A stretch of 63,999 bases of DNA, filler included, from Dirinaria sp. TL-2023a (taxonomy: Eukaryota): assembly GCA_051941275.1 (NCBI GenBank). It is 3 parts of 3 records of this genome, joined end to end, with 100 filler letters (N's around TTAATTAATTAA, not from the genome) between each part and the next. Parts side by side here need not be neighbours in the genome. Positions count along the whole stretch, not along the records: positions 44,235 to 63,999 come from JAVEBF010000315.1; 2 more parts are not named here. One strand, given 5' to 3'. Within the stretch, counting starts at the first letter, position 1. Each line of letters begins with the position of its first letter. Positions 1-63,999 of this stretch are shown piece after piece. Made by a program: the position numbers and the translations under genes. The notes under the pieces were generated by a model. The model was not told the DNA's origin. It saw only the letters and a list, made by a program, of their open reading frames with translations, and did not search any database.

Positions 1-16
1 GAAGATAGTTACATAC

Positions 17-153
17 AGGAAGATTTGTTTGCGGCCTTTGGGTGGGTGGAAGGTGTTTGGGGGCAGGGGACCGAGTTTTAGACTGGGTGGAGGGCGTGGA
101 GGGCGTGCCTTGCGTGGCTTGCGGAGATTGCGTAGACTGCGTGGACGAGGCAT
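17..153 (-). CDS. Probable first exon of a gene running off the left edge (basic, Pro-rich N-terminus)
   Basis: ATG at 153 in CCAAAATG context, open frame MPRPRSLRNLRKPRKARPPRPPPSLKLGPLPPNTFHPPKGRKQIF, then canonical GTATGT donor at 16-11. Product not recognised. Confidence 0.45.
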
Positions 154-360
154 TTTGGGGGTGCGAATTATGATGGGGTGTGTGTGTATGGTACGGTTCT
201 CTGGAGGAGCGTTGTGGATTGAGGAAATTGATGTAGGTACCTTAATGTAAGATACCTGAAGGTAGCTTGGTGGTGATGGTCTACCTACCTTAGAGTTGTC
301 ACAGCTTTCTATGGCGTTTGGTAAGTTTGCTCTGTTTGCATTACTTAATCCTAATAAGTC

Positions 361-454
361 CTAGCTAGCGTAGTCAATGCTGCTAGTAAGGTCAACTGAA
401 AGTCACCCAGGAGACCACCCAATATTACCGCCCGCACATGCCAACTTGCTACCT
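361..454. repeat. Degenerate dispersed repeat, copy 1 (similar to 51732-51830)
   Basis: Colinear blocks CTAGCTAGCG / GGTCAACTGAAAGTCACCCAGGAGACCACCC / AATATTACC / TTGCTACCT match the copy at ~51.8 kb. Confidence 0.7.
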
Positions 455-826
455 AAGGTCTCTTAGGAGGCAGCTGTGCTTACCAAAGGGCAACTGTAGT
501 CACCTAGACGACACAATTTTGGCGCGTACATGGCACTAGCCAGGACTCACCTTATGATGTCGTCCTCCATAGTACATTACCTTAGCTTTCCTACAATGCA
601 GTGTATGAAAATGGTTTGGTAGTGGCACACAACGTATTTGTCGCCAGTAGCTGACAAGAATATGGATCAAGTTGTTTGACATTTGTAAATTTATCAAGGC
701 AAGGCGCAACTTGAGGCTAGTAGGCTGATGATTTACCCACACATTGGAGAAACTCCCTGCCGAGGATTCCATCCCTTTTTGCACCTTCCCGCCATCAATT
801 GCTCAACTTTGAGCTTCTCCGGTTGG

Positions 827-3800
827 TCAGACCATGACTAGATCCCCCTCGCTGTCCTTTTCCGCCTCAATGGTATCATCGCTATCATTTCCCTCATCGA
901 AATCATCGCCGCCATCATCATCATCGCTATCGTAATCGAAAATGGACTCGAAGTCGTCATCCGCTGCGAACGCTCCGGCTCCGCCTTTCGCCTCCTCGAA
1001 CTTCCCACGCATTGTCGATTCTTGCTCTCTCGCTGCCAGTTCGGCGGTGACAGCTTCAAGGCTGCCATGGCTCACAGGCATCTTTCCCTTCGCTTTCTCG
1101 GATTTGTGGCCATCGCGACCCAAATCCAATTGTGCGATGTGCTCAGTCGTTGTTCCAATGCCAGAGGATGCAACCGAGCCGAAATCGTACTCGGAGTCAC
1201 CAGGCGTCGACAGTCCTCGTACAAACTCGGCGTCTGCGAATGGATCATCGACAGAAGACGTATTCTGCTCGGAGCCCTTGTTCATGACGGTAGAAGTATT
1301 ATGGCTGTTGACACCACGGATGAAATCGAAGTCGCTCGAGGCCACGCTACTGCCGGATCCCTGATGCACGTTTGGCCCGGGATGCGAGAATCCCAAAGCC
1401 GCAATGGGGACTTGATCGTCGTAAACGCCTCCGCTTCCATCGTCGCAGCCACCGGCCCACAGTGGAAGATATTTGAATTCCGAGTCCTCCAGGGAAACAA
1501 GGATGTCGCTCATGCTACATGGCAAAGTCTCGCTTCGGAGTCGGGCATCCGTAGTATCAAGCATTCGTTGGGCGGTGGAACGAATATGTTTGTAGGCTTG
1601 CTGAAAGACGCGTTCAAGATTGAAGACTTCATCATAGGAGTCGTAGGGAGGGTCCGAAACGTCAGAGTCATACCCGAAAGAGAGTTTCCGGATTTTCCGT
1701 TGCTTTGGGTCTCGAGCTCCGGCGTCATCTAATAGGGGATCGGATTCTTCTCCAGACGGAATCTCGCATTCAGGGTGTAGCGAGGATCGCGAATATATCT
1801 TGTCATGTAAAATTGCTAAAAGCCTAGGGCCGATAGCCTGGGATGACGAGCTGGTCGCCACGGTGCTGGAACCCGGTAGTGGATGTTGACGGAAAAATTG
1901 CTGGATCTTCTCGTCCAATTCCTCGAGATCAGCCATGGAAACCTCTTCAATGATTCCGTCCTGTCGAAGCTGAGCCTCTGCAGCGTTGGGCGTGGCAATA
2001 GGAACAAGTCCATCGGAGTTTGCGCCCGTAACATGCATGTTGGTAGGCCCTTCGAAAAGTCTCTGATGTCTGAGATATTCCCAGAAAGAGCGAGTCAGCA
2101 CACGCTCTCGTGGTACTAAGTCATTCCAGACTCGCGTATTGTCCTGTAGTGGGAATAGATCATTCGACGCTACAACGGCTGAAGGCTGAAGTGGGGACCA
2201 CTCTGGATACTCTGCGCAAAGGGCACGGCTAATGGCTCCACGAATGTACTTCTCCAGGAGGAGCTTGAGGGAGTATACAGTCTCTTCCAAGCTTGGCTGT
2301 ACGACGCTCGCCAGTTTTTCCATCTCAGGTAGATGAATAAGCCATTCCAGACTCGTGATCGCCATAAACTCGCCATTTACACGCTCAATCAAGGCTTTGC
2401 TGGCATACTCCACACGTGTCTGGTAAATTTCCGGCAAGTCTTCCTTTTTCCGTCCGTGTACAGTAGTAAGTCCCGAGAATCCTGGCCGAGTCCGATACAG
2501 AGACCCTAGCGCCTCTTCGCCCACAAGCAGTGCAAAGGTGTCTCGGCACAAATCGTGACATTGAAAGCCATCGGCAATTCTGACGCTTACTTCAGGAAGT
2601 ACTTCAAGGAAGTGATGGTTGGGTGGAGCTCGGAGCCATCTGACAACATAATCATTAAAATGGCTGTGCGTCACTTCAAAGTACCGAGCCACTGCACACG
2701 CTGTCCAAACCTTGACTGCCGAATCCAATTGCGGATCTTGTCCAGTTATCGCAAGCAACACCCGCTCAATGGCAGACCGATGTCGTAAAGGAGTGTACTG
2801 CAGGGGAAGAGGCATGGGGAGTTCCTCAAGGTGAGATAGCTGCCGCAGCTTCTCGCCCTGGCTGGCGTTGCTTTTCTCAATAAGCTCTTTATTGTTTTGT
2901 ATAGATACCTCTGACTGCTTGCGATTGAAGGCCGAACATTCTTCTTGGCCACCTATGAGGGTCTTGGAGATGGTCCAAAGCTTTCCTGCCAGGGCCCATT
3001 TCCTCACGCCCTCCGAGCAGCAAAGTTCTGTCGTCAAGTAGACCGCCTCATCCCCTTCACTGGGAGGCGTAAGATCAAGAACATACTTGATTCCAGAAGG
3101 GAGTTTGCCAACCAAGCTGCGGCGCCGAAGGACGCGGTGTTGTGCGGTCGGGCCTAATGCTTTTTCAAAAAACGCCGAGCTCAGCGCAAGCAATGTAGCG
3201 CTCCTCATCAACTTGGGTGAACGACAGCGCTCCACGTAGCGAGCATACGATGCGTCATCCTGCTCAGGCTGCTGCGGCGGTGGGTCAATGAATATCCAGA
3301 TATCGGCATCTGGTTCATGGACGATGGGTACTTCTAAAGCCTGCTTGACGGCCATGTCTTGGATCATGCTGTCTAGATCAACCAGCCGTGCTGGTAAGTT
3401 GGCCGGAGAAGCAACTTTAGCTTTCGGAGATGATGTAGACGCACTCGGGACCTGTTCGGCCGGTGGTTCACTGACTGCTTCAAGCGACTCCTGGATCGCT
3501 TTGTCGTAACCTGGAGAATCCTCTTTGAATGTACAAGAATTAGCGTTGTTCAATTTCTAAATCATAGGGTAGGTATTTGAAAGGTTTGGTCCAATGCTTT
3601 AACCACGTCGAAGTGGGCCAATGATCAAATGGACCATTTTTGTCAATGAGAAAACTACATACTGAATTCCTCGGCCACTTGCTCAGCCGACTTCTGCCGA
3701 AAGTAGGTCGACCATTCTTCATCGGTCTTGGGAGACCACCAAGTTGACCCTTGGATGTGGGTACGTGGGACGCCTTGTGGAGTATCAAGTGAAGCTGCAA

Positions 3801-3879
3801 TAGCTACGGCGATATCCTCAGCCTCATCTTTCACTCCGAACTCTCCTGTGTTCTCTTGTGGTATATTACGAGCGGCCAT
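827..3879 (-). CDS. Conserved hypothetical fungal protein, ~970 aa, with N-terminal UIM-like motifs and an acidic C-terminus (2 exons; intron 3523-3662)
   Basis: Exon 1 (ATG 3879) joins the 908-aa ORF in frame via GTATGT...GCTAAT...AAG, giving EF-K-DSPG. Motifs EDIAVAIAASL and YDKAIQESL resemble UIMs. Confidence 0.8.
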
Positions 3880-5398
3880 GATGAATGTTCTGAGTGATGA
3901 GGTTTCGATCAGGGTGTGCCGCTGCTCAGCTAGATCGTAAATAGTCTGTAGTACAGTAGGGAAACCTAGTGAAGCTACTTTGGCGCGCTAACCGACAATT
4001 TAGGCACATGTGTTTATCAACTCAGGTCATGTTGTGCATTGAAGATCATCACTGAGGGGAACGGAGATGAGAAGGTGGAAGACAAAGAAGAATTTGGTGG
4101 GAGCAAAAGTTTAGTAGCCAGTGCAGTCTTGAAGTGCTGAGGCGTCGGTGATCGTGGTGCGGTGATCGTGGTGCGTGCAAGGCTGATTGGCAGGCAAGGT
4201 CGAATTCATAGATCAGCACTAAAAACCCTCTTATAATAGATGAACGGCAGATAACTGCGCAAGACAGGTCAGCTTTTTCATTGTTCCATACCTTAAGCCA
4301 TAGATAATTGGCACGAACACATGCCTTAGGCCATGAGTAATATGCAGGGAGAAGTTCAGCTGGATGTCTGCCTAACGGGATGGCGGCCCTATCAGATGCG
4401 AGGGAAGCACCAGATCTAAGATGCGGCTCTGTGCAGCTCATACCTAAGAAAGATACGAGTACCCGAAATGTTCTTGTCAGATATTTATGAAAGACGGTAC
4501 GGGCCTTTTTGGAAGACTCTGCACGTTCCTCAATTTCACATAATCATTTTCACCTTCGCTACATGTCTTTAGCCCTGTTGCTTTTGCCCATGTGCTCGGC
4601 CTCTGTTCCAAGCTCTCTTTGTCGGCATCGCAATCTTTCAGCTTGTCTTGATAGACCAGACGAAAAGCCCAAGATTTCGGCCCATGAGGATAATAATGTC
4701 AACAGTGACAATCTTCAGGAAATCCGGGGACGTGTCATTCAATTTGCAATTAAGGGTATTTTCTTACTACGAGCTACTAAACGCGCGCGGCCAATCGGAG
4801 CCTGGCCGCATAACTGAACCTGTCCGATGACGCACCCTTCATGATTGTGACTGATGCAGCAAGAGTCACAGGAAAGAGCTAAAGGTCAAGCAAGCGGAAC
4901 ACATGCGGTAGATGGTACGCGTAGAGCCACCCTTGCTCTCTCAATTGGCTCTGGAGGGATATGCTATCATCATCGTTTCTTGTGTGAGAATTGAGTGAGT
5001 ACATCTGTCGCTGAGGTTTTCCATCCCTGTCTGTCACCCGTCCAGCTTCTTGTGGAGAAACTCCGTCTTATGTCCGATCGTGCCCCCACAATGCCCAGCA
5101 TTCGAGGGGCTCGAGGCACACGACACTAATTCGCTAGCTTCGATATGATCGATCCAGTTTGCGATCGACCACTCCAAAAGTTCTCGAAGCGATTGCATCC
5201 AGTAGCAATCGCTCAAGCCTCTGCTGAAACCGCAAATGGCGCTTCTTGATCTTCTCAAGTAGGTCCTTCCCTTTCCCAACCCCGCACAGCGTGGCCGAGG
5301 ACCGGCTGGTTTGAATGCGCCTTCTATCAAGTTCCAAGGCATTGGAAGCACTCAATGGCACCGATAGAGAAGACTCAACGAATTGAGATGGGTGTCTT

Positions 5399-5739
5399 AT
5401 GTCGTCCAAACGCCCGTGCGCCCGAGCGGACTGTCGCGCTTCTGACCATCCCACTACATGCTATACTCCCGATCACGCATCCGATTGTATTGGTGACATA
5501 GTTGCTAATTGGCTTTACCACAGACGTCCCTCCACGATCCCCTTACTCGCTTTCGTCTCAGTTGGTAGTCTCTACGTTGGTGTCAAGACACGCACGATCA
5601 TGGCACAGAGGGAGCGGGCTGCTGAGGGCCAAGCGAAGAACTACGAGGTCCGCCCACATCGAAGCGGTGAGTGTATATCTCCAAGACTTGGACGTATCAA
5701 AGCCTTGACACTGTGGACACATCAGGCGGTGGTGTTTAG
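5399..5739 (+). CDS. Three-exon 57-aa microprotein with one hydrophobic segment, ending RSGGGV
   Basis: Exons 5399-5415, 5524-5666, 5726-5739. Introns GTGCGC...GCTAAT...CAG and GTGAGT...TTGAC...CAG. Product MSSKRPRPSTIPLLAFVSVGSLYVGVKTRTIMAQRERAAEGQAKNYEVRPHRSGGGV*. Confidence 0.65.
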
Positions 5740-6135
5740 GGTTCTTTGACAATAAAAATGTGCAACAGAATGTTATGGGACGATGTCAGTTGGCGCCTGG
5801 GGCTTTCGGATAGGCGATATATACAATATTGTACCGGACCTCTTAGGAGATCTGGGATTTCAAGGCTGGGTAGGAGGCGTGGCCCTAGCTTTCATGGACC
5901 GGGAAGTGCCAAAAGCAGCACTGGTGGTTTACGTAAATATGAATTATGTTATGATCTATTAATGTCTACAAGATGAGGAAAGGACTCTCCCATAGGAGAT
6001 GGTCTGCAGTAAGGGGTATCTTAGCAATTGAAACGTGGACCGCCAGCACATCAGCCAGCGAGCTGATGGTATAAGCAAACGCCGGAAGATCACGAAAATG
6101 AAAACAATGCACTCTACCGATGACGAGTTGAACCA

Positions 6136-9100
6136 CTATGTCCCAGACACCTTGTTATCGTTTTCCTTGTTCAGTTCTTGCACCTGCGCGACATCCTCGA
6201 CGTCCCGTGACTTGAGGTTGGTCTTGTCCTTCCCCCTCGACGGCTTTTGAATCTTCACCTTGGTAAATTTGATCTCTTCATCCTCTCCAGTGCTTCGAGT
6301 CTCTTCTTTCCTCCACCCTTTGACTTCTTGCAGGATGTCTCTGAAACTCTCCTCCAGGGTGTTCATGCGTGCAAGCATCAGCTTGGACATCCGGTTCTGA
6401 TCGTCGCTCTCTGCAACAGCAGCTTGCTTGGCTCTCATAGCGCCTGTTGCAAAAGCCATTTGCGTCGCAAAACTGGAAGGGACGGCACCGACGAAACCAC
6501 CGCCGACAGCTTTGTTGTCTCCAAGATCAGATCCCAGATCCATGTTCAAGGAAGACTGACGGCCCCGGCCATGATCCAGCATGAGCATCCCAGCGAGGTC
6601 AGGGGCGGACTGGAAGAGGTTACGTTGTGGCAGAATGGGCCTGGCTCGAGCAGCTGCGAGGCTTTGACGCTTTGGCGTTCGTCTACCCGCTGTGACGGGG
6701 GTTAAGCTTCCACTATTCTTTGCACTGTTGCGAGCTGTAATGGCTTTTCGGCTGGGCGAAGATGACGAATCTGCAGTGTCGGGCTTTGGATCGTAGAGCA
6801 CAGTGTTGCTAGAAACATTCCTCGTATGTTTTACCTGCGTAGGTCCGCGGTTTGGCAAGTATGTGTTGCTTCTGCCTGCAGCAGCCTTGCTCGGTGCAGG
6901 AATCTTTCCATGGCCGGAGGATGCTGATGTCGATAAGCGCGGCATCTTCGAATCTGCTTTAGGCGTAGCTTGGAAATACTCATCATCACCAGATGCAAGC
7001 TGAGTATTAATGCCCTTTATTGTTGTTGGGAGATCGGACATGGCATTCTCGTCCTCATCGTTTGTTATCAGCTCGTCGTCGCCGTCTGCATCTGTCTGTT
7101 GCGGCAAATCTTCGACACTGACGGATGGCAGGTCATTGTTTTCTCTAAAGTACGATCTGCGTTGCAAGTCCTCGCCTGCGCCAAGCTCTTCCGGGTCAGA
7201 GGCGATAGACATTGTTGCTTGAGTCGTGTCTCTTTGCCGCCGTGGCCATTGACGCCTTCGCAGCTCCAACAGAGATTGGCGATGCGCTACTCTACGTGCC
7301 TCCAGCCTGTCCAACACATTTTGGTCTTCCTCATCTGGAGGAGGCCCTCTGCCGCTCGGGCCCATGGTGGACATCCAGCTATTAACGACATTACTCGTCT
7401 TTCGTCGCTCATGACTCTTCTGAGTGCCACGGAACGTACTGCCGCGGAAGGGCCGTCGAAAAACCTCATCCAATGCACGATCTTTCTGATGTGTAGCAAC
7501 CGAAGGCTCGCGTATGCGACCATGCCGCGGGCTGAAAAGGCGCATGCCAGGACTATCGAAAGCACCAGCTTTTAGGGAAGGGCGGCCCCTTTGCTCGATG
7601 ATTTCCGTGGGGTCGAAAGCAGGTCTACGCAAAAATACTCGTTCATAGGTATAAATAAAGAACAAGACTGGAAAGTGTGTGACCTTGATGACTGTTCTGT
7701 TTAGCCGCACAAATTGCCGGAACGGCATAATGAATCGCAGAGGCGTGAGGAGCCATGCAAGCACATTGGTGGGAGCGACGTATGAGAATAGAGCATCAGA
7801 TTTGACCAGAGATATTGCGTTTACTGCGAAGAGAAATTGATGCTCCTCATTTGCATTTTGCACAATGGCCATAAAGGAATTGGTGAGGACCGTTATCAGG
7901 ATCGTGACAATGAGGAAGTGGCAAATGAAGAGGAACAATGTCAGGATAGCTTTTCCTAGAACATTATAGTCGTCCCCTAGACGTTGATTTGGTCAGCAGC
8001 AAATACTATAGGGGCTCTCGAGTTCCTCATGGGGGTCAATAACGACTTGAAATACGAGCACCACCTAAAAGAGCATCGACTCACAAGTCTGCCACGCGGC
8101 TGGCGTGAAACCAAGCAAGATTTGGAACAAGGTATAAACGACTCCATTAGCATCCAAGTTATCGCTTCCGAACGACAATGTGAAAGCCACGAAGAATCCA
8201 CTGCAGCTGATGACGATAAGGATGAAGACAGCGACAAGATCCACTGCCATCATGCGGAATGCAATCAATAGTTGCGAGAAGTAGCGGTAATGATCGAGGA
8301 CAGAGAACAGGCGGGGGAAAAGCAAGACCGCATTAGCAGCCAGGAGATCGTATGCCATATCTTTAACATGGTGCTTCCGTGCGTCAGGCATTAATATCCC
8401 ATAGAGCCGTGTGCAGTAGTATGATACAAGCAGGAGCAGGATGCCAAGGTCGAAAGCATTCCAGAAACTCATGATATAGAGACTGAAGCCTTGCTCGTTG
8501 AATCCCACAACCTCATCAAGCATGAAGCCTGCGCTCCAAAACCAGAAAAACACCTCCAAAGTGCTAATGTTTAAAGATCTTTCAACCAGCACAGCAAGAT
8601 ATAGTCCGAGCAAGATTGCGAAGGAGCAAGTGGAGAGGGTTTGGCGGTACCGGGGGACTCGAAGCCTCGATAGCTTAAATAGTGATGCATCACGAGGATC
8701 GTACAGGGTCACAGTTCTACGGACTGCAACAGTCACTGGTTCGAGGTGATCCCTTTGTTTAGCCGGCTGCAGACGCTCTGGAGAAGCTTGTAATACTGGG
8801 GTTCTACTTGCTATAGCGCCATATCCTCTGTTCTGGTTGGGTACTACTTTCACAGGCGGACGATGAAGGTTGTCTGCAGCGGAATGAAACACGATAGATC
8901 CGGCCCATATAGCCTCAAGCTGCTGCACAACCACTGGATGTGCTAGAAGGCGCTTGGCTTGAGCTCTTATAGCAATTTCTAGTGCCGAAACACGAGCCGC
9001 CCGAGGCTGACTCGACGGCTGCAGTGTGTTCCAATTGGGACCGGGAATCGCGTTGCCACCATTTAGCCGTGAGAGACCTTGCAAAGGATAGAAGTCGTAG

Positions 9101-9777
9101 GACAATGCATCAATCAGCTCCCTTGTAGTGAAGTCCTTCAGTAGCTTGATGGCAAGCAGCTCACACACTAACGCTCTTGTCTTGCTCGCCCCGCTGTTGC
9201 CCGGGTTGAGATGGACCTCTTTATTGAACTGAAGACAGTTGGCCATTAGAGCGTACAAGGTAGCTCTAGAAAAGTGTGAGGTTCGAATTTGTTGCTGAAT
9301 CGGCTTCACCAGGAATTGAGACACTTGGGGAGATCGCAACTGGTCCCACGAGAGGGTTGTTTCACACCGTGGCTCGACAAGCAAACGTATCGTATGAGTA
9401 ATATTGTAGACGGGCAAGGCATCTAGGAGAAGTTAGCTACTTTTGGGTTTCGCGGCTTTTAGATCCAAGTGTAAAGGCTCAATACCCAAGTGCGCGGCAG
9501 AGAATATTGGGAGTAAGGGCGAAGTTTCCGCATCACCATCCTCGTCCGAATCTGCATCCTCCTCTTCCTCCTCATCTTCTTCGATGTTGGCGCGTTCCTC
9601 TATCCTGATTCTCGGTGCCGGCGACACATCGCGAAAATCGGCCGCAGGGCGACGGCGCTCTTCCAGTGAACCGCGCCGAGCAGCAACTGGGGAGGAAAGT
9701 CGACCGGTGTATGGCGAGGAAAATGGTGATCGATCCCTGTGTTGTCGAGCTTTACCATGACCTGAGGATGGCAGCAT
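6136..9777 (-). CDS. TRP/Yvc1-related nonselective cation channel with a long cytosolic C-tail (introns 9423-9485 and 7977-8084)
   Basis: Three ORFs join in frame (AAHL-D-ALPVYN; PAAWQT-W-DDYN). Hydrophobic S1-S6 region with FWNAFD, pore-like LLGFTP and LITVLTNSF. Confidence 0.85.
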
Positions 9778-11263
9778 GCCTGCACCTCCAGAGCAAAGCG
9801 AAAAAGGTGGAGGAGGTGAAAGATGGACGTGACATTCCCTGACTAAGTGAGCAATAATGATGGGAAATTGACTGATTTAATCGGCAAATGGGAATTTGGT
9901 TGCGGAGACGCGTCCGATAAGGGATCGCCTTCCCGCATATCTGACTGCATTTTCTGACCGCCGTAAGCTGCACGTGAACCGCACATCTAGATGAAGGAAC
10001 ATTCATAGTTCAGATGATCTCGCGATTGAAAGGAGCGGGGGAATATCACCTTGTGTGGGGGTGATATCATCTTGATATGGGATAATTCATTACTTTCCTA
10101 TCATAATTTAAAAAGCAACGCAAGGAGCTAGGTAATGCCCTGCGTACTACTACTCTCTGCTACAGGAAACTACTGCACTCGAATGATAAGATCAACGCGC
10201 AACCAATCAACGACTCAGTATTAGTACCTATGGGTTCATTATACGCGAGACATTCAAACGTCGCTCAACTTCACGAACGGACCAATCTCCGCAGCCCGAC
10301 AGGTAGAGATCCAATGAGAAACTAGATTGGACTAAGGGCAACCATGCTTACGATCCTGCGACATGTCACATTACCATTTGAGTATGAACGATCTAAGACT
10401 AAGAGACTAGGACCCCAACAAATGCCCGATCTATCGAAAAGCTGAGTCGCTGAATATGAGTAGATAAGCGCGTTCGGGACGGAAGATGACTATCATAAGA
10501 AACTTCGGTTTTGACCCCTGAAACTGCTTAAATGTTGAGGGTTTCAAACCAGCAACACATACATACCACAAATCTACTGTAGTATAATAAGTCTCTCACA
10601 ATTGAATCTCTGACTTTCTGACCACCACCAAACCAGACCTTGCCCCTCTCCCTAAAATCCAATCTGAAAAGTCATTGAAAACGAAGCGCCGAAAGAGCTG
10701 AAAATAAGCCAGATATAACCCGACGCAATGAGAGATGATCGGGGTCCGGTTGCTCGAGTTTCCGACTTAGGGTGGAGAGGGTTTGTGTGAGATTCGTTGT
10801 TTTGATAGCAGGGCAGGGAGGGAATTCTGTACGATATAAGGGAGGACAGTAGAGGAGGAGAGTGAGTAGCGATCGATGGTTGAGTAAGTACGTGTATATA
10901 CGTAGATAGCGAGAACTCAGGGGTAAGACTGGGCACAATAATCGTTTGGAACAGCATGTTTCAAGATTTCCTTTCAGGCACACAAAGACAAACATGCTTG
11001 CTCTATGAGGTAGGTAAGGTACTGTATTCAGCTTGAATCAAGCCGACGCTAAGATGCTGTTCAAGTAAAAGAAATCTGCAAGATTCCCACAATCAGAGCC
11101 AGAACTTTTTTTTGTGTTAGTAAAACCGCGTCGTCAACCATCATAAGTCATCATTCCCTTTTGAATGCTTGTTGCCGCGGAGCATCATCCTTCTATAGAT
11201 ACCAGCTCACGCAGCTCCAAACAAGTTCCCGTTCCCATTATCTCTAGGCACGAAGGAAGTAGG

Positions 11264-14200
11264 TCAATTCACATCCCGTTCAACCGCCTCGCTCTTCAGC
11301 GCTCTCTTCTCCTCCCTTAGAATCCCAACCTCCCTTTCCAACTCTGCCACCCTATCCTTCAGCACCAGCACGCCCTCTCCCTTCTTGACTCTCCCCACAA
11401 TGTTCCTCAGCTCGTCGTTGAACCGTTCATACAGCGCTTCGTTCTCCGCATTCGCTTCCTGGTAGAGTGCATCCAGCTTCTTGACCTTGCGATTCGAGGC
11501 CTCGAGTTGTGAGGATAGATTGCTGGCTTCAGTAGCCAGGCCAGTGAGGCGAGAGGTTGTATGCGAGGTGTGCGCTGTGATGGTTTTCGTGAGGTGGTCC
11601 AGGCGGGAGGATAACACCTCTAGGGACGGAGGCGTTGAGGGTTTGGTGGGGGAAGTAGTTGACGCTTTTGGGGACGAGATGTTGAGGGGCTTGATAGGTG
11701 CGATGTGAGAGAGCTTGCTGGGTGCTCGTTTCAAAGCTGAGAGTTCGGTGCCGATAGCGGCCAGCTCGGCTTGAAGTTCGTCAGAAGCTGCGTTGAGGGT
11801 TTTATGTTCGTTGCTCAGCCGTTCGCGCAGCTTTTGAGGAGACTGTAGACGCAGCTTTTGCGGTGGCTGAGGGCCTTTTTTGGATAGGGTGGTACCGTTC
11901 GGGGGCCATTGACGCTCGCTGAGCCCTTTTGGTGCTGGAATTGCTGATTGCGAGGTTTTGGGCTTGACAGAGTTTGGGCTCGCAATGTTAGATTGTTCGG
12001 CTCGATTGGCAGTCTCTTTGGGTGGGACAATGGGGGTAATTTGGGCTGAAGAAGATTTGTGCTGCGCATACCCAAAGCGCTGAGGAGAACCCTCTTTCAT
12101 TTGTCGAGTGGCCAAGCGCTCTGGGGAGCCAAAGCGAGTCTTCGTAGAGTTTGGAGATGCATCCGGTTTTGCGACAGATGATTCAGCAACAGTAGTCTGG
12201 TCTCTCGGTGATTGCTTGATGTGGCTTCCAGTGTGCTGGTACTTGGTTGGTGTTCGCAGTTGCGAAGGCGATGAAGTCATCCACGTTGAGAGAGAAGGTG
12301 AGTCTAGGGGAGGCTTGAGATCGGAGAGTGAACTTCGACGCTTTTTCTTCGTCAGAACCGACGGCTTCGTAGGTGTCCCCTCACCAATGGTACTCAGGAC
12401 TGCTAAAGCTCGATGCGAGCTCCCAGGGCGAGGACTAGGCTCATCGGTTGGGATGCTATCCGAACGCGTCGGCCTATCCTTCGAGCCGGGACGGAGAGGA
12501 GGAAGCATCCGAGTGTCTGTGTCCGTCGACCTCGACCTTAGCAGAGTACCCTTGGAGAGGCTCCCAGGCTGAGAATTAACCTCACTAGGGCTTTTCGCGT
12601 TCTTGCTCAGTGTACGCCATACCGACGTCACCTTAGATTCGGACTCGGATTTGCTATTCTCTCTGCTTAATGTTCCAAAGCCGAATTTTCTGCGCAGTGA
12701 GGATGCGTTCGAGCTTAGAGAGCCAGTATTCACAGATCTATTCCGCCTGAGAGAGTCAGAAGCTATACTTGCTGCGGCCTCTTCCGGAGCTAGCGTATTG
12801 GATTCGAACAGCATCTCATAATCATCGACCAGGCGATCAAGCAGGGTAATGTAATCGTGAGCCGTGTCATCTACGATCAAGACCTCCGTAAAGCTAGCCA
12901 TAAGCGCGCCCCGATCTCCGTCGTTGCCCGAAGCATCTAAAAGATCGGATAAAAGCTTGACAGTGGCGGTGAACGCACGCTTGTTCTGAGGTGTCATCTC
13001 TTCCATTGCAGTTCGAAATTGGCGCACGAACTCAGTCGGCCTTCCAGTGTCGAGGCCCGCCTGCATACTCTCCATAAGAGTCCTTGGTAGCATTGGGCCC
13101 ATGCGATCTTTCCATGCGACCCTCACAAACTTTTCAAAAGACACAAAGAGGACATCAACAGGAACTTCGGCAGCCTCTTGTATTCTGGAAGGGTCTTCCA
13201 CCAGAGTATTATATAGCTCGTTCACCTTCAGCTCGTCGGCCGTAGCTCGCCCTCTCAGTACTCTCCCTATGATATTGCCACTCCTCGAACGTAGAGCGAC
13301 AATATAGGCCGCGAAAGTATCTTCCAGTAGAGATAAAGAGTCTCTAGTGCCTTTAACGTTTGCTTGAATAGTAGGTACTGAGTCAACTGGCCTGGGAACT
13401 CCCTCAAAAGTAGTGCCTGTATCTGGCGGAACAGGCGGTAACATCCGTGGGATATCCTTTAAGGTGGAAGTAGGTCCTCGCTGCTTGGATGGGCTGCTGG
13501 GTTGACTGGTAGGACCGCCGCCTAGGAAATTCGACAGGATTTTGACTGGAGATATAGGACGGAAATTTCGGCCCCGCGCTTCACCGCCTGTCGACGACGG
13601 TATGGGTACTGCTTGTAATATCTGACGATGGATCGCAACTGATGCTGCTGCTAACCCATGGGTTTGCGACTCGTACAAACTTCGGAGCATATGCTGTAGA
13701 CGCTTTCGGACGAAGAGAGGCAATTGTTCGCCTGTTATAACATCCGTGGACGCTACGTCTTCGGCAGTCCTGCAGTCTAACCGGTACCTTTCATTCTCAA
13801 GGGCTGAAACGCAGATAGCTATTTCGGTCGTAGGAGTCTCAGCTAACACAGATCTGGTCGTCCGACCCCTCCCTATTTCCAATCTAATGCGGCTTTGCTG
13901 GTTTGGATGGACCTCACTTGTCTGAAAATCGTCCTCAAAAATAGCTGCAAGCAAACCCAGTCCATCCGCAGAAGGACTTATAGTCCGTAACGACCAACGC
14001 TCTGATTCTCGCATAGCTTCCGGAAATCGTCCTTCGATCCTTGCTTTACAGATTTCCTCTGTCAAGCGAGCCGCTTTACCATCGTAAGGCGAATGGAGCA
14101 GGTATGCCCTTGTATACGCCGATCCAGCGAGCATTTGCTGCTGAGGAGCACTTGTTGTCGGTCCGAAATGGCTAGTAGCAAGAAGCCAGATCAGCCGCCC

Positions 14201-15922
14201 GTTTTCTGATTCTAACGTGCGTAAGTCAGCTACTGGCAAACAAGCGAAAAATTGGAGTCCACGTCTTCGATCGGTTGCCAGAGCGTTGACTCTCACAGCA
14301 GGGCGTTCGACTTCGGCTATGAGCCCACGCGCGGACAGCGCACTCTCTTCCACCTTAGTGAGCACTATCAGGAACTCAGGAAATATCAAAAACATGCTTG
14401 ACTGGCCACTGGTCTCCGCTGAGTAAGGTGGGCCCACTTCACGAACATCCACAGCTGTTATCAGCCGGCTTGATGTTGTAAGTGAAGCAGGCCACTGTTC
14501 AACTAGGTTGCGAAGGCATGCAACAGTACGTGTGCCTTGAGCGGACCCGTCTAGATCTAGGGCACATATTTCTGTCACCGTGTCTTTCGCCCTAAGGAGG
14601 TTGTTCAGCGCGGGATGGGAAGACGGGAGCAAATTTATCATGTTATCAATGAGAAGACTATATCGAGGCAGACGCTGCACAGGCTCGATGAGGACCGACC
14701 TCAGATGCTGTTCACCATACTCTTGAACAAAATTTGAGAGTGCGTTGTCACATTGGATGGCTTCATTCAGGACCGAAGATAGGTTTGTAGAGGCTCGCAT
14801 ATAGTCCTGATATGGATTTGAAAATCGCGGGAGCCACTGTAGAAGTGCTTTCGCAACCCTGGTGATACCGATAGCATCCGGAGCCCTTCCTTTGGATATC
14901 GCACTCTCTAGTTGAAGGGCTGGCTCCCTTGTCTCATGTATGTCATTTATAGCCTCCTCCTCTGTATCCCCAACAATTTTCTCAATGTCATCGCAGAAGC
15001 CACTATTGTTCTCGAGGATTAGATTAAGGGATTCAGGGAACAGTTTCCGTGCTACGCAATCTGCCAAAGGCCCATGGCTGGCAAGGCGAAAGTCTCTGGC
15101 TGTTGAGCGAACTAAGTCGTGGATTTTTTCCACATAACTTTTTTCCGTATCCATGAGCTCCAGGATTTCTTTACGGAGGGCGACTTTCTGCTCCCTATTC
15201 AATAATTTAGTCCTTCCATGAATGGTGGGTCGCGATGGTGCTCGCTTGAGCTTTGAGGTCGGTAAAAATGCAGGTGCACCGAACGAGCTGATAAAGGCAT
15301 TGAACTTTCCGTAATGATAAAGCGGCAAGCCATCTTCGGAGACCAATGGTGCTTGATCAGGTCCTTCACCACCATCATTGGCCCTTGTTATGGTTTTTGG
15401 AGGTAGCAGCAGGTCTAGATCGGCGCAAGAGAGGGTTTTTGGCGTAAGAGCTGATATGAAGTAATCCAAAATATCTTTTGGCTCGTCGAATCTAACCATG
15501 GCAGCAGCTAGGTCACCAGCATGCATTTCATCGAACATAGCTGGAGCCTGCCGGTTGTGGCGCCGACGAGCCACAAGCTCTTTCGTACATTCTTTGGTAG
15601 CCTTTGGAATGCCCGAAAAATAGCACAACAGACTCATGGCTAAGCCTCGGTATACTTCGTCACCTTGCTTGTCGATTGGCAAGTGATGAACTGCGGCATA
15701 GTGGGGGGATATAGGAGCGACTGTGAGACGAGGAAAAGATTGAAGTCCGGCAGGGGAGTAAATATGTGCTTGTATCCGCGAATTGTTCTGCGTTGAATTG
15801 CCGGTAGTCGAAGGTCCATAAAACACAATGATTGGGAGATTTTCCAATAAGGCATCCCTCGTGTAGTATAGTGAGACATTCTCCGTCGAAAGCGATGAGA
15901 GCGAAACACCTAGCGAGACCAT
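11264..15922 (-). CDS. bud3: Rho guanine nucleotide exchange factor, Bud3-like (DH domain, PH-like region, RhoGAP-like segment, C-terminal coiled coil)
   Basis: Single 1552-aa ORF with DH motifs ELMDTEKSYV and LIEPVQRLPRYSLL. The N-terminus resembles my recollection of Pezizomycotina Bud3. Confidence 0.75.
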   Translation of the reverse strand: MVSLGVSLSSLSTENVSLYYTRDALLENLPIIVFYGPSTTGNSTQNNSRIQAHIYSPAGLQSFPRLTVAPISPHYAAVHHLPIDKQGDEVYRGLAMSLLCYFSGIPKATKECTKELVARRRHNRQAPAMFDEMHAGDLAAAMVRFDEPKDILDYFISALTPKTLSCADLDLLLPPKTITRANDGGEGPDQAPLVSEDGLPLYHYGKFNAFISSFGAPAFLPTSKLKRAPSRPTIHGRTKLLNREQKVALRKEILELMDTEKSYVEKIHDLVRSTARDFRLASHGPLADCVARKLFPESLNLILENNSGFCDDIEKIVGDTEEEAINDIHETREPALQLESAISKGRAPDAIGITRVAKALLQWLPRFSNPYQDYMRASTNLSSVLNEAIQCDNALSNFVQEYGEQHLRSVLIEPVQRLPRYSLLIDNMINLLPSSHPALNNLLRAKDTVTEICALDLDGSAQGTRTVACLRNLVEQWPASLTTSSRLITAVDVREVGPPYSAETSGQSSMFLIFPEFLIVLTKVEESALSARGLIAEVERPAVRVNALATDRRRGLQFFACLPVADLRTLESENGRLIWLLATSHFGPTTSAPQQQMLAGSAYTRAYLLHSPYDGKAARLTEEICKARIEGRFPEAMRESERWSLRTISPSADGLGLLAAIFEDDFQTSEVHPNQQSRIRLEIGRGRTTRSVLAETPTTEIAICVSALENERYRLDCRTAEDVASTDVITGEQLPLFVRKRLQHMLRSLYESQTHGLAAASVAIHRQILQAVPIPSSTGGEARGRNFRPISPVKILSNFLGGGPTSQPSSPSKQRGPTSTLKDIPRMLPPVPPDTGTTFEGVPRPVDSVPTIQANVKGTRDSLSLLEDTFAAYIVALRSRSGNIIGRVLRGRATADELKVNELYNTLVEDPSRIQEAAEVPVDVLFVSFEKFVRVAWKDRMGPMLPRTLMESMQAGLDTGRPTEFVRQFRTAMEEMTPQNKRAFTATVKLLSDLLDASGNDGDRGALMASFTEVLIVDDTAHDYITLLDRLVDDYEMLFESNTLAPEEAAASIASDSLRRNRSVNTGSLSSNASSLRRKFGFGTLSRENSKSESESKVTSVWRTLSKNAKSPSEVNSQPGSLSKGTLLRSRSTDTDTRMLPPLRPGSKDRPTRSDSIPTDEPSPRPGSSHRALAVLSTIGEGTPTKPSVLTKKKRRSSLSDLKPPLDSPSLSTWMTSSPSQLRTPTKYQHTGSHIKQSPRDQTTVAESSVAKPDASPNSTKTRFGSPERLATRQMKEGSPQRFGYAQHKSSSAQITPIVPPKETANRAEQSNIASPNSVKPKTSQSAIPAPKGLSERQWPPNGTTLSKKGPQPPQKLRLQSPQKLRERLSNEHKTLNAASDELQAELAAIGTELSALKRAPSKLSHIAPIKPLNISSPKASTTSPTKPSTPPSLEVLSSRLDHLTKTITAHTSHTTSRLTGLATEASNLSSQLEASNRKVKKLDALYQEANAENEALYERFNDELRNIVGRVKKGEGVLVLKDRVAELEREVGILREEKRALKSEAVERDVN

Positions 15923-16413
15923 GTTGCTTCTATCTGGCCTTGCGATCCTATGGTTGTCGGATACGATTGACTACTTTATCTTAGCCACCCCAAAGGGCAA
16001 GGAAAGAGAATGGATATTATAATCCGCGATGCACATGTTGCGCCTGCCAAGCGGTTGTTGACAACTGGCCCAGCACCAAAAGGAAGCCGCAGAGCGGAAG
16101 ATAGGAGAGCACCTTACGAGAAGGTTATCAATGCTTCAGATCGAGCTTCCTTCACCATTGTGACCCTACAAATGCGCAATCACCTGCTTTTGAACTCGCG
16201 ATTGGAGGGGTGTGGATTGGGTCGTACCTGTCGATCTGCCATCGGGATCAACACAAGCGCGTCATAGTGAAGTTTAGCGCGCCTCGATCGCGTGCGCAGC
16301 GTCTGAACAGGGGGAGGCAGGGCTGATCTGGCGCTAGGTAATAAGCCCAGGGAGCCCTTTAGAACGGATTATTACACTTTGAAATCAGAGTCGAATGTCT
16401 TGTTGGCATAATC

Positions 16414-17612
16414 ATGACGTCGAGCCAGGAAGACACAGCAATACCTTTTCACATCCATTACCCTCAACGAGCATATCGCCTACTTGAGCTTCCTCAACCT
16501 TTGCTAGACCTCATCAAATCCGAAAACCCTCCCGAGTAAGTTCTTGTATCATGCCCAGAACACAACTTCATTTGACAATCGAGAGAGCTTCCAGTTGAAA
16601 TCTACAACCTACAATGCCGGCAATGCCGTCCTCTGCACGGATAGGCAGACCTACTCGATACGACAAGTTCATAACTCAAATTCAATATTCATCCTACAGC
16701 CTTCACAATCCGTAGTTGGGACCGCAGAGCCAGGCGAAGGTGTCTCTGCTATCGCAAGATGTCCGACCACGCTCGAATTGGTTCCATCAGCCTCTGTAGG
16801 AGTAGAATATTTAAAGCGCGTGCTCCCTCGATATACAGGTCCAGCGTCTTTTTTGGGCGAGAAGGATAACATCGCCTCAGATGTAGGAACCGGCGCATAC
16901 CGAGGTAGAGAGGCTCTATTGGATGATGCTCCTCTGTCCCGAGAGGAGTTCCACTCGGCATGGACAGAATTGTGCGCTTTTGAAAGTGACGGCAACGCTA
17001 TGCTACCAACTGCAAGAGCGTTGCATGCACTCTGGAAGTCTATCATCTCGGCAGCTACAGCAACGGGCATAAAGATAGATGAAAGCTTATATATTAGCAG
17101 TATTGCCGAGGTTGTAGAGGAGGATGGCTTTCCTCAAAGTCTACTGCATGCTGTTATTAGCCGACTGTCTGTGGAACAGATCGTACCTGTGGAAGGCTGT
17201 AGGTAGCCTGAATATTGCATGCTATTGCTACAGACCAGCTGATGAAATTGCAGGGGCTAATATAACTGCCGCAAAAAGCGTTCCATGGCTCGGTACAGTC
17301 ATTCTCGATTCAAACGCTATTTCAAGTGAGGGTATATTAGAGTCAATGTTCCTCCAAGAGTGGCAAAATCTGCTACCAGAAAGCTGGAGAGAGCATGTCT
17401 CGCTGACACTGCTCAAAGTAGGCAGTTCCTTACGATCATTAACGAGAAAGACTGACCGCTCGCCTTAGGGCGAATACCTCGAGCCAGCTAAAGGTAAAAT
17501 CATGTCTCGTGAAGTCACGGTCAAAGCTGGTCGTTCCTCATCGGAAGCTCTCGCTCCAAGTGGAAAACGCCCGGGCAAATGGCACGAAAAATTCAAGAAT
17601 GACAGACGGTAG
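16414..17612 (+). CDS. DCC1: Sister chromatid cohesion protein Dcc1 (Ctf18-RFC subunit), 4 exons
   Basis: N-terminal AYRLLELPQPLL, then AVLCTDRQTYSIRQVHNSNSIFIL, FLQEWQNLLPESW and C-terminal GKWHEKFK. Confidence 0.9.
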
Positions 17613-17721
17613 TGCTTCTTCGAAAATCTGCAAAAATAATTCTGGTAGCCTCTGTTGTGATCTCGATTGCCTTTACCGGTTACGATTTGATCCTTCTACG
17701 GATGAAGGCCATTTGTATTAC

Positions 17722-18990
17722 TTAGCACCATCCGTACTTTTCAATCCCTAACCAGCTTAATGTGACACCAGGAACAAGGTGAGGGCCATGCCACCGAAGG
17801 CTAGCGATGCTATCGTTTTCGCGATCAATGAGCTTGCTCGACGGCTGTAGATATTTGGCCGCTTGCTGACACAGCAAAGATGGGTTCCAAACCTGGACTT
17901 CGTTCATCGTCCACTTCGCTGCCTCACGTTGCGCTGCTCTGAGAACTGCTGCTGTTGCCAGGACTTGCGCTTGATTTGCTCCATCTAAATGTATGGAGGC
18001 ACCATCGGCTCCCGGCTTTGGAGTTTCAAGATCCTCTTCTCCCTCGATCACCATTCGAAGTATATTGAGAGTGTTCTCGCTTACTCTTGAGCCGAAAGTC
18101 CTAGTCCAAATACACCAGACACGCGAATCATTCTCAGCATGGGCTATCGCACCTCTGACTTCAGGTGTCTTGCCAAGCAGCTCTTTCGCCGTAAAAACTT
18201 CTCGTGCCTTATGCCACTGCATAGTCTCCATGTCAGGAAGCAATGCTACTGTCATTGCTTGTGCTTTTGCTGATCCGGCTATTTTAGCCCTCAGGGCGGT
18301 CTCGTCGGCACGGCAAAGATCAACAAGATCATTATCATACAATGGGTCTGCTCGAGGAAGTCTTTTTGAGTCCGAGTCTCTCTCTTCATATTCAAGAGCT
18401 CTAAGGGCAACATGGCTTGAGGGAAATGGCTCCCAACCACGTTTCGAATAGAACCTCTACTTCACCATTAGCGCCCCTATATGTTCTTCGGAGACTCCTC
18501 GTGCTGTACTTACCTTGCCAATATCTGAAAATAGAACAGTGAAGTCCGCTACCGTTCCGGCCTGTTGCTGCCATGTATCCAACGCTTTTCCGAGCTCCTT
18601 CATCATTCTCCCTGCATACCCCTGGCCTCTAAAATCTACATTACAGAAAACACTACAAATCCCATGAGCAATAGTTTCTTCAACTTCCCCATCTCCTCTC
18701 CTCACTAGTGCTCGTTTGCGCAATGACTCGCAGCTTGCAAGAATCGTACGTGGAGTAGAAGTTTGGTTTGAGTCGACCAGAATCCAGAAGGTAATACCCC
18801 CGTCAAGTGTGAGTGGTTGATTTTCCAGCAAATTTTCGCGGCTCAGGTACGCTTCTAGCGACAGTTGACCTGCCCAGCTGGCGCCATTCAGCTTCCAAGT
18901 TGCTATCTTCTCCTGCTGTGTAGGATGGACTAATGCGAGACTAGGCGAATCGCTGGAGGGTAGAGCCGAATTGTTGAGAGCGGAGGGCAT
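17722..18990 (-). CDS. GNAT-family lysine acetyltransferase (LYC1-like), intron 18457-18513
   Basis: ILASCESLRKRAL, acetyl-CoA motif SVFCNVDFRGQGYAGRMM, VLFSDIGK-RFYSKRGW and C-terminal EKYGWC. Confidence 0.85.
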
Positions 18991-19959
18991 ATTGGCGAGT
19001 TGTAATTTCGAAGTGGAGGCTTGCAGTGGAAATCAGTAACGGGATACATTTTCAACGCTGCGTAGTATGAGTAACCCAGGAATGTAGACAATTCCGGATT
19101 CGTCCAGCTATCGTAGCCGCTGTGAAGCGACTCTAGCCGACCATCTCACCGCTAGCAGCTTCACAGCTGATGCCATACAGAACCATTTCTGCTGACGTAA
19201 AGCCGGGAGATAGAATAGTGTACTGAGCTTCTCCTTGAGCTCAGGTGTTTCAGGGGGAAAACTTGAGTGCCTCTGTCGTTTGCATGATGCGCGCCGAGGC
19301 GGGCCTTTGAGCTCAACTTTATGCCCAAAAAGGTCTAGCGTTGGGGTGCGTCTTCATCCGAGGAACCTGGCACACTTGATGGTCAACACTTTCACAAAAT
19401 TTCATGTACGGATAGGTATTCATACCTCATTGACTGGTCACCCAGCCCACCATGTGTGCTTGCTGCTTTTCTGAGGAGCCTGAGCAGCTTCATTCATTGG
19501 GCTTGTGTTGCATGCGCAAGAAGCGCTCGTAACATGCGTCAAACATCGCGCCTGACGATTAAATCTTGATTAGCTTTCTCAACAATCCACTGCACAGAAA
19601 ACTGTGTAGAGCGCAGACTCCCTCAAGCAATCCGTTCCATAATTTTTTTTGCCAGCTCCGACATGAGTATCACTGTGCAAGCATGTCTTGTCTCTTGATG
19701 CGGGATTCCGACTGTGACGCAAGGCTACCAATGGCTCCGATTAACACCACGCAAATTCAAGAAAGTGATGTATAAAGGAAGCTAAGTATGAAATGCAATG
19801 CATCTGACGTTGGAATTGCTTCCCAACACCCCTCATAATATTTCGTCGAAGAGCAAACAAGGCTTCCTAAGTATATCTGTGCAAAACATTGAAGTGTTTC
19901 AAAGCTGAACTTGTATCAGCATAGCCCCTGATCACGGTGTAATTATTGGGACTGTGTTC

Positions 19960-22019
19960 ATGGCGCGCAATATCGAGGTCATTGATCTAGATAGTGATGA
20001 TGATGATGATATGAATACACAGCCAAGAGCCCCTTGGGAGACCCCGGAAGCGGAAGAGTTTTTCGATGCACTCGACCAAGGCGATCCCAGCCTGCAGAAC
20101 CAAGAAAATATAAATCCCGGCCTAGCACCGGCGGTCGATATGCTCTACGGCTTCCCGCGACCTTTCCACCATGAAAATAATGGCATCTTGGAGCCGCCTT
20201 TATCACCAATGGGCGAACGCTTTTTAGGACATCATGTGTCGATCTCCAGCGATGATTCCAATGTTGAGCTTGCGAGGGATCAAGGTGCAAATAATGTTTC
20301 GCCAGACTATAACTCGTGTCTTGTTGATATCCTCGAGCTATTCCCCGATATCTCGCATGATCACGTCAAGCAGTTATACGATTCTGAGCTTCAAGGCTCC
20401 GGGCCCAATAGAACGCAGACGTCCGTAGTACAACATCTCATTGACCAAATATTGGACTCGGGAAAATATCCCAAGGAAAAGGATCGGCTGAAGGAGCTTA
20501 AGCGAAAAAGGTATCTGGACAGCGACGAAGAGGAAATGGCTGAGCTCCAGAACGCGCAGAGCGGTGACACTGGGTATGGGCTCAGCTACTATTCAGACAC
20601 TGCGTAAGTCTAATGCATTGCCTTTGTTTCATATTCTCGCGCCAATTTTCTATGCAGTGGGTCACACTGGCAATTAGAGTTATGGCTCACCTTGTCCCTC
20701 CCCGTATGACACATTCCGTGTCAGCTTTCTGCCTTTTGTCATTGACGCTCCTGTGATACAGTAAAACGGTCTTACAAGAGGATTTTGTCAACATTCCGGC
20801 AAGATTCATCGATCTTAAATTCAAAGAGAGCGGCCAATATATAAAGACCTACCAAGTATTAGAACTTGCGGAACGCGAATGGGAAGCAAATCCAAATCCG
20901 CCGTATCAGAGGCTGAAGCATCCGCGAAAGCCATCCCGGACCCTCGAAGAGATCGAGCATCAAATAGACACTATGGCCGCCCAAGGTTATGGCCTTGCCG
21001 AGTTGAAGCGAGAAATTGCTGCCGCGAGGAGGCAACGTCAAAAGACAGAAGGTGCGTTTTTCTCAATCCCACATCATGAGTTACCCGAATTTTCTAGTTG
21101 TGATGTTTGTGCTTACACATCCAAGTCAAGCAACAAGCAAAAAAAGCCAAAGATGCAGCTGAACGGGCAAAGGACAAGGAATACCGGGACAAAGGCGATG
21201 TGATGGACTGTGCCATATGTTGGGACTCCACACCAACGTACAAAGTCATTGCCTGCAACAGCGAGAAAGCCTCTCATTTCACCTGTTTTGGATGCATCAA
21301 CGACCACGCCAAAAGTTGTATCGGAGACCAGAAGTGGGAACTTCTGTGTCCAGACACAAGCGGATGCCAGGCATCATTTAGCCGTTTGGAGAAGAAGAGA
21401 GCGCTCAGTGCCAAGATCGTGGAAACTCTAGATCGCATCCAGCAGCAATCAGAACTCACCCAAGCCGGTATGGCAGACCTCTCGAGATGTCCTTTTTGTG
21501 ACTTTGCCGCGATTTGTCCACCCATCGAAGTCGATTGGGAATTTCGCTGTGGTAATTCGGAATGTGGGCGAATTTCATGCAGGAGGTGTGAGAAGGACAC
21601 ACATGCCCCGAAAACCTGCAAAGAGGCTAGAGCAGACCAGGGACTCGATGAACGACACGCAATTGAGGAAGCGTACGTAATATTTCCCCTTACATATGTT
21701 GCTTGGCCATTGCAAAGCGCTATGTCATATACTTCGCGAAAGATGGTCTTCATCCATCTTCCCCTATTTACTGAGTTTAACTGGATTCTCATGCTAACGC
21801 GGTGATTCTCAAGGCGTTCCGCGGCGGTGATCAAGAAATGCACGTGTGGCAGACCCATAATCAAATTAGACGGCTGCAATAAAGTCAAGTGCTATTGCGG
21901 AAGAACCATCTGCGATTTTTGCGGGAAAGATCTAACTCGGTTGGGCTACAACCATTTCTCAGGCGAAGGTGGCTTGCTACAGGTGGTGGGTTTAAAATGC
22001 CCTCTTTACGATGATAGCG
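19960..22019 (+). CDS. RBR (RING1-IBR-RING2) E3 ubiquitin ligase, RNF216/TRIAD3-like; 3' end lost in gap
   Basis: CUE/UBA-like ILELFPDISHDHV; RING1 CAICW...HFTCFGC...CPDTSGC; IBR CPFC...CRRC...HAPKTC; RING2 KLDGCNKVKCYC...CDFC...NHF. Three canonical introns. Confidence 0.88.
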
Positions 22020-22119
22020 NNNNNNNNNNNNNNNNNNNNNNNNNNNNNNNNNNNNNNNNNNNNTTAATTAATTAANNNNNNNNNNNNNNNNNNNNNNNNN
22101 NNNNNNNNNNNNNNNNNNN
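22020..22119. other. Assembly linker 44N-TTAATTAATTAA-44N
   Basis: Exactly 100 nt, with a six-frame-stop spacer at 22064-22075. Identical to the linker at 44135. Confidence 0.97.
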
Positions 22120-22551
22120 GATCAGGGACGAGGACGAAGGGGGGGGAGGGAGAGTGTGTGAATAGAAGGAAAAAGTAATGTTTGATTTTGGTGTCTTGAA
22201 TTATTTTAGAGAGAAAGATAAAGAAAATCGAAAAAGCTTGATCGTTTGAGAAAAAAAAAAAAGAGAGAAAAATTAGCAATTTGAATGAAAGTACTGTAAG
22301 GATGGCGAGGGGAAAATTGATGCAAAAGTTCTTCTTTTTTTCTTTCTTCTTTCATTTAAAAAAAAGAAAAATCAATTCAACTCGCTGCTAAAGACATTAA
22401 CTGCTTACCAGCAACTACATGGACTACACGCACATAAGGTTGGAAGAAATTCCACGAACAGCATAAGAAAAAAACACACGCACACGCGCACTGTATGAGC
22501 AAAAAGCTCTTCCTCTCAAGCTGAATTAATACAATCTAAAGACCGGGAGCA

Positions 22552-25197
22552 CTACGTATAAATACTCTCGGTGTAAGCATTCACCTGCATCCCTTTCTCG
22601 GCCATCTCGGCATCCTTGAGGAAATCAAGCGGCATCCAGACCAAATGACCCCTGATCTGGTCCAGCTTCTGCCGCACCTCCTCCGCCGGCATGAACGGGT
22701 CGTGCAGGTGGCCTTGCTTGAATTTGTTGTGCCGCGGCAGGAAGGCTTCGTAGTCGTCGAAGGATTTGACTAGGTTGGTAGGGAGTATTAGATATCACTC
22801 TTCACTAGTAATCAGATGTATTTGATAGAATAAATAACTCACTATTGTCATCTGGATCAGCCCTGAACAGGTGTCGGAAGACCTGCGTATTCGTCGTCGC
22901 TTGCCCCGTCCATGTCTCCCACAGCTTCTCGTTCATCGGATCAATCACAAATTCCTCTTCCGGCCCTTCTCTCGGCTCGTTCATGCACACATCCGGCGGC
23001 TGCGCATTAGGATCCTTACTCGCATCCAGATCCTGCGCGGGTGCTAAGCCGAGATGTTCCCGCCACAGCAAGCGCCGCAGAGTCGCTGCATGTCGGCCGG
23101 CTTTGAACGGTTGCCCGTCCATGGTCGAATCAATCACGTCGTAGTCTTCCATCACGACGGTGAGTTCGGAATCATGGAAGCCAAGCTGCGACCGGTCGTT
23201 GATGTTCGAGGAGCCGCAAATCACGATGCGGTCGTCCACTATGCAGACTTTGCCGTGGATGTAGAGTTCTTCCTGAACGAAGTTTTCTTTCTCGCCCTCG
23301 AGATCGCCGGACCACTTCTGTTCGCTGACTTTGCCGCCGTTCAGCATGGCCGTTGAGGCAATCGAATCGGCACTGGGAACGTCATCGTCCCCGAGACCGG
23401 CTTCTTTGCGTTGGGCTTCAAACTTGCGCTTTTGATCTACCAAGCGCTCTTTCTCTCCGTCACCGGCATCGTCTTTCTTGCTGCCAGTGGTGTTCTGGAC
23501 CCCTTCACTCATTATCTCTTCGGCCTGGGCGCGCTGGACATCCTGATATTTGACGCCCGATTTCTCCTCCTGTTTTACCATAGCAGGAGTCTTGTTGAGG
23601 CGGTCGTAGGACCGGAGGTTGAAGATAAAGACATGATCACGAGGATTCACGCCCTCTTTCTCAATCTGAGCAAAGATTGAATGTTCTCCGCGGTGGATAG
23701 ATTTATATTGGTAGTCCATAATTGCGCGGGTGCCTGCCGCCGCGTCATCCCGTAGGTCGCCGGCGAAACCAGGAATGGACGGGATCATAATGATAACTCT
23801 GAATTTACGACCTTCTTTCCCGGCCTTGACACAGGCATCTACTATAGCTCTTCCGATTAGATTGTGCACTGGTGCTTGCTCTTCGCCGGTGGCAGTGATG
23901 AAGAACTGGTTCTCGATGTACACAAAATGTTGCGCATTCCTGATAATTTCGCAATAGGCGTTCTGGATGCTGTGTTCTGTCAAGATACCGCTGCTCCAGT
24001 CCGCGCTGCTTCGCACTATTTGCGCGTGCACCGTGCCTTGGTGCTCGTGCGCCCATGGCTTGGTTTCCAGAGGACTAAGAGGATGGCAGATGTATTCGCC
24101 GACGGGATGCTTCGGTCGCTGAACGGCTATCAGATCTTCATTCTCACCTTCTCGGCCTACCATGGTAAGCCAATCGAAGCCTTGCGTTCGCTTGTACTTG
24201 TCCCTCTTCACGAAGTTCCAGCGAAGAACGAAGTGCTCGGCGATATCATAGACGCAGTCGCCAATTACGCCCATTGCGACATCGTGCCACGGCATGCGAC
24301 CATAGTCTGCCTTACTTAACTCATTCGACTTCCAGTCCTCCACGGTTTGAAAGTCCATGATGCGGTTATTGTTGAAGTCCTGACCGGGAAAGAGTTCGTT
24401 GGCGACGCCCGCCGGGTGCACATCTGCCAGGGGATGTTGGCGGTTGTCCCACCGTCCGAAGCAAAGATCCAAGCCTCCAATGAAAGCCAAAGCATAGTCG
24501 ATGACGATGAACTTCTCATGATGCGCCCAGTAGAAAGTCATGTCCCCTGCATTCTCGAAGACATTGTGATCCGGATGCCTCATCACCGTAATATTCCCAT
24601 ACCCTGGAGTGCCTTCTGGACAGAGCGAATGTAACGCATGCTTCGTATGAGCGCTGTTGCAGCTGATGGCCTGCGCGACTTCCTTATACACGATTACATA
24701 GATCTTCACTCCGGCTTCTGCTCGCCTCTTGAGCACCTGGTCCAACCTCCACTCCTGATTATAGTACGGCGGCCGTCGCAAGAACAGCTCCGGACTCAGC
24801 CACCAGTCGGCGATATAGATGGTTTCTTTCGCCTTCTCAAGCGCGACTGAAACCGCCCAGAAATAGTCTCGTCCATCGACGTACCACTTGATCTTATTGC
24901 CATCTCTTTCCGGGGCGAAGGACTCGAAGCGGTGGCTCTCTGCGACCCGGGTGCGTTTCTCGTCGGTAGCCTTCTCATGCTCTTCGTCGTGACGATGGTT
25001 GGGATTGATGATATTGCCGAACTTGCCAACCTTGTTCTTGAAATGGATCGCGCCGACTTTGGCGTCGTAGAGGTGTGTTCCTGAGGGCACGTGCAGTTAG
25101 TGAGGGGAGCGCGGGGTTGATGGAGGGGTTTGGTACCCTTGAGCTGTTCACGAAGCTCCGGGAAAGGATGCTTGAATTTGTCTGCGAAGTTCGGCAT
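22552..25197 (-). CDS. Phospholipase D, short PldA-type without PX/PH domains (introns 25081-25136 and 22769-22842)
   Basis: Two HKD motifs (HHEKFIVID, IHGKVCIVDD), WWLSPELFLRRP, RMPWHDV, YIENQFF and GSSNINDRS. Last exon ends SIYT*. Confidence 0.92.
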
Positions 25198-25885
25198 GAT
25201 TGAAAGATGAGCCCTCGACCAACCTAGGAATGCGATTGAGGGGGACAATGTATCTTAATCGAGGGTGCGGAGCTTCATTGAGAGATAGGAAGAGTCTACA
25301 TAATGTATGTAAGTGAGGAGGTACTCGTAGGGTAAGATACTAATGTACCGATCGAAGGACTGACCGAAAGTCAACAATGCCCAGAAAGCCTAAGCGCTTG
25401 GCAACAGCGACATTTCTTGATTGTGCCCGATTCAAGCCGGTTTGGAAGAGTTCAAGCTTGATTGATGCACGCAATGATTTGCCCGGCAAGCAGCCGTTCG
25501 GCGTCGCCGTATCATAAAAACCTGGTTTGAAGGCATGCAGGAACAGGATGATCACCGTCTACATGTTCGAGGTAGAGTTATCTCCCTCTCCACCATATCA
25601 CCGAGGCACTTGGACCTTTGGCTTGGCGAGATAATGAAGGGCATTAAGGTATGGTCAAGTAGAGTCTATCTACATCCCTTCCCACCAAATCTTCAGACCG
25701 GGTATAATACAACACTGGTGATTTGAAGATGGGCACTTTTGGCACCTAGAACCTGATGCACCATCTGCAATGGGCCCATATTCCTACAAGAGCGTCCAGC
25801 AAGTACGTCCGCCAACCAATGACGCTAAAGTGCAAGACTATACGGGTAACGACAAAATATGAACGGGCAACGGACGAGGTGAAGA

Positions 25886-28800
25886 TCATCGGCCTCGGCT
25901 GGATCTTCGGGTGGTGAAGTATTGAGACGAGATGCTGCGGGGGCTGGTTGGCGTCTGAGTGGGTGTTGCGATCGGGGCCATGCCTATCTTGATCTCTCCG
26001 ACCCTTCGTAGCAAGGCCTGCAGCGCCTGCCGTATCTCCACTCCAGGCTCCCGGTTCAGGAGCTCGACACCCAGGGGATAGAATGTCTCAATATGTCTCT
26101 CGAAATCCTCACGCGAGAAGTGCGTGTATCCTTCCATGACATCAACCACGACCGGTCTCCAAGCCTCAATATTCCGCGGCTGCGACTCATCGAGCAGTAC
26201 GAAGCTGCGAATGATGTCGGCGCAAAGGCTGTCCAAATCTTAGCTTCGATCCCGAAAAGAGCGAATCAGATACTTACGGTATGAGTGCAGCCTCGGTGTC
26301 AGCGCGGCTTCGCCTGCGCTCTTCTCCCTCGTCGTGGTACATTCGGACCAGTATGCTGACATACGTGGCCGCACTACCACTCTCCTGTTTGAGTAGATTC
26401 GGTGGCTGCTTCATGAACCCTTCTCGCCACAGCCTCATCCGGAGCTCCTTGTTGTTATTGAACCGCTTTGCGAAGGAGTAGCTGCCTTTCAGCAGTGACA
26501 TTAGTCGCAGAAGCTCCGAACTAGGGATCTGCGCGTAGACTGCATCATTGGAGAACAGCTCATTGACTGTCTCGATCATCAGTAACTGCAAAACGCATCT
26601 CGTGATTATTTTATTAAAGAAGCGCCGACGTGCCACTGTGACGACAACTGGCTGCTGCTGCAGATTGGACTGCGGACGGTAATCCTCCAAATCAGAAGGC
26701 GCAGATGAAGGCTGGGTGGAAGGTGGGGATGATGTTCGCTGCGTTATGGCGGAGTCAGTAGCCGCATCGCTGGCACCAGTCTCTATCTTTAGGCTTGCTG
26801 ATGTGGGGCTTGGTGGTGCCTCATCCGTTGGCGAGCCGGCTGCAGGCAAATGTACAGAATTTGCAGCACTCCCAGCTCGGTTACGTGATGAATCGCCGTC
26901 AGAGATGTACGAGGACTCAGATGAGGATGTTGCAGCAGAAAATAGTTGGTGAGCCGTCGTTCGGTCAAATAATTCGACGAAGCTGCTGACGATCTTGGTC
27001 CAGTGTTGCTGTTGGAACTTGGTGACGTTCTGCAGGATTAGTTGTTGCAGGCAATTGCTACCAATCCGTGCAATGGTGTCGTTTTCTTGACAGATACATA
27101 GAGCGAGGAGATCGAGGAACCTATCGAGCATGTACTCGAGCGACTGGAAGTAGTGCGTGAAGAGAGTAATCATGTTCCGTAGAGCTTGTATCATAGTGGT
27201 TGAAAGCCAGACTGATAAATCCTCGTGATTCTGCATCTTAGACATTTCAGACTTCGAGCGCAGCACCATGAAAATAGGGTATAGCAGCTGGCGCCAGAGA
27301 ATATCCCAGAATTCGGGCGGGAAATCCCCACCGTATCTGACGAGAGTATCGAAGAGATAGTTCAAAGCCTGCGATCTGACCTCAAGGTCGTCGCCTGTCA
27401 TGAGAACGTCATGGAAAGCAAACAGAACCGGGAACCAGAATTGCTCTTCTTGAGTCTGTCTGCTGGCTACCTTGGCAACTGACGCCCCTTCGAGGCCTGT
27501 ACCATTAGGAAGACTCCCAGATCTGTGCGATAGGGGGCATTCGGGTGTTTTGAGCATTTTTGGCACTGTCGACTTCAGCGTTTCAATGGCTGCCAATGAC
27601 TTCTTCTGGAACTTCAGATTCTTTGAAAACTCGGTCAAGCAAACAATAAGGTCGGCAAAAGCGCCTTGAGAGATTACGACACCGAAACGGGTGTTGTATA
27701 TTTGCGTGACATGATCGAAAGCGAGGTTTACGATGGCTTCTGTTGGATTGTTAAGCAAGGATATCCCGGTACGATCACACATCCCTTGATGACTCACCGT
27801 ACGGCTCCCGTGCAGCAACAGTGAATACCCCAAACATGGTCTTCCATCCCGATCGTATGTTCTCACCCCGAGCCTGTATCATCTGGATTAGGCATCGCAA
27901 CACCATGTCCTTGACCGTTACTGCAGTGGCGTTGCCGATGACATGCTCAAAGGGCTTTAGAAAATCTTTTTGGAATTTGAAACCCGGTAGCTCCTCCAGT
28001 TCCATGAAGCGCATCGACAACTGGCGCAGCGAGTCTAGTGCGAAGAAGACCACATTTGTGTTGGGGTGGCATCCCACCTCGTTGAAATGCTCACCCAAGA
28101 CTTGCCAAATATTCGTCCATTCGAATCTTACCCTGGTCATATTGTAGTAGCTTATCTCAACAAGTTTCTGCAGACTATACGTCCGAGGCGAGTCACTATG
28201 TCCTGATGATTGAATTTCCTGCCAGCTGACTTCGCTTAGAGCGCGGACGAAATGGACTATGGCATCTCCGGAGAGCTCGGCGGTACTGGTAAAGATACGA
28301 TCGACACCCTTGATCACATCAGGTGATCTGCTTTCTTGAGCGATTTCCAGTTGATATGTCGAACTCGAGCTCGGTGGTCGAGGACGAAGCGAAGGTGCCA
28401 ATGATTTTCTTGACCCATTCGAGGGTACCCTGTGAGGTGCGACTACCCGCGCCTTCTGTACATCAGGTAAGATGCCCTCATCCACCCCTCCAGATATCAG
28501 TTGGAATCGATCCAGCTGGCTAATGTTCATGAGGATCTCTCGCCATGCACCCTTCAGAAGGTTGCCCTCAGTCTGTGCTACTTCTAGTAATATCCTGAGT
28601 GCCTCAAAGTTCTTCGCCATCATTTCGCGTAGATTGCCAAGGTTGGTGAACTTCGCAAGGGCCGTTACGAAGGCTTCCCTCGGTGTCGCAAGATCAAACA
28701 AGCAAGCGATGCGGATAGACAATCGCAAGCCTTCCATACACGAACGAATGATTTCGATATTCTGAGTATCTTGCATCTGACCTGAGAGCCCTGTGAGGAA

Positions 28801-31800
28801 TGACATCCATGTAGCATCGAACATTGGCCCAACGTGCTTGAAAGAAGTAGCAGGAATGTACTTTGGTAGGGCTAGCTTCGACGTGGTTTTCTTTTGCGCC
28901 TTGATCATGGACCGGAGTCTCTGTTCTGCCTTACTTGACATCTCTTCCGAAGCTTGAGCATAAGCCTCTTTTTGCATATCTCGGTTAAGTTGCAAGAATA
29001 CCTGACCAGCTCTCGACGCAATACCGCCTTGAGCTGGCTGCGAGACTATTCCGAGAGCGGCCGCGTGTTCTCGCTCGGTATTTAAGACGATCTCGTTGTG
29101 CGCGATTTCATCGTATATACCTGTCAAATACTCGTCGGGCAGATCCGCATTGTCATTTATACCCCTATTGTTCTTGATGAAATCTTCAACGGTCATTCGC
29201 TTTTGCTTCATTTTGCTGCTGTGCTGATCAGTGTTCAGCATGATGACCGAATAGGCTAAGACGTATGCAGTATCTGCATTTGCGAACGCGTTAGGGTTTC
29301 CAGCAATGTACCGCTCAGCAAATTTAAGCATGAAGCGATCGATTTTCTGAGCTTCACCTGGTAAACGAAAACTCTGCAGAAATTGCCTTAACGCATCGAC
29401 AAATTTACGTCTCGTAAAATCCATAGAGTCCACAAAAGCATGCATGATAGCCACGTTCTGGGTGTCGCCCTCACCAAGATACTCTCCGATCATAGCTTTA
29501 TCGAGATTATCATGATGCAAGATGAAAGCAGCGATATCTTCAGGGGATTCGCTTGTGATAAAGCCATCCTTTAGTAGAGCTTTGATCCCTCGCTTAGGTT
29601 TGAAATTGAACTGGGCAATATCCCTTGACAGGGCTGTCTTGCGAGCTTTGGCTTTTTCAAGCTGACTTGGATCATCCTCCAGTTGTGGCGTTGAAGGTGC
29701 TATTGAAGGAGTTTCAGCGGCTGGTATTCTTGGGGATCCAGTGATGTGCCCCGGATCTAGTGAGTCTCGCACCTTCTCAGAAGAGTTACCGAGATCCATG
29801 GACTCAAGCTTCGCTGCGGTCGCCGCAAGGCTATCCTGCGACCAATTCACAAGAGAGCGCAATGTTCGTACTAAGCAATCCAAACCTTGCTGCTTGAGAA
29901 TGTAGTCAACAGGCAGATCAGTCTCTTGATTCGGTGTGGTATTCAAGCTCGCAGTGGTCAGTGGAGGTGGTAATCTGCCGAGATCCTGCCAGTCAAGGTC
30001 TACATCTGCCTCTTTGGCATGTTGCTCTTGGTACTGCTGCTGTTGCTGCGGAGAGATTAGGGCCGGTGTAGTTGACAATCTCGACAGATGTTCGATCATT
30101 CGTTGAAACATATCATCAATCGCGCTAGATTCACAGTCGTAATTGAGGTAGATTTCCACCAAGGCTCGGGGATCCACAGCCAGCCGCTTGAGTATTTTCA
30201 TGACGTAGAGCTTCTGGAAGCTAGGAGCGTTTCTGCGCTCCAGAATAGCAAGGTAGATCTCTTTCAGAAATACCTCGATCTCTCTCTATGATTTCATCAG
30301 CACACTCTCTGTCAACTTTGGCACTGACCATACCTTCAACATTACTCTCATATTTGCAATCATCAACCAGAATATCTCCGCGCAATATTCAAAGACCTGT
30401 CTGACTGAGCTTGCGCCGTTCTTGCTTAAACTTAATCTTAGGTACTGGTTGATAGCCTGACCAAAACTTGTGGGCTCGTTACTGCTACTGCTCCGGATAA
30501 CAACAAGTGGAGATGTGAATACAATCATATGGTTATTCAGAAGTGTACGAATGATGGCGAGGGAGACTAGCTTTGATCGCATGTTTGAAGACCTGATGTC
30601 TTGCTGCTGGTCAGGGCCAAGATTCTTGGTGCTTAATCTGCACATCGACCGGAAGACCAAAAAAGCATCCTTCACGTATATCTCGTCTTCTTCATCTTCG
30701 TCTGGCGTGTACTGCCCATTCTCCCCATTGGTCGCTGTCGCAAATTGTCCTGATGGTGTCCTCAGGTGGGGGGGCGGTGTTTTGGCATGGGTAACCATCG
30801 TTGGCGCGTTGTCACCAATCTTAGCATCGTCGAAGCTCTTTGCGTTTTCAAAGCTCTGCAATGTCAACTTCTCCCTCGGCTCTTTTCGCGCTGGTTTGTC
30901 TGAAGCTTCTAACTCTTGTGCATCTACAGACTGTACTTCTGAGGTGGCGTCGACATCATTTATGCCGCCCGTTTCGCTATTGACCGCTGGGATGCTGCCA
31001 TTGAGGTCCACCTGACTGGTGTTTGCAGTACCCTTCTCCGACGCCAGCTTCGATATGTTCAATCGGGCTTCTTTCATCGATAATCTATTGCTCACCCTTT
31101 CGAAGACAGTCCCGACCATCTGCGTCAACGTCCCCTGAGCAACTTGTTGATTGGCTGGTGACTTTGATAGGAGGAAGATATTGTAGACCTGGCGAACAGC
31201 TTTCAGGAGCCCCGAGCCATGGACTATGACCTTGTCATTGAGCACCGCTGCCAATAACGACTTGACAATCTGCAGCTGTATCTCGGCAGGCGTTGCTTCG
31301 TCTTGAAAACAGTCGCATATCGTGTCGATTGCTCGCTCGATCAAAGGAACTTGCTGCTGTTGGTTCGATGCAGAGGAATCTTGGACAGGCGCGGCTATGG
31401 AAAAGTAAGAATAGGTGATGAGTTTGCCAATGCAATCAAGAGCTGTAGTAGTTAGAACAATGCTCGATGTTTCAGTAGCTAGCCGCAAAGGCTCGAAGAT
31501 TATTTCAGGATTAGGAGCGACATTCCCTTTTTTGATTGCAGCAAGAGCCCTGCTTGCCGAGTCACCTAATGGTTTCTTCTTCTTCGCCTCCTTCGAAGCT
31601 GCTATCTGCTCCAGAGCCGAAACGACAAAGACTATAGAGCTTAAAGGAGCGCTTCGATGGACGCCATCAGTGGTTTCAACGGACGTACGAGCTGAACGCA
31701 CCGGTTCGGTGTCTGCTGGCGAGCCAAGGTAGGAAGGAGCTGGAGGAGTTTGCGCTGGTACCACCTGGGCGTTCTGTGGCGGTGACGGTGGTGGTAGAGG

Positions 31801-32028
31801 CGGCAGAGGGGCTTCTGAGTGAGTGGGTTTGATACTCTCATTCTGCTCGTGGCCTGTCTGGGCTTGGCGGTCCTCGATATTTTCCAGCTCCTTTTGAGGC
31901 GGACCTAAGTCCACCTCTTCCATGACGCCCTCCGCTTGCTGACTTTGTGTATCCGGAGTCCGCGGTTCTTCATTTGGGGGGTCGCCATTCTTTTCCGCCA
32001 GCGTCTCTCGCGTTTCCACATCTGCCAT
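25886..32028 (-). CDS. SEC7: Large Arf-GEF Sec7/BIG (DCB-HUS-Sec7-HDS), 4 exons
   Basis: YLNYDC HUS box, FRLPGEAQKIDR catalytic motif, VIMLNTDQH, IRSGWKTMF and C-terminal PPNLLKQES. Confidence 0.96.
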
Positions 32029-32523
32029 GAGCGACAAATCACCTCCAAGTCATCAATTGACCGGTTGTCCGCCGTCTTGAATGAACCCCGCTCCTTCTCT
32101 TCATGTGTATCTTTAGCATCGGATTTGAAGTCGACACGTACAAGGTTGACGACGGATTTCGTCCTCGGTTTGCAAAGTGTTCTTTGACAAAATCATAAGC
32201 TGAAGCAGGTAGGGACGATCTGGAGGCAATGATTGGTCGATACCTCTGCGTTGCTTTGTCAGCCGGAAAAAGCATCGGCGCGATGTCAGGGAGAAATCGG
32301 AGACCGGAGTGAAAGGAACGGAAGAGCTTACGGTGCCGAAGCCTTGACCTTACGAGCTTACCCGGACCCAACAAAACATCAAGACTTTCCACCACGCTGC
32401 ATGCTCGTTCTCGGAGCACAGTAGTACTGTACTGTTTCTGTCAATGGTTTCCTCTCATTAAACCGCTCTCTCCTTTCTTTGGGTTGTCTTGCCTTTGTGC
32501 GTTCTTTGCGTTCCTGGTCAGCG

Positions 32524-34229
32524 ATGTCAGCAATCGCCGTGCTGCGTTGCGTGCCGGCCCGGTCATGTCTTCGAAATTCACCGGCGTTCGGGAGAATACC
32601 GAAATCTCAGAGTATACCAAAGTGAGATCGATACCCTTTCTGAATGATTTGGAGGTCTCGTTATAGCTTGTGGCGACCAATTGGGCTCACCGTTCGTCAA
32701 TCAGATATACACCTGCCCTCTCAGCTCTTGCCCGGTATTATGCTTCCAAATGTCCGTTTTACGCTCCACATTGTCTCAGGAGCAAATTTTGATATGGGCT
32801 GCAGCTTTCCCTCCGCATACGGTCGTCAGCATGCCTGCGCTGTCACCAACAATGCAGGCAGGAAATATTGGAGCATGGCAAAAAAAGCCCGGTGACACGA
32901 TAGCCCCGGGCGACGTATTGGTTGAGATCGAAACCGACAAAGCACAGATGGACTTTGAATTTCAAGAAGAAGGAGTCCTTGCAAAGATATTGAAGGAGTC
33001 GGGTGAAAAGGATGTAGCAGTTGGAAATGTATGTGAAAATGATATGGAGGCTAAGACAGTCACTGACACTCAGCAAGCCAATCGCCGTCATGGTGGAAGA
33101 AGGCACGGACGTCGCGCCGTTTGAATCCTTCACTCTTGACGACGCCGGCGGAGAGAAGGCCCCTCCAAAATCCGGAGGAGGCGAGGAAGCCGCCGAGTCC
33201 TCAGAACCCCCAGACACAGGCTCTGAAACCTCCCCTTCCACTCTCGGGAAAGACAAAAGTCCTGAACCCTCCTCCACCCCCGAGCCCCAAGAATCCGAAT
33301 CCACAGGCGGCCGCCTGCAGCCCTCCCTCGACCGTGAACCCAGCGCCAGTCCGTCTGCTAAAGCCCTAGCCCTTGAGCGCGGCGTACCCATAGGGCAAGT
33401 CAAAGGCACCGGTCCCGGCGGACGCATCACGAAAGCCGACATCGAGAAATTCAAACCCGGCTCCGCCCCGACTACCGCCACTACCCCAGGTGGTGCTGCC
33501 GCCGCAGCAACATACGAAGACATCCCCGCTTCCTCGATGCGCAAAACCATCGCGAGCCGCCTGACCCAATCCTTCAACCAGAACCCCCACTACTTCGTCT
33601 CCTCCAGCCTCTCCGTCTCCAAACTCCTGAAACTCCGCGCCGCGCTCAACGCCTCGGCCGAGGGCAAATACAAGCTCTCGCTCAACGACTTCCTGATCAA
33701 AGCCTGCGCCGTCGCCTGCCGCAAGGTTCCCGCCGCCAATTCGTCGTGGCGCGAAATGGACGGCCAAGTCGTGGTCCGGCAGCACAACACGGTCGATGTC
33801 TCCGTCGCGGTCGCCACCCCCGTCGGGCTCATGACGCCCATCGTCAAATCCGCCGACAGCATCGGCCTCGAAGCCATCTCCGCCTCGGTCAAGGATCTCG
33901 GCAAGCGCGCGCGCGACGGCAAATTGAAGCCCGAGGAGTACCAGGGCGGGACGTTCACGATCAGCAACATGGGCATGAACGCCGCCGTGGAGCGCTTCAC
34001 GGCCGTCATCAACCCGCCCCAAGCGGCCATCTTGGCCGTCGGCACTACGAAGAAGGTGGCTGTTCCGAAGGCTGGCGAGGACGACGCCTCGGAGGGCGGC
34101 GTCGAGTGGGACGATCAAATCGTTGTCACCGCCAGTTTCGATCACAAGGTCGTCGATGGGGCCGTTGGTGGGGAGTGGATCCGGGAATTGAAGAAAGTGG
34201 TCGAGAACCCATTGGAGATGATGCTGTGA
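32524..34229 (+). CDS. LAT1: Pyruvate dehydrogenase E2, dihydrolipoamide acetyltransferase (4 exons)
   Basis: Presequence MSAIAVLRC...ALARYYASK, lipoyl domain MPALSPTM...EIETDKA, E3-binding [12 protein letters not shown] and catalytic DHKVVDGA. Confidence 0.96.
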
Positions 34230-34479
34230 TGAGGTTTCGTACCTTAGGACTCAATTGGAGGGGGGGAAACCAGCAGCGAGGCTGTGCCTGATCGACCAAG
34301 CAAAACAAAGGGCGCGCCATCTAAAAATTCTCGAGATCCCTTTTCTACTTATTTTTGCTGCCTACATGTACCTCGTACCCCTTCTTTTTCCTTTTTTTCT
34401 TCTTCTTCCAAGTTAAGGTATCTAGAAAGCGGTGAACGGGCGTTCCTATCAAATCAAATGGCCGTTATTTCAGGTTCAC

Positions 34480-35130
34480 ATTTACAGCAACAGCAACAGC
34501 AACAAGGTTGGGGTGTGTAAGTAAAGCAAATTCAGAAAAAGTATCATCCGTCCGTCCGTCCATCAATCAATCTCCTTTCCTTCGTGTAATCCCATTAAAA
34601 AAAAAGAAAAAAAAAAGAAAGAAAGACAGCTCTTTTCTTCCCGAAGCCGCATAAATTCAATTCTTGCTTCAAAAATTCTACCTGCCTACGTGAAAAGTAA
34701 TCTTACCTAAGATATAATAAACTGCATGGATCATACGCCATTATCGTGCTCCTACTCATACTCGTACAAATATAAGTACGATCACAAAGCCCCATTTAAT
34801 CGACGACAATGTGTTTGAATTTTATTTACTTAGCTACCTTACTTCTCTGAACGTGATCATGGTGAATTAAAAAACATCGCCCTATCTTATGTCATGGTAT
34901 CACAAAGCCTTACCTAAGGGATCTGGCTTACCTGGCGAAAATGCATTTACCTTACGTAGGTAGGTAGGTGGAGGTAAGTAAGATTTACCTCGATAATGGT
35001 AGGTAAGGTAGACAGACGAACAACAGCCCGTCCGTTAGGACAAATGCTCCACCATCCATCCATCCACCCCCGCACCTCAATGAGCAAAACACAACAAAAA
35101 AAAAAAAAAAAAGGAGAGGGAGCGAGCAAG
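34480..35130. repeat. Low-complexity intergenic DNA: poly(A), CAGCAA, TCCG, TCAA, TAGG and CATC microsatellites
   Basis: Read directly between the convergent LAT1 and SWI6 stop codons. Confidence 0.8.
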
Positions 35131-35141
35131 AAAGGTACGCA

Positions 35142-38041
35142 TTAGGTAGGACTCCCCCCTTCCTCGACCTTCCTCAAAAACTCCCTAACACGGCCCACTT
35201 CCACTTCCTCCCCCCTCTCGCTATCGACGGCGGCTTTCAGCCCATCGAGCATCAGATCGATTTTCTCTTCCTCCGCCACACCAGTGCACAGGCCGACGAT
35301 GCGCTTCATCTGGGCCTCGAGCCCGGAGCTGCGGGACTCGTACTCCTTGAGCTGCGCCTCCAGGCGGGCGTTCACGCGCTTGTACGCGGCGGTGCGGGCG
35401 TTCAGGACCGGTGCCGAGGGGAGCGCGGCGAGCTGCTCTTTTTGCTGCGGGGTGAAGGTCGTGGGCGACGATGTGGTATTGATGAAGAGCGAGGTGTCGA
35501 CGGTAAGACCGGCGTCTGCGTCGCCGATTTTGATGTCGGTTTTGGGCTGCTGCTGCGGCGCCGCTTCGCCGTTGTTGTTGTTGTTGTTGTTGATGCTGTT
35601 GGCGAGTTTGGCGCGGTGCTCGGCGTTTGCGCGGCGCAGGTTTGCGATCTGGTTCCGGAGGTCCTTGCGAATGTCGGATTTCTGTTGGAGGGCTTCGAGG
35701 CGGCGGCGTTCTTCGTTGAGGAGGGAGGTGGATTCGCGGAGTTTGGCGTGGGTTTGGTCGATGAGGGATTGTTTTTGCTGGAGCTCGGATTTGAAGGACG
35801 TCGAGGTCTCCGTGAAGAGGGTTTGCATTGCTAGTAAGATAGAGAGGTTAGAGGTTACCCGTGATAGAAAAGGAAGATTAGATGAGAAATAGGTCTGGCT
35901 ATGAGAAGAGAATTAGGCTGGGCGACCTACAATCCGTGAAGTCCTGCATGCTTTCTTGGACTTTGCTCGTCGACTGCTTGCTAGATTTCACCATTGAGGC
36001 ACTGGAGTGTTGAATATCCATGGCTTCCGGATCGCCTCCAACACCGAAGTCTATTGGTTTCAGGCCTCCACGATTCGGTATGGTAGGATTTGCGCCAACC
36101 TCGATCAGTTGCTGGATGATGCTCTTGTTGCCCAATCTGGCGGCAAGATTTAGAGCCGTGTCTCCAGACATGTCTGCAGAGTTGACAACCTCGGCCATGA
36201 ACTTGGCTAATCCTATGGATTTCATCTGAGGCTGGCCATTGTGTTCTGGCGCGTTTTGGAATGAGTTGGCCTGGCTGTTCGTGGGGCTCCCTTGGCGAAC
36301 GACAAATTCGAGGATGGACTCCAGGTAGTATCGGCAGGCTGACCCTCTGCCTTTAACTGCTGAAGCTACTGCCAGATGGTGCAAAATTGTACGGCCACGG
36401 CCATCGCGAATCTCCAATGTCGGACCTAGGATCTCCAGAAGTTCAGGAAAGGTGCTGCAGTCCATGTTGTTGGTTGTAAGAGCAGCGCGGATCAACGCAC
36501 TCTCGCCTCCACCATTGACGCGGAACATATTAGCACCTCTCTGAACTAGGGCCCGGACTAGGGATGTGTGCGCCAAAGTTGCCGCCCAATGCAGCGCAGT
36601 ATGCGCGCTCGGATCAATGGGGATATCCAAATCCTCGCCGGATAGACGGTGCAAAGCCGGATGGTGGGAATAGTCCGTATGAGTTGGATCTAGGAATAGA
36701 GAAGTGAGTAGCTGCTGCTTCTCGATTGCCGAGTTGCTTGAAGGCTGCGGCAGGGGTGACAGTCCGCGGTAGACTAGGTCCATCCCAATCTGACTTGGCT
36801 GATGATAGAAGGAGCTAGGTGGCTCCGTTGGATTCAAATCTTGCATAGAGGTGTCCATGCCATCGTAAGTGAAAGGATCTTGCTGGCTTGACTGAGCGAT
36901 CGAGGACCTCATTCTCTTGCGTGGTGGCTCATTAGTATCACTGTTGACAAGTTGCTCATTTGCACTCGCGTAGTACGGACCACTGTGAGCCCTAAGTGCT
37001 GGATCAAGTTGATGACTGGCAAAGCTGTGTTGAGAATGTAAGCTTTGGACGCTCTGCTGACTGCTGCCAGCATAGGCAGATTCTTGACTGCCCATCATCT
37101 GTTGTGATGGTCGCCTTGCTGTATTTGGACGTTTGTTGACGCTGCTAGGTCTTGGAGCAGGTGAATCAAAACGTGCTTTGTTAATCGCGCTAACAGCATT
37201 AGCCGCGGTCTTTGATATGTTCTTGAAGAAAGTTCCATTTGGGGATTGCACAGAGGGTCGATTGTCCAGACCACCACCCAACATGTTCCTCTTCCTTTGA
37301 GCAGCCATGGCTTGTTCTTTCGTAGGTGTCTCGATACTTCCTTGGCCAGCCACCGTCATACCATCTTGTCCCATATCATATTGCAGCAATGGTCGCAACA
37401 GCTCCTCGACGCCATATTGGCGGCAAAACTCGACGCCCCTGTGATAATTGATCCAAGTGCCCTGATATTTACCATAGCCTCCTTGCACTTTCTCATATTC
37501 GCCGGTGAGTATTTCTTTTTCAAGCACCTTGGTCCGCTTTCCTTTGTCGACTCCTGCAACTTTGAGAATTTGCGTCGCGTTCAACCAGGAGTCATTGCGC
37601 CGGCGCATGATAGCGACGCCGTACACCTCCATCTCGTACACAGATACGCCAGAATATACAGCCTGTTCAGTACATATGTCAGAGCAGTGCAAAGGGATTA
37701 TATGTGAGCATGTATCTTACCGTGTAAATCTGGGGGGGGTGGCTCTGATTTTGCGAATCCGAACCGTGTCCGCCATTCACCTCAGCAAAGGTTCTCGGGG
37801 TATCTTGCTGAGAGTGATACCCATTAGGAGGACCAAAGCTAGCGGTGTTGAAGGACATCATATGCGAGGTTCCTCTGGACGCCGGTGGAGTCGGAGTCGG
37901 GGTCGATGCGAGGGATCTCTGATTCTCGAAAGAGTTCAGAGCAGTTTGAGGCATATGGACACCATTCACGGATGTTTCTGTACTATTCTGAGAAAAGGCC
38001 GGAGGAGGATATGGGGGAGAGGCGGCATGAATGGCAGCCAT
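35142..38041 (-). CDS. SWI6: APSES/KilA-N plus ankyrin G1/S transcription factor, Swi6/Cdc10 type (introns 37663-37720 and 35831-35930)
   Basis: AVYSGVSVYEM...WLNATQILKVAGVDKGKRTKVLEKE...KVQGGYGKYQGTW, ankyrin repeats HTALHWAA and GDTALNLAAR, and a C-terminal coiled coil. Confidence 0.88.
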
Positions 38042-38070
38042 GAAGGTTGAGGCCAGTCCCGAGTTTGCGC

Positions 38071-38260
38071 CGCGAAAGGCGAGGAAAGCGGACAGATATG
38101 ATCTTCAATGCGAGCAATGCGCTATACCAGCCCTTCTATCCAAGTATGGGGACCAAGGGAAAACCCAAAATGTCACTCAATGGGGGGATCATCTAGTATC
38201 TTTCCTACTCACCGATCAATGAACGCGTTCCCTCAGCGTCAAGCGGGGTCCAGTCGCGCG
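38071..38260. promoter_or_regulatory. Candidate SCB (CGCGAAA, 38071-38077) and MCB (ACGCGT, 38223-38228) elements in the divergent SWI6/LYR promoter
   Basis: Exact matches to yeast SBF/MBF sites, plus further CGCG cores nearby. Confidence 0.4.
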
Positions 38261-38413
38261 TATTTCTCAAGACGCGGGCTTGGCATTTGCTCAATTTACC
38301 GCTTTAGGCCGTCTCAACATTCCTGCTCATATTAATATTGCTTCGTGTTCCCTCGTCCTGGACTCTCTGTTATCCAGTGCGAAAACAAGAAGGTCCAGAC
38401 ATCCTTTCATCGA

Positions 38414-39571
38414 ATGTGCAAGGCTTTCCGGATCCTGTGTATTCCGCGACTACAGAACCGCAATGTCCGCTCCGGTAACGCAGCGTCACTCTTCCATTCC
38501 AATCAAAGACTATGGAAATCTCTCGGCACGCGATCGCAGCATTGGGACAGGTTATCGAAACTCGGAACACAGCAACAAAAGTACGAGAGACTTAGCACTT
38601 CATGGCGCAAGGGAGACAAGACTGTTCTACATATGATGAGGGCCCTACTCCGCCAAACAACTTATCTACCTGACTCTGCTGCTCGTGAATTCTTTCATCA
38701 TCACATCGTCGACTCTTTTCGTCATTACTGCCCTCGCACACCAAAACAGAGCGACGGCACCTTAATTAAAAAGCCATGGCTCGCGGCTCGTTTCCAGCAG
38801 CGAATGAAGGATGCTCGAAAAGGTTGGAGAACTCTCGTCCGTGCAAATCATGGGTCGCGGAAGCATCTTAGGCAGGTGCTTGAGATGGCATACGGACGGC
38901 GAGGGAAGCAGAAGTATAATTTGATGAGAGACGTTGTGCCCCCTGAACTATCCCAGGATAGTAAAGCCCTTGAAGAGCTCTCATTGATCATCGAGGACCG
39001 TCACAAGAATCTGGAGAGCAAAGAGCCACGTCTGTCGGAGAAGCTGTCTGCCCTCATCCGCGCCCAGAGATTTCAGAAGGACAGCTTGTTTGCGAAGAAA
39101 AACATCAGATCTGCAGAGCCCAGCATCCCAGAACAGAACATCTGGCTACGACCGTTTCCAAAAAAAAGAGAGAAGAACATAAGGAAGCAATGGTATGCTG
39201 AAACCATGGATCGGTTGATGCCCCCATTACCGGAAGCAGATTGGAATAGACTCAAGGATCTTTCTTCGGGAAGGCTCTCGTGGGAAGGGCCCCGCCCACC
39301 TCGGCAGAGGGCCGAAGGGCAATATATGACGGACGAGTACGGGTCAGATTGGGATTCAGATTCGCACGAGCTCACGCCACGGTACATGCGACACATGTGG
39401 GAAAATGTCTTCGTACAGTGTCCAATGATGTGGTGGCACACAGAACGGCAGCGATGGTGGGTTTCTTGGGGTCGGCCCCAGACTGAGACGGCCGTGAGCA
39501 TAGGTGCCGATTTCGATTGTCTTGATGATGGTGCTTTTGAAGGTGTCGACGCGGAGGGAAAGCTCAAGTGA
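38414..39571 (+). CDS. Mitochondrial LYR-motif protein (Cup1-like)
   Basis: Arg-rich presequence-like start, degenerate LYR block HMMRALLRQTTYLPDSAAREFFHHHIVDSFR, and LVRANHG...VLEMAYGRRGK. Confidence 0.7.
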   Translation: MCKAFRILCIPRLQNRNVRSGNAASLFHSNQRLWKSLGTRSQHWDRLSKLGTQQQKYERLSTSWRKGDKTVLHMMRALLRQTTYLPDSAAREFFHHHIVDSFRHYCPRTPKQSDGTLIKKPWLAARFQQRMKDARKGWRTLVRANHGSRKHLRQVLEMAYGRRGKQKYNLMRDVVPPELSQDSKALEELSLIIEDRHKNLESKEPRLSEKLSALIRAQRFQKDSLFAKKNIRSAEPSIPEQNIWLRPFPKKREKNIRKQWYAETMDRLMPPLPEADWNRLKDLSSGRLSWEGPRPPRQRAEGQYMTDEYGSDWDSDSHELTPRYMRHMWENVFVQCPMMWWHTERQRWWVSWGRPQTETAVSIGADFDCLDDGAFEGVDAEGKLK

Positions 39572-40313
39572 GCAGATTATTCCCGCAGAGTCATCAAATT
39601 ACTATCGACGCAAAATTCCTGTCACAGTACATTATCCCAAGGCCCATAAGGATTGAGAAGTGTGAGGACTCGCAAAGAGGCCTCTACGGTACGGTCTCTT
39701 GGCTCAGAGTAAACCAGACGAAGGATTAGCAACAACGCGCGACTTGTTAGACGGAACAACGAGGCAGAAATATTCAATATATTGTGTTTTTTGTAGCAAG
39801 TGTATTCTAGAAATCCCAGCTGGGCCGAGCGGTTAGAGATCCTTTCCTGGTAAAGAAAAGAAGGTCAGCAAGGTAGAGAAGTCGAGCAGTGAAAAGCCAA
39901 ACCACGAGGCATTTGGTCGCTCTTCATGCAGAGTACTTGGATCTATACCTTACCTTGCATATCTCAACTCAGGTAAAGTATTTTAGTCGATGATGAAGGT
40001 AAAGCCTACCTAATGTGGAGGTATTTTGCTTCTGCCTGCCATCACAATGACTCAAGTTCAGCCCTACCGCGTAAAATTGCCATTGGTTTGCGCTCAACCG
40101 AGTCAACTGTTTTTCGACTGAGCGCGCAAAAGCCTTGTCAGACTCTCACCATCCTCGTTTCAGCGTCTCGGCCAAGAGTGCTGTCATAAGACGCCGACAC
40201 TATTGCGATCTTTTCCCGCGCAAAGAAGCACATTTCTTTCGGCACGCGAGCAGCCCAGAGAAACATCTACATTCTGCCTCTCTCGGGTGCAGAGCCAGCA
40301 AACCATCGCCAAA

Positions 40314-41460
40314 ATGTCACTCACAAACTGTCGCTTCTATGAGGAGAAGTACCCCGAAATAGATAGCTTTGTCATGGTGAACGTAAATTCTCTCCGCCGC
40401 CCCAGCTAAGAGCGCAGCTGACATTCCCCCCAGGTCAAACAAGTACGCGCAAGCCTTAGCAATCCTCGAGACGCAATGTTAATCAGGCTCCTAGATCGCA
40501 GAGATGGGTGCTTATGTGAAGCTGCTGGAATACGACAATATAGATGGCATGATCCTACTCTCGGAACTCTCGAGGCGTCGGATACGAAGTATACAAAAGC
40601 TTATTCGGGTGGGGAGGAATGAGGTGGTGGTCGTGCTGAGGGTAGACAAAGAGAAGGGTATACGCGCATCCTAATACGAAGGTGCTCGGTATAATTCCGA
40701 GACTGACGAGGGTAGGATACATTGATTTATCGAAACGAAGGGTATCACCCGAAGACATTGTCAAATGCGAAGAACGATTCAACAAGGGCAAGATGGTGGC
40801 GTCGATAATGCGACATGTGGCCGAAAAGACCAAAACCCCGATGGAGACATTGTATCAGGAGATTGGGTGGCCGCTGAACAAGAAGTATGGACATGCAGTG
40901 GACGCATTTAAGCTATCGATCACGTATGTCTACACCGTACAAATCATTCTCCGCATACGCTGAAAGAAGCCAGAAACCCCGATGTCTGGAAAGAAGTCAC
41001 ATTTCCCAGTGAAGTGGTCAAGAATGAGCTGCAATCCTACATCAGCAAACGTCTCACCCCTCAACCTACCAAAGTCCGCGCGGATGTGGAAGTAACCTGC
41101 TTCGGCTACGAGGGTATCGATGCGGTCAAAAATGCGTTACGCGCAGCAGAAGCCCAAAATACCCCTGATACGCAGGTCAAGGTGAAGCTGGTGTCTCCAC
41201 CGCTTTACGTCTTGACGTCGCAATGCTTGGAGAAGAATACGGGAATCTCGACCCTAGAAATCGCAATTAAAGAGATCGAAGGAAACATCCGGGCGAATGG
41301 AGGAGGGTGTGTGACGAAGATGGCACCGAAGGCTGTGACGGAGAGCGATGATGCGGAGCTGCAGGCGCTGATGGAGAAGAGGGAGCGAGAGAATGCGGAG
41401 GTAAGTGGGGATGAGGAGGAGAGCGAGAGCGATGAAGCGGTTATTACGGGAGACATATGA
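40314..41460 (+). CDS. SUI2: Translation initiation factor eIF2 alpha, including a 9-nt microexon at 40434-40442
   Basis: [31 protein letters not shown] (Ser51 loop), [10 protein letters not shown] and [20 protein letters not shown]. Confidence 0.97.
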
Positions 41461-41588
41461 TCTGTATCCAGATCCAATGTATGAAGGGTCTATGGATACT
41501 GGCTCAGGAGGATGCTTTAGAGAAATTTGCATACCTTACTCTCAATTTTCAAATTGCATGTGAAAATAATCGCATTTCTACTTTCTTC

Positions 41589-41598
41589 GTCACGTGAC
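41589..41598. promoter_or_regulatory. Palindromic E-box GTCACGTGAC upstream of YVC1
   Basis: Perfect 10-bp bHLH palindrome about 230 nt upstream of the ATG. Confidence 0.45.
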
Positions 41599-41826
41599 TG
41601 TGTCAGGGTCCTCGATCGCGCTTTCCCTCCTTAAATACAACCGCGCAGCCAAGCAAACCACGCGTCTTGGCAGCATATCCAAGTTTCCCAGAGCAACTTC
41701 CTCCAAGATGCGATATAATAATAAATCCAATCGAGCCTCTCTGCAGGCTTCTCCCCTGATAGTCTTCTTACCTCCACACTACATTCCGTATTCTGAACCA
41801 TCGGGTGGCAGAACGAAACCACCGAA

Positions 41827-44134
41827 ATGGTCCAATGGAAGAAACTCTTCACAGATGGCCCCAACAACAAGCACCATCTCCGTGACGAGATGCGCCGGCG
41901 TATGCTCTCATTCCTTCTACACCATAGCCCAATGCTTCTTGACTCCAATCCTCCATCCCACCCAATCTCTCCACCTCATAGCTAACGCCTCCCTTCAGTC
42001 CTCCCATCCAACACGGCCGACCTCCCATCCTCCGCCGTCCCCGCACGGACAGTCACAGCAATCGCTCTCCGCCTGCGCTACCAAATAATCTCCGTGATAC
42101 CGTGCGAGCTCGAGGAATGGAAAATCACAAAAGCCAATTCCCCAGTGATAACGCCGAAAGTGGTCCGCACGGCCAAAGAAGCCGGGTTCGTGGGCGGCGG
42201 CGGCGGCGCCAACCCCAACAAGAAAAAAGAAGACGGGGCGTGCGTGATCTACTGCCTGCTGGTGTGCAACCGGTGGTTCCGGCGCCAAGCGCTACTCGAG
42301 CTATGGGACGCGGACCTGCACAACGTGCGCGCCACGGCGTGCGAGGTGCTCGCGAAGCGGATCATCGAGGAGGAAGACGACGAGGGATACCTCCTGGAAT
42401 CGCTGCTCCTGAAACGGTACTCGATCGTCGTGAACGGGTGCGAGACGGAGCCGGCGAACGCTGTCGAGCGCGCCGTCGACCTGCACTGCCTGCGCGTGAT
42501 CGGCAGCAGCGGGTACCAGAAATGCATCTCATACCTGTGGCGGGGATGGCTGGTGCAGGACGACACCGACCCGAGCCGGTTCGTGCCCTACGCGCACAAG
42601 GCCACGACCACCTACTTCGCGCACGTGGACCCGGACCGCATGCGCACGCCCCTGTACCAGAACTGCGTGCAGGTCTTCTTCTCCCTGCTCTTCCTGGCGC
42701 TGTACACGGGGGCCATCAACACGATCAACAGCGGCGGCGACCTGGACATCGTCGAGGGCATCCTGTACCTCATGACCCTCGGCTTCCTGTGCGACGAAGC
42801 GGCCAAGCTGTGGAAGGTGGGGCGGTACTACATCGGGTTCTGGAACGTGTTCAACCTGACCCTCTACGCGCTGCTCGCGACCTCGTTCATCCTCCGCTTA
42901 ATCGCGCTCTCGCACCAACCCGGCGACGCCGTCCGCGTCCACTACAACATCCTGTCGTACAACTTCCTCGCCTTCTCGGCGCCCATGTTCTGGATGCGGC
43001 TGCTGCTGTACCTGGACACGTTCCGCTTTTTCGGCGCCATGCTCGTGGTGCTGAAGGTGATGATGAAGGAATCGCTCATCTTCTTCGCGCTGCTCGTCAT
43101 CGTCATGGTCGGCTTCCTGCAGGCCTTCATCGGCATGGATTCCGTCGACGACGACCGCTGGGTCACCGGGTTTATACTGCAGGCCATGGCCAACGCCGTC
43201 ATGCAGAGCCCCGATTTCGACGGCTTCGAGAAGTTCGCCTGGCCCTTTGGCATCGTGCTGTATTATATCTTCACGTTTGTGGTTATGGTCGGTGAGTTTT
43301 ACATTGCTCAGTGCGATGCAATGAATTGTTAGCCAGATCTCTAACTGAACCCGGGTTCTCTCATGCAGTCCTCCTGAATATCCTCATCGCGCTGTACAAC
43401 AGCGCCTACGAAGACATCACCGACAACGCCATTGACGAGTACATGGCGCTCTTCTCGCAGAAAACGATGCAGTTCGTGCGCGCACCCGACGAGAACGTTT
43501 TCATAGCACGTAAGCAAAAAACATCCTCTCTTTGATTCCATTAACCCTTATCTATCTATCTATTATTTTCTTTCCATCGAGCAAAAATAAAAAAGGCAAA
43601 AAGCAAAAAGCCATGCCACTGCGCACGCCATCCCGTCGTCTATTTTTGCAAACATCGGAAAAAAAGAAAAAGGAAAAAGAAAAAAAGAAAAGAAAAAAGC
43701 CCTAAGCCATAAATAACGCTCCATCATAGAAAAAGTGCTAACGACACAACAACGCCAGCATTCAACCTGATCGAGATCTTCTGCCTCATCCTGCCCTTTG
43801 AATGGTGGATGCCGACGGCCCGCTACGAGCGGCTGAACAACTACGTCATGGCCGTGCTGTACTCGCCGCTGCTGCTCGTGACGGCGTACATTGAGACGCG
43901 GCAGGCGCACGTGGTGCGGCGCAACCGGCGCCAGGGGGAAAGCGACGAAGACACGGTCGAGGAGTGGGAGCAGATGGATGCGGAGATCGATTTCGAGGCC
44001 GAAGGCTGGAGCAAGAAAGTCGAGGAGACGAAGCCGAACGTGGAAACCGACGCTGCGGTGCTGGAGGTAAGAGAGGTGATGACGAAAGTGGAGGAGTTGC
44101 TGCGGAAAGTGGATGAATTGAAGGGGAAGATTGG
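41827..44134 (+). CDS. YVC1: Vacuolar TRP calcium channel Yvc1 (4 exons; stop codon lost in gap)
   Basis: IALRLRYQI...IPCELEE, VIGSSGYQKCISYLWRGW, RFFGAMLVVLKVMMKES, LLNILIALYNSAY and VRAPDENVFIAPFNLIE. Confidence 0.93.
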
Positions 44135-44234
44135 NNNNNNNNNNNNNNNNNNNNNNNNNNNNNNNNNNNNNNNNNNNNTTAATTAATTAANNNNNNNNNN
44201 NNNNNNNNNNNNNNNNNNNNNNNNNNNNNNNNNN
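44135..44234. other. Assembly linker 44N-TTAATTAATTAA-44N
   Basis: Exactly 100 nt, with the spacer at 44179-44190. Confidence 0.97.
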
Positions 44235-44562
44235 TCATCTAAATCAAAATGAATATCAACTACTCGATTTATGAGAGACTGCTCTTTTGATCAAAAAAAT
44301 TATTTCTCGAAATTCAATTTCATCAGATTATTCGTGTCGTCAAAAATGTTTTTGTCTCGCTTTCGAAAAAATCAAAATAACTCAATTACGTTTGGAATTA
44401 TATAATCAGCGCTGATATCTCATCGCGCGAGAATAATCATATATCAATATAAAAATTTGAGTTCAATTTTTCGAAAAAAGAAATAATTGTAACGATTTTA
44501 AAAAAATTTGATCTCAAAAACGTCGCACGAAATCTCGTCTGTTTGAAAAACGAGATAATTTT
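44235..44562. mobile_element. AT-rich, heavily mutated (RIP-like) repeat relic
   Basis: Very AT-rich, no ORF, at a contig end. By hand count: 0 CC, 1 GG and ~18 CG dinucleotides. Confidence 0.65.
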
Positions 44563-44852
44563 TGTCAAAGACCCAACCTTGGTTAGATAGGTTTCCCAAT
44601 GGTAAAAGTCCCGGCAGCGCCAAAAGACTAACTAAACCAAGTCAAAGGACTTGGTGCCTATCTTACTACTTGGTTTTGTTTCCAGGGTCGTAACAAAGAA
44701 GAGAAGCTAGATACAATGGGGGGTCCCGGGTATATATGCGTGTGTGCGGGTGTGCGGGTGTCGGGTAAACACCCCGATCGGGTTAGCGCATTACCCCTGA
44801 GAACCCTGGGAGGTGTTGCCCCAGGTAGTATACCAGGTGCATGCTCGTAACA
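44563..44852 (-). mobile_element. Solo-LTR-like element (or two nested LTR fragments)
   Basis: Minus strand reads TGTTACG...TATATA...TTTGACA over ~290 bp with TG/CA ends. An internal second TGTTACG lies at 44689-44695. No target-site duplication was found. Confidence 0.55.
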
Positions 44853-45049
44853 CTCATTAGCAAAAATCGTCGTCCGCGTTCACGCGGCGTGTCTGTGCCT
44901 CGTCTGTAGCTTCGTTTCTACTACGCAGCTCCTCTAAACGAGGCCCTTCACCTCACAATTCTGATTGACTGAAAATATTTCGAATCGATTTTGTTTCGAG
45001 TTTTTATTTGAAACCTGTCTGTAGATTGATAGAAATATCAGAACAAAAA

Positions 45050-45151
45050 ATGAGTTACTCATGAGTTAACCCAACTCAACCCACCCCATTTAAGTTGGGT
45101 TCCTAGGTGGAAACCCAACCCATAACCCAATCCAACCCATTCCGCGGAGTA
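45050..45151. repeat. AACCC/GGGTT-rich array resembling a DNA-transposon subterminal region
   Basis: Multiple AACCC(A) units and inverted GGGTT units, with degenerate AACTC/GAGTT variants toward the left. Confidence 0.45.
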
Positions 45152-45509
45152 GATGAGATCGGTGTGTAGATGCCACCTTGGCAACATTCTACACGCTAAA
45201 TCCCTTCATTATGCCCCAGCTGAGTGCTCATTGAATCTTGGAAGGAGCATAAGTTCATTGAAGCCTTCGAGATGATGAGTGGATCGACGACCGTTGCCGC
45301 TAAACCCGATAACACTTTTATCATCCATGAGATCGTTCTTGAGCCATATTCTGTTCTGTTAAGAAAGCATTATATTGATTTTTCTCTATCTACTTGTTGA
45401 TTGTTCATCCTACCTCATGCTTTAAATCAATGGGGATGTCACTCAAGGAGATCGATTCGTTTGCTCAGTTCACTATAGATTCCGCTCGTGATGGGCTTTG
45501 TGCTCATCC

Positions 45510-48225
45510 CTACGTGTCCCCCAATTTTGCCCCAAAGTCCACGGCTAGAAGATTTGCGAGGATTTCCCAAGATGGCTCAGCACCTGTTCTGTGGACCCCT
45601 CGTAAGCCGGCAAGAATGAAGCTGTGTAGCTTTTTGAAAGTTTTGTGCATCTTGCTCACTCGATATACATTGGTAGTCTCATATGAGATATCAGGACATT
45701 GACCCTCTTGACCAGTTTCTACATCTTTGCGATTGCCTCCGCTCAATGAGGACGAGGCGGCGTCTCTATTGTATTGCCGAGACTTTCTTGGATGGGTGAT
45801 TGTGATATCTGAGGATTGGGGGAGGCGCATGGCAGTCCCGTGAGCCTCGGCAAATGACATTGCAAGGTCGAAAACCGAGATGATCCCTGTGTGAATAGGT
45901 GTGAGCTGTCGTGATAACAAGCATTGCCTTTCAAGCTGGAGTACATAATTCTTGTGTACCGAGATCATGTCGTCCAAGTCATTAGCCTTTGCTATGTCTT
46001 CGCGCATTCTGATTGTAGTTGCTGCGATGACTGGTCCAGTAAGGTATGCTAGGATCGCATTTGCAAACCATAGAAGGCGATGGCGCAGTAATAATGCGAG
46101 GCGAACCTCTGCAGCAGGGTTTTGACGCGTTGCTAGTGAGATTCGCCCAAAGTGCTGGTTGTCAAGTCTATGGATCACCCGCCGGCTTTGCACTAAGAGC
46201 ACGAAGACGCGCTGATAATGAACTAGTGCACCTGGTGGGATGATATTTGCTACCGCCCATGGAATGGCATAGGAAAGCTGCAGACTTTCAGAAGCCCTTA
46301 TCGATCTTTTTCGTTGCAAGAGGTCTAAACCATCTAAGTAACGAACACTGAGACGTTGACAAGCAGGGCCTAAGACAGGATCAAATGCCTCCCGGAAAAG
46401 CTGAGTCACTATTACACTGTCGGCCGAAGCGCCTTTTCCCCCGTCAATCATATCGAATAAAGAGTATAATGCATTGCTGCTCCGAGCGCCATCCCGCTGC
46501 AAATAGATATGCTCTAAAACGTTGAGCGTGTCATGCAAGCCGCAATGCGTCTCAAGCTGTTGCCGTAGTATCGTTGAAGATGAATAATATCTTTTTGTAG
46601 TCCATTTATTGAAAGCATAGTCGAAGAGCTCCGAGAACGGGGTCAATGTTCCATCACCTTGTTCTCCATTGATAATCTTAATGTCTAGACGATCACTCTC
46701 CCATGTCATATGGTGGCCATTCATTGCCTCATTTAGAGTTTTGAGGAACCTCACACTTTTCCCAGCATTAAATATTTTCTTCGCAGCCGTATGCACAAAA
46801 TTTGGTGCATAGGCTTGCCCATTCTCAAGCCGAGCCATGCTATACTGCTCATTCCATAAAGCTTCGCACGGGACTTTGCATTCGTTCTGCTTCACAAAGA
46901 AAACATTGTCAGACTTGACAAGATCTCCGTTCTCCATCCATGCTCGAATGGGCTTCAAATACGTTTCGAACCCCCCGAAGAAGATTTGCGCCATATCTCG
47001 ATAGCACTCGAGATCCCCATTTGCTTGAGCAGCACAGGTGCTAGCATAGAAGAACTCTAGGGCTTTGAAGGAGCTTTCGTTCTCATTTCTATCGTCCAGG
47101 CTCTCGGTTATTTTGGCTAGTTTTTGTATGATTCTACTTTTGTCCCTGATGCATGTGAGTAGATCAAGCAGGCTGATGACTCCTGCGGCACCATTGCCTG
47201 AAGTGAATGCTTCGAGAGCGAACAAATATCGAGTGAAGTCCGCCAGACGTGCAGACACCGCAGACTGCACGGTCTGGAGTATCGGAATTTTGGTCGGCTG
47301 GGTTACCCATTTTCGAACATTTGCTAGCATACTTCCAGTAACAGCAAAGCTATTGAGTAGATGCGTCAGAGATTCGGTCGAAAGATGGCTAAGGTGACAA
47401 TTCATTGAAAACAGATATCTGCCGTCTTCGAGCTGCGCGAAAGTAGATGTTGGCAGCCCCTGAAGCATGAAGAGTACGCCTCGACATAGCTGCATCTCGG
47501 TTGCTACGTGGCTCGAAGGCCGCCCTATCTGACACCCATCATCTAAAGACCGTGTCTCAAGCCTATTGCGCGATGGAATCTTTTCAACTGGGAGGATAAG
47601 GTCTTCGAAATTGATGGTCGAGTCTCCTGAGTCTTCGCCTGAGTCTATACTTGGGTCCGTGCTCTCGTCTGGGAAGGGTTGCTCATTTGGTTTGAAGCAC
47701 TCCTCTTCGTCGGATCCACCTGCGTAATCAACGCTGTCCCAAATTCCTTGCGCATTGTCAAGCGGGTCTTTCTCAAAGACCTCGGACCAAGTCAATGGAG
47801 GGGGCAATAGCTCGGGACCAGGTAGATTAGGATCCTCGACATGAGCATTCTGGGAGGGTCTGTCCGATAGGTGTAGGAGAAGGCACAGAATTTCCGGGTT
47901 GTACTTGTTCGGATAATTTGTGAGTTCGTTCAAGCGTATGCGGAGAGCGTCTGCCAAGCCGTCATTGTTATGTATCCTGAATTTTTCTTCCAGCCCAGCC
48001 AAACGTGATTCGACCTCCAAAGCGTCTGTGGACACTGCACGCGAAGTCGATAGAGTTCGTAAGGTGGCCAGCGTCAGTCTTTCGGGTTTTAGTTCCTCCT
48101 ATTTTCGCGAATTTAATTAGGTAGATTTCTCCTGGGGTCTTCCCCAACGAGCTCACCGTGAGACCACCGGCAAGGGCACGGACGAGATCTTCCGTTAGTG
48201 ACTTGATTGCCACCGATCGTGTCAT
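45510..48225 (-). CDS. GCP5: Gamma-tubulin complex component (Spc97/Spc98 family, GCP5-like), intron 48099-48156
   Basis: LAGLEEKFRIHNNDGLADAL, LCRGVLFMLQG, KIFNAGKSVRFL, YAIPWAVANII, HRLLWFANAILAYL and DLDDMISVH. Confidence 0.82.
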
Positions 48226-48600
48226 GAATCTTATCGCCGTGAGAGGGGACTATAAGTCCCTCATGGGCGAGCTCCAAACTACATGATGTACGGAGTATTA
48301 TCGATCAATACTACAGATGCCGATAGCACATGCCCCGAGGCGTTTCGTGACGCGCCAAGCCCCGTGCCGGTCCCTGCACAGCGGTTTCTTCGTCAAGCTT
48401 ATCTACTAAAATACATTTAGACTACCTTAGGTATCATCAACAGAACATGTATGGAGCTCTGAAATCTCAGGCAGAGCCCCATTGTCCCCACGTACTTGAT
48501 GCCATACTCCTTGCTCCTAGACTCGCAATGCTAGCTGCACTCTTTACCCGAATCCCGGCTGGATGACTCTATACCCCTTCATCACATCCTTTTTCCCAGT

Positions 48601-49967
48601 ATGGCTTTCTCCAGGCCAATCCGAGTGTTGGCAGGCATATCGACTTTCCTCTTTCTTTTCCTGATTTTCCAGGTAATCAGGTCGCCGCCGTCCTTAGCAC
48701 CTCCGACAGGCTCTGGCGATAAGCTTCCTGAAATGAAAAATGATCCAATGAACGATCGTCCGTTGGCCCCAACTATCGATAAGTTGCGAGCTGGCTAATA
48801 TGGGACAGCGACTGGCGAGCCCAAGGGCAAATTGTGGAGGGCGGATGACTATGCGCCGGATAACGCGAATGCTCCCCGGATCAATGCTACGATTCTCTCC
48901 TTGGTTCGGAATGAAGAAATCGATGGGATGATTCAATCCATGAACGACCTCGAGCGGACGTGGAATTCCAAATTCAACTATCCCTGGACTTTCTTCAACG
49001 ATGTCCCTTTTACGGAAGAGTTCAAAAAACGAACAAGAGCCGCAACCAAGGCTAAGTGCCATTATGGTAAGCCTTACGCTTTGCGACTCCAGCCTGGACT
49101 CAGGCGTATAGCGAGCGTTCCTAACGAAGACCTAGAGTTGATACCTAAAGAACACTGGGCCGTACCATCGTGGATCAATAACGACCTTTTCGAAGAGTCT
49201 GCTGCAATACTAGAGGAGCAAAAGATTCAGTACGGCAAATTGGTCTCCTACCACCAGATGTGCCGCTGGAACTCTGGAATGTTTTACCGTCATCCGGCGC
49301 TGCAGAATGTTCGCTACTATTGGCGTGTAGAACCTAAGATTCATTTCTTCTGTGACGTTGATTACGACGTCTTCCGCTACATGCAGGACCATAATAAGAC
49401 CTATGGTTTTACCATTAATCTTTATGATGCACCTCAGTCGATACCAACGTTGTGGCCAGAAACCCTCAAGTTCCTCGCCGCGCATCCCGAATACGAGAAC
49501 AAGTACAACGCGAAGGACTGGCTGATTGATAGCAAGAGGCGGCCCGAGCACAACATCAAAGCGAACGGATATTCAACATGTCATTTCTGGAGTAATTTTG
49601 AGATAGCAGATATGGATTTTTGGAGGAGCAAGCCCTACGAAGATTATTTCGAGCATCTTGACCGGGCTGGAGGATTTTTCTACGAAAGGTGGGGGGATGC
49701 ACCAGTACATTCTATTGCTTTAGGTCTGTTCGAGGATGCGAGCAAAATCCACTGGTGAAATATCCAAGATCAGCAGGTATCGATGCGTATTTGCTGACCT
49801 CATTTCCCAGGTTCCGAGATATCGGCTACCAGCACATACCTTATTTCAACTGCCCAAATTCGCCTAAATGTAAAGGATGCGTGAAAGGACGCTTTACCGA
49901 TGGCGAGAAATGGCTTTATAAAGAGGACTGTAGACCAAATTGGTTCAAATATGTGGGGATGGGTTGA
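48601..49967 (+). CDS. Alpha-1,2-mannosyltransferase, GT15 KRE2/KTR family (Ktr5/Ktr7-like), 4 exons
   Basis: Type II signal anchor, NATILSLVRN, SYHQMCRWNSG, YYWRVEP, CHFWSNFEI and YERWGDAPVHS. Confidence 0.92.
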
Positions 49968-50494
49968 AGAAATTAATGGACAGATCTGTCAACACTACAT
50001 GTATTATTCAGGCGTCTAGTTCCGGTACCATCATTTGGAATTTGAGTCTATAAATATCTGGGTTAAAACTATCCAAAGGCTCCAGCTTCTTCCAAATAAA
50101 TAAGTACACATGGCTGGTGCAGTTGAGCCAGCTTTATCCACTTTGCATTGTCGTAAGCATAAGCTGTCACATCCGTATTTCCCATCCGCATTTCAGTACA
50201 GAGGCAAAATGGGCATGATGGTAGCATGAGAAACTTCGGCTATCTCTAAAAGGGCATGTAGCCCGGACACGCAGTCCCGGCGCTTTCGAGGGCACTGCTC
50301 GCTGTATTGTGCAGGACGTTCGAAAGATGAGGATTCTCAGTGATGAACATTCCCTTGTCTACACTGCATAAATACATAGCCATCCAGTGACACGCTTTCT
50401 TCGTACCTCTTCCGCTAATTGGCCAGGCCAGCATCATAACGCTGCATTATTGGCGCGAATTTGTGCACGCCTCCTTTGCCAGCTCTTCAGAATT

Positions 50495-51383
50495 TCAGGG
50501 CTCCTCCTTTGGTTTCTCATCTTCGGGCAGCCAATTCTCCTTGTCCCTATTCGATGAAAAGATAACACCAGGGTACAAGTCTTCTTTCAAACTCACGCCC
50601 AGCTCTTCCCGCAAAGTTTTGAGCTCACGCAGGTACGCCTGATATTGGGCTTTGTTCTCCACTTTTACCTTGATACCTAGGCAAAGAAATTTTTAGCTAG
50701 TGTCCCTGGTATCATGGCCGTGCACGGAAGCGATTAGTGAGAGTTTGGTCACCGAATCTACCGACATGATGCGACCGCGCGATGGAACTCGTAAAGCTCG
50801 TTCAAAATAGATGTAAGGTTGAGATGCTAACCTTCGAACACCCGTACAGCAGTGGGGAAATCATTAACTCTACGCGCAGCTTTCAGAGCGGCTGCTATGA
50901 CGGAGACAGAAGGGACGAGATCGTAGGCGAAAGCGTTATTCAGATTTCGCTTCGAATGCAGGACAGATCAGTTGACAAAATAGTATAAGGTTGTAGCACG
51001 GCTTTCCGGTTGATTTCGTACCTGTAGCTCGAACACGTCTTGGACATTGTTGAACTCGTTCTCGTAGCTGAATCGAACAAGGAGCGTTAGTACAACGATT
51101 TATTCTTGCTGCAACAGCGAATCATGGTCTCACTTGACCTCAGCCGCTGCATAAGAGTTACAGCATTGGATATCCGTACTTACCGCGCAGTGAACTCTTC
51201 GAAGCTTTCGTCTTGATCACCAGCACCGCCAGACGCTTTACTCGCTGTTGTGCTAAACTCACAGCATCCAGTGCCCGCTGTACGTGCTATTAGGATCGGC
51301 AATCGTCGAGCCGTTGAAGGTGGCCTTCGCACAAGGGAGAGCTGTGTACGCGCCGCAAGGCGAAAGAATGATTCGGAAGACAT
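50495..51383 (-). CDS. COX6: Cytochrome c oxidase subunit VI (COX5A family), 4 exons
   Basis: ESFEEFTAR-YENEF...DVFELQ-RNLNNAFAYDLVPS...AALKAARRVNDFPTAVRVFE-GIKVKVEN. Introns 51068-51183, 50950-51021 and 50677-50831. Confidence 0.93.
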
Positions 51384-51731
51384 TGAGTAGAGAATGAAGC
51401 TACGGGAAGCTGAACAAGATATCAGCACCTCAGGAAGCAAGTCAATGATCAAATAACCTTCGTTACGGCTCTCAGGTACGAGGTACCTGGACTAGCGCCA
51501 ATTTGCTGACACAACTCATGACTGGCCCTCGATTAATCATGCCCTGAGAATGCATATTTATCACGTGATCAGTTCATGAATAAGATGCATCAAAGGTACA
51601 TAATTCGTTAGTGGTAAATAAGCGAGCTAAGGTACGGTAAAGCCTGCTCGCGGATTACAAAATAATTCAGACACTAAATGCGCCAAGCCTCACCCAGAGT
51701 GTTCAAATTACCCAGATCAACGCCATAAGTT

Positions 51732-51830
51732 CTGGCTAGCGCGGTCATGGGGTCAAATGAAAGTCACCCGGGGGACCACCCGACTCCCGAGGGACCCAAT
51801 ATTACCTGATGGATCACCGAATTGCTACCT
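51732..51830. repeat. Degenerate dispersed repeat, copy 2 (similar to 361-454)
   Basis: CTGGCTAGCG / GGTCAAATGAAAGTCACCCGGGGGACCACCC / AATATTACC / TTGCTACCT. Confidence 0.7.
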
Positions 51831-52313
51831 GGGGGTGTGAGCCGTGCTCACCAAACCTTACCTGTATTCCCCTGAACCACTGGCCTTGGCGTACACGACG
51901 CTAGTGAGGACTTATGGCGTCGATCTCCGTTCTGCAACTTGCTCCTGCTGGACAGTCCAATCGGATCAAAGTATATCCGAAAGCCGGCTTGTCGGGCAGT
52001 ACAGGAGTACAGTGGTACGGTAGCTTGTTGACCAGCTGCGCACTCTCCTTTCCTTCCGCCGTACATTATTTACATTTTGTCCATGCCGTCTTATTTTCGC
52101 CAGTAGCTGATGAGAGCGACCATTTAGCCTCAGTCAGCGATTGTTTATTCCTTTCTTGTCGCTCCTTTGCCACTATTTGGCACTCAACCTTCCACTTCCT
52201 TCACAGCGGCTTCAGCGGGAAAAACAAGACCTTTCTAAGAGAGGCCATAACTGATCGCTCCACGATTAACGACTTTTGCCACACATTGAGAGGGACACTG
52301 AACAACCTTAGTC

Positions 52314-53506
52314 ATGTCCTTGGACGTGCTGAAGTCGATACCATTTCCTGTGCCTTCTGTTGACCGGCCATTTGGCGTCGAGTTATGGCCCATCTTCAGT
52401 CAGCTGTTCTCCCTCGTCCGAGGCTACCCACCGCAAGACTTCCGTTTCGTGGCTGGCGAGACGCCATTGTCAACATTGAAGGCGACAGTCACAACCTTAA
52501 TAACCTACTACGTTGTCGTCCTGGGTGGGAGAGAGCTAATGAGGACGCGGCCTGCCTTGAAATTGAACGGACTGTTCATGATACACAACTTGTACCTCAC
52601 GATTGTCAGTGGGTCTCTCCTAGCATTGTTTACCGAGCAGGTGGCGCCGACCATATGGAGAAAGGGGATTTTCTTTACGATCTGCAATCATCAAGGAGGC
52701 TGGACGAATGAACTGGTTATCTTGTACTATGTCCGTGATATTCAGCAATGTCCTCTTAACAGATCCTCGGCTGATTGACGTGCAGCTCAATTACCTCACA
52801 AAATACGTTGAATTCATCGATACCATCTTTTTAGTGCTTAAGAAGAAGCCATTGAGTAAGTCTGTCCGTAACTTGGATCGTGTGAAGCACAAACGGATAC
52901 GAATGATGGGCAGCCTGCTGACCTGACCGTCGCATAGCGTTCCTTCACACCTACCATCATGGTGCCACTGCCCTTCTGTGCTACACCCAACTCATCGGTA
53001 TAACCTCCGTCTCTTGGGTGCCGATAACTCTCAACCTCCTTGTGCATGTCGTCATGTACTGGTATTACTTTCAATCTGCACGCGGCATCCGCATCTGGTG
53101 GAAAGAATGGATTACCCGCCTGCAAATCATCCAATTTGTAATCGATCTCGGTTTTGTCTATTTCGCATCCTGGACATATTTTACTAGTACTTACTTTCCT
53201 CATTTACCGAACATGGGCAGGTGCGCCGGCGAGGAATTTGCTGCGTTTGCTGGCATGGGTATATTGAGCAGTTATCTACTGCTGTTCATCAGTTTCTATG
53301 CGGCGACCTATAAAAAAGAGGGCAAAGCGAAAGGGAAGGGAAGAGCTAGAAGAAGGAGCAGCACAGCGATGGCAAGGCAAGCGACATTCGATATGGCACA
53401 TGCTGAGGTACCTAGTGTAGATATTGGCCATGCGAGCGCGGTCGCAAATCGAAGTGCGAATGGCAGCGCAAACAAAAGACCATCGCCGAACACCCGGAAG
53501 GCGTGA
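52314..53506 (+). CDS. Very-long-chain fatty acid elongase (GNS1/SUR4 family, Elo2-like), 3 exons
   Basis: [20 protein letters not shown], His box [20 protein letters not shown] and [13 protein letters not shown]. Confidence 0.93.
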
Positions 53507-56500
53507 GCGTCCAGGCAGGCAGACTATCGGCGGAGAGTGCTACATTATTCAGAGCACTGGCGCTGGGGGAGGGGCCGGATAGAACGTGGAGTCGCTTGTG
53601 CGCCGCTATCCAGCGCATGTGTGGAGAGCGCGTTATTTGCGGTGGAATAAGGTACAGTATTTTGTACGCGCAGCATGCAATGATTAGGATCGTTCTCTGG
53701 TATTTAAAAGCTAACATATGGAGAAAGTCAGGTGGTGGTCAGGGCCTAGATAGTTTTCTTTCTCGTTGTGCATACTCAATTTTCCACTTGTACATTAAGC
53801 TGCGGTGGCTCTGACGCTAATGTGTCCACAATGGATCAGGCTGTGAATCCCTTTTCGAAAGCATTTACTAGCAATCTTGTATTCGTAGACTGTACTTTAC
53901 CGTGGGAGGGTGGAGAGAGTAAGATGTGCTTTGTCAAATAGGAACTGTAGATCACTTATTGCCCTCCGCTCTTATCCTGCGAGCCGGCTAAAGTCCTGGT
54001 TTGTATGCTGTTATTTGGCGGCTACCGCCAGAAGCTTGCTAGCAGTATTGAAGAGCTGCTCTTCGTCAGCTTCCACGCTATTAAGCCAGACCGTCTGGTT
54101 TACTTTATGGTTCTTTAACTTTTCACGAACCTCCAAATCATTAATATTGTATTCGTCGGTAAATCACTTTCCTCGCGCATAAATCCTTGTGCACGCTGCA
54201 GCACAGACCATACTTCATACCAACCCATCGAGTAGATACAGTACTGTATCTGCGTACCTAAAGTACGGAGTACGCTCGGTCAAGATTCACGATTGCGCAG
54301 CCGATGCATATCTACTCGACTGTACTCCGTATGTAAGGTAGTTTAGCTAAACTCGATCGTGATCTACTTCCGCCGGCTTAGCTTTTTAGATAAGCTTCAC
54401 AGGGGGATACAACCTGTAATCATCGAATTGAAAGGCTCGTCTAATGCCCCATATCATCGTACGGTGGAGCAGCGCTGGCCCTTACCGTACAGTTGAACTA
54501 CATGCTTGCAGACTACCTTACCTCAAGGCATCAACGAAAGCTAGTACACTACCAAGAGGATTTTGTACCTGTTCGCACATGGCTAAAACCCACATATAGA
54601 GCTACCTTACTTTAGAGAACGCATTCAAACCCATGACCCTTTACCTGACGATGCTGAAACTACCAAAGCCTAGCAAAACCACCGGAATAGATTGCCAAGG
54701 CTGGTCCTATCAGGTACTTAAGGTAGCTAGGGTAAATGTAAGTAAGCAAGACACAAAATGCTTTGAGAGTTCAAGGATTAATGGCGCGGTGACAACGAGG
54801 GGCGCTTGGATGCAGTGCCCTGGGAAGCATGGAGCTGAGAAAAGAAGACTAAGACCCATTGATATAGCCCAGCACTGCGTGAATGCGTGTTGCTCGGTTT
54901 CTGACCTTCATCTCGAACGTCCGTCTGGAGCTTCCATACCTTAAGTTATTATTATTGGAAAAGAGTTTGCTGATCTGCTACAAAAATACAACAGAAACTC
55001 TTTCGAACTTCGTACTGGGGTACCTTATGAGATTCACTACTACCAAGTGTAGATGGATTAGTTGCTCGTGCAGCCTTGATACGGATGACTAGCGGCTCAG
55101 CTGATTAGTCGAGTACTTCCGACCCGCTTGGATGCGGACGACCACGTGCATGGAGATATTCGAAGCCAGCAAATCGCAGTAAAGTGGAGTGAGTGGAATT
55201 AGATTAGTATAGGGACAAGATCGAGATGTCTGCATTGCATGGAGGCAGACGAAGTTCTCGCCGATGACCTTTGCCTCGTCGCTACATACTGCAAAGTAAA
55301 TTTTATTGTTTGCAACATTATGATTGTTTTACTCGTACCACCAACACGTCCCCGTGCGTTCGCAGATGCAAGTAACGTAGTAGCAGCTGAATCTCCACCA
55401 GGCAAATGCGCTGCCACTTTTTGCCCCTTTCTAGAAGGGCTACACTTCTAATGACCTTCAAGCGGGGCGCACCCTGGATGGCAGGGTACGCGGTCACCCT
55501 CGGACTTGGTATGGATAAGATCTAGTCTTCAAGTGAACTTGGAGCTATCGCTGATATCAAAAGACGCAAAGCGCGAGCGATAGTTACTGTCGCTTGAGCG
55601 CAAATGCGGTACGAATACCCCCAGTCAGCCATTGGGTCCATCAAGCCCTTGGTTAATTCTGGACGTCGTTGTCCCTCTTCGAGCATTGAATTTTCGTATA
55701 ATAATAGAGGCAAATTATTACAGCTTGCAAGGTCATACATCTGTAAAAGCTCAGACGAGGCTGAGGCACCGGGAAGGGGCCAGGGGTCGGACAAGTAAGA
55801 GCGAGATATCGTTGGGGGATGAAACGGGGACAACTACTTAATAATAGTCTCTCGCGCCGCCTACGCCGTTCCGTGGGCAGATTATTGTGACGAGGCGAGC
55901 GACGATCAGAGGTTGATAGTAGTCGAAACCAACATTGATCAACCTGTTTAGGTGTCGGCAATGCCGTCATCGTGTGCGAAGATATTACCTGCTAAAGACT
56001 AGCGGCCATACCGACAGATGCTCTGTGGGCAACCAGTGGTACTGATGCTACTGCTGGCTAAGGTACGGATCTCTTCTTGACTCCTAAGTAGGTGGATGAG
56101 TATGAAGCAGCACAGGAGCAGAGAGGATGAGGATCGGCGATGATGATGTATGTCTGACCTCGAATATCTATCTACCTTGATGGACGCTCGCATCGCTGCC
56201 AGTCGTTGGCATTCGATTCGGAAGAAGACGACGTGCTTTCTTCTGGATCACCCGTGCATAAGGTAAGGTAGCTAGTGGTCGGATAATTTCAAGTCTTTTG
56301 TCCAATTGCGAGGCCTGCTGCCTAGAGCATGCGCTGCAATGATGAGCGTTGTCGTGCTTACTGCTAGGTCTTACTTGGATAAGACGGGATCAGAGGGGTC
56401 ACACCACACCCTATAAAGGGTGCGGTTGGCGGGGGTTGCACCAATGGGGCGCAAATTATCCTTTCTTTGGTCTATGGCGAATCCAATCATCCGTCTGAAA

Positions 56501-57068
56501 CGGTGGCAAACCTTCCGTCGTCCATCCACCGCCCATCGCACCAACCACGCCTGCATCATCCAAAAGTCATTGTGGCATGTCGCTTGTCTCCGCGACCTAC
56601 CTTGCCTTAGTAAATGCCACTCTAACTTGAGCCTGCTTTCTGCTCTGGTTTTAGTCGTGCACTGATGGCTCAACCCTGCCCTCGGTCTGCAGGAAGCTGC
56701 CCGCAATGTAAGTTCCGACCCGATGCTGATCTACCCACAGTCGCTGCGTATCGTGCCGCACGCTGCGACATTACGATGATGCTTGGGTGAGATACTTCTA
56801 CTCCGGCGCCCCACCCTGTCTTAATAATCTCTCCATGCTCTTCCGGTATCTCGCAACTCTAACTCATTAATCACCGGATTGATGAGCCACCAGTCCTCTT
56901 TTGTGTTGCATCTTGTATGAATTGATACCCTGATCGTCATTACTAAGGGTCAAATCAATGTTCAGCTGGATCACTTCCATCCCCTGATATTATATCCCAC
57001 CTGGTCAGCAACTTCGCACCTGCTCTGGAACGCTTCCAGAGAGTTTGCTTAAATCCAAAAACTGTCGA

Positions 57069-58082
57069 ATGACCATCATGCCCATCCTGCAACGTCGTCC
57101 TGCGATTCTGGGCCAAAAATATAGCGCGAGCATGCGGGATAGCAACAGCAGTAACAGTGCCTCACAGGAGCACATCGTCATTGTGGCAGACGACGACGAC
57201 GAAAAGCCACAGAAAGAAATGGACTTCCCTTCGGCAAATCTTACGCAGGCACTCAAACCTAAAACGAGGGCCAACCTCCGCATCAACACCTATTCAAAGA
57301 CCGAGCTTCACGATCGGTACATGTCCAGCGAGGAAGAACCTTCGCCAAGTCCTGAGTGTGAAGAAAACCATGAGGAGGAACTGAAGCACAAGTTGTCATC
57401 GAGGCTTGAAGACACGGCAGAACTGCCGATAGCCATCGACACTGAAGCCGAGATCGCCATCGCTGTGCCTATTCTTGCGCTTGGGCGTCCGAAGCTCGTC
57501 GATATTACTAATTTGGCCCCGATACGCAAACGCAAGCAACGCATCCCAAAGTCGCAAATCCCTCACTGCGCGTTGAAAAACCATGGGAACCGCCTACCCG
57601 CCGTTACGGAGAAGAATACCCCCTTTCTCGCCCACGAGGCTGCCGAGGTCGTAACTTCTCCTCCGCCTAAGGCTAACCTAGCTTTGAAGCGGAAGGGAAG
57701 TAGGCATATGTTAACAGCACCGGAATCATGGCTGCCAGATGAAGCATCTATTTCAGAAGAAGAGCACGGTTCGCCCAGCCTGGATGTGCGCCGTACCCCT
57801 AGCTATCATGACTACGATCCGTATTCCCTGGAGCCACCACGCCTCACAGCTTCTCCTAGGGGAAGCGTGTCTCGCGCGCGCGGCAACTCCGGGCCTCCGC
57901 CTCTAAATCACCATACCTCTGGGTGGAAAGGACTTACTCGTTCATTGAGTCTAGCAAGAAAGCAACACTCGCATCAGCAGATTACTAAGAAGCCGAAGAT
58001 GATCGCCCGTGGTGCAAATGAACGGGAGGACCCGCTCATTATTCCACCATTTCCGTTTGAAGAGGCCGGCGTCGCTGCGTAG
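57069..58082 (+). CDS. Hypothetical, largely disordered protein (~337 aa)
   Basis: Long single ORF behind a ~3.5-kb intergenic region, with short motif-like islands (GRPKLVDI; KPKMIARGANERE..LIIPPFP). Confidence 0.7.
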   Translation: MTIMPILQRRPAILGQKYSASMRDSNSSNSASQEHIVIVADDDDEKPQKEMDFPSANLTQALKPKTRANLRINTYSKTELHDRYMSSEEEPSPSPECEENHEEELKHKLSSRLEDTAELPIAIDTEAEIAIAVPILALGRPKLVDITNLAPIRKRKQRIPKSQIPHCALKNHGNRLPAVTEKNTPFLAHEAAEVVTSPPPKANLALKRKGSRHMLTAPESWLPDEASISEEEHGSPSLDVRRTPSYHDYDPYSLEPPRLTASPRGSVSRARGNSGPPPLNHHTSGWKGLTRSLSLARKQHSHQQITKKPKMIARGANEREDPLIIPPFPFEEAGVAA

Positions 58083-58830
58083 TGCCGGGATGGCCCCGTC
58101 ATTTTCCAGGTGGAATCGAAGTCTCATGGTTTGGTATTCACTGATGGTACTGGAAGAGAAATAACGAAAAGATCCTGACTCGAGATGTGGAGATCATGTC
58201 ATAGGATACACACTCATTGTATGTAATGACGTTTCACAGGAATGACATATCTTGATAGATATCAAGCACACTTCAAGAAATGAATATACTGAATCTGCCA
58301 TTAACGTGAAGCTTGCATTTCCCTTATGTTGGAGCAGGTACAATTGAAGAGTCAAGGGTCTTGCATAGGCAGGTGAAGGCAATTGAAATGTATTTCAAGG
58401 AGTCCATTGCATTTCAAGCACGTACGAAAAATGTCGTACATCCTTATCATATCCGAGAAATGTCCGAGGCGACGAGGACCTAATCTCGAAGCGGCTAGAG
58501 CATTCCACAATTACCGTACTTATCCCCCTCTTCATCTCCAAAACCCATGTTTCTATCTTTCAAAGCATGGCGGATGGGAGTGAATCTATAGAATTTCTCA
58601 AGAAATCCATCATTCTGCTTGTGCCAGCTGACCTGTACCGAGTATTGCTGCAGTACACCCACTTCTTTGGTAAGGCAATAACAAATGATCGTTGAATTAA
58701 TTAAAGTATAGAAATACAACTTCGGACATCGGGACTATTGGAAGACTCTTGGAAGCCATGGGATGAGAATATCGACTTTGCACGGCTTAGAAATCTAAAG
58801 TCGGAAGCATCAGCTTCGGCGATATCTGCT

Positions 58831-61091
58831 ATGGACGATGGGCGGACTGAGGTCACCTCTTGCGAATCCAGAGTGCTCATCATAATGACTGGAGGGACCA
58901 TCTGCATGAGAAAGGGTCCAGATGGCTTGGTACCTGCGAGAGGGTTCCTCAAGTCCGGAATGGCTCCGAGACCATCGTTCAATGATGGATCTCCTGTGAA
59001 GCAGGTCCAAGTCATGGCCAATGACCACACCGGTGTCTTGCTACCCAGTTTACGCACGCCCATGAGCTCCTACGACAAACACGTAAGATATGCAGTCATG
59101 GAATTCGAGAATCTCTTAGACAGCAGCTCCATCAATGCCGACGGCTGGACTGAAATAGCCCAAAGCATTTTCAGGAATTACACGTTCTTCGACGGTTTTG
59201 TTGTTTTGCATGGCACTGACTCTATGGCATATACCGCCTCCGCTCTGAGCTTCATGCTGCAGCACCTAGGCAAACCCGTCATCCTGACTGGATCTCAAGC
59301 TCCTATGCTTGAGCTTCAAAATGACGCGACGGACAATCTGTTGGGCTCATTGATTATAGCCGGTACATTCATGATTCCCGAGGTTTGCTTGCTGTTCAAC
59401 TATAAATTATTTCGAGGATGTAGGGCTACTAAAGTCTCTGCCAGCGATTTTGCTGCTTTTGCTTCCCCAAATTTCCCCCCTTTGGCTACCATTACCTCTC
59501 TGAAGACTAATGTGTCATGGGACCTCATCCATCGGCCACAACACATCGAAACATTTAGCGTGCAAATCAACAGCGACATCAATCATGTTGCCTGTCTTCG
59601 CATATTCCCTGGGATCCAACCAGAGATGGTCGATGCTGTGCTTCGAATCCGTGGTTTGAAAGGCCTGGTGTTGGAGACCTTGTGAGTGGCCTCTCTGCTC
59701 TTGTGAATCCTTTGCCTTGGTATTAGAAAGCAGTGGGATTCACCTCTCGGAATCCCTTCTTGAATTATGTTTTGTAAGGGACTTTAATTCAGCCTGCATG
59801 AACAGAATACCTACGCTGACACCGTAGACCTGTAGTGGAGCGGGAAACGCACCTGGTGGCAGAGATGGTGCTCTTACAACAGTTTTGGCCGAGGCCGTGC
59901 AGAGAGGCATTATCATCGTAAATGTAACTCAGTGTAAGTTCTTTTATAACTTATGAGAGGCGTGGCAGACCGCTGTCCTGTCACCAGATGCCGAAAGTTT
60001 GTTCGTATGATACAGGTCTCGGCGCGTTTCGTAGATCAGCTATAAAAGCTTTAGAAGGATTAATGCTTTCGTCATGGGCACATTTGGGATCAGTGAGCTA
60101 TGCCGCTACTTCGTCAAACTGCGAGGTCGTGGTAGCCGCTGGGTCATCTCTGGATGAGAGGTGTTAAGAGTGAATCATGTTGTTGCCACTTCTGCAACGA
60201 CTCATGGCCTCGCATGATCATTACTATTGAGCAAACCACAATGGCAACGTGGTGGATCTACGTCTTTTGAAAAGTGGCATAGGAGTATTTGTTGTCAAAG
60301 GAGATCTTCCTGCAACGGTTTGCGGTTGTCCCATGTCTCGAAATGGCGAAATGGGAACGCTATCGAAGGTTTTCTTCAAAGCCGAGATACGCTTGCTGAT
60401 CTCCAGGTGCAAATAGGTATGACGGGCAGTGTTAGCCCTCTTTATGAGCCTGCTGTGAGACTTACACAAGCGGGTGTGGTTCCTGGCTACGATCTTACAT
60501 CGGAAGCAGCACTGACCAAGCTTTCATTCTTGCTTGGACTTCCCGATCTGGCTATCGACGACGTCACACAGCAGATGTCTAAGTCGCTGAGAGGAGAGAT
60601 CACAGAGCAGGCACCAATTGCGTTCGAGCATCCGTCGATATATCTATCGAAGCGTGTGACGAGTCTGACAGCACTCGGGTATGCAATTGCGTGTGGCAGT
60701 GTTGAGGAGGTTAAGGATCTACTAGAAGGCGATATAGAGTGGATGCTCAACGAAAGCGATTATGCGGGGAACACTCCACTGGTAAGGCGCCGTTCTAGTT
60801 GCAGATGTTGCAAATATGAGTTGCTCCGTTCTCGGCTCACCCACTCAGCATATAGCGTCGACTGGGGCTTCCCTCGAGATCCTTCGGATCCTGCTGCTCA
60901 AAGGAGCATCGGTGCATATACGTAATAAAGGAGGACGGACGCCACTGTTTGTAGCGGCCAATGCAGGCCTCCATGAACACGTTGTGCTGCTGCGGCAGTC
61001 TGGGGCGCACTTTCATGCCGATGAACTCGAGACTGCAAAGATGCAGTCCGGGGACAGACACGCCGCTACGTGGCACCTGGCGGGCGCGTGA
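58831..61091 (+). CDS. Cytosolic type I L-asparaginase with C-terminal ankyrin repeats (60-kDa lysophospholipase/ASPG-like); start uncertain
   Basis: IIMTGGTICM, VVLHGTDSMAY, KPVILTGSQ, LETFGAGNAP, DLTSEAALTKL, ankyrins GNTPLHIA and GRTPLFVAA. Introns ~59682-59835, ~59934-60417 and ~60782-60849. Confidence 0.92.
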
Positions 61092-62678
61092 TTATGGGAC
61101 AGTGAACAGCATGAGATATTCCCATGGCGTGGTAAGTACGTTGGAATCTTGAAATGACTCCTCTCTCCTGCGAACACCCCTCAGAAGTTACGAGGACATT
61201 TGAGTGATGCACCATAAGCACGCTGGCGCAGACAGACCATAAGCAAGTGAGGGCATTTTCCCACCTGTCATGGTCCGGCGGAAGAGATCTACAGAACACA
61301 GTTGTTCGGCTCACGAAGACCCAGGATGTTTAGTAATGTATGATCCCCAATACAGACGGAACTGTCCAGCAGCATGAGGATGATTGAACAGATGAGGGAT
61401 TTCCCCGGATCGGCTCACTAGGTACTGTCCATCGTACATGACAAGTACCCATTGTCTTGAGGCTCCTTTGGCATTCCCTATTGGAGTCAAAATGCACGAC
61501 AGCGAATCATCGAAAGTTGGTTGATGATGTGACAGCACCTGTAGGATCATGTACTTCCGTGTATGATACTTTTCTCATAGCCCCACCTCCTACCATACCT
61601 TAAAGCTTCCAGCAGTTCAAAGAGCCAAAGCCAAGCCCAGAACCCCTCACTCAACTCACCATCCTAGGTACAGGACTGTTGAGGACGTTGACTTGTACCT
61701 TACCTACCTAGGTAAAAGTGCTGTAAGGTACATTACTGTGTACCGAACAAGAGTCCGCTTTACTAAAAAAGTAAAACCCTTTAAGATATCTCGCCATCCG
61801 ATCGATGGACGCGGGCCGGCTGTTTCTCGTCCTACTTTAGCCTCTGAGGAAGGTATTCTTGATACGTAAGAACGCGAGCGTAGTGCATCCCTGCAACCAT
61901 TCGCTGGCCGTAGATTTCAACCCGCTACCTCCTCTCTTCTTCCCATCATCGTCATTCTGCTTCCCCATTACTTTACCCAGACCTGCCTCTGCTCAAAACG
62001 GCGCGCACAAGCGGGTGCGCCTTCTCTTCTTCTCCGCGGACCTTCCTGTATCGTCATGCCTGTTCTTGCTTTCCTCCCACCGCATTCCCGCTTTTGCGAT
62101 CGGACCAAGCTCCGCTCGAGATTCGAGTCAAGCGACAAATAGATAACAAGTGATGGCTGCTAGAGGTATCCTTTACTTTGCCTCTGCACTCCAGTAGCAG
62201 CTTCTTCGGCGTCTCGTACCACCATCAGCTCATACGTTGCTTGCTCCACATGTCAATAATTTCTAGCGCACCGTCCACACCTTTCTTAGTTCCTACGCTT
62301 CGCGTCGGTGGCCGCCATCTCTGTTAGCTAAGCCGGCCACCATTGCAGAAGGAGTAGTGTTTTCTTCTGTCATCAGAAAAAATTTTTTGTGCAACTATTG
62401 ACCTAGCTAATGGATGGCATGCATTTGGCGCCCCGAGCCATTTGGTTTGTGGCCCCAAACACATCCCTGGTACCCCAGATAAAAAAGCCTTTTGTACTGC
62501 CGTCCCTGGTTTCTTGTACCACCCTTGACATGGAATCCCTGGAGTCAAACCTGCTACTTTCTCACTCTTTTCATGGTCACAGCAGTCAATCTCTTCCTTC
62601 CAGACGCAGTGCACCCTTTCTGCTTAACCCATCTATTTCTCTCATGAGTTCTAGCTATTCCGCTCTCTGGACTTGCAC

Positions 62679-63724
62679 ATGCCCGGCAAAACACTCGCTC
62701 TTATCAATTCCACAGGCAGACAGGCGGCTTCAGTGGCACGTGTTGCTGCCGCAGTGGGCTATCAGGTGAGAGCCCATGTCAATTCGACGGATGGATCCAT
62801 AGCCCAGGAGCTGCAAAGCCTGCAAAATGTTACACTGGTCCAAGGCTCTCTCACCGACGATAAACTTGTTGCCCGGTTGTTCTCAGGAGTCTCGAAAGCC
62901 TTCATAAATACCATCCCGTGGGGGGACGAGATATGGATCGGGAAGTCGTTGGCGAGCGCTGCGAAGAAGGCTGGTGTGCAACACTACATATACAGCAGCA
63001 TGCCAGACCATGGTATTTACGGCAAAGCATGGCCCAGCTTGCCAATGTGGAGCGTCAAGTTCACTATCGAGAATTACATCCGGCAAGTGAGTGTCCTTTT
63101 CCTCAAGGCCACCTAGATGATGTTGAGATGCATGCAGATAGGCCTACCTGCCACATTTTTGTATACTGGAATTTACAACAATAACTTCACTAGCCTCCCA
63201 TACCCTCTGTTTTGTATGAAACTTCAATCAGATGGTAGTTTCCAGTGGACTGCGCCTTTCCAGCCTGACACGCGTTTACCTTGGCTCGACGCCGAGCACG
63301 ATGTCGGGCCCGCGGTGTTGCAGATATTCAAAGATGGGATCAAAAAATGGTCTGGGCATCGGCAAGTTGAGAGACATTCCTATCGCGAAGAAGCCTGGCT
63401 AATGGGAATGGTAGGATTGCCCTCGCGTTCGAGCTGCTGACGCCGCGAGAAGTATGTACTGCCTTCTCGAAAGCGCTCAATCGCCCTGTACGCTACAAGC
63501 AGGGACCAATCAACATTGAAGTGAGCATTCCGCATGGTTACCGGGAGCAATTGCAGGCGCTCGAACTGTTGTTCGGGAAGTACAATGCACCATACTTCGG
63601 TCCCGATCTTCAGGCTCCCCAAGAGGCTCTGCAGCTATGGGAGGGGTACCGGGGGATCGAAGAATATGCACGGGAGGTGTTCCCTCTCGAAGAGGCGGCA
63701 AATGGTCTCACATGGATGAACTAA
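62679..63724 (+). CDS. nmrA: Nitrogen metabolite repression regulator NmrA (introns 63087-63137 and GC-AG 63362-63414)
   Basis: INSTGRQAASVARVAAAVGY, VQHYIYSSMPDH, GIYNNNFTSLPYPLF, LPWLDAEHDVGPA and YAREVFPLEEAANGLTWM. Confidence 0.93.
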
Positions 63725-63738
63725 TCTGCATTAAGCGT

Positions 63739-63771
63739 GGAGCATGGGAGGAGCATGTGAGGAGCATGTGG
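63739..63771 (+). repeat. Three tandem copies of an 11-mer (GGAGCATGKGR) just downstream of the nmrA stop
   Basis: GGAGCATGGGA GGAGCATGTGA GGAGCATGTGG, read directly. Confidence 0.8.
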
Positions 63772-63999
63772 TACTGAGCATCATGGCTTTGCAATGAGAG
63801 CATTTTGCGTGGGGCTTGTGAACCGGGTTAGAGATAGGAAAAGTGGCATGTTACTGGACATGTTACAGGAAGTTTGGCGCATTGCTTTGTCTTGTTCAAG
63901 TATCGGCAAAGTTCAATGCAAGTCATATTTCAATGAAACCTTTGGGCAAGGGATTTTTCTTTGTTGCCCCTGCCGTGGATGTGCACAAGGCATCTTAAG

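Follow-up and report, generated by a model that had tools for sequence, protein, structure and literature searches.

Repeat-induced point mutation (RIP) depends on RID and/or DIM-2 and takes place in dikaryotic cells before meiosis. In Neurospora, it follows the context hierarchy CpA > CpT > CpG > CpC and spills over into flanking DNA. A different enzymatic route to C>T changes is represented by APOBEC3G, which deaminates the 3' C on one cDNA strand and gives GG>AG and TGG>TAG.

In the published descriptions of fungal transposon hypermutation, CpA is the prevailing context. According to the accessible parts of the respective papers, CpA dominance was reported with RIPCAL, for which a CpC>TpC index had also been defined (PMC2621366), and for rRNA pseudogenes (PMC5555474). 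A survey of ten genomes lists CpA, CpT, and CpG signatures (PMC4352252), and a kingdom-wide survey from 2025 concludes that RIP-like defences share a preference for CpA (PMC12543289); the term 'CpC' is absent from the text of both surveys, as far as this text was accessible. Exceptions from the CpA context are the TpCpG/CpG-type transposon hypermutation of Microbotryum and the rusts and the CpG signatures of Tuber, as described in the available sections of PMC4352252 (see also PMC3318451). Among the best full-text matches listed, no description of CpC-biased RIP was found.

For lichen fungi, the literature that could be accessed in part contains several relevant reports. Cladonia rangiformis shows RIP with sharp boundaries and has homologues of RID and DIM-2, and RIP is named as a possible cause of fragmented assemblies (PMC12542154). 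Large RIP-affected regions are described for Xanthoria (PMC13486527), and two lichen fungi are assigned to the 'moderate RIP' class on classical indices (PMC7882544). AT-rich regions of lichen fungi that bin separately are reported in a paper which, in its available portion, does not mention Dirinaria (PMC9907504).

Here, we compare with these systems a short AT-rich block which terminates a contig of Dirinaria sp. TL-2023a, a lichen fungus, and a nest of dead transposons from another fungus.

Layout of the window and neighboring genes

The window, that is, the whole stretch of DNA that was analysed (63,999 nt), consists of three contigs placed end to end. They are joined by identical 100-nt linkers of the structure N44-TTAATTAATTAA-N44, which are located at 22020-22119 and 44135-44234. 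The third contig covers 44235-63999 (19,765 nt) and originates from a metagenome-assembled genome of a lichen fungus (Dirinaria sp. TL-2023a). The block under study directly follows the second linker, so that it marks the physical terminus of a contig distinct from the preceding one. Because of the linkers, features on either side of them are no genomic neighbors, and the block is not positioned between two neighboring genes. The features in this region are:

44135-44234, no strand: artificial linker (N runs at 44135-44178 and 44191-44234, with TTAATTAATTAA between them)
44235-44572 (338 nt), no strand: AT-rich tract poor in CC and GG, a candidate for CpC>TpC hypermutated DNA as judged from its composition (28% GC)
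44573-44959, no strand: non-coding stretch in which normal composition is regained (50-nt bins; no ORF of at least 80 aa; no Rfam match)
44960-45062, no strand: another short block rich in AT, with a similar trend in composition but non-homologous (one CC, no GG, three TCG)
45510-48035, minus strand: gene for GCP5 (gamma-tubulin complex component 5), the nearest gene on the same contig (ORF; Pfam PF17681/PF04130)

The product of 45510-48035 shows 100% sequence identity to a hypothetical protein of Dirinaria sp. TL-2023a at NCBI. The block is separated from this gene by about 1 kb of non-coding DNA, which carries 3.9 tandem copies of TGCGGGTG at 44737-44766 (detected by Tandem Repeats Finder) and degenerate AACCC-like repeats (AACCCAACCCAT units) at 45068-45143. 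No Rfam family matched anywhere in 42000-47000. On the other side of the linker, a gene for a YVC1/TRPY1-type vacuolar calcium channel (42094-44134, plus strand; Pfam LHD_TRPY1 and YVC1_C) is truncated by its contig end.

Composition of the block

The region 44235-44562 (328 nt) contains 126 A, 50 C, 41 G, and 111 T, corresponding to a GC content of 27.7%. The depleted dinucleotides are CC (0 observed vs. 7.6 expected), GG (1 vs. 5.1), and TA (21 vs. 42.5), and those in surplus are CG (18 vs. 6.2), TC (34 vs. 16.9), and GA (22 vs. 15.7), so that both strands are affected. In sum, the block has 1 CC or GG where 12.7 are expected, and 56 TC or GA where 32.6 are expected, together with only seven GC dinucleotides. 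The sole GG is found at 44394-44395; otherwise, the tract is free of CC and GG through 44572. The sequence-only reading, from which this analysis started, had given 0 CC, 1 GG, and about 18 CG for 44235-44562, and the recount returned exactly these values.

This composition is real and highly non-random. When the block was shuffled by mononucleotides, a CC+GG count of 1 or less was obtained in 1 of 200,000 shuffles, a CG count of at least 18 was likewise obtained once in 200,000, and a TC+GA count of at least 56 was not reached (0 of 200,000). When the positions of strong and weak bases were kept and only the identities of C and G were shuffled, CC+GG did not fall to 1 or less in any of 200,000 trials; shuffling of the A and T identities yielded a TC+GA count of at least 56 in 0 of 50,000 trials. 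Pairs of two strong bases occur 26 times (25.2 are predicted from the composition), and CC and GG together account for one of these 26 (binomial P 3e-7). Among 3142 sliding windows of 328 nt, the block holds rank 1 both for the depletion of CC+GG and for the excess of CG.

The edge of the block is sharp. The number of CC/GG per 50 nt is 0, 0, 0, 1, 0, 0 up to 44534 and then 4, 8, 6, 11, 11, 13. Values of 4-13 are thus found over 44535-44834, followed by 2-3 in each of two bins up to 44934.

Copies of the block and other AT-rich DNA

Sensitive blastn searches with 44235-45510 revealed no other copy within the 64-kb window. The block as well as 44573-45510 were also compared by blastn and tblastx to 17 fetched loci which encode relatives of GCP5, without any match. 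When the block is read with TGA as Trp, its longest ORF has 84 aa and has no match in a protein database search. Pfam searches with six read-through frames of the block returned no family and hence no transposon domain. The block had been called a repeat relic on first sight, and this designation is not borne out by the searches: no second copy turned up in the window, in the 17 loci, or among the database proteins.

The first reading had also pointed to similar DNA at about 44960-45070 and 22170-22300, the latter of which is located on a different contig from the block. Neither is homologous to the block according to blastn, and neither is significantly depleted: 44960-45062 has 1 CC+GG vs. 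4.2 expected (P 0.08), and 22191-22408 has 5 vs. 9.6 expected (P 0.085). The claimed similarity was thus given up. Furthermore, a lack of CC/GG depletion in other AT-rich blocks of the genome had been named as evidence against the first reading. Two such blocks of the window are not depleted: the AT-rich windows 22121-22568 and 34501-34928 have normal CC+GG counts (e.g., 23 vs. 22.4 and 24 vs. 21.8 expected). To demand depletion elsewhere asks too much, however, of a process whose targets would be repeats alone.

Two stretches with normal GC content, 50861-51400 and 26861-27200, have about half of the expected CC+GG (e.g., 17 vs. 36.2), with CG being slightly increased. The stretch 50861-51400 is non-repetitive, lacks an ORF of at least 100 aa, and resembles gene sequence with introns.

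A transposon nest with the same signature in another fungus

The set used for comparison is the DNA around relatives of the GCP5 gene on metagenome contigs. It comprises 17 loci from few fungal species, the GCP5 relatives having 30-45% protein sequence identity. One of these loci, L013 (contig JAABUS010000362.1), belongs to a fungus which is a distant relative of Dirinaria (GCP5 38% identical). The position of the gene beside GCP5 is conserved between Dirinaria and the L013 group (48835-49970, minus strand, in the window and L013:8096-9257), the DNA being 72-77% identical.

L013:1-6450 is a 6.4-kb AT-rich nest of dead transposons, in which CC and GG together occur 10 times, compared to about 290 expected occurrences (3-4%). 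Within L013:1-6200, CC and GG occur five times each (rho 0.03-0.04), and the counts of TC (449) and GA (474) indicate that both strands are equally affected. The rho values are 1.47 for TC, 1.36 for GA, 0.58 for TA, and 0.58 for CG. With RIP indices of 0.63 and 1.65, this region is not RIP by both classical measures. Runs that are free of CC and GG extend up to 3486 nt, and the last of them ends at 6450, which represents a sharp boundary. L013 has about 97% identity to seven sister loci downstream of about 6585 and nothing in common with them upstream of this position. The tract in L013 is therefore lineage-specific.

The region L013:3-1376 is the relic of a Ty1/copia reverse transcriptase (Pfam RVT_2; copia RT-RNaseH), which can be read in a single frame without any frameshift. 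Its 458 codons include seven TGA and one TAA stop codon, and encode no Gly, one Pro, and no Trp. In the remaining tract, weak traces of a Ty3 integrase and a DDE transposase (DDE_3) were detected, all of them below the Pfam cut-offs. A pair of long terminal repeats was not found within L013:1-6700.

Direction and context of the mutations could be determined by comparison of the relic to P0112, an intact member of the same family (77% identity over 306 aa, ungapped). C>T or G>A changes alone can explain 65 of the 69 amino acid differences. All 18 Gly residues of P0112 are changed in the relic (16 to GAN, one to AGA, one to AAC), and so are all 11 Pro residues (eight to TCN, three to TTC, none to CTN) and both Trp residues, each to TGA. 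The same pattern is seen in 17 mutated copies: Pro is changed at 119 of 120 positions and Gly at 223 of 223, while other changes are rare (His>Tyr 2%, Cys>Tyr 4%, Leu>Phe 5%). Arg is retained in 45% of the cases, has turned into Gln or His in 21%, and into Cys or Trp in 26%. From these codon changes, the rule CpC>TpC / GpG>GpA is deduced, which applies to both strands. In this copia family, the CpC context is saturated, CpG is hit in about half of the cases, and CpA and CpT are hit in 2-5%. A C>T process that acts on repeats and prefers CpC, including its direction and its context, is thus demonstrated for the L013 nest.

A protein search with the L013 relic retrieved 116 relatives. The fraction of Gly plus Pro is at most 1% in 51 of them, intermediate in 11, and normal in 54. 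Among the relatives without Gly and Pro, 43 (from P0089-P0139 and others) still carry 3-14 Trp residues. Apparently, the Gly- and Pro-poor relatives which contain Trp are gene calls on mutated transposons in which TGA was read as Trp.

Application of the CpC rule to the block

The block carries several directional marks. The ratio of TGA+TCA to TAG+CTA is 24:2, compared to 1.8:1 elsewhere in the window and 4.2:1 in the L013 nest. For GAA+TTC relative to AAG+CTT, the ratio is 16:4 in the block and 1.0 in the rest of the window. CCG+CGG are absent from the block, while TCG+CGA, its most enriched CpG word, occurs 18 times (4.7 expected). CG is preceded by T in 18 cases, by A in 10, by G in 8, and never by C. 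The 50% share of T at this position compares to 52% for T and C combined in the background, which matches the prediction from a CCG>TCG conversion. The excess of CG (18) over GC (7) is also expected, because the CpC rule destroys GCC and GGC and never CG. The ratio (CC+GG)/(TC+GA) is 0.018 in the block, as opposed to 0.817 in the remaining window; two relics of L013 have values of 0.026 and 0.004.

In a forward simulation, the CpC rule was applied in silico to AT-rich DNA of the window (34301-34851; native GC content 0.35-0.45). The simulated sequences agree with the block in GC content (0.28-0.31 vs. 0.277 in the block), in the number of GC dinucleotides (4-9 vs. 7), and in TC+GA (48-61 vs. 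56), and nearly agree in CA+TG (33-39 vs. 31). They depart from it in CG (11-13 vs. 18), in CT+AG (33-40 vs. 23), and in AC+GT (25-35 vs. 20).

Comparison of dinucleotide log-odds profiles gave correlations of r = 0.88 and 0.83 between the block and the two L013 relics, which are dominated by CC and GG. The corresponding values for the other AT-rich blocks of the window are r = 0.25 and -0.13.

Two points of the initial reading can be evaluated on this basis. The proposal of a CpC-preferring mutator is supported in part: it is borne out by the L013 nest, where the process is demonstrated, and the block, for which the searches found no copy to align, shows the same directional marks. The statement that CG is kept is correct for the block but does not extend to L013, in which CpG-bearing Arg codons have also been hit in about half of the cases.

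Origin of the block

We consider it probable that the block, a single 338-nt stretch, represents the margin of a repeat tract that escaped assembly and was mutated by a CpC-preferring RIP-like process. On this reading, an AT-rich tract derived from a repeat would have been hypermutated from C to T on both strands, with C before C as the preferred target. Saturation of the CpC context would remove all CC and GG and lower the GC content, while CpG and CpA would be spared. The conversions would be CCG to TCG, CGG to CGA, TGG to TGA, and CCA to TCA. A short-read metagenome assembler would be unable to extend through the repeat, so that the contig would end at the block. From the shared marks, we infer that the block arose by a process of the L013 type; it would also be repetitive within the Dirinaria genome. 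The enzyme may be a homologue of the cytosine methyltransferases of the RID/DIM-2 type which, by analogy to Neurospora, would act before meiosis.

The block and L013 are not equivalent. CpG in the block has kept its genomic density in full, while it is eroded by the process that acted on L013. If the block and L013 reflect the same system, they differ in the handling of CpG or have gone through different numbers of mutation rounds.

As an alternative, the block might be ordinary AT-rich intergenic or terminator DNA which is composed of A/T tracts and palindromic words, such as a decayed array of binding sites, and which was never exposed to a mutator. The block does have A/T runs (AA+TT 107), abundant small palindromes (TTCGAA, TGATCA, GATATC, CGCGCG), and weak internal direct and inverted repeats (73-87% over 15-21 nt), and neither a transposon domain nor a second copy was found for it. 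Moreover, CG is at three times its expectation, which a process of pure loss would not create. In the sister loci of L013, an AT-rich run without CC/GG extends over 75-144 nt and has no surplus of TC/GA, showing that shorter runs of this kind can arise without a mutator. In the block, however, the loss of CC/GG, the gain of TC/GA, and the prevalence of TGA/TCA over TAG/CTA all agree with the CpC rule. The block does not contain a tandem array (none was detected inside it by Tandem Repeats Finder), its predicted DNA fold is unremarkable (z -1.23), and the pattern is missing from the other AT-rich intergenic blocks of the window. We regard an origin as ordinary intergenic DNA as unlikely.

Leakage of the mutator is an even less likely explanation, and we judge it improbable. 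In this case, the block would be unique intergenic DNA beside an unassembled repeat, from which a CpC mutator had spilled over. As described above, the block is reproduced fairly well when intergenic AT-rich DNA of the window is subjected to the CpC rule, and the lack of a transposon domain fits unique DNA. The spill-over of RIP in Neurospora would also fit this explanation. Spill-over is not seen beside the L013 nest, however. The unique DNA downstream of this nest has 62 private substitutions. C>T and G>A changes make up 23 of them, and 6 of these 23 fall on CpC, which is no more than in the sister loci. Sharp RIP boundaries, as described in the accessible part of the Cladonia paper (PMC12542154), also speak against leakage.

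It is very improbable that the block is an assembly artefact, with foreign or erroneous reads having been joined to the end of a fungal contig. Its location at the extreme terminus of a contig assembled from short metagenome reads would be compatible with a chimera, but a context-specific composition is not produced by sequencing errors, and a distant blastn search of a plasmid collection with the block gave no match. Because the signature is otherwise seen here only in fungal transposon DNA, a chimera would move the phenomenon to another place rather than remove it. A mitochondrial or vector origin of the block was rejected.

RIP indices were evaluated with the thresholds quoted in the available part of PMC3897900, where RIP is indicated by TpA/ApT above 0.89 and by (CpA+TpG)/(ApC+GpT) below 1.03. 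The block has values of 0.49 and 1.55, which are on the non-RIP side of both thresholds. There is no loss of CpG or TCG from the block (rho 2.89 for CG), and the rho values of CA (0.89) and TG (1.01) are close to 1. The known processes can hardly account for the block, even though it is AT-rich with a sharp edge and RIP with RID and DIM-2 homologues has been reported for lichen fungi in the accessible parts of PMC12542154, PMC13486527, and PMC7882544: canonical CpA-type RIP is rejected by both indices, the decay of methylated CpG is excluded because CpG is enriched, and APOBEC-like editing of cDNA is rejected by the symmetry of the strands and by the change of the 5' C of CC in L013.

Significance

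For the Dirinaria window alone, the claim is a modest one: a single 338-nt scar at a contig end. If the CpC rule applies, Gly, Pro, and Trp codons are erased from transposons, with every TGG being turned into TGA. Gene calls on such mutated transposons in which TGA is read as Trp would be a source of false proteins and of false genetic code assignments in metagenome catalogues. By the standard RIP indices, such tracts are classified as 'not RIP', and surveys of fungal RIP would therefore under-count them. With regard to the question of what sets the sequence context of RIP, a lineage whose preference is reversed would provide a natural contrast for comparing enzymes of the RID/DIM-2 type and their target recognition.

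Comparison with known systems

The L013 nest shares several properties with RIP as known from Neurospora crassa and other Pezizomycotina. C:G to T:A changes are saturating, affect both strands, and are not accompanied by indels. The mutations are confined to transposon copies (at least 17 of one copia family), adjacent unique DNA is spared, and the boundary is sharp. As with RIP, the resulting AT-rich tracts break assemblies. The difference from RIP is in the context: CpC is saturated, CpG is hit in about half of the cases in L013, and CpA/CpT in 2-5%, whereas the published shared preference is for CpA. Because TpA does not rise, the classical RIP indices miss mutation of the CpC type.

With some reservation, we put forward as a possibility that lichen-forming fungi, including Dirinaria, have a RIP-like defence in which the 5' C of CpC is mutated first and to saturation, CpG second or never, and CpA almost not at all. 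Such a CpC-first order, held with the same reservation, would be the reverse of the Neurospora hierarchy.

The TpCpG/CpG hypermutation of Microbotryum and the rusts and the CpG signatures of Tuber resemble the cases described here in that C>T changes in fungal transposons occur in a specific context other than CpA. In contrast to the block, (T)CG is removed in the Microbotryum/rust type, while the block keeps CpG and is enriched in TCG/CGA (18 vs. 4.7 expected). The CC context and the conversion of Trp codons to stop codons are reminiscent of APOBEC3G. Unlike in the case of APOBEC3G, it is the 5' C that is changed in L013, and this on both strands, which results in GG>GA and TGG>TGA (16 of 18 Gly to GAN, 8 of 11 Pro to TCN, no Pro to CTN).
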